NCBI RefSeq assembly: GCF_039654945.1 | Contig: NW_027361690.1 | Coordinates: 97,712,001-97,776,000 of the forward strand | Direction of reading: 5' to 3' | Origin: Dendrobates tinctorius | Taxonomy: Eukaryota | Length of the DNA stretch: 64,000 nucleotides | Part shown: positions 1 through 64,000 of the stretch, piece after piece | Numbering within the stretch: position 1 is the stretch's first letter | Layout of the letters: every line of letters begins with the position of its first letter | The notes under the pieces: model-generated | Seen by the model: the letters and a program-made list of their open reading frames with translations, nothing else | Database searches by the model: none | Told to the model about the DNA's origin: nothing | Program-made: the position numbers and the translations under genes

Positions 1-1089
1 CGTAGGACACTCGGTAAATGGACTATGTCGGACAGGGAGTATTTGTGTTGGTTTATTATTTTATTTTTGTTGCAGGAGACGAGGGAGTCAGCGATTAGAC
101 GATACTGTAAGTATGGTTTAATTAAGATTCAATAAAGGAGTCTGTGTGATTATTTCAATTAAAGGACTTTATTCTGGCTGTGTCTTTATTTACCATATAA
201 CTATAGGATTAGTAATGGATAGGTCTTTTTGACGCTTCTCCATTACTAATCCGTGGGCTTGATGTCACCGGACAATACAAAGGTGCCCTCAAACCCACAA
301 ATGTTACCCCACTTGCCACCATTACAAGGCAAGTGGGAAGAGCCAGGCTAAGTGCCAGAACTGGCGCATCTATAAGATGTGTCATTTCTGAGGCAGCTGA
401 GAGCTGATGTTTTTGGTCTGGGGGGGTGCCAATATACATGGCCCCTTCCCAGGCTATTAATATCAGCCTGCAGCTGTCTGCCTAGCCTTTGCTGGTTCGA
501 TTTTATAGGGGGACCCCATGTGAATTTTTTTTCTGGGGTTCCCCTGTAAACTAACCAGTAAAGGATAAGCAAACATCTGTGAGCTGATAATAGCCTGGGT
601 ACCTTTATTGACTCCTTCCAAGAATCTTAACATCAGCCCTCAGCTGTCAGCTTTCCCTCTGCTGGTTGTGAAAATTACGTAGGAGCCCATGCAATTTTTT
701 TTTTTTTTTACATTTTTTTGAAAAATAAACAGATATTGTATTTCACGTAAATTTTTTGTGTGTGTGTCTTTTATTTAACTATATGTACCATTTTATCAAT
801 GATGGTATCTGGCTGACACACATGTATGTATATATATATATTTATATATTTATATATTTGAACATGGTATGTAATGATATTATGGTATTCAATGGAGACT
901 AAAAGAAGAGGTTGGACAAGGAAATGATATCACAATTCTTTTTTTTTGTTAAATAATATATCTTTATTTATCTTGCAAATCCGCAAAGGAAACCGCATGA
1001 AAATCAGCATCAAAATCGTGCAGATTTTCAACTGCATTTTCTGCTTAGAAAGGAAGAATCCGCACAGAATTTTACAGAGGCAAATACGC

Positions 1090-1630
1090 AACATGCGTAC
1101 ATACCTTAATAATGTGTGAATGTTTTTAGGTATCTTTGCTTGAACTCCTGTGGGTTGTGTCTCCGGAGGTCTTAACTGGTGAAACAACATTTGTGGCGTT
1201 TGTGGAAGATGGATTCCCCAGCACGATCGAATCTGCTCCCCTACCCGTTTCCAGTACTCTTTAACTGCCCTGCATTCCCACACCCCATGCCAGAGATTCG
1301 TTGAAGGCATTCCGCACTTAGGGCACACTGTTATCCTGTCAGGGAATCTAGGAGAGGATGGAATATTGAAACCATATAATGCTGTATGCATGAACTTGAA
1401 ATAGGTTTCCCTCCATCTTTCACATAGAATGGACTTTTTTTTACATGTTCCCACCCCTGCAGAATTGTCTCTGCAATATCATTATCCCCAATCTATTTTT
1501 CCCCAAGTCTTAAACAGCTTTTAGTGCTTTAGTATCAGGAATTTATGTCTTACAGTATTATATATAGAGGATATGCTTGCATTCTGAATGTTCAAACCCA
1601 CTATTATCTAGAATATGTAGTCCCACTTAA
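1090..1630 (-). mobile_element. L1/Tx1-like LINE ORF2 3' fragment
   Basis: ORF 930..1454 contains the ORF2 C-terminal Cys/His knuckle CPKC...HGVWEC..VKEYW. Confidence 0.7.
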
Positions 1631-1809
1631 TTAAACAGCCTATGAAGTCTAGATTTGCAAAAAGAATGGACCTGCATGACCTGTAGAAAGTATCTGCTTT
1701 CTATATGGAATTTGTCCATGATTTCTTGTGGGCTCAGCCAGTGGCGTAACTACAAAGTTATGGGCCCCGGTGCGAACTTTCAAATGGGGCCCCCCATGCC
1801 AAAAAACAC

Positions 1810-1955
1810 ACACTTCTCCGCTCCATACACCTCATACACTCACATCTCCACTCCGTACACCTCATACACATGCGGCTCCAATCCGCTCACCTCGTACACA
1901 CACGACTGCGCTCCATACACACATGGCTCCACTCTGTACACCTTGTACACACACA
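1810..1955 (+). repeat. ~30-bp minisatellite inside a CAGTGGCGTAACTA-terminated MITE (about 1739-2252)
   Basis: Repeated CTCC(A/G)TACACCTCATACAC units. Confidence 0.7.
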
Positions 1956-2339
1956 GCTCTGCTACTTCCACCCTGTAAACCCTCCTGACCCCACACAAAC
2001 TTACCCTCATCCAGCACGATGAAAACCAGCACAGCAGGGAGGCTCCTGATCATGTGACCCCTGACTCCTCCCCTCCTGTGACCTCATCACAGGTCCTGTG
2101 TGCACAGAGCAGCCATCGTGTCAGGCCAATTGCAGCCTGGCAGCCAATCAAAGCTCAGAGCTGCACAGCAAATGAGCGGCTTCAGCTCTGCGTTCGGGCC
2201 CCTAAACACTCCGGGCCCAGTCGCAGCTGCGACGGCGGTAGTCAGGCCCCTGCTATAGAGCTATATAGAGACCTGTGCACTTCACTGTGCACTATAGAGC
2301 CATATAGAGAGAGACCTGTAAGCTATACTTTAAGTTACA

Positions 2340-4845
2340 TCCTCACTCTTCTGGAACTGAGGAGCAACGGGTGACTATTGTAATTTCGCTCCTTCAGGGT
2401 GAACCTGAAGCCTGGGCATATTCTCTTCTGAAGGACTATCAGTTACTTTGGACGGTTGAGATTTTTTTTCAGACGTTGGATCACACATATGATGACCCCA
2501 ATCGCGTCTCCCTGGCTGAGTCTATGCTATGTCAGCTTTGGCTGGAAGAATGGTCAGCAGACGAGTATTGCTGCGAGTTTCAGAGGTGGTCCACTAATAC
2601 TAACTGGAATGACCTCGCAATCTTGCCAGTTCTATCAAGGGTTATCTGTAAGGTTAAAGTATGCCTTTGCTCTTCATAGGACTCCGATCTCCCTTGAGGC
2701 AGCCATGTCTCTGGCCATCTGTGTAGACTGCAGTCTTCAGAGACACTTCAATTTGCAGAGGGCCCGGAGTCAAGGGAACCTGGGTTTAAGTCAAGCGAGG
2801 AACCCATGCAGTTGGACGAGGCATCATGTTGATCCATCGGTAGTTTGGCGTAAAGAGGAATGCATTTCTTCTGTAGTGGAAAGGGTCATTTTGTGGGTGC
2901 TTGTCCTTTCATATCCCACTGTAAACAACCTCTGGAAAACTAAGGAACCCAGGTTGCAAGGAGTTTGGCAACCCGAGTGTACCACTTCCTTTGTTGGTAT
3001 ATCTTAATTTTTCCTACTGGCCGAGATCCATCTTGGCAAAGATTACGTGGTCATTTCTGCCTCTCGACAGTGGGGAGAGATTTAATTTGATCGGCGCTAG
3101 GTTCTTCCATGCTCAAACCACAAATATTGACTGGATCAGTACCCATTATTGCTATTGACTTTCTTACTCAGGTTGTTCTTATGTTGCATTTACAGGTAGG
3201 GGTCATGCACTCTGAATTTAAAGACTTATGTGCTAGAGGGCTAGCCTTCTCTTGTGGTTCTTGAACTTCCTTGGCTTATGCTCCACAACCCTGTGGTAGA
3301 CTGGCAGACTCGGGAGGTGGTGAAATCGAGCGAGTATTGCCAAAAACACTGGGCACCTGGCTAGCCTGGGTGGGTACCCAATCTCTGCCCGATTACCTGT
3401 TTGACTTTGGGGATGTGTTTTCGGAACAGGGGTGTCAAGAACTCCCTCCACATTGTCCTTATGACTGCGTCGTTAATCTGACTCCAGGGGCCAAGCTTAC
3501 AGAGAGCAGATTATACAATATGTCTGGTCTAGAGAGGCAGAAAATAAAAGACTATATTGCTGAAAGTCTGGAAAGAATTATTTCAGACCTTCTTTAACTC
3601 CCAAAACCTACAAGAAGCAAAATAACCATAAACCCTGCTGTAACTAAATAAGTAAAAAGCAAGAGTGCATATACACACCACAGGGTTCCCAGTAATACTG
3701 TTTTTGATGAAAACTAGCATAAAAGCCATCCCATCGTCAACAATGTGACCTGATTGTGATGGTCTAATATTAAAAACCTTACCATGTGTCACAGTTGACC
3801 TCAGTTTGTGAACAAGGGCAAACAAAAGGACTCATCTATCGGGATCTCTCCAACCATTGGCAATTCCCAGTAGACCTTGGATTATTTGTCAGTAGATTTC
3901 ATTACTGATTTACCCGTATCTGCAGATAGTACACTTATTTTGGTGGTAATGGACAGGTTCAGCAAGATGTCTCATTGTGCTATCCCCCTTACCCAACGCC
4001 AAGACTTGGAGCAAATTTTCATCAAAGAAATTGAGAAATTACATGGAATTCCTACAGATATTGTTTCTGACTGGGGATTGCAATTTATTTTCAAATTTTG
4101 GGGATCCATCTGTCATTTTTTAAGCTTTTGTCCCACAGTCTAATGGCCAAACTTAAAATGTTACTCAGAATCTTGAGACTTATCTTAGGTATTTGGGTCT
4201 GATAATCAGGAGGATTTGGTAATTTACTTACCTCTAGCTGAATTCGCGGTGAACATGAGTCTACCGGTTCTCATTAGTCTACTGGTAAGTCCTCGTTCTT
4301 CAAGGCCTGCCGGTTTCATCCTGAGTTCAGCTCTACTAATAGGAATCATTCCTCAGAGAGATGGGGTTCAACTATAAGAGTGTGATTGATCGAAGACATT
4401 TGGTGTGGTTGTCCTCGAGGGACTTTAAGTTAAAGGTCCCTTCCTGGAAACTGTGTCCCAGGTTCATCAGTCCTTATAATATTGTGTCTGTTGTCAATCC
4501 TGCAGTATTCCGTCTTGCCACCTACTTTTAGGATTATAATGTGTTTCACTGGTCTCTGCTCCAAAAATACTTTGCGTCCTTTGAACCATTGCAACCACCT
4601 CCATGTCCGGTCATTGTTGATGAGAATTTGACGTTTCAGACAGCCAAGATATGGATTCTCGCATGGTTAGTCGGTCTCTTCAGCATCTGGTACACTAGAA
4701 GGGTTCAGCATCTGGTACACTAGAAGGGTTGAGGTCCTGAAGAGATAATGTGGAATCTAGCATCTGTTGTCCATGTAGTCAGGCTATTCTGATCCTTTCA
4801 TGCGGCACACCCTGATAGACCTGGCCCTGAGGTCCCTCTTGGAAG
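2340..4845 (+). mobile_element. Degraded Ty3/Gypsy (chromovirus-like) LTR retrotransposon internal region
   Basis: Gag-like VISLLQGEPEAWA...YDDPNR...EY..EF; RT-upstream DFGDVFSE...LPPHCPYDC..NL.PG; integrase LSVDFITDLP...VVMDRFSKM...LHGIPTDIVSD.G.QF; chromodomain-like remnant near 4600-4800; many stops and frameshifts. Confidence 0.88.
3681..3762 (-). ncRNA. Degenerate HDV-like ribozyme (copy C)
   Basis: P1 CCAUC/GAUGG, L3 remnant UUGACG, P4 AUGCUAGUUUU..AAAACAGUAU, J4/2 CUGG, P2 CAGG/CCUG; lies in a non-Gypsy insert (about 3595-3830) inside the Gypsy element. Confidence 0.4.
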
Positions 4846-5674
4846 ACAGCAAGAGAACAACAAGGTTTACCCGTACAGGCCTCCAATCAGGATGCAGTGG
4901 ACCCATATAATAAAGATGGCAACACAGGTGCAAAAATACCAATCAAGCAACTGCTCGCAGCCTACCAATACATGGAGGGGGCAGTTGCCTGGTATGTTGA
5001 TGCACAAAACAACTTGTATGCGGCGCTGTTCACACTAAGGCCATGCACAGCATCCAGGCCAGCCTAGTACCAACACCCTTCTATTAGCTCAGGCGGGCTG
5101 CCCAGCGCTAACAAAATGCATGCCGTGTGAACAGACACCGCAGTCTACAAGACCAAATGGGCCCAGCTGCACCCTGAATAAAACGTGCAAAAAACACATT
5201 TAAAAAAAATGTGGAGTATTAGCTGATATTTTGGCCAAAATACGTGAGCCCGTAACCTACGTCAAAGATCTCCACGTTTACGGGTACCTAACACTAAATA
5301 CTAATACAGTACAGTACAATAAGAGGACTTGAAAATCCTCCAATAATGGAAAACAGCAAGAGAACAACAAGGTTTACCCGTACAGGCCTCCAAACAAATG
5401 CACTATCAGGATGCAGTGGACCCATGAACAGCGCCGCATACAAGTTGTTTTGTGCATCAACATACCAGGCGACCGCCCCCTCCATGTATTGGTAGGCTGC
5501 GAGCAGTTGCTTGATTGGTATTTTTGCACCTGTGTTGCCATCTTTATTATATGGGTCCACTGCATCCTGATAGTGCATTTATTTGGAGGCCTGTACGGGT
5601 AAACCTTGTTGTTCTCTTGCTGTTTTCCATTATTGGAGGATTTTCAAGTCCTCTTTTTGTACTGTGCTGTATTA
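4846..5674 (-). mobile_element. Non-coding retro-insertion (permuted ~510-bp unit plus inverted segment) with 14-bp TSD
   Basis: GTCCCTCTTGGAAG at 4832-4845 and 5675-5688; 4846ff repeated directly at about 5353ff; 5425-5674 is an inverted copy. Confidence 0.8.
5211..5284 (-). ncRNA. Putative HDV-like ribozyme (copy A)
   Basis: Manual fold: P1 CCCGUAA/UUACGGG, P2 GUGGAG/CUCCAC, P3 UCU/AGG, L3 UUGACGU, P4 GUAUUUUGGCCAAAAUAU, J4/2 CUAA. Confidence 0.7.
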
Positions 5675-7074
5675 GTCCCTCTTGGAAGGAAGAGTCAACG
5701 CTCGCACTATAAGAAAAAGACTCTAGATTTGCATGAGCTGGTGATAAGGCCGGCTTGTGCAAATTATTTTATCACGCCCACAGGGACATGACATGGAAAG
5801 AGGGATGAAAAGTCTGACCCCATCAACTAGTCAAAGCCCTCATTAGCATAGGAAACAGGGACAACAATATAATTGCTTTTTTAAAGCATTTATTTAACTG
5901 AATTATGTTAGTTAGGGAGGTCATTCATACACAGGTGAATGCTGCTGGGATAGAGGGCATGGGGGACCCGACAGGTTCCCTGTAATTACTTTTATATTTT
6001 GATACGTTGGACTTTTCCGAATGCCACATATATTTTTTATCTTTGTTTACAATTGGGGAAAAGGGGGTGATTTGAACTTTTAAATTTTTTTTCATATTTT
6101 TATAAAGTTTTTTTTTTTACTTTTCACTAACTTTAGGGGACCTTGACCTGCGATCGTCTAATCACTTATGCTATATACAGAAATACCACAGCATTGGCCT
6201 GACGCAGCTCCTCTGAAGAAAATTTGTAAAACTCTGAGAATTTAACAACATTAAAACAAGTGATATTTTAGTGTGTATTTATATCACAAGATAATAATAC
6301 AAAAGTATATGAAGTTGACATTACTGTTGTGATACTGACCTACAGAATAAATCCAATACTTTTGTGCAGCACAGTGAATAGAGTAAACCTTTTGGTTAAG
6401 TTTTATGTACCTGAAAATGATTCCACTGACAAATACAGCTGATCCTGAAAAAATAAAAAAAGGCATCAAATGACTACGTAGACAAAAGTATAATAAAAAG
6501 TTATGTTCCCCGGAACATGACAATAATAAAGTGGGGAAAAAATAGTTTACCATAAAGGCCAAAATTGGCTGTGACACAAGTGGTTAATCCTGTCTTCTAG
6601 ATCAGTAAAAAATAAGTTGAATAATAGCAGACCCAAAACTGAACCGCATTCTGAGCGGCATGAATGTGAAAGACAGAAAAAAGCTAAATAGTAATATAAA
6701 AACCAATTCAAGAATATTCAGCAGCGTGGAAATGAATAATCTAGATAATGTTAATGGGAATCTGTCAGGTTTTTGGTATGTAATCTGAAGATAGCATGCT
6801 GTAGGGGTTAAAATACAGATTTCAGCAATGCTTCTCTTATCTTGTGGTTTTGGTTGCTTGCAATTATTGTTTTAGTACAAGGAAGTTATCATTGCAACAC
6901 TTACCTCCTGATCAGACTCCACCCCCTCCTGTGATGAGCAGCTCAGAGTCTATAGACATTGTATATACAGAGCCTGGTGTGGGCGGGGGCAGCTTTCTCA
7001 GCTCTGCTTCGTTGCAAAAACATGCCAATCAAATTAACGCATATTGTACCATGCAAATCAAAATAATGGCTTTT

Positions 7075-7530
7075 CACTGAGGAAGATAAAACTTTTGGAA
7101 TGGCCCAGCCAGAGTCTAGACCTGAATTCTACTGAAAATTTGACATGGGTGACCTGAAGAGATCACTGTACACAGGAGATGCCATTGTAATCTGACAGAT
7201 TTGGACAACAACTTTAAAGAAGACTAGGCAAAGATTGGCAATTCTAGATATGTCATGCTGATAAACTCGAGTCCTAACCAAAAAGACTGACTGCTATTAT
7301 AACTTCAATGTGTACTTCAACAAAGTATTAGTTTAAGGCTGTGCTTATTTATGCAACCACAATATTTTAGATCTTTATTATTCTTTTTCTACTTAAAAAT
7401 ATTTCTGTGTGTTTCTCAATGGATTAGTATAGATTATAGGTGATATTAAAAGCGGAAATGTTATGAAATTAATCTTCTTGGTATGATTTTTGAAATAATA
7501 GGGGTGTGTAAACTTTTTATATGCACTGTA
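7075..7530 (+). mobile_element. Old Tc1 3' fragment
   Basis: Decayed LEWPSQSLDLN...ENL coding remnant followed by a TIR-like end GTGTAAACTTTTTATATGCACTGTA. Confidence 0.65.
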
Positions 7531-7914
7531 CGTGGTAAAAGGGAAAAAAACTGTACCAGACTCCGAATAATTGATACATAACCACAATTTGACAAATATA
7601 CATTCTTGTATAGATACAGGAATAAATGCATCTCAAAATATATTTTGCAATTTCTCCTGAGTACACCAATACCCCATACGTGTACGAAAACTACTTTTGA
7701 GGCACAATGCAAAGCTCAGATGGGAAGAAGCGCCATATTGGAGTTGAGATTTTGCTGGACTGGTTTGAGGGTGCCATGTCACATTGATTAAGCCCCTGAA
7801 GTGCCAGAATAGCAGAACTCTCCATAAGTGACAATATTTTACAAACTATGCCTCTCAACGAATTCATCTTCGGGTCCACTAATCATATTGACACCACAGG
7901 TGTGTTACAAAATA

Positions 7915-8990
7915 CCGTATATACTCGAATATAAGCCAAGATTTTCAGCCCATTTTTTGGGCTGAAAGTCCCCCTCTCGGCTTATACTCGAGTCATACAC
8001 CAGGGGGACGGAGGGGGGGGCGAGTTTGTCAGGTTATACTTACCGGTCCTGGCATGGTCTCTGCAGCCCCCCAGCTTCACTGCGATCTCCCTTCCTTCAG
8101 TGGTCACATGGTACCGCTCATTACACTCATGAATATGCGCATATTCATGAGGTGTAATGAGCGGTACCACGTGACCGCTGAAAGCAGAGAGATCGCAGAG
8201 AAGCTGGGGGCTGCAGAGACTGTGCCAGGACCGGTAAGTATAGCAATACTCACCTGTCCGGGTCCATCGCTGCTTGCTGCTGTCTGGCAGTCATCTGTCA
8301 GTGACGTTCAGACAGCAGAGGGCGCGGTGATGTGTTAGTGTGCGCCGCGCCCCCTGCAGTCTGAACGTCACTGACAGATGACGTGCCAGACAGCAGCAAG
8401 CAGCAGCACCTGGCCCCAGTGACGGAGAGGTGAGTATGTAATTTTTTTTATTTTTAAATGTGGCAGCACATGGGGGCATAATGTATGAAGAATCTTATGG
8501 GGGCAGCACATGGGGGCATAATCTATGGAGCATCTTATGGGGACAGCATATAGGGGTATAATCTATGGAGCATCTTATGGGGGCAGCATATCGGGGCATA
8601 ATCTATGGAGCATCTTATGGGCCAGCATATGGGCGAATAATCTATGGAGCATCTTATGGGGGCTGCATATGGGGGCATAATCTATGGAGCATCTTATGAG
8701 GGGAGCATATGGGACCTATTCTATGGGGCATCTTATGGGGCCATAACCTTTATGGAGCAGCATATGGGGCATATTATTCTAGGGAGCATCTTATGGGGCC
8801 ATTATTAACCTTTGTGCAGCATTTTATGGGGTGTATTTTGTATGGAGCATCTTATGGGGCCATCATGAACTGTATGGAGCATTATATGGGGCACCTGATT
8901 CAATATAGATATTCAAAAACATTTAACCTACTGATGTCTCAATTAATTTTACTTTTTTGGGGGGTTCGGCTTATAGTCGAGTATATACGG
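7915..8990. mobile_element. pogo/Tc2-like non-autonomous element with internal minisatellite
   Basis: TA|CCGTATATACTCGA.TATAAGCC ... GGCTTATAGTCGAGTATATACGG|TA; ~39-bp repeat (GGGGCAGCATATGGGGGCATAATCTATGGAGCATCTTAT) at about 8465-8890. Confidence 0.85.
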
Positions 8991-10774
8991 TATTATATCA
9001 TTGGGCAGTGAAGGAAAAATAATTACATTTTTACCACCAAAATTTTGTTTTAGCCTCAGATTTTACACAGGGAAAAACGGCATCAAAATTTGCCCCACAA
9101 TTATTAATGAATGTAGAAATACCCCATATGTGGCTGTGCAGTATTGCTTAGCCATACAGCGAGACTCGGGAGGCACAGATTTTGCTAGAATAGTTTGTAG
9201 ACTCTATATATACAGTAGAGCCCCTAAGTGCTAGAAGAGCAGCAAAATCCCCCCTCAAGCGACCCCATTTGATAAATTATACCCCTTTGGGGATTTATCT
9301 ACAGGTGTAGTGATGATTTTGACTCCAAGGGTGTTTTTAAGAAACAAGCAGCAATCGATGCTGCTGAGTGAAAATTACAAACTGCCATTGTGGTGCCCAT
9401 ATGTGGTAGTGCCCAAATCATGCTTCTGGAGACATGCACCTGCAAGCTAGGTAGGCTGTCATGGCTACAGAGATGCCAAACATGTGGACATTAACCCCTT
9501 CCTGACCTCTGACACCACATAGGCGTCATGAAAGTCGGTGCCAATCCGACCTGTGACGCCTATGTAGCGTCATAGCGAGATCGCGTTCCTGCGGGTCGGG
9601 TGACAGGGGCCACTGAAAGGTCACCCGACCTGCAGGTACATGGGGACTTGTACTTGACCCCGTGGGGGTGGCTTTGCCCCCCCCGTGGTTACGATCGCTC
9701 TGATTGGCTGTTGAAAGTGAAACAGACAATCAGAGCAATTGTAATATTTCACCAATGAAACTTGGTGAAATATTACAATCCAGCCATGGCCGATGATGCA
9801 ATACCATCGGCCATGGCTGGAGACCGTGATCTGCCACCACCGACTGATGGCGGCAAACTGCCCTCGCCACCGAGTGACGACGGCGATATGCCGCCATCTG
9901 TATTTGCTCCCCTCCGCTGTCCGATTCCACCCCTCCCCCGGTACCTCCCGAGTCCCGATGTCCCTCCAGCTTCGGGTCTTCCCCCATGGGCGACGCCATC
10001 TTCTAAAATCGCATGCGCAGTGCGCCCGCCAAGATCTGCCGGCCGGCCCCCGGCAGATTCATTCACTCCAGGTACATTTTGATTACTGTGATAGGGTCTA
10101 TCACAGTGATCAAAATAAAAAAAAAAGTAAATAAACCCCCCCTTTATCACCCCCATAGGTAGGAAAAAATAATGAAATAAAGAAAATATATTTATTTTTC
10201 CATTAGGGTTAGAATTAGAGTTAGGGATGGAATTAGGGTTAGGCGTGTGTTGGGTTAGGGTTATAGATAGAATTGAGGGGTTTCAACTGTTTAGGCGCAT
10301 AAGGGGCTCTCCAAACGCAACATGGCGCCACCATTGATTCCAGCCAATTTTGTCAAATGGTGCTCCCTCCCTTCTGAGCCCTGACGTGTGCCCAAACATT
10401 GGTTTACCCCAACATATGGGGCATCAGAGTACTCAGGAAAAATTGCACAACAACTTTGGGGGTCTAATTTCACCTGTTACCCTTGGGAAACTAAAAAATT
10501 GGGTGCTAAAAAATTAACTTTGTGGAAAAAAAACCATTTTTTATTTTCACAAGGGTAACAGGAGAAATTGGACCCCAACAGTTGTTGTCCAGTTTGTCCT
10601 GAGTACGCGGATACCCCATATGTTGGGGTAAACCACTGTTTGGGCGCATGGCAGAACTCGGAAGGGAGAGAGCACTGTGACTTTTTGAATGCAAAATTGG
10701 CTGAAATCAATGGTGGCGCCATGTCATGTTTGGAGACCCCCTGATGTGCCTAAATAGTGGAAACCCCTCAATTC

Positions 10775-10935
10775 TAACTCAACCTTAACCCCAGCACACC
10801 CCTAACTAACCCCAATCCAACCCTAACTATAACCCTAACCACAAGACTAACCCTAATCGCAACCCTAACCCCAACACACCTCTAACCCTAATCTTAACCC
10901 CAATTCCAACCCTAACCCCAATTCCAACCCTAACA
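10775..10935 (+). repeat. Degenerate (CCCTAA)n array, with mirror TTAGGG array at 10203-10262 and another array at 13800-13865
   Basis: Multiple AACCCT/CCCTAA hexamers interspersed with variants. Confidence 0.8.
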
Positions 10936-11344
10936 GAAAAATAAAAATATTTTCTTTATTTTATTATTTGTCCCTACCTATGGGGCTGATAAGGGAGGGG
11001 GGGGGGGGGGGTGATTTACTTTTTTTTTAATTTTGATCACTGTGAAAGATCCTATCACAGTGATCAAAATGAATGAATGGAATCTGCCGCTGGAAGATTC
11101 GACGGGCGCACTGTGCATGCACCCGCCATTTTGGAAGATGGCGAAGCCCATGCAGGAAGAAGGAGGGACACCGGGAGCGACACAGGGACATAGAAGGTAC
11201 TGGAGGGGGTGAGGATCGGAAGGCAGTGGGGAGCAGAGGGAAGGAGAGCAGATGGTGACGGCGGCAGATCACTGCCGTCAGATGGTGGCGGGGGCAGATC
11301 GCCCCTGTTGGCCGGTGGGGGGGGTCTGATCACTATCTCCAGCC

Positions 11345-12112
11345 ATGTCCGATGCTACAAATAAAATAATGGGATGCATTAAAAGAGGCATAGATGCTCA
11401 TGAGGAGAACATAATTTTACCTCTATATAAGTCACCAATGCGACCACACTTAGAAAACTGCGTACAGTTCTGGTCTCCGGTGTATAAGAAAGACTTAGCT
11501 GAACTGGAGCGGGTGCAGAGAAGAGCGACCAAGGTTATTAGGGCACTGGGGGGGTCTGCAATACCAAGATAGGTTATTACACTTGGGGCTATTTAGTTTG
11601 GAAAATCGAAGGCTTAGGGGTGATCTTATTACAATGTATAAATATATGCGGGGACAGTACAAAGACCTTGCTAATGATCTTTTTACTCTTAGACCTGTGA
11701 TGGGGACAAGGGGGCATCCTCTACGTCTGGAGGAAAGAAGGTTTAAGCATACTCACAGACGCGGATTCTTTACTGTAAGAGCAGTGAGACTATAGAACGC
11801 TCTGCCATATGATGTTGTAATGAGTGATTCCCTACTAAAATTTAAGAAGGGTCTGGATGCCTTTCTTGAAAAGTATAATATTACAGGGTATATACACTAG
11901 TTTCCTTAATATTGTGTTGATCCAGGGAGCTAGTCTGATTGCCTTATGTGGAGTAGGGAAGGAATTTTTTTCCCCAATGTGAAGCTTACCTTTTGTCACA
12001 TGGGTTTTTTTTGCCTTCCTCTGGATCAACATGTTAGGGAAGGTTAGGATAGGATATGGGTTGAACTAGATGGACTTAAAGTCTTCTTTCAACCTTAGTT
12101 ACTATGTTACAT
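11345..12112 (+). mobile_element. CR1 LINE 3' fragment
   Basis: GCIKRGI...ILPLYKS..RPHLE.CVQFWSP...LERVQRRATK / LFSLE.RRLRGDLIT.YKY...TRGH.LRLEE.RF...GFFTVRAVRL, followed by a CR1 3'UTR and (ACTATGTT)-like tail. Confidence 0.92.
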
Positions 12113-15100
12113 AACTCTGGTTTAACCCTTTCGCGCCTGAGCCTGTTTTTGCCTTCGTGACCAGGCCAATTTTTTCAATTCTGACCAGTGTCACTTTATG
12201 AGGCCATAACTCTAGAACGCTTCAACGGATCCTGCTGATTCTGACATTGTTTTCTCATGACATATTGTACTTCAGGATAGTGGTAAAATTTCTTAGATAT
12301 GAACTGCGCTTATATGTTAAAAAAAAATCGAAATTTGGCAAAAATTTTGAAAATTTTGCAATTTTCAAACTTTTAATTTTTATGCCCTTAAATCAGAGAG
12401 TGATATCGCACAAAATAGTTAATAAATAACATTTCCCACATGTCTACTTTACATCTGCACAATTTTGGAAACATAATTTTTTTTTTTTTTTTAGGAAGTT
12501 ATAAGGGTTAAAAGTTGACCAGCGATTTCTCATTTTTACAACAAAATTTACAACACCATTTTTTTTAGGGACCACCTCACATTTGAAGTGAGTTTGGGGG
12601 GTCAATATGACAGAAAATACCCAAAAGTGACACCATTCTAAAAACTGCACCTCTCAATGTACTCAAAACCACATTCAAGAAGTTTATTAACCCTTCAGGT
12701 GCTTCACATGAATGAATGGAATGTGGAAGGAAAAAATAAACATTTAACTTTTTTTCACAAACATTTTACTTCAGAACCATTTTTTTATTTTCACAAGTGT
12801 AAAAACAGAAAATGAACCACAAAATTTTTTGTGCAATTTCTCCCAAATACGCCGATACCCCATATGTGGGGCTAAACCACTGTTTGAGCACACGGCAGAG
12901 CTCAGAAAGGAAGGAGTGCCGTTTGACTTTTTCAATGCAGAATTAGCTGGAATTGAGATAGGACGCCATGTCGCATTTGGAGAGCCCCTAATGTGCCTAA
13001 ACAGTGGAAACCCCCACAAGTGACCCCATTTTGGAAACTAGACCCCTTAAAGAACTTATCTAGATGTGTCGTGAGCACTTTGAACCCCCAAGTGCTTCAC
13101 AGAAGTTTATAACGTAGAGCCATGAAAATAAAAAATCATTTTTGTTCCACAAACATGATCTTTTAGCCCCCAATTTTTTATTTTCACAAGGGTAACAGGA
13201 GAAATTGGACCCCAAAAGTTGTTGTCCAATTTGTCCTGAGTACACTGGTACCCCATATGTGGAAGAAAACTACTGTTTGGGCACACGGGGGGGCTCGGAA
13301 GGGAAGTAGTGACGTTTTGGAATGCAGACTTTGATGGAATGGTCTGCGGGTGTCATGTCGCGTTTGCAGAGCCCCTGATGTGCCTAAACAGTGGAAATCC
13401 TCCACAAGTGACCCCTTTTTGGAAACTAGACCCCCCCAAGGAACTTATCTAGATGTGTGGTGAGCACTTTGAACCCCCAAGTGTTTCACTAAAGTTTATA
13501 ATGTAGAGCCGTGAAAATAAAAAAATCATTTTTTTTCCACAAAAATGATCTTTTAGCTCCCAATTTTTATTTTCACAAGGGTAACAGGAGAAATTGGACC
13601 CTAAGAGTTGTTGTCCAATTTGTCCTGAGTACACTGGTACCCCACATGTGGGGGGGGACCACTGTTTGGGCACACGGTGGGGCTCGGAAGGGAAGTAGTG
13701 ACGTTCTGGAATGCAGACTTTGATGGAATGGTCTGCGGGCGTCATATTGCATTTACAGAGCCCCTGATGTACCTAAACAGTGGAAACCCCCAATTCGAAT
13801 TCCAACCCTAACCCCAACACACCCCTAACTCTAGCCCTAACCCTAGCCCTAACCCTAGCCCTAGCCTGCCTACCTGCTTTTTTTTCTTTACTTTTTTTTT
13901 ATTTTTGTGTTTTACATTTTTTGTATTTTTGACTCATAGTAACGCCACTTCTCCTCTGATCTCACACTGGCAGATGATCAGAGGAGAAGCAGCGTTACTA
14001 TGTGACAAGATCGCTGCCCGGCACATAGTAACGCCACTTCTCCTCTGATCTCACACTGACAGATGAGCAGAGGTGAAGCAGCGTTACTGTGTGACAAGAT
14101 CGCTGCCTGACACAGCTGTGCCAGGCAGCGATCAGCTGTGCCAGGCAGCGATCTAGTCACACAGTAACGCTGCTTCACCTCTGCTCATCTGTCAGCATGA
14201 GCTCAGAGGAGAAGTCGCGTTATAATGAGGGAGATCGCTGGGAAACAAGCAGCTTTCCCAGCGAGCTCTCTCATTGGCTGCTGTGACGCGACGTCATCAG
14301 GACCTGAACCAATCAGGTCTCGATGACGTCGGGGGTCCCAGCATGCATTGTGCACCGGGATCCCCGCGTTATAAGGTATGAGGGGGTCCCGGGGGGCACA
14401 AAACCGCCGACAGTAGATAAACGTCGGCGCTGCACAAAGCCCAGCAAGCGCCAACGTTTATCTACTATGGGCGGTCGCGAAGAGGTTAAAGGGAATCTGG
14501 TTTAAAGGGGTTTAAGAAGGAGGATGTCATCTCTAGCAGATGGGAGGTGCCGGACCGGACTGCGCCATCCATCGGACCGGACCGGACTTTTTCGCCAAAT
14601 TTCTGTTTTTTTCACAAATAAACGCAATAGTTATTTACATAAATTTACCACTAACATGAAGCCCAATATGTCACGAAAAAAACAAATCTCAGAATCACTG
14701 GGATCCATTGAAGCGTTCCTGAGTTATTACCTCATAAAAGGACACTGCTCAGAATTGCAAAAAATGGCCATGTCATTAAGGTCAAAATAGGCTGGGTCAT
14801 GAAGGGGTTAACTGTGGTTGATCAGAAGGGAGCGGGCATTTGGATTTGGGTGCACAGATTTAGCCACATTTCTTTTGGGGGTGAGGAGCTGTAGCGCTTT
14901 TTCAGAGCCTTTGTACTACCAGTAACGTGGAAGCCCCCTATATTTCCATTAATAGATGATGGACTTGGGTGGGGACTTGTTTTTTGTGGATTGATATGAA
15001 GCTTTTGTAGGGAACATTTTACATAATATTTGGGATCATGTTCATCCTGTTCTCAACGCTGAACACTTACATCGGGGTTTACATCTAAATCTTCGAGTGA

Positions 15101-15928
15101 TGGAATTCAGATGAGACGTACTATAATGTGGCAGCAGAGTTAGGGCGCCGTTACACGCTTCAATGTCCCAGCGATCCCACCAACGATCCGACGTGGATGG
15201 GATCGCTGGGACATAGACTCACCAGCGATCAGGACCAGTGAGCACGCTGGTATCCAGGGTAAACAGCAGGTAACTAAGTGCCGTGCGGCGCTTAGTTACC
15301 CGCTGTTTACCCTGGATGATACCTGCTCCCATCGTCTGCTGTATGGCGCTGGGAGCTCGCTGATCGCTGGTCTCTCGCTGTCACACGCAGCGAAGTGTGC
15401 TGCCCAGCGGGAGACCAATGATGGATTTATGGCCCAGACCATTAGGCAGTGTTTTAGCTGACTTTTTGTACATTGGGATGATAAAGCATAGTTTTTTGCC
15501 TCATTTTTTTTTTTCTACAGTGTTCACTGAAGGTTTTAACTAGTGGGACAGTTTATAGGTTGGGTTGTACTTTTTTTTTTCGTTTACATAAATAAACTTT
15601 ATTGGATTAATATTCTGTTTTCGGTCCTTTTTTTTTTTTTTTTAAAAATACTTCCACAATTTTTATTAATTTTTTTTTCTACTTCTTTATATTGTCCCAG
15701 GATGGGACATCAACTGTACTGTATAATGACAGATCGCTGACCTAATACTCTGCAATGCTTCTGCACTGCAAAGCATTAGAACAGCCCCTGACATGCAGGG
15801 AGGAGGAGTGTCAGCTTGTGCTCTCAGAATGAGCCGACAGGCCACAGTCCCTGGGTGACCCCTCGGCCATCTTGAGGCCCAGGGTCACCATGAAGACCAT
15901 CGACAACGTGATCACATGGCCGTATCTA

Positions 15929-17530
15929 CAGTGGGGCAAAAAAGTATTTAGTCAGTCAGCAATAGTGCAAGTTCCACCACTTAAAAGATGAGAGGCGTCT
16001 GTAATTTACATCATAGGTAGACCTCAACTATGGGAGACAAACTGAGAAAAAAAAATCCAGAAAATCACATTGTCTGTTTTTTTTTCATTTTATTTGCATA
16101 TTATGGTGGAAAATAAGTATTTGGTCAGAAACAAGCAATCAAGATTTCTGGCTCTCACAGACCTGTAACTTCTTCTTTAAGAGTCTCCTCTTTCCTCCAC
16201 TCATTACCTGTAGTAATGGCACCTGTTTAAACTTGTTATCAGTATAAAAAGACACCTGTGCACACCCTCAAACAGTCTGACTCCAAACTCCACTATGGTG
16301 AAGACCAAAGAGCTGTCAAAGGACACCAGAAACAAAATTGTAGCCCTGCACCAGGCTGGGAAGACTGAATCTGCAATAGCCAACCAGCTTGGAGTGAAGA
16401 AATGAACTGTGGGAGCAATAATTAGAAAATGGAAGACATACAAGACCACTGATAATCTCCCTCGATCTGGTGCTCCACGCAAAATCCCACCCCGTGGGGT
16501 CAGAATGATCACAAGAACGGTGAGCAAAAATCCCAGAACCACGCGGGGGGACCTAGTGAATGAACTGCAGAGAGCTGGGACCAATGTAACAAGGCCTACC
16601 ATAAGTAACACACTACGCCACCATGGACTCAGATCCTGCAGTGCCAGACGTGTCCCACTGCTTAAGCCTGTACATGTCCGGGCCCATCTGAAGTTTGCTA
16701 GAGAGCATTTGGATGATCCAGAGGAGTTTTGGGAGAATGTCCTATGGTCTGATGAAACCAAACTGGAACTGTTTGGTAGAAACACAACTTGTCGTGTTTG
16801 GAGGAAAAAGAATACTGAGTTGCATCCATCAAACACCATACCTACTGTAAAGCATGGTGGTGGAAACATCATGCTTTGGGGCTGTTTCTCTGCAAAGGGG
16901 CCAGGACGACTGATCCGGGTACATGAAAGAATGAATGGGGCCATGTATCGTGAGATTTTGAGTGCAAACCTCCTTCCATCAGCAAGGGCATTGAAGATGA
17001 AACGTGGCTGGGTCTTTCAACATGACAATGATCCAAAGCACACCGCCAGGGCAACGAAGGAGTGGCTTCGTAAGAAGCATTTCAAGGTCCTGGAGTGGCC
17101 TAGCCAGTCTCCAGATCTCAACCCTATAGAAAACCTTTGGAGGGAGTTGAAAGTCCGTGTTGCCAAACGAAAAGCCAAAAACATCACTGCTCTAGAGATC
17201 TGCATGGAGGAATGGGCCAACATACCAACAACAGTGTGTGGCAACCTTGTGAAGACTTACAGAAAACGTTTGACCTCTGTCATTGCCAACAAAGGATATA
17301 TCACAAAGTATTGAGATGAAATTTTGTTTCTGACCAAATACTTATTTTCCACCATAATATGCAAATAAAATGAAAAAAAAACAGACAATGTGATTTTCTG
17401 GATTTTTTTTTCTCAGTTTGTCTCCCATAGTTGAGGTCTACCTATGATGTAAATTACAGACGCCTCTCATCTTTTTAAGTGGTGGAACTTGCACTATTGC
17501 TGACTGACTAAATACGTTTTTGCCCCACTG
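15929..17530 (+). mobile_element. Full-length Tc1 transposon of the same family, inactivated
   Basis: TA TSDs at 15927-15928 and 17531-17532, same ~200-bp TIRs, near-identical to 61351-62956. Confidence 0.97.
16295..17314 (+). pseudogene. Tc1 transposase with premature stop
   Basis: ATG at 16295; TCA>TGA at codon 37 (16403-16405); one-codon deletion (ALEIC vs ALEEIC) relative to the intact copy. Confidence 0.93.
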
Positions 17531-17876
17531 TATATGGTGGTTTGTGGTAACGCAGCTCCCAGGGCACCGTATATATACGGCGCATGTCGAGAAGGGGTTA
17601 ATATAAACCATAAAAATATATCAAAAAAATAAATCTGTGTGCAACTGAAAATAAAATTCCGTTTTATGCATACTAATTAGATTTTACGCCAAATAAAAAG
17701 AAAATTGATGTAATACATTACATAGACACTAAAACTGAACACCTTCTCCAACCACCCAGATTTCTCCCAACCCAGGGTGCTTTGCATGCAGGGCCCCAAA
17801 GTGCCCATTCTGGATAGAGTGCAACATTTCCAATCTCGCACCACTGGTACAATGTTTAAAATTAACTGCCGAGTAA

Positions 17877-18270
17877 GGGTACCGTTACACCTAGCGATGC
17901 ACCAGCGATCCCGACCAGCGATATGACGCGGTCAGGATCGCTGGTGCATCGCTAGGTGGTCGCTAGTGAGCTGCCACACAGGCAGATCTCACCAGCGACA
18001 TAGCAGCGGTTGGGGGTCGCTACTTACCTGTCAGACGCGGCGATCCTGCGTCCTCCCGCCCGGCTCCACGCGTCGCTCATCGGCGCCACAGGAAGCGCCC
18101 GACGAGAAATGGTCCAGGAGCTTCTCGCGCGATCAGCGATAACCAGCGGGGGAGCCGGTCGGAGGTAAGTATCACATGCAGCGATATCGCTAGCAATATC
18201 GCTGCAACGTCACAAAATCGGTGACTTTACAGTGATATTGCTAGCGATATCGCAGTGTGTAACGGGGGCT
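17877..18270. mobile_element. Harbinger-like palindromic MITE
   Basis: TAA|GGGTACCGTTACAC...GTGTAACGGGGGCT|TTA; a closely related copy lies in opposite orientation at about 39557-39963. Confidence 0.75.
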
Positions 18271-18272
18271 TT

Positions 18273-19070
18273 ACTTGTCCATCAAGCTACGTTGTCTATC
18301 TGATCGAATGTGACTGTGGGTTACAGTACGTGGGTTGGACGATACAGGCTATGTACAATAGACTCAAACACCGTCAGAATATAAAAAACAGATTTTTACT
18401 GCATAGCCTCTCTAAACACTTCCTTTTAGTACATAATAAAAATCCAAGTTCATTGAAACTCATGATCATAGATCACACTCGTGATGACATAGCAAACCGA
18501 TATGACAATCTAATCAGAAGCGAGAGTTTTGGGATCTTTAAACTTGGCACTCTGGCTCCAGAGGGGTTAAATCTCACAACTGAGAAAACTAATTAAGGTC
18601 TGCTGGATTTCTAGGGTCATTTCAAGTTATATGCTTTTTGGGTGTTGACCACTTTTATCTTGCATCTTTTATTATTGTGTGTTTGTTTTTACTTTTTGCG
18701 CAATGATTTTTATTGCTTTTATCTGCACTACTTTGTTGTAATTATGCATGATGTCATTAATTGTTCGTAGTTTCCCATTGGTTATTGCCCTTTTAAATAT
18801 CTGCCCCCATATACTGTTCATATTGCCACTTGAGGAAGACAGAACTTGTCTGTCGAAACGCATTGTGGACCATCTAAAAAAAAAAAAAAAATAATAAGAA
18901 TTGCTAATATTCTCATCCCCCTTGTTTTGCGTTCCTTTGGACCGGGTCACCAAGCTCTGCAACCCTTTTTTTACCTCTTCTGAGGCACCCTGCTGGAGCT
19001 GCATCTCATACCCTAATTCACGCATGGCTGGTGCTCCTAACTGACTGTCTTCTACTTTTCTTGGACTAAA
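18273..19070 (+). mobile_element. Penelope-like element 3' fragment (GIY-YIG endonuclease plus hammerhead-containing tail)
   Basis: TCPSSYVVYLIECDCGLQYVG.T...NR.KH...I....HSLSKHF...H...E...IFKLGTLAPEGLN in ORF 18255..18596; hammerhead motif at 18826-18868. Confidence 0.85.
18826..18868 (+). ncRNA. Minimal hammerhead motif, partly decayed
   Basis: Stem I CCAC/GUGG, UUGAGGA-A, stem II GACAGA/UCUGUC, GAAACGCAUU; lies downstream of a GIY-YIG ORF. Confidence 0.72.
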
Positions 19071-20228
19071 ACTGAACATGACATACTACCAAATGAAGTG
19101 AATTGAAGGAAACGATGACCTTTTTGGTAGCATAAGTCCGAGTTGCCATCTTCTAGCCCGTGGTTAGTGCGATCTCTGCTCAAGCAGGAACCACTAGGGA
19201 CTGCGAGGTCAGGATCTCCAGTCTGTACAGGAATCAGTAGTGTCAATTGCAGTATTTAGATTGCGTGGCGGGGTGGCTCAAAGAATTGATCAATTGTTTG
19301 CTAAATGTCTCTTTTGAAAGCACAGTTAGAAATCAATATGTGCACTTTATGTATTGCGTTCTGACCATAGGCAGCGCTGGCTTCTCCTCTTTTTTATAGT
19401 ATTTAGATTTACCTATTATGCCAAGTGAGTAGCGACTCTAGCATAACAATCCCTTAGTTTCCTTGGAGCAGCAGTTGTGACCCAATCAGACTTTTTAGAT
19501 TAGCAATGTAGCAGAGCTGAGAAAGCTAATCCCGCCCACACCAGGCTCTGTATCCACAGCAATAGACAGTGAGCTGCTTATCAAAGAAGGGGGTGGAGTT
19601 GGACTATCAGACCTTGTGTGTTCCAGCAATGATGAGCTCCTGGTGCTAAAACAACAAAAGCACAGGGCTTGATAAGAAAGACATGTCTTCAGATTAGGTG
19701 CTTTTGCATACACAATAGAGGGGGCTTTCAGGCCACAATTGGCCCAATTGTGAATCCTTGTGAATTTAAATGCCAATGATTTTTAAAGATGTTTTCTATT
19801 TGCTTATACTGGGGTATGTTTCTTGTTTGAGCAGTCCACCATCTGGGGTACAGCATTTACATGCTGACACTCTTTAGTCTTTCCCTAGTTGCATTTATTT
19901 TTCTGCCTATTCAAGGCTAACCACTGGGTCCTCCTTTTATGCACATTGCATCACAATTACACATAACCTGAATGTCCTCACACCTATTCAGGTGCAGTAC
20001 CCTGTTCATTTACATTCCTACAATGCTTACAGATCCTTTGCCACTTTGGTATTTAACACTATTACAGCTATGAATTTTGTATTATCATTTTCTTTGCAAG
20101 AACAATAGTTGTCACCTTATGAACTTTTTTTTGTTATTATGAGTGACTAAACACACATGCCACTTCATTTTTGTAGCCATATGATTCATTTTTTTTTCTG
20201 CACATATGCAATAGCACCTTATCCTACC

Positions 20229-21250
20229 TGTCACGTGAACTCGTCCTGTGTGACACGACCCGCAGGTCGGTAACTAAAACAAGACACGGCACGGGGGAAA
20301 GGGAAACAATTACAATGGTGGCCCTGCGATAGGGAACGAGGACGTGGAGACCTCCTGCACTCCCCTGAGTCAGTGTCTCTACACTCCTAACGATCCCTAG
20401 GCCGCTTCCGCACCGGGTGCCGATCAGGATACCTGAAATCCCTAGCTTGCCCTGATCCAGTCCCTTACTAGTGAAGTGGACGGTGCAGAAACTAATTCCA
20501 CCACTGCACTAAAACACACATTGAGGAAAGTGACAAACAGGGAAACACCAGTTAGCTTTGCTCTATTGCTAATGCTCCCAGCAACAGAGTCTGACACCTG
20601 AGTGCATCTATTCCTCCAACCGGATCCAACACCTGAGCGCAGCTTTCCAGCAACAGAGTCCAGCATCCGAGTGCAGCTTTCCAGCAACAGAGTCCAGCAT
20701 CCGAGTGCAGCTTTCCAGCAACAGAGTCCAGCATCCGAGTGCAGATTTCCAGCAACAGAGTCCAGCTTCTGAGTGCAGCTTTCACCATAGCTGCCACTCC
20801 ACCAATCTTTGCAAGAACTCCTCGCTGACACCATAGCTGCCACTCCACCAAGCTTTGCAAGAACTGCTCGCTGACACCATAGCTGCCACTCCACCAAGCT
20901 TTGCAAGAACTCCACACTGACACCATAGCTGCCACTCCAGGATTCTGACTGATCTGCCCGGGACTCCTCTCAAGTTCCTTCCTTCACCAAGGATGTTTGG
21001 AAAAGAGCAATATCACCAACAGTGAGTGAACACACCTGACACTCCTTTATAGGAAAGCCAGAGCAAAAACACCTGCTAGTGATTCCCATGTAATAACGCT
21101 AGCTGCCACCGGGGGCAAACTAGAACAAAAGACACCACTGTGCAATAACCCTAATGGCCACCGGGGGCAAAACTAACCCTGAGCAAACAGCTCAAAGGAA
21201 AAAAAGGTCACTTGTTCAAAACCTGTCAGTATCCAACCTGGATCATGACA
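20229..21250. mobile_element. Solo LTR with internal minisatellites
   Basis: TGTCA...TGACA termini with 5-bp TSD CTACC (20224-20228, 21251-21255); 34-bp tandem repeat about 20575-20782 and 46-bp tandem repeat 20783-20940. Confidence 0.85.
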
Positions 21251-21801
21251 CTACCTGTTTACTAGGGACATGTTATTCTAATTTTTTTACCATATTGATC
21301 GTATAAATTTGCTCTTCCCATCACCACTATGGTGTATATATAAAACTTATTTGCTCAGGTGCCATGTGAACCCATTTTTTTAATTTTATGTAATATTTTG
21401 CTAGCTATTTTAACTATTTAAATTATATTTTTTTTTGTACTTCCCTCTTCTTTGATTCTATTTGGTTACACTGTGGAATAAACAGTAACATCAATTTAGC
21501 TATACTTTTTACTATTGCTTAGAGCATGGTCTAAGAGGCTTCTGTCAGTGCAGCACTGACAGGTATAATGCCCTGCAATACTGGTGCATTGCCATACATT
21601 ATACCAGAGATAAGACTAATAAAGGTTAAAGTCCCATAGAAGGACTAAGGGCCCCGTCACACATAGCAAAGCACCAGCGATCCCGACAACCATATGACCT
21701 TCAGAAAGTTGTGGGAAGCAGGGTGTGTTGCAGTCCGCGATGCAGAGATTCACAAATCACCTGGGATACAAGATGTTGTAGCAGTGTACTCCTTTATTTC
21801 C

Positions 21802-21843
21802 TCCTATGCGTTTCGGCGCCCTTCCTGGCACCTTCCTCAGGGA
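21802..21843 (-). ncRNA. Minimal type I hammerhead ribozyme motif (mirror copy)
   Basis: Reverse-complement copy of 21846-21887 in the other arm of the palindrome, with GAAACGCAUA in place of GAAACACGUA. Confidence 0.75.
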
Positions 21844-21845
21844 TA

Positions 21846-21887
21846 TCCCTGAGGAAGGTGCCAGGAAGGGCGCCGAAACACGTAGGA
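21846..21887 (+). ncRNA. Minimal type I hammerhead ribozyme motif
   Basis: Stem I UCC/GGA, core CUGAGGA-A, stem II GGUGCC/GGCGCC, GAAA, short stem III, GUA cleavage triplet. Confidence 0.8.
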
Positions 21888-23077
21888 GGAAATAAAGGAG
21901 TACACTGCTACAACATCTTGTATCCCAGGTGATTTGTGAATCTCGGCAGCGCGGACTGCAACACACCCTGCTTCCCACAACTTTCTGAAGGTTTTTCCAC
22001 GTGCGAGTGGTTGGTGGAGGTCCTGCAGCAGCTGATTCTGTGATATGCTCTCAAGCCAGTTGTGGGTTACACAACTGGAATAGGTGAGTGGAACTGTATT
22101 ATACCGCTCATACTTCAAGTGTCACTTGTGATAGGGCACTATTGCGCCTCTTGTTCCCCCCACCATTTTTTGTATTAACGATATGACCTTGTCAGGATAT
22201 CAGCACCAGCGACATGTGGGTAACAAGCGATGCACGTCGCTTAGTTACCAGCGTGCTGGTGCAGGGAGCTGGTAACCAAGGTACACATCGGGTTTCTAAG
22301 CGGCGCGCAGCACTTAAAAACCCGATGTGTACCTTAGTTACCAGCTCCCTGCACCAGCACGCTGGTAACTAAGGTACACATCGGGTTTCTAAGTGCTGCG
22401 CGCCGCTTAGAAACCCGATGTTTACCTTAGTTACCAGCGGCAGCTCGCTGGTCTCCCGCCTGTCACATGCAGCGATGCGTGCTGGCCAGCGGGAGACCAG
22501 TGATCACAAAAATGTCCTGGCGATTCCAGGACGATCAGCGATAACCGGCAGGGGGGCCGGTCGCTGATAGGTGTCACACACAGTGATCTCACTGGCGAGA
22601 TCGCTGTTGCGTCACAAAACTTGTGACTCAGCAGCGATCTCGCTAGCAAGATTGCTATGTGTGATGGGGGCTTAAGTAAAAAAATTAAAAAAAAGTTAAC
22701 AAAAATTGGAAAATATTTTAAAAATGTAAACCATTAAAACAGGTATTGTTCGGTAAAATTTTTAAAAAAACACACAATTGGTATCGCTGTGTCTCGCCTT
22801 TCACACTTTTTAAACCCTTCTGTGAAAGCTGTAAAAAAAAAATTAAACAAAAAACATGGCAAAAAAAAAGCTTTTTCATCATTCCGCTGATCAAAAAATG
22901 GAATAAAATGTGATCAAAAAGGCTAATGTAAATATAAATGGTATTCCTGAAAAAGTCATCTTGTCCAGCAAAACAAGCAGCAGTACAGCTTCGTTAGCGG
23001 AGAAATAAAAAAAACTTATAGCTCATAGAATAGAACGATGCAAAAACAATTATTTTTTCTGGCTGTTACCCAGTTAA

Positions 23078-23408
23078 GGCCAGGTTCACATTGCCTTAGG
23101 TCAGTTCGTTCAACGTATGTGTTAAAAACGCTAACGCTACTTCTTATTTTGATTGCGTTATGCGATCGCGCTACCGCAGCTGCTCCATCTGCGATAGCAG
23201 TGACGGACCCTCGAACGCTGCAGACTGCGTCCGAGGGTCCGTCACAGAATGACGGCACATCGCTAGCGCATGACGATTATGAGATGCGTTAGCGATGCGC
23301 TCATCTATAGCAGTCTATGGGTGCATTAATGCATCCGTTACATAGCGTTAATGCCACTATGTAGCGGATGCGTTAAACGCAGCACCCTAACGCAATGTGA
23401 ACCCAGCC
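23078..23408. mobile_element. Harbinger-like MITE
   Basis: TAA|GGCCAGGTTCACATTGC ... GCAATGTGAACCCAGCC|TTA. Related GGG/GGC-TATGTGCACAC MITEs occur at about 23999-24325, 28547-28914, 40131-40413, 42186-42563 and 47500-48443. Confidence 0.75.
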
Positions 23409-25564
23409 TTAATCCCGCTTTCAAACACTGACAGCGGCATTTACCACTCGCCGGCGAGAAGCACGTCATTCATCCTGCCCGTCACATGATCGCTGGGCGC
23501 CGTTGAGTTGTAATGACAGCCAGTGGTCTGCTGATGGCCCTCTGCCTGTCATTACGAGACTCCTGTGGAACGGTGGCTTGTGGTCGGCATTCATAGAAGA
23601 TTGTGATTTTTGCTATACATAGTAGAGCTGAAGTCCTGCTATGAGTAGCACAGGCGATCGGACAACCACAGCTTCAAGTCTCCTAAGGGGACTATTAATA
23701 CAGTAAAAAGTGAGCAAAAAAAAAACGTTAAAAAAAAGTTCAAATCATCCGCTTTTGCTTTAATAAATGTAAAACAAAAAAAAATAAATAAATGACTTTG
23801 TAAAACTCCGATCTAACAAAATATAAAATAATCTGATCGGTAAACAGTGTAATGAAAAAAAACAAAAAAAAAAAAAAAACACACCAGAATTCTTTTTTTT
23901 TTTTGACCACCACAACTTTGCAGTAAGAGGCGATCAAAACATCATATCTATCCCAAAACGGTATCAATAAAAGCATCAGCTCAGGTCACAAAAAATAAGG
24001 GTATGTGCACACGGTGCGGATTCTGCTGCAGATCCGCAGCGTTTCTGCAGCTGCGGGTCCGCAGCAGATTTAGGTGCGTTGTACAGTACCATTGTTTTCA
24101 ATGGTAAACTGGAAAACGCTGTGCACATGCTGTGGATTTTTCCACGCGGTTTTGCTGCGGTTTACAATCCGCAGCATGTCAATTCTTTTGTCCAGAAACG
24201 CTGCGGTTTCACACCTCATTATGAGGTGTAAAACAGCAGGCAAAACCGCAGATAAAGTCCTGCGGATTTATCTGCGGTTTTCACTACAAAATCCACAGAG
24301 GCAAAAAACCTCCGTGTGCACATAGAGCTGTGTGAAGGCTTAGGCTATGTCCTGAAAAATGAAAATGTTACAAGTCTCGGAAAATAGTGACAAAAGCGAC
24401 ATTTTTTTTCTTCTTACAAATTTGGGAATTTTGTTTTCACCACTTAAATAAAAAAACAAACAATATATGTTTGGTATCTTTGTACTCATACTAACCTGGA
24501 GAATTATATTGCCAGGTCAGTTTTACCATACAGTGAACATAGTAAATAAAAAAAAAAATCTAAAAACAATTGTGGAATTGCACTTTTTCAACACACTTGG
24601 AACTTTTTTTTTAAGCCCCGCTTTCCAGTGCATCAGATTATAAAATGAATGGTGTCATTCAAAAGTACAAGTCATCCTGCAAAAAACACAAGCCTTCATG
24701 CAGATGTGTGGACGGAAAAAAAAAAAAAAAAGAAAAAAAAAAAAAGTTACGGCTCTTGGCATAAGGGGAGGTAAAAAAAAAAACAAAGTCGCAAGGTCAT
24801 GAAGGGGGTTCAAAGCCACAAGACTGTAAAACCACATGTGCAATTTTCATCGACAGTTAAAGAGTAAAGAGTTTGTCCAAAACTACATTATTAATGACCT
24901 ATCCATCAATTTTAGATCAAAAGGAGGTCCGATATCTGTCACTGCCATCAATTAGTTATGCCAGCCCCAGCAGGGAGGGGATGAGTACAGGGCAGAGCTG
25001 TACAGCACAGCGCCATACACGATGTAGTGGTCATTCCCAGGTACTGCAGATCAGCTCCCATTCAGTTCTATAGGAACAGTACATCTTCTGCACAGTTTAT
25101 TGGCTGCTACTCGGTACTAAAGATCAGCTCCCACTTGAATTAGGAGCTCACCTGCAGCATCCACTGAATCATGATGGGACTTTGCTCTTTTAGCTTTGTA
25201 CAAAATTTACATTCAATCACTGCCAGAGCAGATAACAGCTGACCGCTGGGGCGCGAGGTTTTGGACCCCCACCGACCTATTGATGATGTATTCCTTGGAG
25301 AAGTCATCAATATGTTAGTCCTGAATAACCACTTATACAAATAACATCACATTTTGAGCCATTCATGGAGGAATAAAGCATTCACAACCCTATCCACATA
25401 CTAGGAATGAGGAGACCAATGAGGATTTTTAGAATATGAAACATCGCTTTAATCTCTTAGCAAATGAAACTGAACAATCTTCACGCAAAGATGAAGGAAT
25501 ATTTAAGTATAAGACGCTGTCATGATGGGAACATTCTCATCTTGAGGCAGAGAACATTGGACAG

Positions 25565-25806
25565 TCAGTTCTTGAGCATCTCCAGGTCTCCAGCAGAGAG
25601 GACTTCATCTATTGCAAAATCATATTCTGTTACCGGGATGGATTCGCAAATCTGTTCTTGAAACGCCAAAGCGATCGTATGTGGTTTGTCCGAAAGTTGA
25701 CGGTTGTAGCGCTCTAAGAAAGTGTCATAATATCCTTTACCCCTCCCCAAGCGGTGACCTTCCAAGTCAAAGCCGAGTCCTGGTACAAGCACAAGATCCA
25801 ATCCGC
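25565..25806 (-). CDS. MTHFS: MTHFS coding exon 3 (terminal)
   Basis: [27 protein letters not shown] signature, acceptor ttacag, stop TGA. The spliced CDS is 615 nt (204 aa + stop). Candidate ATTAAA poly(A) signal at 25448-25453 (minus). Confidence 0.97.
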
Positions 25807-26991
25807 CTGTAATAATTTGGTTGCATGTAAACAGGTGCTGCACATTTTAAAATGATTAATACTGTAACTTTGGCTGTTATCAAGTGTTTCTTGCCATTAG
25901 TCTCTCCCAATGAGTGGAATGAGACAGTTTGCCAAGGGTGAACTTGGCTGTGCTGGAGTGTTAGAGATAGCAGACAGGGAGGGGACTGGTTTAAACACAG
26001 ATCTATGCCGCATGGACAGGGGGAAAGGAATTTCCAGGAGGGCAGAGAAGACAGTCTGGACAAAAGTAGGAAAGTACATGAAGTGGAAATGACAGGATAG
26101 AAGCTGTGATACACCAGCTACAGCCTGGATACACACAGATCTCGCATCCAGCCTATATTACCGGTAGAGACACTCACACAAGGGAAACATCTAAAATTTG
26201 GATCAGGCTTCAAACTGTATATTAGGGGGTCTAAAAATTAACTAAATAATGAAGGATACAATTAACAAACCTAGAGTAAAAAAATGATTTCTCCCTTGTA
26301 AAAAAAAGTCCAGTCTTAAAGTAAAGATGCATTGTAGTAATGTAATCTTTCACACTAGTGACATTCCAGCTGTTGTAAAACTACAACTCAGAGAAGGGAA
26401 CTGTAGTTTTGTCACAGGTGGAGTGACATGGATTGAAGAACATCGATTTAAACTAATGGTATGTGATTTTTGCACCACATACTAGTACAGTACTTGGCAG
26501 TCCCATAGACAATGAATGGAGCTGCGCATGCTCCATTCAGATGGGTACAGCATCTCAGGATCACTAGGAATCCCACCGATCAGACCCCCAAACTTCCTTC
26601 TTGTGCAGGTGAGAAGAACAGGTGAACGGGAAACACATATTTGAGTGATTGTGAGGAAACCCCCCCATTGATCAAACATTTATCCTCTATCCTGTAGACA
26701 GGCAAAAAATGTGTAGGCGATGGAAGATAATGTGTTGCTGTGGCCAGCCTTCTCATGATTGGGAGCTTTCACCATCATCTCTGTGGATGAGATGGGAACT
26801 CCCATTTACATGAATCCATTTCCCCATTTTCTTCACAAAGGTCGCACATACCAGCTGTTAAAAATATTAAAAAACATTTCTCCATTAGGGTCTCATTCCT
26901 GTTTTGATTCAGTTACGGAAGACTGGATTCCTGCAAAATAAATATGATTTTGGCAGAGTGACAAAATAAAACTTTACAGAGGCTTTCTCAC

Positions 26992-27253
26992 CAGTGGCCA
27001 ATGCCTCCTCTCTGTAGTCTTCCTGTCCGGGCTGCCGTATATTCCATGTGGTTACTGGCAACAGGTTGATTTCCTCCATTGAGCTGAGCCTCACCATATC
27101 CATGTGTGTACTGCGAGGCTGGTAGCGTGGAATAAAACACAGTTTGCCTTGATGGAATATATCTCGTATGATGTCTCCAGTCTGAACCTCATCAGCCATA
27201 TTCAGAAATACGGCAACGCGCTGAGCTGTCTGGTAACGGTGGTGAGAGAGAAG
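26992..27253 (-). CDS. MTHFS: MTHFS coding exon 2
   Basis: LLSHHRYQTAQRVAVFLNMADEVQT...CFIPRY...HMDMV...WNIRQP...REEALATG within ORF 26909..27340. Acceptor ttgcag, donor G|GTGAGA; 262 nt, phase 0 to 1. Confidence 0.96.
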
Positions 27254-29661
27254 CTGCAAGAATATTTCATTATGAGAAATCTTGCATCTCACAAAATGTA
27301 GAGGATAAGAACTATGACTGTATTTCAATCTCCATACCATTATTTTGCTCTAAATACAAAATAAATAATATGGAACATATAGTATATTTTATGTGGGCAT
27401 CAGGTAGCTTCAGAGCTGAAATCTCTGAGCATTCCTCTCTGGCATAAAGGGCTATCCTCATCTCAGTGATTGTATATAACTAGGAAATGTAGGAACCAGG
27501 AGGGGGAGCAGAAACATGGACATCATGGCATATTTTTTACAATAGAGTATATTGATAAGCGTAATGATTTTATTATTCGATACAGAATGTTTCAGACTTT
27601 TTTTTGGTACAGAACAGTCTCAATGCCATCTGTCTGTCCCTCACTTCATACTTACCTAGCAGAAGTAAAATAACAAAAAGTACAACACGTTTGGCAATAA
27701 AACTGCAAGATCGGACTACCCAAGTTATGGTTGCAGGCCTTTACCATGGAAGCATAAACCCGATTATCAGACATAGGCACAAAATAAAAAGTTGCTTTGT
27801 CTCACAAGAAAATAAATGGCTGCGATCATGGACACCCCATTTAAAATGTTGGACAGTCACTCCCTTATGAAGATCAATTTTCTAGCTGCAGCAAGTGGAA
27901 CTCATCTTATTAAAAGATTGATCTGACATTAGAGGGGGGGGGGGGTCCAAAACAAAAAATTATTTTAATCCTAAATGTTTATTAAAAATGATCATAATCT
28001 TATCTCTTTTCTAATATACTTTAAAGCGGTATTCCCATGTCCAACATCCTATTCCAATATGTAGTTGGTGTAATAATAACAATATTAGCAAATACCGCCA
28101 ATTAGAAATATATTCTAGTTTTTCTGATTCGCTGTCTCTTTCCTCATGTGCAGGCATTGCAGGACCTTAGGTGTCCATTGTTCCGACAACTAGCTGTCAC
28201 TATATCACTGGTCATACCGAAGGTCCTGCAATGCCTGCACATGAGGAAAGAGACAGCGAATCAGAAAAATTATACTACATTTCTAATTGGAGGCATTTAC
28301 TAATAGTTATTACACCTACTACATATTGGGATAGGATCTTGCAGATGGGAATATCCTTTAATTAAAGAGCACCTATCATCCCTTCACTACGTTTTTTTTT
28401 TTTTACCATCTTCCTCTTTGATGCCAATTCATATGAGAACCTCCAGTGCATGCTGGGATACTCGAATGAGTTGTCAATAGGGGGTTGAAGCTGCAATCAT
28501 CACCACAGCCACTGCCCCCATCCTGATACTCCTGCACGCACTCTAAGGCTATATGCACACGGTGCGTTTCTGCTGCACATACACAGCAGAACTGCATGTG
28601 ATGTACAGCACCATTGTAGCCTATGTGAAACAAAATCTACTGTGCACATGCTGCTTTTTTTTCTGCGCGGATTTGGTGTAGAATGAAAAAAGCAGCATGT
28701 CACTTCTTTTGTGAGCTTTTGGTGCAGTTTTACACCTGCTCCATTCTTGAAATCCGCAGGTGGAAAACCGCAGGGGAAAACTGCACAAAACATGCAGTGA
28801 AACCGCACAAAAAAGCACTAAATACGCAGGATATATGCAGGTCATTTGACCTGCAGATTCAGTGTAATCTGCGCAGAAAATTCCAAAGCAGAATACGCCC
28901 CGTGTGCACATACCTTTATAAGAGTAGATGGAGCAGCAGTGCGCACGATCTACCACGGCTCCACTCACATAGGGTTCTTCAGAGGCTCTTGGGACTGGTT
29001 GGACCTGCAGTGATCAGGAAGTTATCCCAAATCTGAAACTAACCCATTAACAGAAAATCCATCAGTGGCCTTGTTGTGATGGCCCGATGGCCGAGCTTGT
29101 AACGCCTTTATCTGTCTTCTTCTGAGCTCCTCCTTCCAGCTGATTTATGGCCACAGAACTCAGCAAAGATGAAGGGAGACAAAAGCCAAACATGGCAAAA
29201 GTTATAATGAAGGTCAATTCGGCACTATTGTAGTATATGGCCCAGTCATTGAATACGCCCCAATCCCGTTCTGCGGAGGGTTCGGCCGTAACCGATGGAA
29301 CCACCAAACAGGTACCTAGACCACAGTATGGAAGCATCCTAATGCACTGTGCTTCACTACCGTCACAAACATGTTGCCTTCCAGCACCCCACACCTGTCC
29401 TGGCTACGTGCACATTCACGAGGCCTAAACCTTATCCGAGCCTGCTAACGGTAATAGCGGAGAAGTTGCCCACATCAACCAATCAGGTTACAGCTCACAT
29501 GCTCCAAGAGCATGAGAAATATGAGCTGTAATCTGATTGGCTGCTACGAGCAACTTTTTTTTGTTCAATAAACTTTATTGATAAACACTTTTCCTCTCTT
29601 ACGGGCTGCACAAGAGACGTGTTACCCCAAGAATACACAGTGCTGGGCTGTGGTCACACAC

Positions 29662-29772
29662 CTTCCGAGCTACCGCCTGGGACTGTTCAAGCTTCTCTAG
29701 CTCGCTTAGGGCTGCTAGCTTCTGCTTCAACTGAGCTCTGAGCGCCCGCTTTGCGGCTTGTACCGACGCCAT
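29662..29772 (-). CDS. MTHFS: MTHFS (5-formyltetrahydrofolate cyclo-ligase) coding exon 1
   Basis: Manual translation MASVQAAKRALRAQLKQKLAALSELEKLEQSQAVARK resembles the vertebrate MTHFS N-terminus (AKRxLRxxLKQxL). ATG at 29772; phase-0 donor AAG|GTGTGT at 29661. Confidence 0.93.
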
Positions 29773-29779
29773 CTTGGCA

Positions 29780-30480
29780 TGAATGAGAAGAAAAAAAAGA
29801 GAAAAACACTACGTTTCAGTCCTGGTCACCCGGCTCCTCCCACGGCTGAGAGGGCAGTGACCCTAGGAGCTCAGGGCTGACGCGATAGAAAACAGAGTCT
29901 GTAACCTCCAGCTGTTGTGAAAAACTACACTTCCCGGCATGCCATCGTCTGTCAAGGCATGCTGGGAGCGGCAGCATCACAAGCAGCTGATAGACCCCCT
30001 CCCAGATCACTGCCGCACAACACACGACGTTCTATCTTGATGACGTCACGCAGTCACAGAACGTCACACACTCTAGGCCAATCACTAACGGGAACACCAA
30101 GCCGGAGGCGGAGCAGAACGACTACCAGCACCGGAAATGGAAGCGAAAACCGGAAGTGTGGAAGAAGGAAGTGACTGACACCGGTAGCGCTTCTCCCCGT
30201 AACCCAGTCCTGTCCGCCTTACGTAACGGGAGTCCAAGAGGCGACAAACCACCGGCGCCGGCGGCTGGAGACACACGGGCAGGAATTCTGGGACGCGACC
30301 CATCGCTGTAGGCCTCCAGCGACTTCTCCTCCGGTCACATTGATCGAGCGCTCACCGGGACTGTCTGCCCAGGGGTCCCCCCTCCGATCCTCGGACCCCG
30401 GCCTGCGCGTGAGGTGAGTGCATGCCCCACCCGGCCGTATCATTCTGACGGGGGACTACAAGTCCCACAAGAGCCCGGCC
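29780..30480. promoter_or_regulatory. CpG-rich bidirectional promoter of MTHFS/ZFAND6 with probable non-coding first exon of ZFAND6
   Basis: High CpG density. ZNF143/SBS-like ACTACACTTCCCGGCATGC (29924-29942), CRE TGACGTCA (30041-30048), CCAAT (30078-30082), clustered ETS CCGGAA/GGAAG (30131-30175), strong donor GAG|GTGAGT at 30413/30414, second ACTACAAGTCCCA near 30455. Confidence 0.8.
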
Positions 30481-31545
30481 TCCGGTGTGCTGCTCCAGCC
30501 ATAGTGAGCTTACTGGGGCTTTCCTCATCTGACGTGGGCTCAGACCATAGAAGCAGTCACTCCCTGTGCCCGGTGATGAAATCCTGCCCTGGGGTGGTGC
30601 ACGGTGTGCCGGGACAGTGTGTCCTGGAGATGAGCGGGCAGTGCCAAGGACAAGGCAGGTACATGACATCACTAGGACGGAGCTGCTAATATTAACCGGG
30701 AGGGGCGGAGCTTTTATTTTTAGTAAAATAAAAAAAATCCTTCAGGTTACTGTTTCATATAAAGCAGACGGAGATCCAGCAGTGATGGGGTCATTGTATG
30801 TACAAAGGTAGTAAGTAGTCGGTGCCTCCCACAGCTCTGGGCAGGGACGGGGAACGTTATCACAAGCGGATGGATGTGGAGTGTGGTGTAAAGAGGTAGG
30901 AAAAAAGCTTTATCAGGTGTGTGCGCGCCAACCTGCCCCCGCGCGCGCCACATTTGTTGTGATTTATAGGTCGAGTACTGTGACGCAGCCTAACTATGTA
31001 ATAGTGATCCTACATGTGCTTCCACAAATTCTCCCCTTTGACTATATGAGTCAGTAATACGCTTTTATTTTGTTCCCAGTATTGGGGCATGTGCGCACTG
31101 TCTTTTTTTTATTTGCAGTTTTTGCTAAGACAACACAAAACCCCTCGGTGCAGGTATGCTTAGAGGCCAATCCTGACCATATAAAGGCTTTTTCCAGTCT
31201 ATTTTGTTAGACTGAATCCTAATGGTGTATTATGCCGTGTTAGGGCTCAGCTTGCCATTTGGAGTGGATGTCACTTGACTTCACTAGTGCAGTTTTCAGG
31301 CAAGTGCCGACATCTTGTCTTCTGCTTCTCACTGTTCCATCATGATACGGTCACTGCCTGGCCTGGAAAAGCCCTTTAACCCCACCATAATAGCCACCCT
31401 GGTATCTTTAAAGATGATTAGAGACTCCCGTTGTCACCTCCCCTGCAATGTGAAGTATTTTTAAAAGTATCAAATTACTACCTTATTCGTCTGGCATTGT
31501 TAATACCGTAGCAATTAATGGAAGAATTGTTATTTTTTTTTCTTA

Positions 31546-31605
<60 letters not shown>

Positions 31606-32601
31606 ATTTTAACATTACCATAATTGTGTAAAAATGAAATGAAAAAAAGCCAATGCCCCTCTTAAATTGAAGGCATAACAAAATACAAAAGAAACAAGCT
31701 GTCGCATGGCTGAACATTCTGGCTTTGGGAAGATATGGATGGAAAGTAGCTGGGATAGAAGGGGTTACATATTTCAAGTAAACTAGGTATTAGTAGGAAG
31801 TGTGTGGGACTTAGTAAGTGTGGCCATTGCTTAGTCTTGGAAACATCAGAAGTTAATGCTGTGTCAGCTCCTTTCTGGGACCATCTGATGATTTGGCTCG
31901 CCATTTGGGAGTAGGAGCGGTGTTGACTATCGGATCGGGGGGGATTTCTGTGTTGTTCAGTGCAGAACGTACATGTAATTATAATGGATTTGTTGGTTCT
32001 GTTACATGTGATCCTGATATAAAGGTGAGTTTATAGCTGTAGATATTGTTTCAGGACCTGTCTTTCCTGCATACATATGCTTTATCTGAGACCCCTTCCC
32101 ACAAAGTTGCTTCCCATGTGTCTTTTTTTCAGCTCCCATTGTTTTGCATTGTAATCCCTATGATGCTGCTGTGTCCATGGAAACTGTCATTATTGCCGGA
32201 TGTGCGGCTCACAGCTTACATGTCGCCTGCGTCCTCTTACAATTGTTTGTGTGGATTAAGACCTAAGGGAAAAGTGACAGCTTAGCTGTTGAACAGTTTT
32301 AAAAAGGTGTTTTTTCTACTCTTTATTGGGCCGTAGTCCTTGTTTAGGGTAGTGTTTGCCATATAGCGCTGTATTCTCCCCTACAGTCAGTGCTTGACTA
32401 TATTTTATAGAAAGAACTTGTGCCTCTGTGAGAAGCTAGAGTCACCCCAAAGTGCAGTAGGGTCCTGAAGCTTCTATGGCTGCTGTACGTCACTTTGGTT
32501 CTGGTTGGCCTAGGGACAATATTTATTGCCCATCCTTAGGTTTGGTGACTAATGTCTGGTAATGGGCATCCCTTGTTTCACAGGAACAGAGCGGTGGTCT
32601 C

Positions 32602-32873
32602 CAGTGATGAGCGAGTATACTCATTGCTCGGGTGTCCTCCGAGTTATTTTGGTGTGCTCGGAGATTTAGTTTTCGTCGTCTCAGCTGCATGACTTGCGGC
32701 TGCTGGACAGCTTGAATACATGTGTGGAATGCCTGCTTGTTAGGGAATTCCCACATGTATTCAGGCTGTCTAGCAGCCACAAACCATGCAGCTACTTCTA
32801 CAAAAACTAAATCTCCGAGCACGTCAAAATACTCGGCGGACACCCGAGCAACAAGTATACTCGCTCATCACTA
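32602..32873. mobile_element. hAT-type MITE
   Basis: TIR CAGTGATGAGCGAGTATACT / AGTATACTCGCTCATCACTA with perfect 8-bp TSD GTGGTCTC. A related copy at 48847-49091 has TSD CACCTCAG/CTCCTCAG. Confidence 0.85.
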
Positions 32874-33976
32874 GTGGTCTCGCATGCACACATTGCCTTG
32901 TATACAATGCTCAGCTGTTGGTCTGTGGACAATGATGGAAGATCTAGTGTGTGTTGTGTGACCCTCCGTGCCACGCAGACAAAGGAGATGGGATACATTT
33001 TGATCAGTGGGGTCTGAGCCAGCACACATTGCCACCAATCATGAGGATATATTAAATAGAGGTTTGAGAAATGCCATTTCCATAATATGGCCCAGATGCT
33101 TATGTATTTTCTCTGGCATGCCAAGGATGCCCCCATTCCTGGCAATTAGCTGATATTTTCTCCTATGAGAAATAAATGATGCCGAATTACTGCAAGCCGT
33201 CATGTGGCCGACCCTGGGGTGAGGGCACTGATGGGCCATAGCAATCAATGAAAATATTTTAATAATGTAGGTGTCATGTGTAATTACTATAATACTCCAT
33301 GACTTATGACTTCAATATTTTTGGGAGTGTGGTAAACTAAATAATGGTAATGACTAACATACCAGGAGTGACTGTCAGCTGGTATTTGCTCCACAGCATA
33401 TTTTGTACTGTACTGTAAGGACGATTATCTGGAAGTTTCTGATTTGACCAGATATAATAGTAACCTGTGTGACCATGATAAAAGTGAACCCTAGAAGTTA
33501 AGGCTGCCCTGGGACTTCAGCATGTCGTCCGAGCACTGCAGCACATGTAGTCATCTGTGTGACCCCGCAGCACATATAGTCAGCTCTGCGACCCCACCGC
33601 ACAGCAGCTGCCTGTGATACCTCGGCCTCGTAACGCTGGGTCCCGGCAGACAATGTGCTGTGTTATACCGTTGACAGCTGTCAGGAAGCGTGCACAGAGC
33701 TGGCAATTGTTCCCAGTTGTCAGGGCTTTTCCCCTCATTGGTATATTGTAGCGTGACTGAGGGATTGTCCAACTCTGGTGAAGGCATGTCCATGTACAAG
33801 CCTTCCCACAAAAATCTGCCCTGCAGAGGGATGGACACTGCTCTGGGGCCTCCAGTAGGCAGCTATGTCACCCTGGAAGTCCAGTACTACTATGGTGCCC
33901 AAACCGCTTAATACATTGACGTCTGCCTTGTCCTTTACCATTTGTGTTATTAGCAGATTCTGTGTGTGTTTATATA

Positions 33977-34750
33977 CAGTGGGGAATAGAAGTATTGGAT
34001 ACACTGCTGATTTTCCACATCTTCCCACCTACAAAGAATGGAGAGGGCGGTAATTTTTATCGTAGGTACACTTCAACTGTGAGACGGAATCTTAACAAAA
34101 ATCCAGAATATCACATTATTATTTTTGCATAATTAATTTGCATTTTATTGCATGAAATAAGTATTTGATAAAATAGAAACAGAACTTAAAGGGAACCTGT
34201 CGCCAGAAATGACACATTAGCCTGCAGGTTAACAGCACTGTGATGCTGCACGCAGATGATGGCAGCAGTGAGTAAATGATCGTTCTTCTCCCCACCAGCA
34301 TTCTGTATTCAGCCATAGGGGCGGGGAAGCGCCGATTCAGTCACCGCTCAGTGCATACAGCGCGGCCGCTGTAACTGTGCCCTCGACCCTGACTGACGCT
34401 CGCTCTACATTGCAACCTGCTGTCAGTCAAGGTCGGGGCCGTGGCTACAGCTACCGCTCTGTATTCTTCGAGCCATGCCCCGAAGACTGAATACCGAATG
34501 CTGGAGGGGAGAATAAAGATCATTTTCTCCCCGCTCCATTCAGCTGTGTTGTCATCGAACAACATCATAACGCTGGTAGCCTGCAGATTAACCGCATTAT
34601 TTCTGGTGACAGGTTCCCTTTAATATGTTACAGAAACCTTTGCAATTAGAGGTCTGATGTTTCATGTAGTTCTTGACCAGGTTTGCACCATTGTAGCAGG
34701 GATTTTGGGCCAATCCTTCATACAGATGTTCTCCAGATCTTTCAGGTTTC
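33977..34750. mobile_element. Tc1 end fragment interrupted by a TTAA-flanked MITE (about 34187-34623)
   Basis: TACAGTGGGGAATAGAAGTATT terminus similar to the full-length Tc1 TIR; the insert is bounded by TTAAAGGGAACCTGTC / GACAGGTTCCCTTTAA. Confidence 0.7.
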
Positions 34751-35400
34751 AAATTGCAACATGTTGCGTTAGACGCAGGTCGCCGCATTGTCAAAACGAC
34801 ACACGCGGAGGCATCTGCATACATCCGCATGGCCTGCGTACCCAATGTTAGAGAGGTACGTAGGCGGAGCTGAATGGAGGAGGCGCGGCAGTGGGCGGAG
34901 CTTCACGGAGGAAGTCCACAGCTCTGCCATCCGCAAGTGTGAAGCCGGCCTAAAACTTGCATGTCGGCAGTAAGAGAGCCGGTCTGTGATTCATGCTGCC
35001 CGTGGTTAGACCTTCATGAATCAGCTAACGTCTTCCCTGTAATTAAGGTCAGTGTAACACAGTAATAGACTAGTCGGTCTGTTTACTCCGAGCTGCCTCC
35101 CAAGTGCTGACCTGGCTTGTGACAAGTGTGTAAGCTTCTGTGAGGGCAGTCAGGGCTGAGTATTGGCCCAGAAGTGAATTGTTCTATAGATGTGTGTATG
35201 TAATATGTACACAGGACTGTGGGGGAAAAAGCTGCAAAATAAGAATGTTTCTTTGAAGACAAATGTTGGTCAGTCCAAATATTGATTTGCTTGCCACGCA
35301 TATCAGGTGGCATGTGCAGTCATGGACATAAGTCTCTCCCAAATCTGTCCACTAATAGAAGCTTCTGTTCACTTTACTTTCAGCTGTATGGTGGATGAAC

Positions 35401-35560
35401 ATGGCGCAAGAGACCAACCATAAACAGGCTCCTCTACTTTGTTCTAATGGTTGTGGCTTCTACGGTAATCCACGAACCAATGGACTTTGCTCCGTCTGCT
35501 ACAAAGAGTATCTACAGAGACAGAACAGCAGCAGCAGCAATGGGAGAACTAGTCCTCCAG
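35401..35560 (+). CDS. ZFAND6: ZFAND6 coding exon 1 (A20 zinc finger)
   Basis: [53 protein letters not shown]. Acceptor at 35381-35383, donor CAG|GTAGC. MAQETNH start, the C-terminal [10 protein letters not shown] and linkage to MTHFS favour ZFAND6 over ZFAND5. Confidence 0.95.
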
Positions 35561-35650
35561 GTAGCAGTGTGTGACCTCCTTGTATATCTACCTGTATAGT
35601 ATCTGAGACTCTCCATGATATAGGTATGTTTTTGTTTGTTTCGTATTCAG

Positions 35651-35753
35651 TGGTGTCAGTCGGAAGTGGGGTGGAGGCTTCCACATCACAGCATGTAGTC
35701 AATTCAAAGGGTGAAGAACCTACAGAATCTGTGGATCCACAGACACCAGACAG
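35651..35753 (+). CDS. ZFAND6: ZFAND6 coding exon 2 (linker)
   Basis: Acceptor ttcag, open frame VVSVGSGVEASTSQHVVNSKGEEPTESVDPQTPD, donor AG|GTATGA; phase 1 to 2, consistent with neighbouring exons. Confidence 0.85.
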
Positions 35754-38467
35754 GTATGAAACTTTACATGTAATGTATGATTCTACCTTGTGACCAGGTC
35801 ATAGTTAAGCACATGGTCCTATCCCCCACATACTATGTTGTTGGAATTCCTGTATTTTGGTGAGGGGACTGCACTCCCCTGGGTTTCCTCCTGCTTCATG
35901 TAAAGGTGCACATAGACTGGTGCAGGTGGCTGAATCGAAAGAGAAGAGCACTGCAAGAGAACAGAAAGGATGGTATCTAGACCCATGAATTAAAGCGCAC
36001 CTATCGTTATATTAATATTAGGCAGCAGTAGATGTGTGTTTGAGTAGTGCAGTCAGAAATGATGTATATAATCTGCATATTTCCATCTGTCTGCTGGTTC
36101 TTGTAAATGCATATTTTCTGTCTACATTGCACCTGTACAAGCTCTTCCCAGTGCAATGTTACAGCCATGGTGTTTTCTCTGAGCCAAAGCTTGCAGTTCC
36201 CCACACACAGTGGAAGAGGTTCTGCAGCTGCGTCCCCTTCTCCCAGTCTTCTATTTACTCTATTACTTTAGATGGGATTTTTTGGTGACTGAGGAGGTTT
36301 CTGAACATTTGCAGAGAGCCTGAAGGCAGGGAAAGACAAACTGCAGACTGCTGGAAGGTGAGAAAGATGTCACTTTCCTCATTATAAGTTTTTTTTTCTT
36401 TTTTTTTTGTTTCTAAATAACTTATTTACACAACAAAATAAAGCGATGGGTGCGCTTTAAGTCTGACAACGGAACAGTATGGTGAGATTACTTCATATCT
36501 AAATAGAAGCTAACTTTGTATGTGGATAGAGAACACAGCATGAAGTAACTTCATCCATACAAATGCAAAAGAGCCTGTAGAGTTAATCAGCTGTATTTTA
36601 ATTTCAGCTGAATATTGTTAAGAGGTAGAATTTTGCGTTCATATAGTGTCTACAGAAATATATATGTGTGTGTGTTTGTATAATTGTGCTTTTATAGATA
36701 GATGGATAGATATGTATGGGACTCTTTAAAACAGATTTATTTGTCTTTTTTGTAGGAAGTTTATACATCCTGAAGATTGGTGGGTTTCTGAGACCCCCAT
36801 CTATTGCTTAAAACACTTGGAGTAGTAAACACTTCAAAATAATAAATGATGGCTTAATTTATGACACTTCCCAAATATGTACCAATCCAAAACAGTACAA
36901 GAAAGCGTAAGCCAAAGTTAAATACAAAAATCTTCACAAATAATTCTAAAATAGATAAGTTAAAAATAGAGACACAATTACAAAAAAACTGCCTACCAGA
37001 GACATATACCGGTTCCTAGTAAGCCACAAAAAAATGTGTGTGTGTGTATGTATATATATAATATTTATTTGGTAGCGCTATCATTCAAGGTTGGGGACAC
37101 TCTCTTGGCAGCCAAATCAGATCCGGCACTGGTTTTTCATAAAACAATATCAGTTTATGCGGTTTATTCAGGCATCATAAACCCACAGCAATAGAAAGTT
37201 CATATAAACAGCATAGCATCCATGACAGAGCTTCACTCTGTTTATCCTATAGTCATACAGGTTGTGCAATGTCCAGCACACAGGCACTCAAGCCTCACAG
37301 TTATAGCCCCTGTCAGGGTTACCTCATGGCTGCTTCTCCATGCTGAAGTTCATTTCCTCTCCCTGGGAACCCTCAGGCACTTGCAGCCATTATACACCAT
37401 GTCCACACGTGCTACACGAGACCTTCCATATGGACCAATCGGGTCCCTGCATTCACTCATGTGACCTACCCTGGCCACCTTATATGGTGCGTAGCCACGC
37501 CCACCGGGTCACATGGCTATGACCTCATCACAGGTAGGTCCTACAAGCATTCATACATTCTTTACTATGGCGTTCTAGACACACCCCTGGGTGGATTTGT
37601 AGGTAGCTGGTCCTGCTTGTCTCACCAGCTACCTGGAACGCTCTCCCTGACAGCTGTGCTGGGGCAGGGGCAGCTGTGCTGGGGCAGGTGGGCTCTGCGG
37701 GGTGAGGGTGGCCGCGGGCTGTGCTCCGGTGCGGGGGCGGCGGATCCGACGGCATTTCCTCGCAGCCCGGAGGCCCCCGCACACCCCTTGCTGGCCGCCG
37801 CCATGTTGCGGTGGCCTCCGGGAACATGGACGCCGGAAAGACGGCCGCCGGTCCGGGGACGGCGCATGCGCGGGATCAGATCTCGTCCCGAGATCTCGGG
37901 GGGACGAGATTCAAATCTCGGCAACAAGATCTCGTCCCCCGAGATCTCGGGACGAGATCTGAACCCGCGCATGCGCTGTCCCCGGACCGGCGGCCATCTT
38001 TCCGGCGGCAGATCGCCTCTATGTAGCTGAATTACTGACTTGCTATGAGTGCCAACCACTGGGTGGCGCTTATAGCAATTCGTTACTGACAACCATACGC
38101 AAGTTACCGGTGAGCGTATTTGCGGCCTGATGGCCAGAAGCGCTTGTTAAATGCCGCTGTCAGCGTTTTACAGTGGCATTTAACTAGTTAATAGCTGTGG
38201 GTAGATCGCGATTCCACCCGCGGCTATTGCAGGCACATGTCAGCTGTTCAAAACAGCTGACATGTCCCGGGAAAGATGTGGGCTCACCGCCGGAGTCCAC
38301 ATCAAAGCGGGCGATACCAACATCAGCGTAATAGTACGTCCAATGTCGGTAAGGGGTTAATAGTGTGCAAAGCTTTTCCAGCCAGCAAACTTATGGCTTC
38401 TTATGATAGAGTAAAAAAGAAAAGCAGCACCGAAAAAATAAAGAAATGGACTTTATTGCCCCATTGC

Positions 38468-38470
<3 letters not shown>

Positions 38471-38551
<81 letters not shown>
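38471..38551. repeat. (TA)n microsatellite; others at 31551-31600 and 38865-38896
   Basis: Uninterrupted dinucleotide runs. Confidence 0.95.
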
Positions 38552-38553
<2 letters not shown>

Positions 38554-38590
38554 ACGGCAAAGCAAGGTCCAGCAATAACGTGAGCATTCT

Positions 38591-38633
38591 GGACTGTGAA
38601 GAAGGCGGGTTTTACCACTGAAACGCTTAGTCC
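38591..38633 (+). ncRNA. Degenerate hammerhead motif
   Basis: GGAC(U)/(A)GUCC stem I, GUGAAGA-A core, imperfect stem II, GAAACGCUUA. Confidence 0.5.
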
Positions 38634-38861
38634 TATCTGCACTACTTTCCTGCGTTATTGCTGTTTTGAACTGCTTGGACCATTGTATTTTAATGGATTT
38701 ATGAATAAAAAGAAAGAAAAAATTTTTAACAGCATCCTGGATTGCTCACGTTATTGCTGGACCTTGCTTTGCCGTTGTTCACATTTGTAACGGAGTTAAC
38801 CAGGTTAGCTGAGGTTCCAGGTGGCTCACAGGAGTGAGCTGGTCTACATTGTTGGAGATAT

Positions 38862-38901
<40 letters not shown>

Positions 38902-39556
38902 TTTTTTTTTTTTTTTTTTTTTCCCTCATACTGGATTATGACATCCTATATTGGAATAGGCTTTTGAGTGCTCCTTTTTGATTTGTTTGTGGCTTCCTAG
39001 GAACCGGTATATGTCTCTGGTGGGCAGTTTGCAGTTTCTTTGTAATTGTGTCTCCATTTTTATCTGATCTATTTTAGAATTATTTGTGAATAAATATTTT
39101 TGTATTTTACTTTGGCTTGCGCTCCCTTGTTCTGTTTTGGATTAGCAAACACTTCAGTTTGTGCATGAGCTTGTGCACACAGCAGTCCATGAGAACATTC
39201 ACTGCTGTGTGCATGCACTCCTATAGGAGCTGAGCACTTCACCAGTGTTTTGAGAGATTGGTGCGCTCTTAGGACCTCACACCCCAGTGGTCTTCAGAAT
39301 GTTTAAAGGGGATACAGGAGCTATTTTTTTTTCTTTTACTATAGGTCTAAGAACTTACAGGTAGTTTGTGATTACCTGCCTGTTGTGCGTGTCACTGATT
39401 TTTGCCAGCACAGAGTGATTACAGACTGCTCTAGCCGGCGATTCAGCAGCTTCCGCAGACGTTGCATCAACAGGGCGCAGCAGCTTCTTCTCTGCTCTGT
39501 TAATGGGGCATGACTGCCTATGTCATGCTGATTGATAGCTGGCTGCCCACTACCTA

Positions 39557-39963
39557 AAGCCCCCGTTACACACTGCGATATCGCTAGCAATATCGCTGTA
39601 AAGTCACCGATTTTGTGACGTTACAGCGATATTGCTAGCGATATCGCTGCATGTGATACTTACCTCCGACCGGCTCCCCCGCTGGTTATCGCTGATCGCG
39701 CGAGAAGCTCCTGGATCATTTCTCGTCGTCCACTTCCTGCGGCGCTTCCTGCTGTGACGACGAGCGACGCGTGGAGCCGGGCGGGAGGACGCAGGATCGC
39801 CTCGTCTGACAGGTAAGTAGCGATCCCCGTCCCCAGAGTTGTCGCTGGTGAGATCTGCCTGAGTGGCAGCTCACTAGCGACCACCCAGCGATTCACCAGC
39901 GATCCTGACCGCGTCATATCGCTGGTCGGGATCGCTGGTGAGTCGCTAGGTGTAACGGTACCC
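39557..39963. mobile_element. Harbinger-like palindromic MITE (same family as 17877-18270)
   Basis: AGCCCCCGTTACAC...GTGTAACGGTACCC|TAA; the interior is the reverse complement of the 17.9-kb copy. Confidence 0.75.
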
Positions 39964-40991
39964 TAACTGTGGGGACTGGCTGGTAATCTGCATGATGTTG
40001 AGAGAGCAGACTAGAAGAGGAATGGCTGCTCTATTGACATTGTGAAGGTGAATCGCCAGCAGGAGCACTCAGTGACTTCTTTGTTAGTGCAGGGTACAGC
40101 AGGCAGATATTTAGCAACTACCTGTCTGTTAGGATATGTGCACACGTAGTTTTATGTCCTGTGGATGGATTTTTCCGCGCGGATTAGCCTGCGGTTTCAC
40201 ACCTCTACAGTGGAGAAGGTGTGAAACCACTGTGGATTCTGCACAAAGAATTAACATGCTGCGGATTTGAACCCGCAGCAAATCCGCAGCATGTGCACAG
40301 CGTTTTTCAGTTGAAAACAATGGTACTGTACAGCGCAGCTAAATCTGCTGCGGTTCCGCAGAGCCAAAAACACTGCGGATCCGCAGCAGAATCCGCAAAG
40401 TGTGCACATGGCCTTAGTTTTTAGGTTGACAGGTCAGAGCAGCATGTGTGATCTTTCATGCTTCAGACGTAGGCAGCCTTTCCTCTGCACCATCAAGAGG
40501 AGCAAAATGACACTGAAGCTGACTTGATCCAGCACTCCTTTGCCTAGGAGACCGGCTGTCTCTGATAGACCACGGTGGTATTGTAATCACAGCAACAAGC
40601 AGTAAATCATGGCGTTTAAAAACGTCTCCATTCTTGAAACATGACAACCCCTGTAAGGACCTTGTGTTGATACTTTGTCTGTGAGGGCTCTACTGCTCCC
40701 CTTTGTGATTGCTGTGACGGATAGATGGGAAGATGTGGAGCATGTTCTGTGATTCATTAGTTACCTGTAATAGGATATAGCCACAGATTTGCCTCTGCTA
40801 TACTGATAGAGCAGCACAGGAGACCAGACAGATCAGTGCACGCTGGGCAGGCTGAATGTGGTGCCTCAGCCAGTGATGGCTTTATAGTACAGATCATGTG
40901 GTACATGGTATCTCTGATTTCTGTATCTGTAGGTGGCCAGTTGGGCATGTGGTTTTTTGAGTGCTTTATTCTTTGTGCTTTTCTTTGCCAG

Positions 40992-41074
40992 CTCTCTTCC
41001 ACAACCAGAGACGGCCTCCTCTTTGCAAGATGAAAACTCAGATGACAGAACTGCAGAACTGACAGAGGCACAAG
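40992..41074 (+). CDS. ZFAND6: ZFAND6 coding exon 3 (linker)
   Basis: Polypyrimidine tract plus ccag, frame SSLPQPETASSLQDENSDDRTAELTEAQ, donor G|GTCAGT; phase 2 to 1 keeps the reading frame. Confidence 0.82.
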
Positions 41075-44000
41075 GTCAGTCCTGTATTCATTTACACGTG
41101 TGTGCTGGGGTTCTTGTATATGTCAGTACATGATGTTCAACAACAATTTGTTTCAACTCTTAATCCTCTTTTGCCTGAAAGGGAATCTGTCACCAGGTTT
41201 TTACCACCTAATCAGAGGGCAGCATAATGTAAGGAACAATACTCTGATTCCAGTGATGTATCACTTACTGGGCTGCTTGCTATCATTTTAATAAAATTAC
41301 TGTTTTATCAGCATGAGATTATCACTAGAAGATTAGTAAACTTGCTGCCATGTAGTCCTCCATATTCATGAGCTCTGTATACCCCCACCCCCATCACTGG
41401 TTGGCAGCTCTATGCCTATGCAGTGTACACAAACACTGCCAATTAGTGGTGTGGGTGGGGTTATACAGAGCTCAGCATTCAGAGAACTGTTAAAATCACT
41501 TTGATCTGCTGTTGATTTATCAAAATGACAGCAATCATCCCCGTTAGTGACACATCGCTGACCATAGGGCCTCTGCCCCTACATTAGGCTCTCTTTAATG
41601 TCCACACACTTATTTTTTTTCTCTTGTTTTTTTTTTTAATTGTTGCATTCCATCAGCCATAAGTTTTTAATTTCTATTAAAGGGAATATGTCAGCCTTTT
41701 GAGGTTTTGGCGTTAATATGGACGTACAGAGTGTATACAGGTGAAATTAGTCATACCTGCATGCCTACTGGATGTGGCCTAGTTAAGCAAAAATCATGTT
41801 TTATACCTTTTTGCTCTTCACACTACAGGGTGTGCACTGCCGTTTCATGTCATAGGCGTGGCTGGATATCCCATGCCATCCCATCCCATGCACTGTCTGC
41901 TGTCGCTCCTCTGCACTGTGGGAAGTTCACCTACTGTGCTCCAGAGATCACTGGGATCGGAACTTACAGCGACTCTCCAGCGCCTGCGAACATCAAAATT
42001 GAAGATGGTGCCTACAGAAGGGCTTAACAGAACAGAGGAGCGACAGCAGGCAGAATGCGCAGAGGCAGGTTTTCCGGCCATGCACATGACATGAAGAGGT
42101 GGGGAAAATCTGTGTTATCAAGACCTGAGGTAGGTCTATGTTCCTGGCAGAGCACACCCCATAGCCTGGAAAATTGACGGGCAAAGGGTATGTGCACACG
42201 TTGCAGAATTTTCCGCACAGAATCTGCATCTCTTGGCAGAAAACGCAGGCCAAAATGCTTGCGGATTTCATGCGGAATTGATGCGGATTTATTGCTGATT
42301 GTCATGCGTTTTTTGTTTGATTTACCTTACTCAATGTATAGTCAATGGGTGCAGAAACGCTGCGTTTCCGCACAAAGAATTGACATGCTGCGGAAAAAAA
42401 CCCACAGCGAATCTGCCCTGATTTTTCTGCAGCATAGGCACACCAATTCTCAAATTCCCATTGACTATCATTGGTACTGAACTACACTGCGGATTTGATG
42501 CAATTGCGCGTGTCGAAAAACGCTGCGGGAACGCATCAAAATCTGCAATGTGTTCACACAGCCTTAAGGATGATTCCTAGTTAAGAAGGCCACATCCAGG
42601 AGGCCTACAGGTATGACTAATGTAACCTGCATGCCCATATTATTTACTCCAAAACCTCAAAATGGTGACAGATTCCCTTTAAATACTTTGTTTAAAGAAA
42701 AATAATTTAACTTTTGACTTATGTGATACAAAAAGAAATTATTTTTGACAGCGGCGCCACATGAGGGCTTGTTCTTTGTGTGACAAGACTAGTTTTCATT
42801 GGCCCCATTTTTACGGAAATCTGTATCGACAGCTGCATGATTGGAACTAGGTATGTTCTACTCTGAAATGCATCTGCATTATTACCCTGTGAACCTTGGT
42901 GAGCCGCATACAATTGGCACAAGCCTTATGCTGGATGGCACATTTAAAACAAAAGAACTCAAGATTGAATACTCGGAGGAGCCGCGAGAGTAAAATAGAA
43001 GCCAAACACTGGCTACTTTAAACACCATCCACCATTCAATATGATCGACTTGCTATTTTGTTCTTTAGGTTGATAAGATAATGACAACACTAAACTAAAA
43101 TCCCCTTTGGGCCATAATTTGAGATCCACAACTTTATATTTTCCCATAGAGACTATCGTGTGAAGTCTTATTTTTGATTGGACATGCTGTTGATTTCACT
43201 GGTAACATTTTTAATGAAAGATTAAAATAAAAGATAAAAACGATGAGTGAAAGAAATATCACATTTTTCCATATTTTATTTTTATTTTTGTGGAAATAAA
43301 ATTGAACCGAAACCGTAATCCTGTCATTGTGCGGCATTCAGCATTTGGGATAAATAACAAATTTCTATACACAGATATGTGTGTATACATAGTAATAGAG
43401 GAAAAAAATGATGGAAATGTGTACAACGTATTTGTTTGCACCATTTTTTTGAGGCAATTAGCTTAATTTTTGGGAGGTTTACAGAGTTTGTGTAGCTACT
43501 TTTCGTTTTTTTTTCTTTTTTAATGGGTCCTATTTGGAATATTTAAGACTTTCTGATTGAACAAAAATGGCAATGCTGGCATACAATTTTTTTGCAATAT
43601 TCATTGTGCAGGATAAATTATTATAATTTTTTTTTCCCTAGTTACAGAGGTAGTGATGCCAGATATGTCCGCTTTTGGGCATTTCTTTATTAAATTACTT
43701 TGTTTTGTGTATATGTGTGTATATTTGTATATGTGTGTACTTGTGTATATGTGTAGCTTTTTTTTTTTTTTTTCTGGCCCAAAATAATATCCTGCCACGT
43801 TTTGGTATGTATATTAAAAAGGATGATGCAAATTGTTATATAATGCAGTATTGATCCCACAAGGGAACTTGAACATGCGATCCTTTAGTTGCGTGGATAA
43901 CGCACGACCCTACTTAGGTAGTGTGGTGCATTATTTCAGCCTATCAGTGTTCGGCTAGATTCACATGACCGTTTTTATGCTCTGAGAAAAGGTACAGCAC

Positions 44001-44331
44001 TAGGAGCAATCTGCATGTGGAAAAAAATTGCAGCATGCATTAGCTTCTTCCCTTTTATCAGGTCAGACTTGCCCATTTTACATTTTTGGGTGTGCAGGAA
44101 AAAACTGATACGGCATTCGATTCTTACTGATGCATTGCAGTTATGTGACATAGGAAACTAAATGATTACCTGCTGCTCTAAAAAATGGATTGTACACAGA
44201 TGATGAGTGTGAGTGAGTTTCTTTATCCACTCTTGTGAACCTGGCCTCATACTGGCAGGCAGCCTATTAGATTCTGTAAAGAAAGTGCTTTGACGAGAAG
44301 CGAACATTGCCACAAATCTCTGTCTTGGCCA

Positions 44332-45808
<1,477 letters not shown>

Positions 45809-46390
45809 TTTTTCTCTTGTTCCAGATAAACCTGCAATGTCTGACTGATAGTGCACATACAGTATTTTAATTCTGATATGTATATGATGTATTAAGTGGT
45901 GATGTGTAATCGAAACACAGGAGCAGTGGGCGCCTCCAACCATAGGAGAGAGGGCAGAGGTCTTATGGCACTTAGATAAATGACCTCGAGCATAGTGAAA
46001 AGTGTCCCTTGTGGATACGAGGTGTCAGTCCTTGTCGGGGGAGAAATGGCTTTCAGAAGTGTGAACTCTATGAAAACTGGGGTGTAGTATTTGCTAGAAA
46101 ACGGGGCGACTTACTTAAAACTAGCTATGGAAGGTGTTGCTATTGGATATTCCAGATTGCAGACTCTCAGAGAAGGGTTTCAGTTATTCCAGCATAGAAA
46201 AGGGGGGAGTTCAGCGCAGTGTGTGGCAAGAAGGCTCAAGAAAGGGGAAGAGAAAACATAATGAAACAGAACAGACGTTAGACAGTGATGATGGTAAGTG
46301 ATCATTTGCTTTGGTGGGATTTTATCCTTGTACAGGGCATAGATATGATGGGGAGACTTTTTGCGTAATTACAATTTGTATTTTCTGTAG

Positions 46391-46507
46391 CTGCGGCTTC
46401 AGATAGCGGACAGAACTCTTCTGAAGAACAAGAAAGATCTCCGCAAAAGGCCAAAGTCAAGAAGACAAACCGTTGCCACATGTGCCGCAAAAAAGTTGGA
46501 CTTACAG
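46391..46507 (+). CDS. ZFAND6: ZFAND6 coding exon 4 (start of AN1 zinc finger)
   Basis: AAASDSGQNSSEEQERSPQKAKVKKTNRCHMCRKKVGLTG; acceptor ctgtag, donor G|GTCTGT. Confidence 0.94.
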
Positions 46508-49261
46508 GTCTGTATGTGAATTCCATAATGTTCTGTATCGAAATGGTATAGCTGTGCTTTATGCTGAAAGCTGATGTATCGTCAGAGGCGTAACTGTTCA
46601 CACTGTATTATCAGTTGCTGCGGAAATCCTGAAGACTTCGCACAGATTACATCGTTATTTAGTTAGATCAATATAAATGGACAGGGTACAGCTACCCAAT
46701 CCTATAAAAAGCTGTAATATTTGCATACCTGGCCTATTAAATATTACCCCCACTCCTAGCACTATTGGAAGCACCAAACCTCCTCAGATTTTTTTTCTTC
46801 TGTTTCCCCCTGCTAATGTTGATTCATAGTAATTGGATGATTTTTTTGGGCAGTTTTTCTTTTCCTGAAACTTTTTCTTCAGATGTTTAATAATAATAAT
46901 ATTCCGCAGCACTTTACAATTAAGCGGGGACATGTACAGACAATAAATTCAGTGCAAGTTAAGACCATTTAAACAGTGACATTAGGAGTGAGGTCTGTGC
47001 TCACAAGCTTACAATCTGTTTTGGAAGGTTTTTTTTTTTTTGCAGCCTTTTGATTTGCCAGTCTTTTAGTTTGGTGCAGATTCACTTAATTGACACACAT
47101 TTTTCCACCAGGTGTTTTTTAAAAAACCTTTTCAGAGAAAAAAAAACCCTTATAACAACTCCTCATGTGAATAGCAAAATGGATTTAACACAGTAATGGA
47201 TTGTAAGGCTTTTCCAAGTGTTTTGCAGCAGATTGGCTTCAACCCCCCCCCATGTGAACATGGTCTAATATTCCCATTATGGTGGTTGTGTAGAAATTGC
47301 TTATAGAGAAGGTTAATGTCCTTTAATAAACCTGAAGGAAAATAGTTCTTGGGAGAGCCATAGGGTATACTATGATGGGTAGGGTGGTATCTGGGCTCCC
47401 TGCACTCACTATCGCGTTTTATGCTACAACTTCCAACAGCAAGCAGCAATTTAAGGGTGGAAGAGAACTTTCTGCCTTTTCCTTTCATGGCCATAATATT
47501 GGGTTCACACCTGGTGTTTTTTTTGCGTTTCCACGGCGGTTTTAACCGCGCGATTTTGCAGCGAAAATGCAAAAAATAAGCATCCCGTGCATTCCTATGG
47601 GATTCTGCAATGCTGTGCTAATGCTGCGGTTTTTACCGCGGTGGAATCGCTTCGCGGTAAAAAACGCAGCATGCTCATTATTTTTGCGGAATCGCGGCGA
47701 TCCCGCACCCATAGGAATGCATTGTTCTGCTTAGTTTCCGCATGTGGCTGTGCACACCATGCGAAAAGTAAGCAGAACATTTGCGGATGGTACCCACGGT
47801 CCGGAGGAGAGGAGACTGTCCTCTGGGCTTTGGGTACCATATCCCTGTAAAAAATAGAATTTAAAATAAAAAGTATTGTTGTTCTCACCTTTTGACGTCC
47901 CGCCTCTCTCCGCACTCCCGGTCCCAGTAAGCCTTTGCGAGCGATGACTTCTGTTCTCGTGGGATCGCCAAGTCTCGCGTTCATTCGCGTCATCGCGAAT
48001 GACCCTGAGACGTCGAGATCCCGCTAGAACGGACGTCATCGCGGTAATTGTCGCAAAGGATTACTGGGACCGGGAGCGTGGAGAGAGGCGGGAAGGCTGC
48101 GCGGGACATCGGAAGGTGAGAATAACAATATATTTTCTTGATTATTTTTTACATTCTATCTTTTACTATTGATGCTGCATAGGCGGCCTCAATAGTAAAA
48201 AGTTGGTCACACTCGTCAAACACTATGACAGGTTGGTCACACTCGTCAAACAATCAGTTCTCCAAGCGATGTTCCAGATCGCTTGGAAAACGCTAGCAAT
48301 TCTGCAAGCTAATTACCCTTGCAAAATGCTAGTTTTTCCGCGGGAAAATCGCGGGAATTTAAAATGCGATTTTCCTGCGGAATGGAATTCTGGAATTCTC
48401 GCGGTAATTTCCGCGAGAGTTCCGCTACGTGTGAACCCAGCCTTATGGTCTCACCGCTAGTTCATAGTGTGCACTCTACCGTAGCATCGGATGGGCACAG
48501 GTTGACTCATGCTGGTTGGATCCTGACAGCTTCCGAGCAGCTCTTGCAGGTCGTATAGCTGCGCTCCTTGCCTAGGATACCCGTTATAGCTGATAGACCG
48601 CAGAAGGGGCTGGTAACCTAGACAATGAACAGTAAACTATTAAATAAAATCCTCTCCATTCTCAAGAATATAATGAGATAAATTGCAAAGTTGCTTGGTT
48701 TTACAATTTTACTCATTTAATATGGTGAAAACAACTTTGTGAATGCATATAGGACAGACTTTGATAGTGCATTACGAGGACATACCTGACTCTTTGAAGG
48801 AGGCCTGTTATAGCCTAGTATATGTGTAGTATTGATGACACCTCAGTAGTGATGAGCGCAATTGCTGGTTACTCGAGGGTGTTGGTTATGCACTGAGTAT
48901 CGTGGGTGCTCTAGTAAGATGTTCATGTTTCACTGCTGTTAGGCACAGAACATGAGGGGATTACCTGTCAAATACGGGCAAACCCCTAGCAACTGCGAGG
49001 ACTCAGAACATGTCACTCGAGCACCGTCAATAGTCTGCATACCCGAGCACCCTTGACAAACTCGAGTAACCAGCACTTGCGCTCATCACTGCTCCTCAGT
49101 GAATAGTATATAGATACATCATGTATGGTGTACATGTTTTGTCTTGGTCCTTCATTGTTATTCACATAATGGTTGCCATACTGTTTTTTTTTTTTTTTTT
49201 TTTTTTTTTTTCTGGGAAGAAATAAATGTATATCTAAATTTTTGCAATTCTTGTTTTTCAG

Positions 49262-49410
49262 GCTTTGATTGCCGATGTGGAAATATATTCTGTGGGACAC
49301 ATCGTTACTCTGACGTGCACAGTTGCTCCTATGACTATAAAGCTGATGCAGCTGAAAAGATCAGGAAAGAAAACCCTGTTGTGGTCGGGGAGAAGATCCA
49401 GAAAATTTGA
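49262..49410 (+). CDS. ZFAND6: ZFAND6 coding exon 5 (AN1 zinc finger, terminal)
   Basis: [49 protein letters not shown]. The spliced CDS totals 612 nt (203 aa + stop). Confidence 0.96.
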
Positions 49411-50282
49411 GAGCGATCTTCAACCTGTGTTCTGGATGTCACCAGCATTGTGGTGTGGACTGTTGTGGGATATGACAACCCACTTATATCATCTTGACTC
49501 TACATCCAGGAATACAGTTCCTTCTGTATCATCATTACTACTTTTTTTTTCCCCCCTTTTCTTATTACAGCTTTTTCCTGAATCCTTACAATTGAAACAA
49601 GGATAAAACCACACACAAAAAAAACTTTAAAAACTGTCTCCAGGTTTTTCCATACTGTGCACAACTGTTAATGAGAGAGGATGTGATGGAGTGCAATGTA
49701 CTCTGTGGATGTGGCTTCTCGTTACATCTCCATGATCAGACTCCTGACTCTTTATCCTGTTGAATTTCTCCCAGAACTAAACGGATCGACATTTTATTGG
49801 GCGTGTTGAATCGTGTGCTTGAGCACTGACCCTTTTTTTGTTTTGTTTTGGTTTTTTTTTTCCAACGGAGGAGATTTTTGTTTTCTTCTGCAACAATTTG
49901 TGTGATTGAGTGGGTGGGTGATTTAAGAAAGAAAATCTTTAATTCTAGAAGAAAACGTGTATCCATTTTAGTGTTGGAAACATTTTTTTTCTCTTTCCTC
50001 CCCTCCAGTGGGTCCTGCATGTGATTGGTCAAAGCCCAGCCTTCAGAGGGGTTTCAGAAAATGGTATGTCTGTAGGAGGTGGCACTGGTGGTGGATGGAG
50101 AGGGGCTGGTGCCACCAGACCGAGCGATTATTTCAAAGGCCTTCCGTTTGCTTCTGGCCGTTAAACATTATAAATTTAAAATCTTTTTGTTTCATTTTTA
50201 TAGTAGATATAATCAAACGTGAGAGCGCCAGCCACATACCGGCCTCTCACCAAAGGTTTTATGTTTATGTCCGTTTGATTTA

Positions 50283-50288
50283 AATAAA
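50283..50288 (+). terminator. Candidate ZFAND6 polyadenylation signal
   Basis: AATAAA about 870 nt after the stop codon, followed by GT-rich sequence (TTGTGTCTCGTGTTGG). Confidence 0.6.
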
Positions 50289-51202
50289 ATATAAAAGCTT
50301 GTGTCTCGTGTTGGCGCACGCACCTACACCCTGCAATCCCCGCTGATTATGGGATAGTAGATTGAGCTTTGTTGTTTGTGGGGGGGGAGGCCTTCAGTTT
50401 TTAATTTTTAGTACATTTGATTATGTAAATGTATGTTTGACATATTTTCTACTTACAGTTGTGCTCAAAAGTTTACATAGCCTGGCAGAATTCTGTAAAT
50501 ATAAAATGATAGTCAGGTTGACCAACAAAAATGTCATCCATAACTGCCAGGAAAATTGTTCTGGATGCAAAGAAAAACTCACAACTAGCATCAGCTGAAA
50601 TACTGGACTCTCTGAAAATTAGCGGTGTGGCGGTTTCAAGATGCACAATAAGGAGGCACGTGAAGAAAAATGGGCTGCATGGGTGAGTCACCAGAAGAGA
50701 TCCATTAATGGGCAATTGCCAAAAGGTATCTCACCTACAATATGCAAAACAGCACAGAGACGAGCATCAGCACTTCTGGAACAAGGTAATTTGGAGTGAT
50801 GAGGCCAAAATTTAACTTTTTAGCCACAACCATAAACGTTACATTTGGAGAGAAGTCAACAAGGCCTTTGATGAAAGGAACATCAATCCTACTGTAAAGC
50901 ATGGAGGTGGATCACTGATGTATTGGGGATGTGTGAGCTACAAAGGCACAGGAAACTTGGTCAAAGTTGAGGGAAAGCTGAATGCAGCACGTTATCAGCA
51001 AAGACTGGAGGCAAATTTGCAATCATCAGCCCGGAAGCTGCACATGGAACGTACTTGGACGTTCCAACATGACAACGATTCAATCCACAAGGCCAAGTCG
51101 ACCTGTCATTGGCACTCAAACAAAAAAGGAAGCACTCTGTAGCGCCATAGCATGCACACATGAAAAATGAATTGCATTACTGCATTAGAAATATGAAAAA
51201 TT

Positions 51203-51277
51203 GAAAAAGCTTAGCACATAAAATGGCCAATTTATGTGTACCTGGAAGCCATGTTAAGGCGTTTATCGGTTTCCAGG
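51203..51277 (-). ncRNA. Putative HDV-like ribozyme (copy B1)
   Basis: P1 CCUGGAA/UUCCAGG, P2 GAUAAA/UUUUUC (one mismatch), P3 GCC/GGC, L3 UUAACAU, P1.1 UA/UA, P4 CACAUAAA..UUUAUGUG, J4/2 CUAA. Confidence 0.65.
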
Positions 51278-51603
51278 ACCTTAACCTAATGCCAATCCTC
51301 ACTTAGGTTCCCATACAGATGAAGACTTTAGTCTATGTAAAGCCTCTCCTTAGACAGAAGTCTATATCTTCGTCGAGGGGTGGTGGCCCTGCTGTGATTA
51401 AAAACGCCTGCGGCTAAAAGGGGGAGTGCTCAGTCAGAAGGTTAATGAATACAAATTTTAATAAACTTACTGTCACTTCTAAGTATGAACAGGTGCTTAA
51501 CCTAGAGTCACCAACTCATATACACTCAAACAAAAAAGCCATAACATGCAAACATGAAATATGAAAAATGAATTGCATTACTGCATTAGAAGTATGAAAA
51601 ATT

Positions 51604-51678
51604 GAGAAAGCTTAGTGCATAAAATGGCCAATTTATGTGTACCTGGAAGCCACGAAAAGGCGTTTCTCGTTTTCCAGG
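51604..51678 (-). ncRNA. Putative HDV-like ribozyme (copy B2)
   Basis: P1 CCUGGAA/UUCCAGG, P2 GAGAAA/UUUCUC, P3 GCC/GGC, L3 UUUUCGU, P4 CAUAAA..UUUAUG, J4/2 CUAA. Confidence 0.65.
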
Positions 51679-52714
51679 ACCCTAACCTGTTGTTGGCGAC
51701 AGCAGAACAAAGTGTAGGTTCTGGAGTGGCCATCTCAGTCTCCTAACATCAATATCATTGAGCCTCTCTGGGAAGATCTCAAGCGCGCAGTTCATGCTAG
51801 ACGGCCCAGAAATTTACAGGAACTGGAGGCTTTTTGCCAAGAAGAGTGGGAAAATAAAGAACCTCATCCACAACTACCACAAAAGACTGCAACAAAGGGG
51901 GAGTAATATTCCTGATAAAATTGATAACAAATTTTATTGAAAATGATAATACATATAAAAACGAGTACCAATAATAAGTCGTATATGAGGACAAGATCAG
52001 AAAAGAGGCTCAGTGGGAACAAATGAAACCAACACCCTCCATACAAGAGGTAGAGTGGCTATCATAAGTGATATCTGGACATCCTTCATACCCTCTAGGT
52101 ATGGCTCTATGATGATTTATGTGACTATGGTTTTTGCTTTAGTATTATTGTTCACAAAAGACTTCAAGCTGTCATTGATGTTAGAGGGGGCAATACACGG
52201 CATTAAGGAATGGGGTATGTGAACTTTTGATCAGGGTCATTTGTATGTTTTGGGTTGTCATTCTGATTTAAAAAAGAAAACACAGTAGTTTGACAATAAA
52301 TGGCTTCACCCAACCACTAAACATGAGTGGAGAAAAAGTTTTGGTGTTATCATTAATATTCTCTGGAAAAAGGCCACGAAAGCAAAAATTCTTCCGGGGT
52401 ATGTAAACTTCTGAGCACAGCTGTATGCCTTAGCTTTGACTGCACGTAGTTTCTGCAACCACTGAGATATATACATCCAGCAATGGCCAGAGTCTGTTCT
52501 CTCAATAGGGACTTCATGCAAAAAAAAAAAAAATCTTATATTTTTTTTTTTTTTTTTGCAGTCACCTGCTATAAATCAATGCCCAGTCTAATGTACTTTG
52601 CTATACAGTTAGAGGGCAGTCTTGCACCGCTCACTACCACATCACCACAGATGTCACATCTATGGCGAGAAGATCTCTGTTCAATGGAAGTCTTCAACTG
52701 TCTGCTATGGTTTT

Positions 52715-52800
52715 AGTGAATCCTGCATAGAGCAGGGGCTTGGACATGATGACCCTGGAGGTCCCCTCCAACTCTTAATTAACATTCTATCATTCTATGT
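52715..52800 (+). mobile_element. CR1-type 3' terminal fragment
   Basis: GAGCAGGGGCTTGGAC..GATGACCCTGGAGGTCCC.TCCAACTCT followed by ATTCTATCATTCTATG tail. Confidence 0.7.
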
Positions 52801-55800
52801 CCTGCTAGGTAGCTGTAGACAAGATGTCACCTGTCCTGCTCAACTAGTTAGAAAGTGAGCAGAACTGAACTAACCCTTTAAATATACTGTATGAAGATGC
52901 ATATCGGCCAGATGTAAGGCAAAGAAAACCTGTGCCGAGATAATTTTATAAATGTACTGTCCGTGCATGAACATGGTCTGCTCACAGCAAAATTCCTAGG
53001 AAGGGGAAGAAAAAGTATACAGACAGGATAGCATTGTATCGTAGCTGACTGATTCTTTTTGTGAGGCAAAACATCAGTGTTTTACTTCAAAGAAAGAATC
53101 ATTTGTGATCCCGTGCTTTATTGTCTGTACACTCCCCACTGCCGCCCAGGAGCTGTGGTATGATCAGACCATGTTCCTGCATGGTCAGACACAGCCATTA
53201 CACAATACACAGCAGGGGCACATTTATAAGATTATCTCAGCACGAACATTTTTTTTTTTTAACACAGCCAAGTGTGGAAATTATTATTATTCCAAAATCT
53301 ATTGATTAAAATGAACTTTTCTTTCTGGGAAAACCCTTTAAAGGTTTTACCTCCTGTCTTTCAATGTGATTTTTGATGTCTACTTTTTTTTTTTTTTTAT
53401 AAAGTCCATCAATATGATCATGGAAATGAAAGAAATTAGCCTAAATAAATAAGTGTTAAATGTTTATCCTCATTGTATAAAGTGATGGCATATGACCAGC
53501 ATATGCTCTGAGACCACCATCTTGAAAAAGAACGGGGCTGCGGCAGTGTTGTGATGTTGGGACACATTGGCCGGTTTCAGGTGACCTCTACAGGAAAGTC
53601 CCAGAGAAATTTCGCGGAGGATGCAGTATTCCACCAGTGCTGCGGCCTCTTAACTCTCTGGATTGGGCGAATTGTGGCCTCTTCATGTTAATTTGTAATG
53701 AGATAAACAAAAAGGTCCTAAGAAAAGAACTTGGACGTTAGTTGAAGTGGTTTTCAAGGCAGACTCTTCTGCGGAAGCAAAAAAAGCACAAGCACCCATA
53801 AAGAGTCGTCGGATGGAGCAGTCACAAGCATCTAATGCTAGCGCGCGACTGAAGCAAGCAATGGTTGCTGCTGTTTAACCACTTAGATGCCAATGAATTC
53901 TGTAGCAATAATGTGGTCCCATTTGAGAGTGGATCACTTCTTTGCACATCACTGGCCCTCTCCCTGTAAGACCATTTGCAAGGCACAGATGGGTTACTAT
54001 GGCAGGGTCTCTGATGCCCCAGCCAAATCCTGTGGACATACCATAAATGTCTGAGATGGCAATAACCCTTTAAGGCGGGGACTTGGCAGCAATCCGTGCA
54101 CTTTGTGGTTGTGGGAAATCTGTTTCATTCACAGGCGTATTGGATTGCTGACCTATGAAATTTCTTGAATATACAAAAAAGAGATTGAACCCATACATTG
54201 AATGAGTAACCAGATCTAACAGTATGATCTATGAAAATCAGGTATACATCCCGTGACCGTGGTGAGGATGGGGTACTGGCAAATCCATCCCAGAATGAGT
54301 CTTTAATGGGAATCTGTCATCTGATTCATGCAGCGTATACCACAGGCACCCTGAATCCGAGGCAAACTGCGGCATTCCAGCTGTGTATGTTTCTGGCAGG
54401 GGCTACACACTGACATTGCAACCATAGTGTTGCATTGCGGCATGGCATCTAATGAGCTGTGCTGCCCCATTGTGACTATGGCAGAGTTGCAAATATTTAG
54501 GAATGAGTTGGATCCTCTACCAGAAGTGGCTTGCTGGTGTAGACTTCAGTGCAAGTGGCACGCGACTTATCTGTTTTATTTTACAGCAAAAACAGCTCTA
54601 AAATAGTTGTGTGACAGTAAATGTGCAAATGTTTTTTGTCGCTTGACTTTTTAAAAAAAATTTCTCCTGGGTGACAAATGTTCCTTTGCTAGCCCTAGCC
54701 TTACCCTTAACACTGCAGCCAGCTGGGGTTATGCAGTCTGAGGCAGCCCCTCGCAGCCTGCTCCTATTGACTGACAGGTTATTCCCTAAGCACAGAGAGA
54801 CCTGTCACTCAAGGGGGTCAGCAATGGGGGAAAAGCCGCTTGCTGTCAATCCCAGTGCTGGGGGCAGGGGGGAGAGGATGAAACTGAATACTGATGAAGA
54901 ACAAGCCAGTACCGCCCAAATTGTGATTGACATAATACTCGGATAAACATTTATTTACATGGAACCTGTCTAGTCCCATAACCACTGGGAAGAAAAAAAC
55001 ATTTACTTATAGCAGTGACTCATGTCAGTGAGCCAGGACTAGACAAGTGCCTGCCCCTGGACTAGTCCTCTAATCATGCTCCCCTTCCATACAACCTATA
55101 ATCTGCTGAACATGTTGTGCTGTCAGATGACACTCCTGTGATCCTACCGTTAAATTGGGTGTGATATCCGTTCCATTTCATGGTAGGGCTACTGCCACTT
55201 TCTGCACAAGATTTCCAGCAATCCGGTCGTGAAGCACATTGTATGGAATATTGCAATGCCGGGGGGACAGGATGAGAGGATTGTAGCGAGGACTAGTCTG
55301 GGGCACACTGCGTCCTACCGGACTAGTCCTGGCTCATATGATGAGCTGCAGAGTAGAAGTGCTTTTATAAAGCAGAAATGCTACACTGGAACCTCAAAGG
55401 TATTAAACTAGGGCTAAATGACGACTTTGGCCCGGTCACGGTAAAGATCGCTCTGTTCAGCTGCTATATCGCTGCGTGATGCAGGCGGAAGGGGTCATTC
55501 TAGGGGCTTTGCGACCCTTAGCGTGGCGTGCTCTGGCCACAACAAGCAAGTTGGTAAAAGTTGGAAATCAGTTTGATTTTTTCACACTTGCTTGTCACGG
55601 TAGCTAAAGGGATCACATGCAACCCCCAGTCACTTGCATTATGCAGTGATGTAGCAGCAATCTTTGGCTGTACGACTTGTGGTGCCAAAGTCACCAAGTC
55701 GCCACAGAATTGTAATGCTGATCTGAACACGTGTGTGGAAATATAGATAGATAATGTACCGATTCCTGGGGGTCTGACATCTACTGTATGAACTACTACT

Positions 55801-57849
55801 GTTCCATTCAGTCAGTAAGACCGCTGGAAATGGCCGAGTGCTGCACTCCACTGGCCTTCAGGACTCCCATTAAGAATGAATGAAACAGCATTGATCCTGA
55901 TTGACCATAGCTCCACTCACACAAGAGTGAGCCCCGGTCTTCAGGATCGGTGGGGGTCCCAGCAGTTGGACTCCCAGAGATCGGGAAGTTATTCTCTATC
56001 CCATGGATATGAGATACTTTCCAGACTTGAAAATACCCCTTCATTGAATCTTACACTGTAGGATAACAGGTTGGCATGGTTCTAGTGACCTGTTCCTCTT
56101 ATGCTTATTAGCAATAACTACGTTAAAAACTATAAGCCAGAAAGCAAAACCTATTTTGGATCTGATGCAATGACATTTCTGTCCTTCATTACAGGTAAAT
56201 CGTCAGCTTTGAGCTTTCCTTGAACGTGGATATAACTGGGCTGCACCCAGGGTCTGAGCAGACTGCACTGCAGACAAAGCTGCTGTCAAATTTGGGATAA
56301 GTCTTTGAACTTTGCTCTCAGGAATGGGCTGAGTCATCCTGACCCTGGTTTTCATTAGTGACATCCCGGTGGGTGTAGTAGTTCCTCTAGGCAGGATTGG
56401 TTAGTGAGGAGGAGGAAGTGTACAAGGCCTGAGCCTCCCCTCTCCTGACACATCTGGAGCTGAGGATCACACACAATCTGGGGCCACTCTCCTGTCTCTG
56501 CTCACAATGTCCTTCATCCCTGTAGACCCAGACTCCGATTTTCCTATCCAGAATTTGCCGTATGGGATTTTCTCTACAGAAGATGAGGTTGGTACTGTTG
56601 TTGTACAATGATGAGGTTTATTCTCTATAAGTTTTTGCAGATTTTCAGAAGTTTGCTGCGATCATACATGAAACTGGAGAATGTGCTTGGATTGTTTCAG
56701 TTCTTCGGGTAAGAAAACTGTTCTTGTTATGCGACCTCATTAACCCAAGAGAACCAATAATAACAAAAGCTAGCCATCCGGGAGTGACATTACTAATGGC
56801 CACGCTCAGTATTGTAGCCTAAACCAGGAGTGGGAGATACAGAAGCTGTGACGGGTTTCTATTACACTTATCCTCTGACTGTTCCTCTCCTGGTTTTGGC
56901 TTACAAATACTGAGGTAAAAAATTCACCAAATACTGAGGTAAAATACTGAATGTGAACGTGGCCTTAGACTGGCCATAGTGCCTGTTCGGCTATGTGCAT
57001 ACGTTGCGTATTTGTAGCAGAATTTTCTACACCAAAAAAGCCAAAGTATTTGTAGGAAAACCGCTGCCATTTTACATGCGTTTTGGTTGTTTTTACTTTC
57101 ATTTGAATGGTTGAAAAATGCTGAAAGAATTAACATGCTGCAGATTTGGAGAAAGGAAAAACAATTATTGTTAAAATCCTCAAGGAAGAATTAAGCAGCG
57201 TGTGCATGAGCGTTCAGAAATCTCACTTAGTCTGCTGGTACTATAAAATGCGGCATTTTGAATATAGGTTATAGTATGCCTGAATGGCAGGTCATACACT
57301 GCTGACTGGACGCAGGGAGGCTGCTGCAGGGAGTACTTTGTCCTAAACTTTCACTTGCTGAAGGACTCTGCCGCACATATAAGCTATAATCAGCTGAAAT
57401 GGACGACTTTGATCAATTAGTCGATTGTTGTGTGGAACTCTTACAAGAAGACAGATGCGATCTTTTGGGGTAGGGCTTTTCAGCTGGTGATGGCTGAAGA
57501 TATCAGTGTTTTGCACGATAAGTGGGAAATTGCCAGAATTTGTCAGGTTAGGAGAAAGTCCACTGTGCTGTTTTTTTGCTTTTTTTTTTTCCAAAGGGAA
57601 CCTGTCACGTGAAGAAAAAAAAAGCAAAAACTCTATTAACCTGCAGGTATGGGGGTTAATCTGAAGGTCAATAGCATTCTGAATCTGTAGTGTGCGGTAT
57701 TCAATTACGGGGGTAATTTCGCCAGTCCTAATGCTGTGCTGGCTGTCAGTCAGTGCCGGGGTGCAGATACATCCGCCGCTCACTATACACAGAGCGATGA
57801 CTGAAACTGCGCCGCTGCCCTCCCCCCAGTTGTTGAATTCTAGCTCCAA

Positions 57850-58075
57850 CGTACCTGTTGGTATTCTGGTCAGCCGTAGCACATAATGACTGAAGAGTGG
57901 GCGTGGCTGTCTGACATTTGTGCGGCTCTCCATGACTTTGAGGACTTCACAAATATGGTGAGTGGTGATGATGCCATAATCAGCACAACAGTCGCTGCTC
58001 ACAATTAAACATGAGGCTATGCATGCGGACCAGGTGGAGATGGAGGAAGACACGAGATCGGGAGATACTGCTCAG
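57850..58075 (+). pseudogene. hAT (ZBED-like) transposase fragment
   Basis: Manual translation MTEEWAWLSDICAALHDFEDFTNMVSGDDAIISTTV resembles the hAT W..L..L..F...T..VS helix region. Confidence 0.6.
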
Positions 58076-58236
58076 CAGGGACAGGCTCACTCTGATAAAA
58101 AAATGAACAAAGCCTGGATTAGCCCCAGTTTTTTTTTTTTTTTTTTTTTTTCACAGATGACAGCAGCACATAAAGTGTTTTTAATGTTCAATATTTGAAT
58201 GAGACCCTCCAGTTGTTGCCTCAAAGGGTGTATGTG

Positions 58237-59229
58237 TTAAAGGGAATCTGTCACCTACTTTTGGCGGGCTATTTAAATGAGGTCGGTCCGATCCCATGGG
58301 CGGTGTTTCCGATCTTGGCCTCCGTCTGCAGTTTTTTCATGAATAGGAGTAGGCGTCTGCCATTTTTCGAGCGTGCGCTAAGCATTCTTGGCTCGCGCGC
58401 ACACACAGTATACTATTGTCCAACTGCGGGCAAAGCCGAAAAGCCTTACTGCGCATGCGCTGGTTAACTAGGCTCCGGAACACAGCAAAATACTTCCGGG
58501 GCTTAGTTAACCGACACATGCGCAGTCAGGCCGGTTTCACATTAGCGCTTTTTCAGCGCACGCACGGCCGGGGGTAGCTCCGCCCCCGAGCCGGCTCTCT
58601 GCCCGGCGTGCCCGCCCCTTGCTTGTAGCGCCGCCTACTAGCGGACAGCGGCGCCTGCGATCGGGGCACCCTATCTTTAGCATAGGGTGCGCAGATCGTG
58701 CGCTAGTTGCGCTTTGACCTGCGCTGCGCACTTTTGACGGTGCGTCGTGCGCGCCAAAATCAAACTTTTCGGATTTTGGCGCGCACGGCGCACCGTCAAA
58801 AGTGCGCAGCGCAGGTCAAAGCGCAACTAGCGCACGGCCTGCGCACGATCTGCGCACCCTATGCTAAAGATAGGGTGCGCCGATCGCAGGCGCCGCTGTC
58901 CGCTAGTAGGCGGCGCTACAAGCAAGGGGCGGGCACGCCGGGCAGAGAGCCGGCTCGGGGGCGGAGCTACCCCCGGCCGTGCGTGCGCTGAAAAAGCGCT
59001 AATGTGAAACCGGCCTTAGGCTTTTCGGCTTTGCCCGCAGTTGGGCAAAGCATACTGCGTGAGCCAAGAATGATTAGCGCACGCGCGAAAAATGGCGGAC
59101 ACCTACTCCTATTCATGAAAAGACAGCGGCCAAGGATGGGGAGGAGGCAAAGATCGGAAACATCGCCCATCGGACCAGACCAACCTCATTTAAATAGCCC
59201 GCCAAAAGTAGGTGACAGATTCCCTTTAA
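58237..59229. mobile_element. TTAA-flanked MITE (AGGGAATCTGTCACC TIR) containing a nested near-perfect palindromic MITE (58529-59015)
   Basis: TTAAAGGGAATCTGTCACCTACTTTTGGCGGGC ... GCCCGCCAAAAGTAGGTGACAGATTCCCTTTAA; inner GGCCGGTTTCACATTAGCG ... CGCTAATGTGAAACCGGCC. Confidence 0.85.
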
Positions 59230-59480
59230 AGAGAGGTTCGTTGGATGCAGTGAAGGGCTGGAGGCAGGGAAGGGGTTAACAGGATTTACAAAACAGGTAG
59301 TTAAACAAGGGAGGCAAGACTAGTAACAGCAATGATGGGAATTGCACACAAACACAATGCACGAGGGAAAGATATACAAAAAACAATGTAACTTATCGCT
59401 TGCGGCTCTTGCAGAGGAGGAAAGGCTGGAAAATCTCCCGACGGCGTCGCAAATCGTGGACAAAGTCTCTGGCTCTGTTA

Positions 59481-59964
59481 GGCCTGTTTCACACATCAGT
59501 TTTTGTCCATCAGTCAAGATCCGCCGTTTTGCAAAAAAAAACGGATCCGCCATTTTGCTTGGCGGATCCGTTTTTTTTTCCCATTGAGTTGCATTAGCGG
59601 CGGATCTTGATGGATGGCCATCCGTTTTTTGTCGGATCCGCCAAAATTTTGACGTCCGCCGACATGCCCGAGCGGAGCATGTAACGTTTTTTCGGGTGGC
59701 AGGATCCGCACTTCTCACTGCGCATGCCTGAAATACTTCACTGAGCCTGAAATTTAACCCTCAAGTCTGTTCTGGCGGCTGGAAAAAAATTCTCTTTCTC
59801 TCTCAAAATCCGGGCTACGGTTCCTTTAAAATTCTTCATTCATCGGATCCGTCAAAAAAAAAACGGTCCGGTGGCATCCGTTCACATCAGTTTAGCAACG
59901 GATCCGCTTTCCGCCATTTTGGCGGATTTTAACTGACACAAAAAACTGAAGTGTGAAACAGGCC
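59481..59964. mobile_element. Harbinger-like MITE
   Basis: TTA|GGCCTGTTTCACAC ... GTGTGAAACAGGCC|TTA, with many internal GGATCC-centred inverted repeats. Confidence 0.82.
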
Positions 59965-60481
59965 TTACAGAGGTACGAGAAGCACTGTCTCCCGATGGTG
60001 CTCATGAATCCAGTCCTGCTTGGCTTGAGTGCGCTGGAACGTGTAAGCAGTCCTTTTTGTAGATTCCTCAGGGATAGCGCTGCACAAGAACTGTGGGCAC
60101 GCTCACAGACCGCGGCAGTGGGCGGTCCTCTGGAGTAGTCTCTAGGAATGGAGTGAGTCAGCTTATCTGCAACTGTAGGCAGGGAAGAGTTGTCCAAAGA
60201 GGCAGAGTCAGGAGTCAACTCAGTCGTGACACAGTCAACTTTTAATTATAGAAGGATAGGGAAAATGAAGGGAGGTCAGCTCACCAGTCTCGGTTGCGAT
60301 GCATAATCCTCCTGCGCACGGAGTCACCTTGATCAGGGGTGTTGACTGAAGCAAAATATAGGATGGAATCTCCAGCGCTGGACTTCAGTTAAAAATACAT
60401 CATTTATTGTAAATTCTTAAAATCGAACAGAAAAAAGTGTGGATAAGGACATACAGGCAGATGGGGTCTCTGGTGGTCTCC

Positions 60482-60520
60482 AACTAACGCGTTTCGACCT
60501 AGAGGGTCTTACTCATGGTT
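60482..60520 (-). ncRNA. Minimal hammerhead motif, A3-U8 variant (mirror copy)
   Basis: Reverse complement AACCAUGAGUAAGACCCUCUAGGUCGAAACGCGUUAGUU, with one stem I mismatch. Confidence 0.68.
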
Positions 60521-61350
60521 CACACTAGACCAATACTGACGACTACAAATAGTACAAAAACTAGTAAATCACAGGTGTTGGACAAAAGAATTAATGAAAA
60601 TAGGGAGTATCCCTACCAGTTAACTCTTGCAAACACTCAGCCTAATGTGGAGCTGAAACAAAAACTAGTCGGAAAAACAGGAAAAAAAAAAAAACTAATA
60701 AAAAGATATCATAAGAATATAATAACAATCACAAAAATTATCAGAATAACCAGAATTGAATAGGACTAAGTAGAATGTAAATATACAGAAGAAAATATCA
60801 ATCTAATTGCAATATTAAATCAAGTGGTTTGTTCAGACCTAATGGTACTCTTGTATTTAATTTAAAAATCCAAAAGGATTCACGATTTAATAATTTTCTC
60901 CTGAAATCACCTCCCCTAGTAGATCTATAGACTTTCTCTATTGCTATAATTTTGAGACTATCAGTTTTACCTCCATGAACAGTTTTACAATGATAAGAAA
61001 CTGCTGAAATATTATAATTGCTACTAGTAGCTTCTGACAAGTGTTTCCTAATTCTCTTTTTAAGAGGTCCTATTGTACAGCCTACATATTGTAGGTTACA
61101 AAAAACGCATGTCATATAAAGGCTTTTCCAAATGTGGACATCATCCCTGTAAAGTCTGCAACTATGTGGTTAAAACCAGCAGATTCACTTCTACTGTTAC
61201 TGGCATATCATACCCTATTCAGTCTCACATAAATTGTAATTCAGAAGGAGTAATATATGTTATTGAATGCGTTTTTTATGTAGGCTGTACAATAGGACCT
61301 CTTAAAAAGAGAATTAGGAAACATTTGTCAGAAGCTACTAGTAGCAATTA

Positions 61351-62956
61351 CAGTGGGGAAAAAAAGTATTTAGTCAGTCAGCAATAGTGCAAGTTCCACC
61401 ACTTAAAAAGATGAGAGGCGTCTGTAATTTACATCATAGGTAGACCTCAACTATGGGAGACAAACTGAGAAAAAAAAATCCAGAAAATCACATTGTCTGT
61501 TTTTTTTTCATTTTATTTGCATATTATGGTGGAAAATAAGTATTTGGTCAGAAACAAAATTTCATCTCAATACTTTGTGATATATCCTTTGTTGGCAATG
61601 ACAGAGGTCAAACGTTTTCTGTAAGTCTTCACAAGGTTGCCACACACTGTTGTTGGTATGTTGGCCCATTCCTCCATGCAGATCTCCTCTAGAGCAGTGA
61701 TGTTTTTGGCTTTTCGCTTGGCAACACGGACTTTCAACTCCCTCCAAAGGTTTTCTATAGGGTTGAGATCTGGAGACTGGCTAGGCCACTCCAGGACCTT
61801 GAAATGCTTCTTACGAAGCCACTCCTTCGCTGCCCTGGCGGTGTGCTTTGGATCATTGTCATGTTGAAAGACCCAGCCACGTTTCATCTTCAATGCCCTT
61901 GCTGATGGATGGAGGTTTGCACTCAAAATCTCACGATACATGGCCCCATTCATTCTTTCATGTACCCGGATCAGTCGTCCTGGCCCCTTTGCAGAGAAAC
62001 AGCCCCAAAGCATGATGTTTCCACCACCATGCTTTACAGTAGGTATGGTGTTTGATGGATGCAACTCAGTATTCTTTTTCCTCCAAACACGACAAGCTGT
62101 GTTTCTACCAAACAGTTCCAGTTTGGTTTCATCAGACCATAGGACATTCTCCCAAAACTCCTCTGGATCATCCAAATGCTCTCTAGCAAACTTCAGATGG
62201 GCCCGGATATGTACAGGCTTAAGCAGTGGGACACGTCTGGCACTGCAGGATCGGAGTCCATGGTGGCGTAGTGTGTTACTTATGGTAGGCCTTGTTACAT
62301 TGGTCCCAGCTCTCTGCAGTTCATTCACTAGGTCCCCCCGCGTGGTTCTGGGATTTTTGCTCACCGTTCTTGTGATCATTCTGACCCCACGGGGTGGGAT
62401 TTTGCGTGGAGCACCAGATCGAGGGAGATTATCAGTGGTCTTGTATGTCTTCCATTTTCTAATTATTGCTCCCACAGTTGATTTCTTCACTCCAAGCTGG
62501 TTGGCTATTGCAGATTCAGTCTTCCCAGCCTGGTGCAGGGCTACAATTTTGTTTCTGGTGTCCTTTGACAGCTCTTTGGTCTTCACCATAGTGGAGTTTG
62601 GAGTCAGACTGTTTGAGGGTGTGCACAGATGTCTTTTTATGCTGATAACAAGTTTAAACAGGTGCCATTACTACAGGTAATGAGTGGAGGAAAGAGGAGA
62701 CTCTTAAAGAAGAAGTTACAGGTCTGTGAGAGCCAGAAATCTTGATTGCTTGTTTCTGACCAAATACTTATTTTCCACCATAATATGCAAATAAAATGAA
62801 AAAAAAAGACAATGTGATTTTCTGGATTTTTTTTTTTCTCAGTTTGTCTCCCATAGTTGAGGTCTACCTATGATGTAAATTACAGATGCCTCTCATCTTT
62901 TTAAGTGGTGGAACTTGCACTATTGCTGACTGACTAAATACTTTTTTTCCCCACTG
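61351..62956 (-). mobile_element. Full-length Tc1/mariner DNA transposon, apparently intact
   Basis: TA|CAGTGGGG...CCCCACTG|TA, with ~200-bp terminal inverted repeats and a complete transposase ORF. Confidence 0.97.
61567..62589 (-). CDS. Tc1 transposase, 340 aa, DD34E
   Basis: N-terminal paired-like HTH region and GAPRK linker, [25 protein letters not shown]; 34 residues between the second D and the E; no stop codons. Confidence 0.96.
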
Positions 62957-63429
62957 TATAATATTTCAGCAGTTTCTTATCATTGTAAAACTGTTCATGG
63001 AGGTAAAACTGATAGTCTCAAAATTATAGCAATAGAGAAAGTCTATAGATCTACTAGGGGAGGTGATTTCAGGAGAAAATTATTAAATCGTGAATCCTTT
63101 TGGATTTTTAAATTAAATACAAGAGTACCATTAGGTCTGAACAAACGACTTGATTTAATATTGCAATTAGATTGATATTTTCTACTGAGTCCTATTCAAT
63201 TCTGGTTATTCTGATAATTTTTGTGATTGTTATTATATTCTTATATCTTTTTATTAGTTTTTTTTTTTCCTGTTTTTCCGACTAGTTTTTGTTTCAGCTC
63301 CACATTAGGCTGAGTGTTTGCAAGAGTTAACTGGTAGGGATACTCCCTATTTTCATTAATTCTTTTGTCCAACACCTGTGATTTACTAGTTTTTGTACTA
63401 TTTGTAGTCGTCAGTATTGGTCTAGTGTG

Positions 63430-63468
63430 AACCATGAGTAAGACCCTCTAGGTCGAAACGCGTTGGTT
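63430..63468 (+). ncRNA. Minimal hammerhead motif, A3-U8 variant
   Basis: Stem I AACC/GGUU, core AUGAGUA-A, stem II GACC/GGUC, GAAACGCGUU. Confidence 0.72.
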
Positions 63469-64000
63469 GGAGACCACCAGAGACCCCATCTGCCTGTATG
63501 TCCTTATCCACACTTTCTTCTGTTCGATTTTAAGAATTTACAATAAATGATGTATTTTTAACTGAAGTCCAGCACTGGAGATTCCATCCTTTATTTTGCT
63601 ACAGTCAACTTTTAGAGTGAGTACACCAGGGAATGGATGGCGTGGGGTGAGCAGTCGGAGAGGGAGTCAACCTTCTCTTGTCGCTTTCCCGCCAAGTCTC
63701 CTTCCTTCCCGCGCTCAGTCCTCTTTTTATATTCCCCGCGCCCCCTGTTGTCCAGCGTGAAGGTCCTCCCCCAACAGGGGTGACAGTCCCGATAGTTCTG
63801 GCCCCAAAGGGCACCGGAGACCGTTGACTCTGTCTCTGCTCATCTTCTTACATATGGATGACCGTTCTTATAATTTTGCTTCCTGCCTTTGAGTGTAGAA
63901 GTACATTGACTACACTTTGTCCACAAAATTTTAATGATGCACTCCATTTGGTGCCTTCAAGGGTGCATGGATGACCGTCCTTATAATTTTTTTTTTTTTT

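Follow-up and report, generated by a model that had tools for sequence, protein, structure and literature searches.

A non-coding repeat with an HDV-like fold in Dendrobates tinctorius: a permuted, partly inverted insert probably made by Penelope-type retrotransposition

How does a repeat come to be inserted in permuted form, at more than the length of its own unit, and turned around at one end? This question is raised by an 829-base, non-coding insert of three segments which lies between two copies of a 14-mer in a 64-kb stretch of Dendrobates tinctorius DNA (64,000 nucleotides, hereafter the window). We consider it probable that the insert arose by a single Penelope-type retrotransposition of a non-autonomous, non-coding repeat with a unit of about 519 nt, the RNA sense of which is the minus strand. 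The insert's odd layout would then be ordinary for the machinery of Penelope-like elements (PLEs), and the mechanism that fits best is target-primed reverse transcription (RT) in which synthesis starts from both nicked strands and copies an RNA of more than one unit; a circular template is not needed for this.

The boundaries of the insert are given by a target-site duplication (TSD), GTCCCTCTTGGAAG, which brackets the whole composite and is identical at 14 of 14 positions in its left (4832-4845) and right (5675-5688) copies, as an earlier sequence-only reading of this DNA had claimed; by our own arithmetic, the probability that such a match arises by chance is about 4^-14 for each placed pair. 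Both TSD copies, to which no strand is assigned, were delimited by sequence comparison, as was the full unit of 507 nt (4846-5352, RNA sense minus; about 519 nt in the family). The head of this unit recurs directly at 5353, in agreement with the direct repeat of about 510 bp described earlier, and continues for 73 nt (5353-5425, minus strand). Read in RNA sense, this partial upstream unit corresponds to the final 73 nt of the unit before it and forms the partial-tandem, or 'pseudo-LTR', part of the insert. It is contiguous with the full unit, and together they run uninterrupted for 580 nt over a period of roughly 519 nt.

The remaining 249 nt (5426-5674, RNA sense plus) form an inverted, 5'-truncated arm, which spans the unit junction as the sequence-only reading had noticed. 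In reverse complement, the arm consists of unit positions 457-507 followed by head positions 1-187 and 12 nt, which corresponds to RNA positions S321-S519 followed by S1-S51. At the inversion joint (5425|5426) the arms stand head-to-head with one base, T5425, common to both, and on the minus strand the insert reads as an inverted 5'-truncated copy, a partial upstream copy and a full unit. The outermost 51 nt of the inverted arm (5624-5674, plus strand; unit 455-507 corresponds to 5676-5624) reach further out than the direct arm and include an 8-bp stem-loop (S12-S31, 5635-5654, plus strand) in the predicted minimum free energy (MFE) fold. No further copies of the unit were found within the 64-kb window, and the other hairpins in the window, searched for flanking TSDs, gave nothing clean. 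The insert holds no meaningful ORF: none is longer than 94 aa and none runs uninterrupted by the inversion joint.

The two arms are about 2% apart, with 4 substitutions and a 12-nt indel separating the inverted piece from the first copy (4846-5352). The indel reflects 12 extra nt (AACAAATGCACT) which are present in the second copy (5353-5425) and missing from the first; relative to the family, the first copy has a private 12-nt deletion after 4886, with a loose end, ACAAATGCACT, at 4886. It also differs from the family majority letters by at least 3 private substitutions (4983, 5310 and 5320), and 3 of the 4 differences between the arms prove private to it in this comparison. Thus, both arms fit one template sequence followed by about 2% of later decay.

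A strand switch after the first round of synthesis, as proposed in the sequence-only reading, does not account for the inverted arm. The arm runs past head position 1 into the unit tail, not into the left flank, and holds the 12 nt that the first copy lost; it was therefore not copied from the first cDNA, and a snap-back copy of the insert's own first cDNA is excluded. On the same kind of sequence logic, self-templated snap-back is also rejected for the PLE described below.

The ribozyme fold had been said to sit inside the unit, not at the insertion end, and we place it at 5209-5284 on the minus strand, a point of importance on which that reading was silent; it is an HDV-like double-pseudoknot fold, present once in this insert, and is delimited by a pair table, a signature and the register of a covariance model. 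With fold position n defined as 5285 minus the window position, P1 pairs 1-7 with 30-36 (CCCGUAA/UUACGGG, 7 bp), P2 pairs 10-15 with 69-74 (GUGGAG/CUCCAC, 6 bp) and P3 pairs 17-19 with 27-29 (3 bp). L3 reads UUGACGU, P1.1 consists of one pair of reversed polarity (G22-C37), P4 covers 39-62 including an internal loop, and J4/2 reads CUAA with a candidate catalytic C63 at window position 5222. The cut is predicted between 5285 and 5284 (minus strand; RNA S68|S69). In this copy P1, P2 and P3 are complete, with 7, 6 and 3 pairs, and the helices follow the canonical order and sizes, and the CUAA between P4 and P2 is conserved in 3 of 3 folds. The G1-U37 wobble at the cut is not present, with C1-G36 found instead, and the single reversed pair takes the place of the two-pair G-C P1.1 (C in L3, G after P1).

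Rfam searches detected no HDV, hammerhead or other ribozyme in the whole window at the gathering score, and at E<=5 region 4700-5800 yielded no ribozyme, only chance miRNA-like matches from the inverted repeat. A home-made, structure-only HDV descriptor is useless as evidence alone, since it gave about 300 matches in the window and about 130 in shuffles. A covariance model built on three folds recovers those three only in the window and finds no fold in the PLE fragment. Nevertheless, the fold at 5209-5284 differs from that of the unrelated 51-kb unit by 10 double compensatory pair changes, which support a putative, as yet unreported HDV-like ribozyme variant; outside the motif, BLAST of the 507-nt unit against the 51-kb unit found no similarity, as the sequence-only reading had also observed. 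Near the RNA 3' end, UACGGGUA (4868-4875, minus strand) is the perfect complement of UACCCGUA (5286-5279), which straddles the predicted cut site, and since the MFE prediction pairs the two stretches, they may form an alternative helix that masks the ribozyme. The HDV-like fold, for which cleavage is a prediction, would cut the transcripts of tandem source loci down to unit-length RNA; this copy is unable to release a unit because it contains one fold only.

With the segment map, the TSD and the orientation logic of the insert established, the window also shows the identical geometry in a coding PLE 55 kb away. This 5'-truncated insertion occupies 60231-63614 including its TSDs, which are again 14 bp long (ACAGTCAACTTTTA), and the PLE fragment itself spans 60245-63600. 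Its left arm (60245-61088) has coding sense minus and its right arm (61089-61349 and 62959-63600) coding sense plus, the latter being interrupted by a Tc1-like transposon (61349-62958). GIY-YIG-like ORFs are on these same strands, minus on the left and plus on the right, so that the sense faces outward in both arms. The arms are 95.8% alike and copy the same RNA region almost completely, with unequal outer ends, as the left arm extends 96-105 nt further out; the right arm has 9 nt in common with the target. The architectural match noticed in the sequence-only reading is thus borne out in the 14-bp TSD and the inverted arms, and PLE-type machinery common to both insertions, as that reading suggested, is the best interpretation. 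The 507-nt unit shows no similarity above shuffles to the 3' kb of the window's PLE, a fragment without the 5' part and pLTR, and no PLE RT/EN gene in the window is linked to the unit family.

We infer as follows which enzyme acted, in what order the steps took place and what kind of RNA was copied. A PLE RT/GIY-YIG protein acting in trans would nick both target strands, 14 bp apart, and from each 3'-OH reverse transcription would begin internally on an RNA with more than one unit, presumably a multimeric transcript that its ribozyme had left intact or, with lower probability, a circle. If synthesis is primed by the 3'-OH ends of the target, the left segment must have the minus strand as its RNA sense, and this is the strand on which the HDV-like fold, as independent evidence, also lies. 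From the plus-strand primer at 4845, synthesis would start at S519, copy the full unit, pass the uncut ribozyme site and take in 73 nt of the preceding unit. This first cDNA, a plus strand of 580 nt, would be primed by the 3' end of the left TSD (TGGAAG), which can pair with UUUCCA just 3' of the first RT start through 5 Watson-Crick pairs and 1 G-U pair. From the minus-strand primer at 5675, synthesis would start at S51, 51 nt further 3' on the RNA, and copy 249 nt. This second cDNA would be the minus strand of 5426-5674, primed by the complement of the right TSD, which has 2 nt (AC) in common with the template. The two cDNAs would meet head-to-head at 5425|5426, each serving as second-strand template for the other, and filling of the 14-nt stagger would produce the TSD. 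The inverted arm is consistent with such a second cDNA, started on the opposite target strand. Of the earlier proposal that reverse transcription ran more than once around a circular or multimeric RNA, the part that stands is a template longer than the unit (580 nt against about 519 nt), while a circle is not required.

A circle is central to a rival explanation, rolling-circle RT of a ribozyme-processed, ligated circular RNA (an 'HDV-type retrozyme'), with the inverted arm as a second priming on such a circle. It would explain why the first cDNA exceeds one unit and crosses the ribozyme cut site as continuous sequence, and why RT began at internal sites in both arms, permuted with respect to the cut; moreover, unusual stability is predicted for the unit RNA (z = -4.86, with 0 of 100 shuffles as good), as in retrozyme and viroid-like circles. 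We nonetheless think this explanation unlikely. Coding PLEs of 3-4 kb give the same partial tandems, from multimeric, unprocessed transcripts (PMC8557442, PMC11167929), which makes a circle unnecessary, and the RNA used by the Anolis PLE in vitro is likewise unprocessed and multimeric; ribozyme cleavage is not required there, and ribozyme mutants insert equally well (PMC11167929). Additionally, none of the listed sequencing runs that contain the unit is on record as RNA, so that no back-joined RNA was seen, and the cleavage of the fold is a prediction.

Twin priming of the LINE type (L1/L2/RTE-like), with the unit as a SINE-like passenger of a LINE that has an HDV-like ribozyme, appears improbable to us, even though it is in LINEs (R2, RTE, L1Tc) that HDV-like ribozymes are known to date, with none known from PLEs. 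L1 twin priming yields 5' inversions and TSDs of similar length. However, the insert ends on neither side in poly(A), a microsatellite or a LINE-like 3' tail, the ribozyme lies elsewhere than at the 5' end of the element, and the element exceeds one unit as a partial tandem, unlike LINE passengers. The window's PLE, with the same geometry, has arms that copy nearly the same RNA region, which twin priming on one RNA does not produce. Hardest to credit is a one-unit insertion that replication or repair later rearranged locally by duplication and fold-back inversion. Palindromic DNA is unstable, and the arms do differ by substitutions and an indel, but a single clean 14-bp TSD surrounds the whole composite, and the same architecture recurs in the PLE and in other inversion joints of the family. 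Furthermore, the inverted arm joins the unit tail to a 199-nt head, whereas the head in the direct part ends at 73 nt; since the tail and the 199-nt head are nowhere contiguous in the direct part, the arm is not a local copy.

Beyond this locus, the family is abundant in two frog species. In a DNA run, depth over the unit is 1e4-8e4 compared with about 50-400 on the flank, and 2107 contigs of the run match the unit region. Four other 'opposite strands' inversion joints, at different positions, were found in three runs. The depth, the second species and these other joints argue that the inverted layout is a family trait, not a local accident.

Our verdict is that this is an ordinary PLE-type insertion carrying an unreported ribozyme variant, with an HDV-like fold where such repeats normally have a hammerhead. 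PLEs and animal retrozymes have been described as hammerhead carriers, and a frog family with an HDV-like fold in the same place would add a second ribozyme class. The permuted, partly inverted layout of more than one unit with a long TSD is the normal signature of Penelope-type integration. Given its small size and an RNA sense that can be established by independent means, the insert offers a clean genomic footprint of two-strand, internally initiated RT, which has so far been shown only in vitro for one lizard PLE. There is some chance, which we would put rather low, that the family is a 'delta-type retrozyme', in which the HDV-like cut leads to ligated circles of about 519 nt and a Penelope RT copies them by rolling circle from both nicked strands. 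If so, a single PLE-dependent life cycle with circular RNA would, in vertebrates, accept delta-type and hammerhead ribozymes as modules that can replace each other. With its predicted cut (5285|5284) and a candidate catalytic C at position 5222, the fold would be an easy assay target.

Among known systems, L1 twin priming likewise turns two target 3'-OH ends into two cDNAs that lie head-to-head within one TSD. In L1 the arms are adjacent and non-overlapping on a poly(A)-ended RNA, whereas in both the insert and the window's PLE they share part of the RNA and poly(A) is absent. The HDV-like ribozymes of LINEs (R2, RTE, L1Tc; PMC3185411) have in common with our fold the double pseudoknot, a P1 of 7 bp, a P3 of 3 bp and the J4/2 C, and L1TcRz, a ribozyme that does cleave, likewise forms P1.1 from a single pair and has G followed by C behind P1 (G+37 and C+38 in L1Tc). 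They differ in standing at the 5' end of a coding LINE instead of inside a tandem unit, and in having a G-U wobble at the cut where our fold has C-G; the fold here also escapes every Rfam model.

Metazoan non-LTR retrozymes are small, non-coding and abundant in amphibians, have a type I hammerhead per unit, and are thought to be PLE-dependent derivatives of pLTRs (PMC7229834; bioRxiv 10.64898/2026.07.22.740005). The present family resembles them in its small non-coding units, its amphibian abundance, its TSDs of >4 bp, its tandem or dispersed copies and a putative self-cleaving ribozyme per unit, here the predicted HDV-like fold in place of the type I hammerhead, which Rfam did not find. Its unit of about 519 nt is longer than the 170-400 nt of retrozymes, and it is known here from DNA alone, whereas retrozymes are expressed as linear and circular unit-length RNA.

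The closest comparison is with PLE insertions of the Penelope/Poseidon clade. We would like to note that several observations count against the PLE reading. The insert is without an RT/GIY-YIG ORF, and hence non-autonomous, with no linked RT/EN; it has no hammerhead by Rfam and an HDV-like fold in its place; 51 nt of RNA separate its outer ends, in one insertion, compared with a published 'tail' of 30-40 nt; its target is not AT-rich, unlike the target that the Anolis PLE prefers; its left primer and template have 5-6 nt in common, and the right arm of the window's PLE 9 nt, whereas the PLE RT start in vitro is not homologous to the primer; and no listed run with the unit is recorded as RNA. 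The TSDs of rotifer PLEs are 8-10 bp long compared with 14 bp here. PLEs are nevertheless known to be laid out as an inverted 5'-truncated copy, a partial upstream copy and a full copy (PMC8557442), or as head-to-head inverted pLTRs with TSD and tail (PMC3846280). In vitro, the Anolis PLE protein cleaves and extends both strands, and its RT initiates internally at two adjacent sites, the interval between which is the genomic 'tail' (PMC11167929). The insert agrees with these elements in its partial tandem (pseudo-LTR), in which 73 nt (5425 to 5353) precede 5352 to 4846 on the minus strand, in the inverted 5'-truncated copy set head-to-head with 3' ends outward, in the single TSD around the whole composite, in its unequal outer ends, a candidate counterpart of the 'tail', and in the internal RT initiation, the priming of both strands and the uncut ribozyme site in the template that we propose for it.

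The insert is an 829-bp non-coding repeat (interior 4846-5674) lying between target-site duplications (TSDs) of 14 bp at 4832-4845 and 5675-5688 (GTCCCTCTTGGAAG), which are identical at 14/14 positions. Its full unit (U, read on the plus strand) spans 4846-5352 (507 nt) and is followed by a second head at 5353-5425, in which U's first 61 nt and 12 extra nt (AACAAATGCACT) make up 73 nt, and then by an inverted arm at 5426-5674, whose reverse complement reads U457-507 followed by U1-187, the 12-nt block included. Compared with the first copy, this arm shows 4 substitutions and the 12-nt indel; compared with the second head, it shows 1 substitution. The overlap at the inversion joint is a single base, T5425. 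This segment map confirmed the permuted copy of more than one unit, the junction-spanning inversion, and the 14-bp TSD that the sequence-only reading had described. No further copies of the unit were found within the 64-kb window, BLAST returned no similarity to the 51-kb unit (another window repeat, carrying two HDV-like folds), and the insert contains no meaningful ORFs. No N runs are present.

Family data were drawn from contigs in all runs. The best DNA run placed 2107 contigs on the sequence, at a depth of 1e4-8e4 over the unit against ~50-400 over the flank, and a second species also carries the unit family. Four further joints between opposite strands were found, at differing positions. 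The 12-nt block occurs in other family copies, which marks the lack of it in the first copy as a private change. Of the four arm differences, three (4983, 5310, and 5320) are likewise private to the first copy when set against the family majority, and thus a single template sequence with ~2% later decay fits both arms. The left flank itself looks repeated, as other contigs are ~82% alike, and holds a perfect 25-bp tandem duplication (4679-4728); one DNA-run contig matches 4704-4832 with 0 substitutions and 25 gapped letters, so this duplication may be polymorphic or paralogous.

We propose that target 3'-OH ends primed DNA synthesis on both strands, such that the plus strand from 4846 to 5425, joined to 4845, would be one cDNA, and the minus strand from 5674 to 5426, joined to 5675, a second. 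Because both cDNAs would be U-sense, the template RNA would be S, the reverse complement of U (~519 nt in the family), and the HDV-like fold lies in the same sense. Reverse transcription would have started at S519 and S51, 51 nt apart and flanking an 8-bp stem-loop; these positions are 68 and 17 nt upstream of the predicted cut, and the first cDNA would run across the uncut ribozyme site.

The sequence-only reading was partly right, in that the Penelope-like element (PLE) style of architecture stands; its claim that reverse transcription then switched strand does not. A switch of the reverse transcriptase onto its own cDNA is ruled out as the source of the inverted arm, since past head position 1 the arm enters the unit tail instead of the left flank, and since it retains 12 nt absent from the first copy. 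The same sequence logic makes local rearrangement after insertion unlikely, as does the single TSD enclosing the entire composite, and a LINE origin would stand without any 3' tail evidence. Under priming from both strands, a multimeric transcript or a circle may have served as template, or the reverse transcriptase may have made end-to-end template jumps, and the single-template fit does not discriminate among these. Folding prediction gives the unit RNA unusual stability (z = -4.86, holding equally for either strand), which would fit a structured RNA; none of the sequencing runs containing the unit is on record as RNA.

The predicted ribozyme-like fold is read on the minus strand, with n = 5285 minus window position and a predicted cut between 5285 and 5284. 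It comprises P1 (1-7/30-36, CCCGUAA/UUACGGG), P2 (10-15/69-74, GUGGAG/CUCCAC), P3 (17-19/27-29, UCU/AGG), L3 (20-26, UUGACGU), P1.1 (one pair, G22-C37), a P4 hairpin (39-62), and J4/2 (CUAA, from C63). Rfam gave no match at gathering score over the 64 kb, nor at E<=5 locally, and the structure-only descriptor for an HDV-like fold is non-specific; the case for the fold is comparative. Compared with the two folds carried by the otherwise unrelated 51-kb unit, the insert's fold shows 10 double compensatory changes across P1, P2, P3, P1.1, and P4 and 0 broken pairs in P1-P3; a covariance model set this fold in the same register, and within the window the signature TTGGCCA-N9-CTAA is confined to these three folds, with exactly three occurrences. 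Among the differences listed, well-supported departures of the family majority from this copy cluster at 4912-5184 and 5301-5368, and the only one within 5185-5300 is at 5256 (U17-G29 to U17-A29); this sparseness over the fold region is suggestive only. Separately, UACGGGUA (4868-4875, unit 3' region, minus strand) is complementary to UACCCGUA (5279-5286) across the predicted cut and pairs with it in the predicted MFE structure, possibly forming a ribozyme-masking helix comparable to HDV attenuators. Unlike canonical HDV, the insert's fold places C1-G36 at the cut, and its P1.1 consists of one pair of reversed polarity. P1.1 is likewise one pair in L1TcRz, which cleaves and has G+37 and C+38.

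The 5'-truncated PLE insertion at 60245-63600 shares the architecture, as had been claimed, with a 14-bp TSD (ACAGTCAACTTTTA) and outward-facing arms. Its PLE-type GIY-YIG ORFs (weak Pfam matches) lie on the minus strand in the left arm and the plus strand in the right arm, so sense runs outward in both, as TPRT from both strands predicts; this checks the orientation logic applied to the insert. A switch onto own cDNA is excluded here too, each arm's end having sequence that the other lacks. The right arm extends 9 nt into the TSD (63601-63609 vs 60341-60349, ACAGTCAAC/GTTGACTGT), so a 9-nt microhomology would have served to anneal the second primer, 96-105 nt upstream of where the other arm starts, whereas the PLE initiation reported in vitro is non-homologous. 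Within the right arm sits a Tc1/Sleeping-Beauty-like DNA transposon (61349-62958) with an uninterrupted 340-aa transposase ORF (HTH_SB, HTH_Tnp_Tc3_2, DDE_3), TIRs of ~209 bp, and junctions TA|CAGTG...CACTG|TA; with it removed, the arms are 95.8% alike. Another element bearing long terminal inverted repeats, at 15907-17552 (arms 15983-16134 and 17324-17475, 100% complementary), is probably a further young Tc1-like copy. Fold-backs at 58237-59229, 21697-21992, and 10136-11000, whose forms include ~500-nt arms, a 148-nt palindrome without spacer, and nested hairpins, have no clean TSD within 150 bp.

In the literature consulted, HDV-like ribozymes had not been described from PLEs or retrozymes, and the new element is the passenger's ribozyme class, HDV-like by predicted fold. 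The insert's architecture is ordinary for PLE machinery. A PLE protein has been shown to cleave and extend both strands; its reverse transcriptase initiates internally at two adjacent sites, with the interval forming the 'tail', unprocessed multimeric RNA serves as its template, and ribozyme cleavage is dispensable (Frangieh et al. 2024). Further literature on PLEs describes a head-to-head inverted pLTR, a TSD, and a tail, and the insert, read on the minus strand, matches the PLE arrangement of an inverted 5'-truncated copy, a partial upstream copy, and a full copy.

What the first reader, a model, noticed from the sequence alone, without database searches (positions are those of the whole stretch)
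5211..5284. HDV-like double-pseudoknot ribozyme fold, co-varying across unrelated small insertions
Seen in sequence: the minus strand of 5284->5211 parses in HDV order as P1 CCCGUAA, AC, P2 GUGGAG-A, P3 UCU, L3 UUGACGU, P3' AGG, P1' UUACGGG, CU, P4 hairpin (GUAUUUU-GGCC-AAAAUAU), J4/2 CUAA, P2' U-(A)-CUCCAC. The copies at 51203-51277 and 51604-51678 differ in every helix yet keep the pairing (P1 CCUGGAA/UUCCAGG, P2 GAGAAA-C/G-(C)-UUUCUC with the same 1-nt bulge, P3 GCC/GGC) and the unpaired landmarks (7-bp P1, 3-bp P3, 7-nt L3, CUAA). Established: this topology, a 7-nt L3 (CPEB3 has UUCACGU) and a J4/2 with the catalytic C (antigenomic HDV has CUAA) define HDV-like ribozymes, which are known from R2/RTE/L1Tc retrotransposons, CPEB3 and phage theta ribozymes. 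Inference: this is a frog family of HDV-like ribozymes on short non-coding mobile elements. I do not know of a description of it, but cannot search the literature.
Basis: partly seen in the sequence, partly recalled or inferred. Interest (0 to 1): 0.92.

Follow-up and report, generated by a model that had tools for sequence, protein, structure and literature searches.

The report
HDV-like ribozyme in frog retroelements
Thousands of small non-coding jumping repeats in this frog-like genome each carry a 75-base RNA fold of the hepatitis-delta self-cutting type, in a position where similar repeats in other animals carry a hammerhead ribozyme; cutting itself has not been tested.

Summary
The minus strand of 5284-5211 and of 51678-51604 and 51277-51203 parses as an HDV-type nested double pseudoknot.

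A covariance model built from the 51-kb family alone finds the 5-kb family. Between the two families, 12 of 29 pairs changed on both sides and stayed paired.

Pattern searches of the whole 6.36-Gb genome found at least four more families and at least 2,000 intact cores, against 0 in the reversed control. These families have further compensated P1, P1.1, P2 and P3 helices. Their core letters do not change: L3 is U-N-N-N-C-G-U and J4/2 is CUAA.

The cleavage-site pair is C-G, not the canonical G·U wobble. The L1Tc/ingi ribozymes of trypanosomes have the same C at +1 and are published as active.

The carriers are non-coding retroelements with units of 400-540 bp. They have 8-15 bp target-site duplications, fixed 3' ends, truncated 5' ends, partial tandems and head-to-head copies, much like Penelope-type "retrozymes".

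Rfam does not recognise the motif. I found no usable RNA data and no published description. Earlier agents of this scan reached the same reading on other windows of this genome.

The parts
5211..5284 (-). Family A HDV-like ribozyme, 74 nt. It is identical to the commonest sequence of its family. The predicted cut lies between 5285 and 5284.
5278..5284 (-). P1 5' strand, CCCGUAA. C5284 is position +1.
   Evidence: Pairs with 5249-5255. Pairs 3 and 5 changed on both sides relative to family B.
5269..5275 (-). P2 5' strand, GUGGAG plus A.
   Evidence: Pairs with 5211-5216 and with U5218, leaving A5217 bulged. Four of 7 pairs changed on both sides relative to family B.
5256..5268 (-). P3 (UCU / AGG) enclosing the 7-nt L3, UUGACGU.
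   Evidence: P3 covaries. L3 positions 1, 5, 6 and 7 (U, C, G, U) are kept in all families.
5247..5255 (-). P1 3' strand, UUACGGG, followed by J1/4, CU.
   Evidence: C5248 pairs with L3 G5263 to form P1.1. This G-C pair is replaced by A-U in family B and the GAGAAT families.
5223..5246 (-). P4 hairpin region, 24 nt, with an apical UGGCCA.
   Evidence: Three pairs changed on both sides relative to family B. The loop is invariant.
5211..5222 (-). J4/2, CUAA, followed by the P2 3' strand. C5222 is the candidate catalytic cytosine.
   Evidence: CUAA is kept in families A and B. In the newer families it was fixed in the query pattern (2,054 hits, 0 in the control), so those hits do not test its conservation.
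4841..5674 (-). Family A insertion. It consists of a sense copy of 1.15 units (5425->4841) joined head-to-head to an inverted partial copy (5425-5674).
4832..4840 (.). Target-site duplication AAGAGGGAC (minus-strand reading). Its second copy is at 5675-5683.
5675..5683 (.). Second copy of the target-site duplication.
51113..51688 (-). Family B insertion of 1.44 units with a period of about 401 bp. It is an old copy, 81% identical to a young monomer.
51604..51678 (-). Family B ribozyme copy 1. All helices are intact. L3 reads UUUUCGU where the family has UUACCGU or UUAACGU, so P1.1 is weakened.
51203..51277 (-). Family B ribozyme copy 2, decayed. It has a mismatch in P2, and the conserved G of L3 is replaced by A.

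Best explanation
This is one copy of a large, previously undescribed lineage of HDV-like self-cleaving ribozymes of the C1-G37 ('L1Tc-like') subtype. Non-coding retroelements of this genome carry it once per repeat unit.

Shown here:
- The RNA sense strand is the minus strand.
- The 74-75 nt fold is a nested double pseudoknot with P1 of 7 bp, P2 of 6+1 bp with a 1-nt bulge, P3 of 3 bp, L3 of 7 nt, P1.1 of 1-2 bp, and P4.
- All of its helices are maintained by compensatory substitutions across at least six families, while L3 (U...CGU) and J4/2 (CUAA) stay fixed.
- The carriers are retrotransposed. They have 8-15 bp target-site duplications, two preferred 3' ends per family, scattered 5' truncations, head-to-head pairs, and copies and arrays longer than one unit.

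Inferred:
- The cytosine of CUAA (C5222) acts as the general acid, helped by a Mg2+ held by the L3 U/G pair.
- The RNA cuts itself 5' of C5284, leaving a 5'-OH and a 2',3'-cyclic phosphate.
- In multimeric or read-through transcripts this releases unit-length RNA.
- Because DNA copies run seamlessly through the cut site and almost never start at it, the reverse-transcribed template is most likely a re-ligated circle or an uncut multimer, as proposed for hammerhead retrozymes mobilised by Penelope-like elements.
For: - CM transfer between families: 33.4 bits, E 2e-5.
- Covariation on alignment A5: 88.4% of cells paired against 21-44% when slid; 12 pairs changed on both sides against 3-4; score 0.342 against 0.03-0.09.
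- New families from whole-genome patterns. P1 pairs seen: CCUGGCA/UGCCAGG, CCCAGCA/UGCUGGG, CCUGGUA/UACCAGG, CCCAUCA/UGAUGGG. P2 pairs seen: GAGAAU/AUUCUC and GGAGGU/ACCUUC. P3 pair seen: ACC/GGU.
- P1.1 switches between G-C and A-U, in step with J1/4 reading C-N or U-A.
- I linked 53 copies by coordinates. P1 is fully paired in 36 and has one mismatch in 13. P1 position 6 pairs A-U in 19 of 20, C-G in 22 of 23, and U-A or U.G in 9 of 9.
- G.U pairs (P3 of family A, P2 of the GGAGGU family) make the fold specific to one strand, so it is an RNA fold.
- Rfam's only ribozyme-like hit is to an HDV family, RF02682, with model positions 2-38 aligned in register, at 15.5 bits.
- L1Tc/ingi HDV-like ribozymes have C at +1 and cleave there in vitro (PMC4035085, PMC3185411).
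- Element anatomy. Tandem arrays.
Against: - No cleavage assay was possible, and no RNA data could be had; the public runs were contigs of unknown kind.
- The canonical G1.U37 wobble is absent.
- No Rfam HDV family reaches its threshold.
- Only 1 of 90 family B segments starts at the predicted cut site, so the genomic copies carry no footprint of cleaved RNA ends.
- Part of the P1 covariation runs through CpG decay, where 3 of the 4 double-decay outcomes still pair.
- Families beyond A and B were rebuilt from overlapping 28-35-nt pattern hits, and those patterns fixed some letters in advance (CC...GG, CGU, CUAA).
- MFE z-scores are weak, -0.8 to -2.2.
Confidence: 0.74

Rival explanations
1. 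The fold is real and under selection, but it is not catalytic. It would be a structured RNA module of the retroelement, for example a recognition or packaging site for the reverse transcriptase, or a dimerisation element using the palindromic UGGCCA loop. Under this reading it merely shares the HDV topology.
For: There is no footprint of cleaved ends in the DNA copies. The G.U wobble is missing at the cut site. Rfam HDV models do not reach threshold. The P4 loop is invariant across families, which catalysis does not require.
Against: The invariant letters are exactly the catalytic-core positions of HDV ribozymes: the first U and the C-G of L3, and a C followed by two A in J4/2. The helices vary freely. 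The same C1 subtype cleaves in vitro in trypanosomatid elements (PMC4035085). A mere binding site has no reason to keep a 7/3/7-nt P1/P3/L3 geometry and a covarying P1.1.
Confidence: 0.15
2. It is an active HDV-like ribozyme but works as in R2, RTE and L1Tc. It would only trim upstream host or neighbouring sequence from co-transcripts to give the element RNA a defined 5' end, with no circular RNA stage.
For: This is the only documented role of HDV-like ribozymes in retrotransposons (PMC3185411, PMC4035085, PMC3774820). A few family B copies begin 10 nt upstream of the ribozyme, including the window copy at 51688.
Against: Segment 5' ends are scattered and are not enriched at the cut site: 1 of 90 for family B and none among the 46 family A segments. 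The ribozyme lies 60-250 nt from the preferred 3' ends inside a repeated unit. Copies reach 2.3-2.6 units and run seamlessly through the cut site. Tandem arrays exist.
Confidence: 0.2
3. It is a chance parse, or a DNA-level palindrome of a DNA transposon or fold-back element.
For: P4 is a DNA palindrome, and many loci show inverted pairs.
Against: The core pattern has 2,000 genome hits against 0 in the control. Covariation is far above the slid controls. G.U pairs are valid on one strand only. Target-site duplications vary in length from 8 to 15 bp, and the ends are 5'-truncated, which indicates target-primed reverse transcription and not cut-and-paste transposition.
Confidence: 0.01

Closest known systems
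L1Tc/ingi-clade HDV-like ribozymes of trypanosomatids (L1TcRz, the Pr77 hallmark, SIDER elements)
   Same: They have the HDV double-pseudoknot topology with C at +1 paired to G instead of the G.U wobble, and a short P1.1 of 1-2 bp. They occur on both autonomous and non-autonomous retroelements. Cleavage 5' of C1 was shown by primer extension (PMC4035085, PMC3185411).
   Different: In trypanosomatids the ribozyme is the first 77 nt of the element and doubles as an internal promoter. Here it is internal to a 400-540 bp repeated unit of a vertebrate element. I could not compare the sequences because no L1Tc sequence was available to the tools.
Metazoan non-LTR retrozymes and the pLTRs of Penelope-like elements (PMC7229834; bioRxiv 10.64898/2026.07.22.740005)
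   Same: These are small non-coding units of a few hundred bp with one self-cleaving ribozyme per unit. They occur as monomers, partial tandems and arrays, have target-site duplications longer than 4 bp, and are abundant in amphibians. Circular RNA is the proposed template.
   Different: All described cases use type I hammerhead ribozymes. Here the ribozyme is HDV-like, and no hammerhead is detectable. A link to a Penelope-like reverse transcriptase was not tested.
CPEB3 and genomic/antigenomic HDV ribozymes; R2 and RTE ribozymes
   Same: They share a 7-bp P1, 3-bp P3, 7-nt L3 of the form U..CGU, and a J4/2 beginning with the catalytic C followed by two A. I recall CPEB3's L3 as UUCACGU and antigenomic HDV's J4/2 as CUAA; I did not re-check either here. 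The trans U-G pair in L3 is documented in PMC3386971.
   Different: Those ribozymes have the G1.U37 wobble and a C-G-type P1.1. The best Rfam score here is only 15.5 bits (RF02682, gathering score 44).

Membership tests
HDV-like self-cleaving ribozymes | Nested double pseudoknot in the strand order P1-P2-P3-L3-P3'-P1'-P4-P2' | tested here: met
   All helices are supported by changes on both sides across families.
HDV-like self-cleaving ribozymes | P1.1 formed between L3 and J1/4 | tested here: met
   L3 position 3 and J1/4 position 1 switch between G-C (family A and the GGAGGU family) and A-U (family B and the GAGAAU families). The second pair is U-A, or U.U in family A.
HDV-like self-cleaving ribozymes | Catalytic cytosine at the start of J4/2, followed by A-A | tested here: met
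   CUAA is present in families A and B. In the other families it was fixed in the query pattern (2,054 hits), so conservation there was not tested independently. Its function was not tested.
HDV-like self-cleaving ribozymes | Conserved U and G in L3 (the metal-binding U-G pair) | tested here: met
   L3 reads U-N-N-N-C-G-U in families A and B. In some searches these letters were part of the query pattern.
HDV-like self-cleaving ribozymes | G1.U37 wobble at the cleavage site | tested here: not met
   The pair is C1-G37 in 48 of 50 distinct copies. L1Tc/ingi ribozymes show the same deviation and are active in vitro (PMC4035085).
HDV-like self-cleaving ribozymes | Match to a curated Rfam HDV-type model | tested here: not met
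   Nothing reaches gathering score. The best hit is RF02682 at 15.5 bits, E 2.7, covering the P1/P3/L3 half only.
HDV-like self-cleaving ribozymes | Mg2+-dependent self-cleavage 5' of position +1 | not testable with these tools
   The only public runs found were contigs of unknown kind, which cannot show RNA ends.
Non-LTR retrozymes (non-autonomous, Penelope-derived) | Non-coding unit of a few hundred bp, repeated in tandem, with one ribozyme per unit | tested here: met
   Units measure 401-427 bp (family B) and 507-543 bp (family A). Arrays reach four or more units. There is no ORF longer than 94 aa.
Non-LTR retrozymes (non-autonomous, Penelope-derived) | The ribozyme is a type I hammerhead | tested here: not met
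   No hammerhead was found in the window or in representative loci. The ribozyme is HDV-like.
Non-LTR retrozymes (non-autonomous, Penelope-derived) | Retrotransposition signature: target-site duplications and 5' truncation | tested here: met
   Exact 8-15 bp target-site duplications are present in 12 of 29 family A loci. The 3' ends are fixed and the 5' ends scattered.
Non-LTR retrozymes (non-autonomous, Penelope-derived) | Unit-length circular RNA; homology to the pLTR of a Penelope-like element | not tested
   No RNA reads were available.
5'-terminal retrotransposon ribozymes (R2, RTE, L1Tc type) | The ribozyme forms the exact 5' end of full-length insertions | tested here: not met
   Only 1 of 90 family B segments begins at the cut site, and none of the 46 family A segments does.

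The most novel reading that the evidence does not exclude
Frogs may harbour a second, undescribed class of retrozymes in which an L1Tc-like (C1-G37) HDV ribozyme has replaced the hammerhead. The ribozyme would cut multimeric transcripts into unit RNAs, which are ligated into circles and copied by rolling-circle reverse transcription starting at a fixed internal site. This would explain the fixed 3' ends away from the cut site, the copies longer than one unit, and the head-to-head pairs. It would show that ribozyme modules are interchangeable in animal circular-RNA retroelements. It would also provide a genomic reservoir of HDV-type ribozymes on small circular RNAs in vertebrates, which bears on the origin of deltavirus-like agents.
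Probability: 0.4. Interest if true: 0.85.

Novelty: new variant of a known kind. Interest (0 to 1): 0.72.

Why it matters
HDV-like ribozymes are known at the 5' ends of a few LINE clades, in CPEB3, in deltaviruses and in phages. Retrozymes and Penelope-like elements are known only with hammerheads. This lineage combines the two: an HDV-type ribozyme, in the little-noticed C1-G37 form, sits inside tandem-prone non-coding retroelements of a vertebrate, at thousands of copies and in many families.

If the ribozyme is active, three things follow:
- The sequence rules used to search for HDV-like ribozymes need widening, because standard descriptors and Rfam miss it.
- The many families amount to a natural mutational series for the cleavage-site pair and for P1.1.
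- It becomes possible to test whether small HDV-ribozyme circular RNAs are made from animal genomes, a question tied to where delta-like agents came from.

Tried and rejected
- Rfam at gathering threshold on the window found nothing. Permissive scans gave only a sub-threshold half-match to RF02682, and no ribozyme in three representative loci.
- MAFFT misplaced the single J1/2 indel and shifted P1 by one column. I used a CM-guided alignment instead.
- A CM search of the whole genome returned only family B copies, as the top 150 hits.
- Two apparent extra hits, at L007:1728-1802 and L024:1699-1729, are truncated family B ends and not new families.
- RNA evidence: the look-up of sequencing runs gave only Logan contigs of unknown or guessed kind, and read laying could show no RNA starts, ends or circular junctions. 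This says nothing about whether the repeats are expressed.
- ORFs near the copies are unrelated neighbouring LINE and Tc1 fragments. No autonomous partner was identified.
- Thermodynamic folding gives weak z-scores and cannot show the pseudoknot.
- A DNA-transposon reading of the inverted pairs is rejected on the variable-length target-site duplications and the 5' truncation.

Full report
**Observation.**
On the minus strand, 5284->5211 reads: CCCGUAA (P1), AC, GUGGAGA (P2), UCU (P3), UUGACGU (L3), AGG (P3'), UUACGGG (P1'), CU (J1/4), a 24-nt P4 region (CAC-GUAUUUU-GGCC-AAAAUAU-CAG), CUAA (J4/2), and UA-CUCCAC (P2' with one bulged A). The minus strands of 51678-51604 and 51277-51203 have the same layout with different helices.

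**Both copies belong to high-copy repeats.**
The genome has 6.36 Gb in 830 contigs, and the window is C22:97712001-97776000.
- A 181-nt query around 5211-5284 (family A) gave 1,730 first-look candidates, with the scored ones 96-98% identical.
- A 141-nt query around 51604-51678 (family B) gave 2,146 first-look candidates, with the scored ones 92-98% identical.
- Outside the motif, a short leader (GUUAGG(G)U) and a U-rich trailer, the two units show no blastn similarity.

**Covariation between families A and B.**
MAFFT shifted P1 by one column. I therefore built a CM from 25 family B copies alone, using the nested helices P1, P3 and P4.
- This model finds family A copies at 26-38 bits. The window copy scores 33.4 bits, E 2e-5 in 253 kb, and is aligned with the single indel placed in J1/2.
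- On the resulting alignment (73 rows, 50 distinct) I counted the full pseudoknotted structure. 88.4% of cells are standard pairs, against 20.7-44.2% when 3' partners are slid by 1-3 columns.
- 12 of 29 pairs changed on both sides, against 3-4 when slid. The covariation score is 0.342 against 0.03-0.09.
- By helix, the pairs changed on both sides are: P1, 2 of 7; P2, 4 of 7; P3, 2 of 3; P1.1, 1 of 2; P4, 3 of 10.
- Inside family B, the extra P2 pair beyond the bulge appears as C-G (23 copies), U.G (3) and U-A (4).
- Families A and B are only two lineages, so I looked for more.

**More families.**
However, pattern searches of up to 35 places print the matched letters, so I used those.
- The core pattern UUNNCGU-N8-GG-NN-CAC-N5-UUGGCCA has 2,000 exact hits and 0 for the reversed control.
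- A pattern covering the 3' half has 2,054 hits against 0 in the control.
- A pattern from P2 to P4 has 571 hits against 16.
- Patterns from P1 to L3 have 617 hits against 3, and 421 hits against 7.
- A pattern that excludes families A and B has 25 hits against 0.

Family-level helices read from these outputs:

| Family | P1 / P1' | P2 / P2' | P3 / P3' | L3 | J1/4 |
|---|---|---|---|---|---|
| A | CCCGUAA / UUACGGG | GUGGAG / CUCCAC | UCU / AGG | UUGACGU | CU |
| B | CCUGGAA / UUCCAGG | GAGAAA / UUUCUC | GCC / GGC | UUA(C/A)CGU | UA |
| GAGAAU group | CCUGGCA / UGCCAGG; CCCAGCA / UGCUGGG; CCUGGUA / UACCAGG | GAGAAU / AUUCUC | GCC / GGC | UUAUCGU | UA |
| GGAGGU family | CCCAUCA / UGAUGGG | GGAGGU / ACCUUC (one G.U) | ACC / GGU | UUGCCGU | CA |

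- Further P1' types are AUUUGGG, UGACGGG and UGUCAGG.
- P1.1 follows the rule throughout: G at L3 position 3 goes with C at J1/4 position 1, and A goes with U.
- I linked 53 copies by coordinates. P1 is fully paired in 36, has one mismatch in 13, and has two or more in 4.
- P1 position 6 with P1' position 2 reads A-U in 19 of 20 copies, C-G in 22 of 23, and U-A (5) or U.G (4) in 9.
- This linking was done by hand from tool output. The patterns fixed CC...GG, CGU and CUAA in advance, so those letters carry no independent information.
- The changes at P1 positions 3-4 run through CpG decay and are weaker evidence. Position 6, P2, P3 and P1.1 are not CpG-driven.
- G.U pairs in P3 of family A and in P2 of the GGAGGU family would be A.C mismatches on the other strand. 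The constraint therefore acts on RNA of the minus-strand sense.

**Fit to HDV-like ribozymes.**
- The topology, the 7-bp P1, the 3-bp P3, the 7-nt L3 with its U and C-G, P1.1, and a J4/2 that starts with C and continues with two A all match.
- The U-G pair of loop III is a documented core element (PMC3386971, abstract seen).
- One classical feature fails: the cleavage-site pair is C-G, not G.U.
- The L1Tc/ingi ribozymes have C1 at +1. They cleave there in vitro (shown by primer extension) and lose activity when C1 is mispaired. Their authors note that they differ from R2 and HDV in the orientation of the G-C pairs of P1 and in the make-up of P1.1, and that the usual search descriptors are too restrictive (PMC4035085; PMC3185411).
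- Rfam does not recognise the motif. The only ribozyme-like hit is a sub-threshold, in-register half-match to RF02682.

**The carriers.**
- The family A insertion in the window spans 4841-5674. It consists of a sense copy of 1.15 units joined head-to-head to an inverted partial copy, flanked by the duplication AAGAGGGAC.
- Twelve of 29 other family A loci show exact 8-15 bp target-site duplications under a strict test.
- In coordinates that start at the cut site, 3' ends cluster at two sites per family: 431-445 and 490-493 of 507 for family A, and 162-175 and 252-255 of 427 for family B.
- The 5' ends are scattered. Head-to-head junctions are common (15 in family A, 26 in family B). Segments reach 2.3-2.6 units.
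- Arrays with periods of 427 and 543 bp exist.
- No ORF exceeds 94 aa, and no hammerhead is present.
- These features mark a non-autonomous element spread by target-primed reverse transcription, close in style to non-LTR retrozymes and Penelope-like elements (PMC7229834; 10.64898/2026.07.22.740005).

**Mechanism.**
The fold and its selection are shown. Cleavage 5' of C5284, with C5222 as the general acid, is inferred from the class.

Only 1 of 90 family B segments starts at the cut site, and copies run seamlessly through it. The ribozyme therefore does not define the ends of the DNA copies, as it does in R2 and L1Tc. The simplest reading is that it cuts multimeric transcripts into units that are re-ligated into circles. 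An RT would then copy these from a fixed internal start, sometimes for more than one turn. An uncut multimer as template fits the data equally well, and a non-catalytic structural role is not excluded.

**State of the three window copies.**
- 5211-5284 equals the commonest family A sequence.
- 51604-51678 has intact helices but a variant L3. In silico this L3 can mispair with P2.
- 51203-51277 has lost the L3 G and one P2 pair.

**What could not be done.**
- The public runs were contigs of unknown kind, so RNA ends and circles could not be seen. They do show related repeats in two coded organisms.
- No autonomous partner was sought, because no more genome letters were available.

**Novelty.**
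Seven literature searches found HDV-like ribozymes only in R2, RTE and L1Tc-type LINEs, CPEB3, deltaviruses and phages, and retrozymes only with hammerheads. Earlier agents of this scan reached the same reading on other windows of this genome. Those notes gave me the L1Tc lead, which I checked in the papers.

Noticed in passing
window 5231-5238, 51623-51630 and 51222-51229; genome-wide: The apical P4 sequence UUGGCCA, with its self-complementary GGCC loop, is the same in families A and B, although P4 is normally the most variable part of HDV-like ribozymes. The patterns fixed it in advance, so they do not test it in the newer families. It could be a kissing-loop dimerisation site or a protein-binding site.
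   Followed up: no
window 51690-51800: The family B insertion is flanked by sequence that translates like the C-terminal part of a Tc1/mariner transposase (…[11 protein letters not shown]…). It therefore appears to sit inside a dead Tc1 element.
   Followed up: no
G000:C19:81.39-85.20 Mb: Repeated arrays alternate two ribozyme variants about 367 bp apart. In one variant P1 (CCCAGCA) does not pair with P1' (UAACGGG). These look like dead copies amplified as satellite-like DNA and not by retrotransposition.
   Followed up: no
window 5256 and 5259-5260 (table 3): Contigs from public runs of a second coded organism carry family A-like sequence at 90-95% identity. One difference, minus-strand G5256 to A, turns the U.G pair of P3 into U-A, which is compatible with the fold.
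   Followed up: partly
window 5285-5294 and 51679-51688: A short leader just upstream of the cut site, GUUAGGUA or GUUAGGGU, is shared by the otherwise unalignable families A and B. Its role is unknown.
   Followed up: no
family A and B monomers: Each family has two alternative preferred 3' ends. Three of the four end in UGUAU or UGUAUUA. In head-to-head insertions both arms end at such canonical sites, as if both DNA ends of the staggered break had primed reverse transcription.
   Followed up: partly

What the first reader, a model, noticed from the sequence alone, without database searches (positions are those of the whole stretch)
51114..51684. Tandem ~400-nt non-coding unit bracketed by two HDV-like folds: candidate HDV-type retrozyme/circRNA
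Seen: an ORF-less insert of about 1.4 units splits a Tc1 relic. It is flanked by a 13-bp TSD whose copies differ by reciprocal CpG decay (ACCTGTCATTGGC / ACCTGTTGTTGGC). It carries two same-orientation ribozyme folds whose predicted cleavage sites (5' of 51277 and 51678, minus strand) are 401 nt apart, and its 5' end on that strand lies only about 6-10 nt from the second site. Established: hammerhead retrozymes such as newt satellite 2 have this tandem, ribozyme-to-ribozyme layout and produce monomeric linear and circular RNAs. Inference: the same lifestyle built on an HDV-like ribozyme, probably mobilised by a Penelope-like RT/endonuclease such as those in this window. That would be a host-genomic parallel to deltavirus-like circular RNAs.
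Basis: partly seen in the sequence, partly recalled or inferred. Interest (0 to 1): 0.88.

Follow-up and report, generated by a model that had tools for sequence, protein, structure and literature searches.

The report
Decayed retroelement carrying HDV-like ribozymes
A 571-bp non-coding retroelement copy sitting inside a dead Tc1 transposon carries two copies of a small RNA fold of the hepatitis-delta ribozyme type; the fold looks real at family level, but this copy is worn out and the proposed circular-RNA lifestyle could not be tested.

Summary
Window 51114-51684 is an ORF-less insert on the minus strand. It has a 13-bp target duplication and splits a Tc1 transposase relic at residue 257. 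It holds 1.42 head-to-tail units of 401 nt, and each unit starts with the same 75-nt fold.

The fold has the HDV/CPEB3 double-pseudoknot topology (P1 7 bp, P1.1 2, P2 6, P3 3, P4 8, with a C opening J4/2). It is atypical in having C1-G37 where HDV has G1·U37. No Rfam model reaches threshold.

The best evidence is a second, young, otherwise unalignable insertion in the same window (4846-5674) that carries the same module. Of 14 pairs that differ between the two, 11 still pair and 10 changed on both sides. The L3 motif UUNNCGU and the J4/2 motif CUAA stay fixed.

DNA contigs show a very abundant family whose majority letters repair every defect of this locus. Both local ribozymes are therefore probably dead.

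Not shown: self-cleavage, unit-length or circular RNA (only assembled contigs were available), and the mobilising enzyme. The only Penelope trace found in the window is two weak GIY-YIG fragments.

Verdict: a new variant of a known kind, a retrozyme-like non-autonomous retroelement built on an HDV-like ribozyme.

The parts
51114..51684 (-). Non-coding retroelement insert, 571 nt = 1.42 units of 401 nt (A 51684-51525, B 51524-51284, A' 51283-51114)
   Evidence: DNA contigs of empty Tc1 sites skip 584 nt
51101..51113 (.). Target-site duplication, left copy (ACCTGTCATTGGC)
   Evidence: empty-site joints
51685..51697 (.). Target-site duplication, right copy (ACCTGTTGTTGGC). Its last 4 nt in element sense (AGGT) also match the unit, so the boundary is ambiguous by 4 nt
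51604..51678 (-). Upstream HDV-like module. P1 51678-72 with 51648-42; P2 51668-63 with 51609-04; P3 51661-59 with 51651-49; L3 51658-52; P1.1 51641-40 with L3 positions 2-3; P4 51639-32 with 51623-16; J4/2 51615-10, with C51615 as the putative catalytic C. Predicted cut is 5' of C51678. Defects versus the family majority: 51656 (breaks P1.1) and 51616 (P4 closing pair)
51203..51277 (-). Downstream HDV-like module, same architecture shifted by 401 nt. Predicted cut is 5' of C51277. Defects: the conserved L3 G is A (51252), and one P2 pair is lost on both sides (51265, 51205)
   Evidence: an L3 G-to-A change abolishes cleavage in a Nasonia R2 ribozyme (PMC3774820)
50513..51112 (+). Tc1/Sleeping-Beauty-type transposase relic, left part (aligns to residues 58-257)
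51694..51855 (+). Same Tc1 relic, right part (aligns to residues 257-310)
4846..5674 (-). Second, young ribozyme-bearing insertion used as comparator. 14-bp TSD at 4832-4845 and 5675-5688. Sense part runs 5425 to 4846 (about 1.14 units of about 507-519 nt), preceded by an inverted 252-nt partial copy (5674 to 5425)
5211..5284 (-). HDV-like module of the second insertion: P1 CCCGUAA/UUACGGG, P2 GUGGAG/CUCCAC, P3 UCU/AGG, L3 UUGACGU, P1.1 C38-G22, J4/2 CUAAUA

Best explanation
**What it is.** This is an old, decayed insertion of a short non-coding, non-autonomous retroelement (unit about 401 nt) into a Tc1 relic. Each unit opens with a 75-nt self-cleaving-ribozyme module of the HDV/CPEB3 double-pseudoknot type. 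The subtype is atypical: the pair at the cut site is C1-G37, and P1.1 is built from A22-U38 and U21-A39.

**Shown**
- The insertion, its target duplication and the empty site.
- The tandem 1.42-unit layout.
- The fold, and its compensatory variation against a second element family.
- The high copy number of the family.
- Decay of both local modules.

**Inferred**
- In active family members the module cuts read-through or multimeric transcripts just 5' of the first C of P1. This would release unit-length RNA with 5'-OH and 2',3'-cyclic phosphate ends.
- A retroelement reverse transcriptase copies such RNA by target-primed reverse transcription. The template could be an uncut multimer, monomers joined by template jumps, or circles closed by the tRNA ligase RtcB.
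- Copying ends in short microhomology joins. This would explain inserts longer than one unit with an intact unit junction inside, 13-14-bp target duplications, no poly(A), and a 5' inversion in the sister element.
- The enzyme is most likely Penelope-type. I put about 0.4 on a circular RNA stage existing in the family.
- At this locus both ribozymes are probably inactive.
For: - **Insertion.** TSD, empty sites and a Tc1 split at residue 257.
- **Tandem layout.** 401-nt spacing, repeats 87-92% identical.
- **Fold.** All five helices lie in HDV order, J4/2 opens with C followed by UAA, and L3 is 7 nt with U at position 1 and CG at positions 5-6. 23, 25 and 23 of 26 pairs form in the three copies.
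- **Covariation with the 5284 module.** 14 pairs differ, 11 still pair and 10 changed on both sides (binomial P about 0.002). Helix strands are 50% divergent and unpaired positions 27%.
- **Tool controls.** On the uncorrected MAFFT alignment, 85.9% of cells pair, against at most 50% when partners are slid. For three measures (cells paired, pairs changed on both sides, covariation score), 0 of 500 shuffles reach the observed value; for further pair types, 35 of 500 do.
- **Module, not whole-element, homology.** Similarity between the two elements is confined to the module plus about 12 nt upstream.
- **Chance rate.** The motif-anchored descriptor gives 0.0125 hits per 128 kb in shuffles, against 3 observed.
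- **Family majority letters (DNA run X8).** They restore P1.1 (51656), the L3 G (51252), a P2 pair (51265 with 51205) and the P4 closing pair (51616). The family is also present in three other organism labels.
- **Precedents.** The active L1Tc ribozyme also starts with C, shown by primers with 10 nt upstream followed by CCCTG (PMC3185411). HDV-like ribozymes are established in R2, RTE, baggins, L1Tc and some non-autonomous elements (PMC6765202).
- **Retrozyme traits.** Animal retrozymes are small, low-GC, non-coding tandem units with TSDs over 4 bp (PMC7229834). Here the unit is 401 nt, GC is 0.39 and the TSD is 13 bp.
Against: - No Rfam family reaches its gathering score. The best match is half of the HDV-F-prausnitzii model, 15.5 bits, E = 4.8.
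- The canonical G1·U37 wobble is absent.
- The covariation rests on only two independent lineages.
- A competing 4-7-bp hairpin (ACGN with NCGU) is predicted inside P1.
- The 401-nt monomer is no more structured than shuffles (z = -0.98).
- Neither insertion end coincides with a cut site. The 5' end lies 6 nt upstream of one and the 3' end 164 nt downstream of the other.
- Contigs of run X1 (guessed RNA) cross both sites and both flank junctions uncut, at a flat depth of about 27. That is read-through transcription or DNA.
- There is no evidence on RNA ends or circles.
- The Penelope link is weak: only sub-threshold GIY-YIG fragments and no RT.
Confidence: 0.62

Rival explanations
1. It is a SINE-like dependant of a LINE that uses the HDV-like ribozyme only for 5' processing, as in R2, RTE and L1Tc/NARTc. 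The ribozyme trims the element out of host co-transcripts. The tandem layout would be a by-product of template switching or a tandem master copy, and no unit-length or circular RNA stage would exist.
For: - This is the established role of HDV-like ribozymes in retrotransposons (PMC6765202; PMC3185411; PMC3774820).
- The insert begins only 6 nt from a predicted cut site.
- A 13-14-bp TSD and a 5' inversion also fit LINE endonucleases.
- No circle evidence was obtained.
Against: - The insert does not start at +1.
- It holds a second ribozyme with an intact unit junction inside.
- In the sister element the ribozyme lies 141 nt inside the sense part.
- About 12 nt upstream of the cut site are conserved between the two families, which would not be expected if upstream sequence were just target DNA.
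- There is no poly(A) or LINE-like tail.
Confidence: 0.22
2. It is a ribozyme-free tandem Penelope-type insertion, and the HDV-like fold is a coincidence of a U/A-rich sequence read by eye.
For: - Pairing-only HDV descriptors hit about 8 loci per 128 kb here.
- No Rfam hit was found.
- The first pair is non-canonical.
- An earlier follow-up on a different 540-bp family of this genome reached this verdict (s1-366799; not checked by me).
Against: - 10 double compensatory changes against an otherwise unrelated element with identical element lengths.
- Conserved L3 and J4/2 motifs.
- 0.0125 chance hits per 128 kb for the motif-anchored descriptor.
- Family majority letters restore every broken pair.
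Confidence: 0.12
3. It is a local tandem duplication or minisatellite that arose in place, not a mobile insertion.
For: The region holds two direct repeats with 401-nt spacing.
Against: - A 13-bp TSD is present.
- Empty-site Tc1 copies exist in DNA contigs.
- Thousands of contigs of the same family lie elsewhere in the genome and in related species.
Confidence: 0.02

Closest known systems
Metazoan non-LTR retrozymes (hammerhead type I; e.g. axolotl, mussel, newt satellite 2; PMC7229834, bioRxiv 10.64898/2026.07.22.740005)
   Same: Small (170-400 nt), low-GC, non-coding units arranged head to tail with one self-cleaving ribozyme per unit. TSDs are longer than 4 bp, there is no LTR/PBS/PPT, and the elements are abundant in amphibian genomes. 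The ribozyme leaves the same end chemistry that RtcB can ligate.
   Different: The ribozyme class is HDV-like, not hammerhead; Rfam finds no hammerhead here. There are only 1.42 units. Circular or linear monomer RNA has not been shown. No sequence link to a Penelope pLTR has been shown.
HDV-like ribozymes at the 5' end of non-LTR retrotransposons and their non-autonomous derivatives (R2, RTE, baggins, L1Tc/NARTc; PMC6765202, PMC3185411, PMC3774820)
   Same: The same double-pseudoknot architecture sits in a retroelement RNA, with cleavage at the 5' base of P1. L1TcRz likewise begins with C. Non-coding dependants such as NARTc carry the same ribozyme.
   Different: In those elements the ribozyme defines the element's 5' end and upstream sequence is target DNA. 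Here the ribozyme recurs once per tandem unit, upstream sequence is conserved, and the insertions start 6 and 141 nt upstream of the site.
Mammalian CPEB3 ribozyme and the HDV genomic/antigenomic ribozymes
   Same: Topology, a 7-nt L3 with the U...CG motif, C at the start of J4/2, and a weak P1.1. The resemblance of L3 to CPEB3's UUCACGU is from my memory, so it is a lead and not a test.
   Different: No significant match to the Rfam HDV-like models: only a partial hit to the HDV-F-prausnitzii model at E = 4.8, and nothing listed at E up to 10 for the other HDV-type models. The first pair is C1-G37 instead of G1·U37. P1.1 is A-U/U-A or G-C with the strands swapped. The module sits in a high-copy repeat, not in a single-copy intron or a viral genome.

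Membership tests
HDV-like self-cleaving ribozymes | Nested double pseudoknot: P1, P2, P3, P1.1 and P4 in the canonical order | tested here: met
   Helices were located by hand and checked by script. 23, 25 and 23 of 26 pairs form in the three copies.
HDV-like self-cleaving ribozymes | Helices supported by compensatory changes | tested here: met
   10 pairs changed on both sides between the two element families. 0 of 500 shuffles reach the observed paired share, both-side changes or covariation score, and all slid controls are lower. Only two independent lineages were available.
HDV-like self-cleaving ribozymes | Catalytic C opening J4/2, followed by a constrained A | tested here: met
   CUAA is invariant in all three copies: C51615, C51214 and the equivalent in the 5284 module. 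The feature is as described in PMC3774820.
HDV-like self-cleaving ribozymes | L3 with the conserved U and G (reverse wobble) | tested here: met
   The motif UUNNCGU is present in the upstream copy, the 5284 module and the family majority. The downstream copy has A in place of G at 51252.
HDV-like self-cleaving ribozymes | G1·U37 wobble at the cleavage site | tested here: not met
   The pair is C1-G37 in all three copies. The experimentally active L1TcRz also starts with C, so this feature is not universal.
HDV-like self-cleaving ribozymes | Match to a curated covariance model (Rfam HDV-type families such as HDV-F-prausnitzii) | tested here: not met
   No hit at gathering score. The best is a half-model hit of 15.5 bits, E = 4.8. 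Nothing was found for the 5284 module.
HDV-like self-cleaving ribozymes | Site-specific self-cleavage giving 5'-OH and 2',3'-cyclic phosphate ends | not testable with these tools
   This needs an in vitro transcription and cleavage assay.
Metazoan non-LTR retrozymes | Type I hammerhead ribozyme in every unit | tested here: not met
   No hammerhead was found at gathering score in the whole window, nor at E up to 10 in 50900-51900.
Metazoan non-LTR retrozymes | Small non-coding low-GC units in tandem, with TSDs over 4 bp | tested here: met
   401-nt unit, 1.42 copies, GC 0.39, 13-bp TSD, no ORF over 51 aa.
Metazoan non-LTR retrozymes | Unit-length linear and circular RNAs in vivo | tested here: inconclusive
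   Only Logan contigs were served. No end pile-ups were reported and no back-joint at the site. One 'goes back 390' joint belongs to a contig with an inverted arrangement.
Metazoan non-LTR retrozymes | Derivation from, or mobilisation by, Penelope-like elements | tested here: inconclusive
   The insert has no similarity to anything else in the window. The only PLE trace is two GIY-YIG fragments of 18.7 and 19.2 bits, below the 22.6-bit cut-off.
5'-ribozyme non-LTR retrotransposons and their SINE-like dependants | Ribozyme at the extreme 5' end, with full-length insertions starting at +1 | tested here: not met
   The insert starts 6 nt upstream of the site, a second ribozyme is internal, and the sister element's ribozyme lies 141 nt inside the sense part.

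The most novel reading that the evidence does not exclude
The family is the first HDV-type retrozyme. In a frog-like genome, about 400-500-nt non-coding units would be cut out of tandem transcripts by an atypical HDV/CPEB3-like ribozyme (C1-G37), circularised by the host tRNA ligase, and re-inserted by a Penelope-type reverse transcriptase. That would be a genome-encoded counterpart of deltavirus-like circular RNAs, and a possible reservoir from which intronic (CPEB3-type) or viral delta ribozymes were recruited.
Probability: 0.3. Interest if true: 0.85.

Novelty: new variant of a known kind. Interest (0 to 1): 0.62.

Why it matters
- **Ribozyme class.** Retrozymes, which are genome-encoded small RNAs that cut themselves out, circularise and retrotranspose, are so far described only with hammerhead ribozymes (searches found no HDV-type case). 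A high-copy vertebrate family with the same unit-per-ribozyme layout built on an HDV-like module would show that the ribozyme is an interchangeable part of this lifestyle.
- **Delta-type ribozymes in vertebrate genomes.** It would give a cellular, heritable source of delta-type ribozymes, which bears on where the deltavirus and CPEB3 ribozymes came from.
- **Detection.** It would enlarge the sequence definition of the class to include C1-G37 and a swapped or A-U P1.1. Current covariance models miss this variant.
- **This locus.** The locus itself is a dead copy. Its value is as a dated fossil and as one of two lineages that reveal the covariation.

Tried and rejected
**Searches for more copies that failed**
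- blastn of the insert against the window found only itself.
- Exact-pattern scans found nothing in viral contigs or in metagenome contigs. A shorter pattern gave two unrelated chance matches.
- A protein-space search with the 41-aa spurious ORF found no candidates.
- I tried to sample more of the genome through Tc1 transposase relatives. The closest (96-98% identity) are Ranitomeya imitator proteins, but their contigs came back without DNA.

**Readings considered and rejected**
- A hammerhead or another Rfam ribozyme class.
- A tRNA-derived SINE head.
- A shifted P1 register that would give a G at +1: no complementary 3' strand exists.
- A rod-like monomer: z = -0.98.

**Methods that did not work as hoped**
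- Pairing-only descriptors were far too permissive.
- MAFFT puts the 1-nt J1/2 length difference in the wrong place. I therefore did the register-corrected pair count in a script and built no covariance model.
Only single majority letters reported by the reads tool are quoted.
Full report
**1. What is in the sequence**

On the minus strand the finding reads as flank, then insert, then flank. The insert runs from 51684 down to 51114 (571 nt).

It has three segments: A (51684-51525), B (51524-51284) and A' (51283-51114). A and A' are direct repeats with start-to-start spacing of 401 nt and 87-92% identity, so the insert holds 1.42 head-to-tail units.

It is bracketed by ACCTGTCATTGGC (51101-51113) and ACCTGTTGTTGGC (51685-51697).

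The host sequence is a Tc1/Sleeping-Beauty-type transposase relic. Residues 58-257 of an intact Tc1 ORF from the same window align to 50513-51112, and residues 257-310 to 51694-51855.

Contigs of a DNA run of the same organism join 51108 to 51693, skipping 584 nt (571 + 13). Uninterrupted copies of this Tc1 therefore exist, and the stretch is a true insertion with a target duplication.

The insert has no ORF longer than 51 aa and no tRNA-like part. Nothing else in the window resembles it at the DNA level.

**2. The fold**

Each repeat begins with the same 75-nt arrangement, listed here for the upstream copy:
- P1: CCUGGAA (51678-72) with UUCCAGG (51648-42)
- J1/2: AAC
- P2: GAGAAA (51668-63) with UUUCUC (51609-04)
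- one unpaired nucleotide
- P3: GCC with GGC
- L3: a 7-nt loop (51658-52)
- P1.1: the two nucleotides after P1 (UA), facing L3 positions 2-3
- P4: 8 bp with a GGCC-containing loop
- J4/2: CUAAGC, whose first C (51615) sits where the catalytic cytosine of HDV-like ribozymes sits

This is the HDV/CPEB3 nested double pseudoknot.

Two things are atypical. The pair at the cut site is C-G, not the G·U wobble. P1.1 is made of A-U pairs.

Rfam does not recognise the fold. Nothing reaches gathering score in the whole window. The best sub-threshold match is the first half of the HDV-F-prausnitzii model (15.5 bits, E = 4.8).

**3. Is the fold more than chance?**

A descriptor that asks only for the pairings is not selective. 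It hits about eight unrelated loci in the 128 kb of both strands. A fold read by eye is therefore weak evidence on its own.

An earlier follow-up in this scan rejected a similar claim for a different 540-bp family (s1-366799; I did not check it).

It lies at 4846-5674 and has a 14-bp duplication (GTCCCTCTTGGAAG). Its sense part is about 1.14 units of about 507-519 nt, preceded by an inverted 252-nt partial copy. Its arms are 98-99% identical, so it is young.

Apart from about 90 nt, it does not align with my element. Those 90 nt are the same module with identical element lengths, except for J1/2 (2 nt versus 3):
- P1: CCCGUAA with UUACGGG
- P2: GUGGAG with CUCCAC
- P3: UCU with AGG
- L3: UUGACGU
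- P1.1: C38-G22
- J4/2: CUAAUA

After correcting the one-nucleotide register that MAFFT misplaces, the counts are as follows:
- 23, 25 and 23 of 26 pairs form in the three copies.
- 14 pairs differ between the two families; 11 still pair, and 10 changed on both sides.
- The binomial P is about 0.002, taking a 0.375 chance of pairing.
- Helix strands are 50% divergent, against 27% for the unpaired core.

The pair-counting tool, run on the uncorrected alignment, gives 85.9% of cells paired, against at most 50% for any slid control. No shuffle out of 500 reaches the observed paired share, both-side changes or covariation score.

A descriptor that adds the two conserved single-stranded motifs finds exactly these three sites in the window. 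In 400 dinucleotide shuffles it finds 0.0125 per 128 kb. That descriptor is post hoc.

Fast-evolving helices that keep pairing, around a slow-evolving unpaired core, are the signature of a selected RNA structure. I conclude that the module is real, with the caveat that only two independent lineages could be compared.

**4. The family and the state of this copy**

I laid contigs of four public runs on 50950-51850. They show that the unit is very abundant in DNA of the same organism. Summed word depth is 10^4 to 5x10^4 over most of A, which is the same order as the Tc1 flanks. The unit is also present in three other organism labels.

The majority letters of the family differ from this locus exactly where the fold is defective here:

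| Place | Position in the fold | Local defect | Family majority | Depth with majority letter / all (run X8) |
|---|---|---|---|---|
| 51656 | L3 position 3 | U, breaks P1.1 | A, gives A22-U38 | 14,000 / 14,031 |
| 51616 | P4 closing pair | A, pair lost | G, restores C-G | 31,321 / 36,342 |
| 51252 | conserved L3 G | A | G | 10,053 / 10,803 |
| 51265 | P2, 5' side | U, pair lost | G | 409 / 438 |
| 51205 | P2, 3' side | U, pair lost | C | 16,715 / 16,877 |

The change at 51252 is the same G-to-A change that abolishes cleavage in a Nasonia R2 ribozyme (PMC3774820). Places 51265 and 51205 are the two sides of one G-C pair of P2.

Add the 8-13% divergence between A and A', and the two changes in the 13-bp duplication. 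This copy is old, and both of its ribozymes are probably dead.

**5. RNA evidence**

All runs were served as assembled contigs, which cannot show molecule ends or rare forms.
- Run X1, guessed to be RNA, holds this exact locus in contigs with no or almost no differences (two identical to the window, one with 1 other letter and a 7-nt insertion). They cross both flank junctions and both predicted cut sites at a flat depth of about 27. That means read-through transcription or DNA, not processing.
- No pile-up of ends was reported.
- The single 'goes back 390' joint belongs to a contig with an inverted arrangement, not to a circle.
- A diverged subfamily is present at higher depth in run X17, another organism's guessed-RNA run. 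Relative to DNA representation the excess is modest.
- The 401-nt monomer is not unusually structured (z = -0.98).

The circular-RNA claim is therefore untested rather than contradicted.

**6. How it most likely works**

*Shown:* a target-primed-type insertion longer than one unit, with an intact unit junction inside. The 5' junction has a 4-nt microhomology (AGGT). There is no poly(A). The sister element has a 5' inversion and a TSD of nearly the same length.

*Inferred:*
- In active copies the module cuts multimeric or read-through transcripts 5' of the first C of P1.
- The RNA that is reverse-transcribed must span a cut site. It is therefore an uncut multimer, a religated circle, or monomers joined by template jumps.
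- The last option would also explain why the insert ends 6-10 nt beyond a cut site.

Tandem-plus-inverted layouts without poly(A) are typical of Penelope-like elements. Animal hammerhead retrozymes are thought to be their dependants (PMC7229834; bioRxiv 10.64898/2026.07.22.740005).

In this window, however, I found only two sub-threshold GIY-YIG fragments, lying head to head at 60.8-61.4 kb, and no RT among the 49 ORFs scanned. The partner enzyme therefore remains an inference.

**7. Comparison with what is known**

HDV-like ribozymes are well known at the 5' ends of R2, RTE, baggins and L1Tc, and in the non-coding NARTc (PMC6765202; PMC3185411). The active L1Tc ribozyme also starts with C, so the missing G·U wobble does not disqualify the fold.

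The layout here differs from that paradigm in three ways:
- There is one ribozyme per tandem unit.
- Sequence upstream of the cut is conserved.
- The insertions do not start at +1.

That layout is the retrozyme layout, but retrozymes as described carry hammerheads. Five literature searches found no HDV-type retrozyme (with reading the key papers). I therefore file it as a new variant of a known kind, and not as a member of either family in the strict sense.

**8. Context**

The nearest relatives of the window's intact Tc1 transposase (96-98% identity) are annotated in the poison frog Ranitomeya imitator. This points to a dendrobatid-like frog genome.

Another follow-up agent independently judged the C1-G37, swapped-P1.1 variant to be real (s1-362216). 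I used those notes as leads only. The covariation test above is my own.

Noticed in passing
window 4832-5688: A young (arms 98-99% identical) 829-bp non-coding insertion with a 14-bp TSD. It has a sense part of about 1.14 units and an inverted 252-nt partial copy at its 5' side. It carries one apparently intact HDV-like module at 5211-5284 (minus strand), which makes it the best candidate in this window for a cleavage assay.
   Followed up: partly
window 51679-51690 and 5285-5297 (minus strand): The roughly 12 nt upstream of the predicted cut site are conserved between the two otherwise unrelated elements (GUUAGG(G)U). In this locus they read GGTTAGGGT, about 1.5 vertebrate telomere repeat units. 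A subfamily in the contigs lacks 6 nt of it. The meaning is unknown.
   Followed up: no
window 51670-51652 and 5276-5259 (minus strand): A short alternative hairpin, ACGA with UCGU versus ACGU with ACGU (one pair co-varies), competes with P2, P3 and L3. It dominates the pseudoknot-free MFE of two copies. It could be an inactive conformer, or chance.
   Followed up: no
window 12732-13866: A third non-coding tandem array of about 389-393-nt units, about 2.7 copies, 70-91% identical. It is directly followed by telomere-type repeats (CCCTAA)n at 13794-13866. No ribozyme was recognised by Rfam or by my motif scan.
   Followed up: partly
window 60798-61387: Two ORF fragments with weak GIY-YIG matches (18.7 and 19.2 bits, below the 22.6-bit cut-off) lie on opposite strands, head to head, next to an intact Tc1 ORF (61567-62589). 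They are probably Penelope-like endonuclease relics in an inverted arrangement.
   Followed up: partly
window 26909-27340 (minus strand): An ORF of 143 aa matches the 5-formyltetrahydrofolate cyclo-ligase family (E = 2e-17). It is likely an exon of a host MTHFS-like gene.
   Followed up: no
window 51159-51165: Contigs of runs X1, X6 and X8 carry 7-nt insertions (ATGAAAA, AATGAAT) in a short AAATATGAA-type micro-repeat of the A' segment. This may be allelic length variation at this locus or variation among copies.
   Followed up: no
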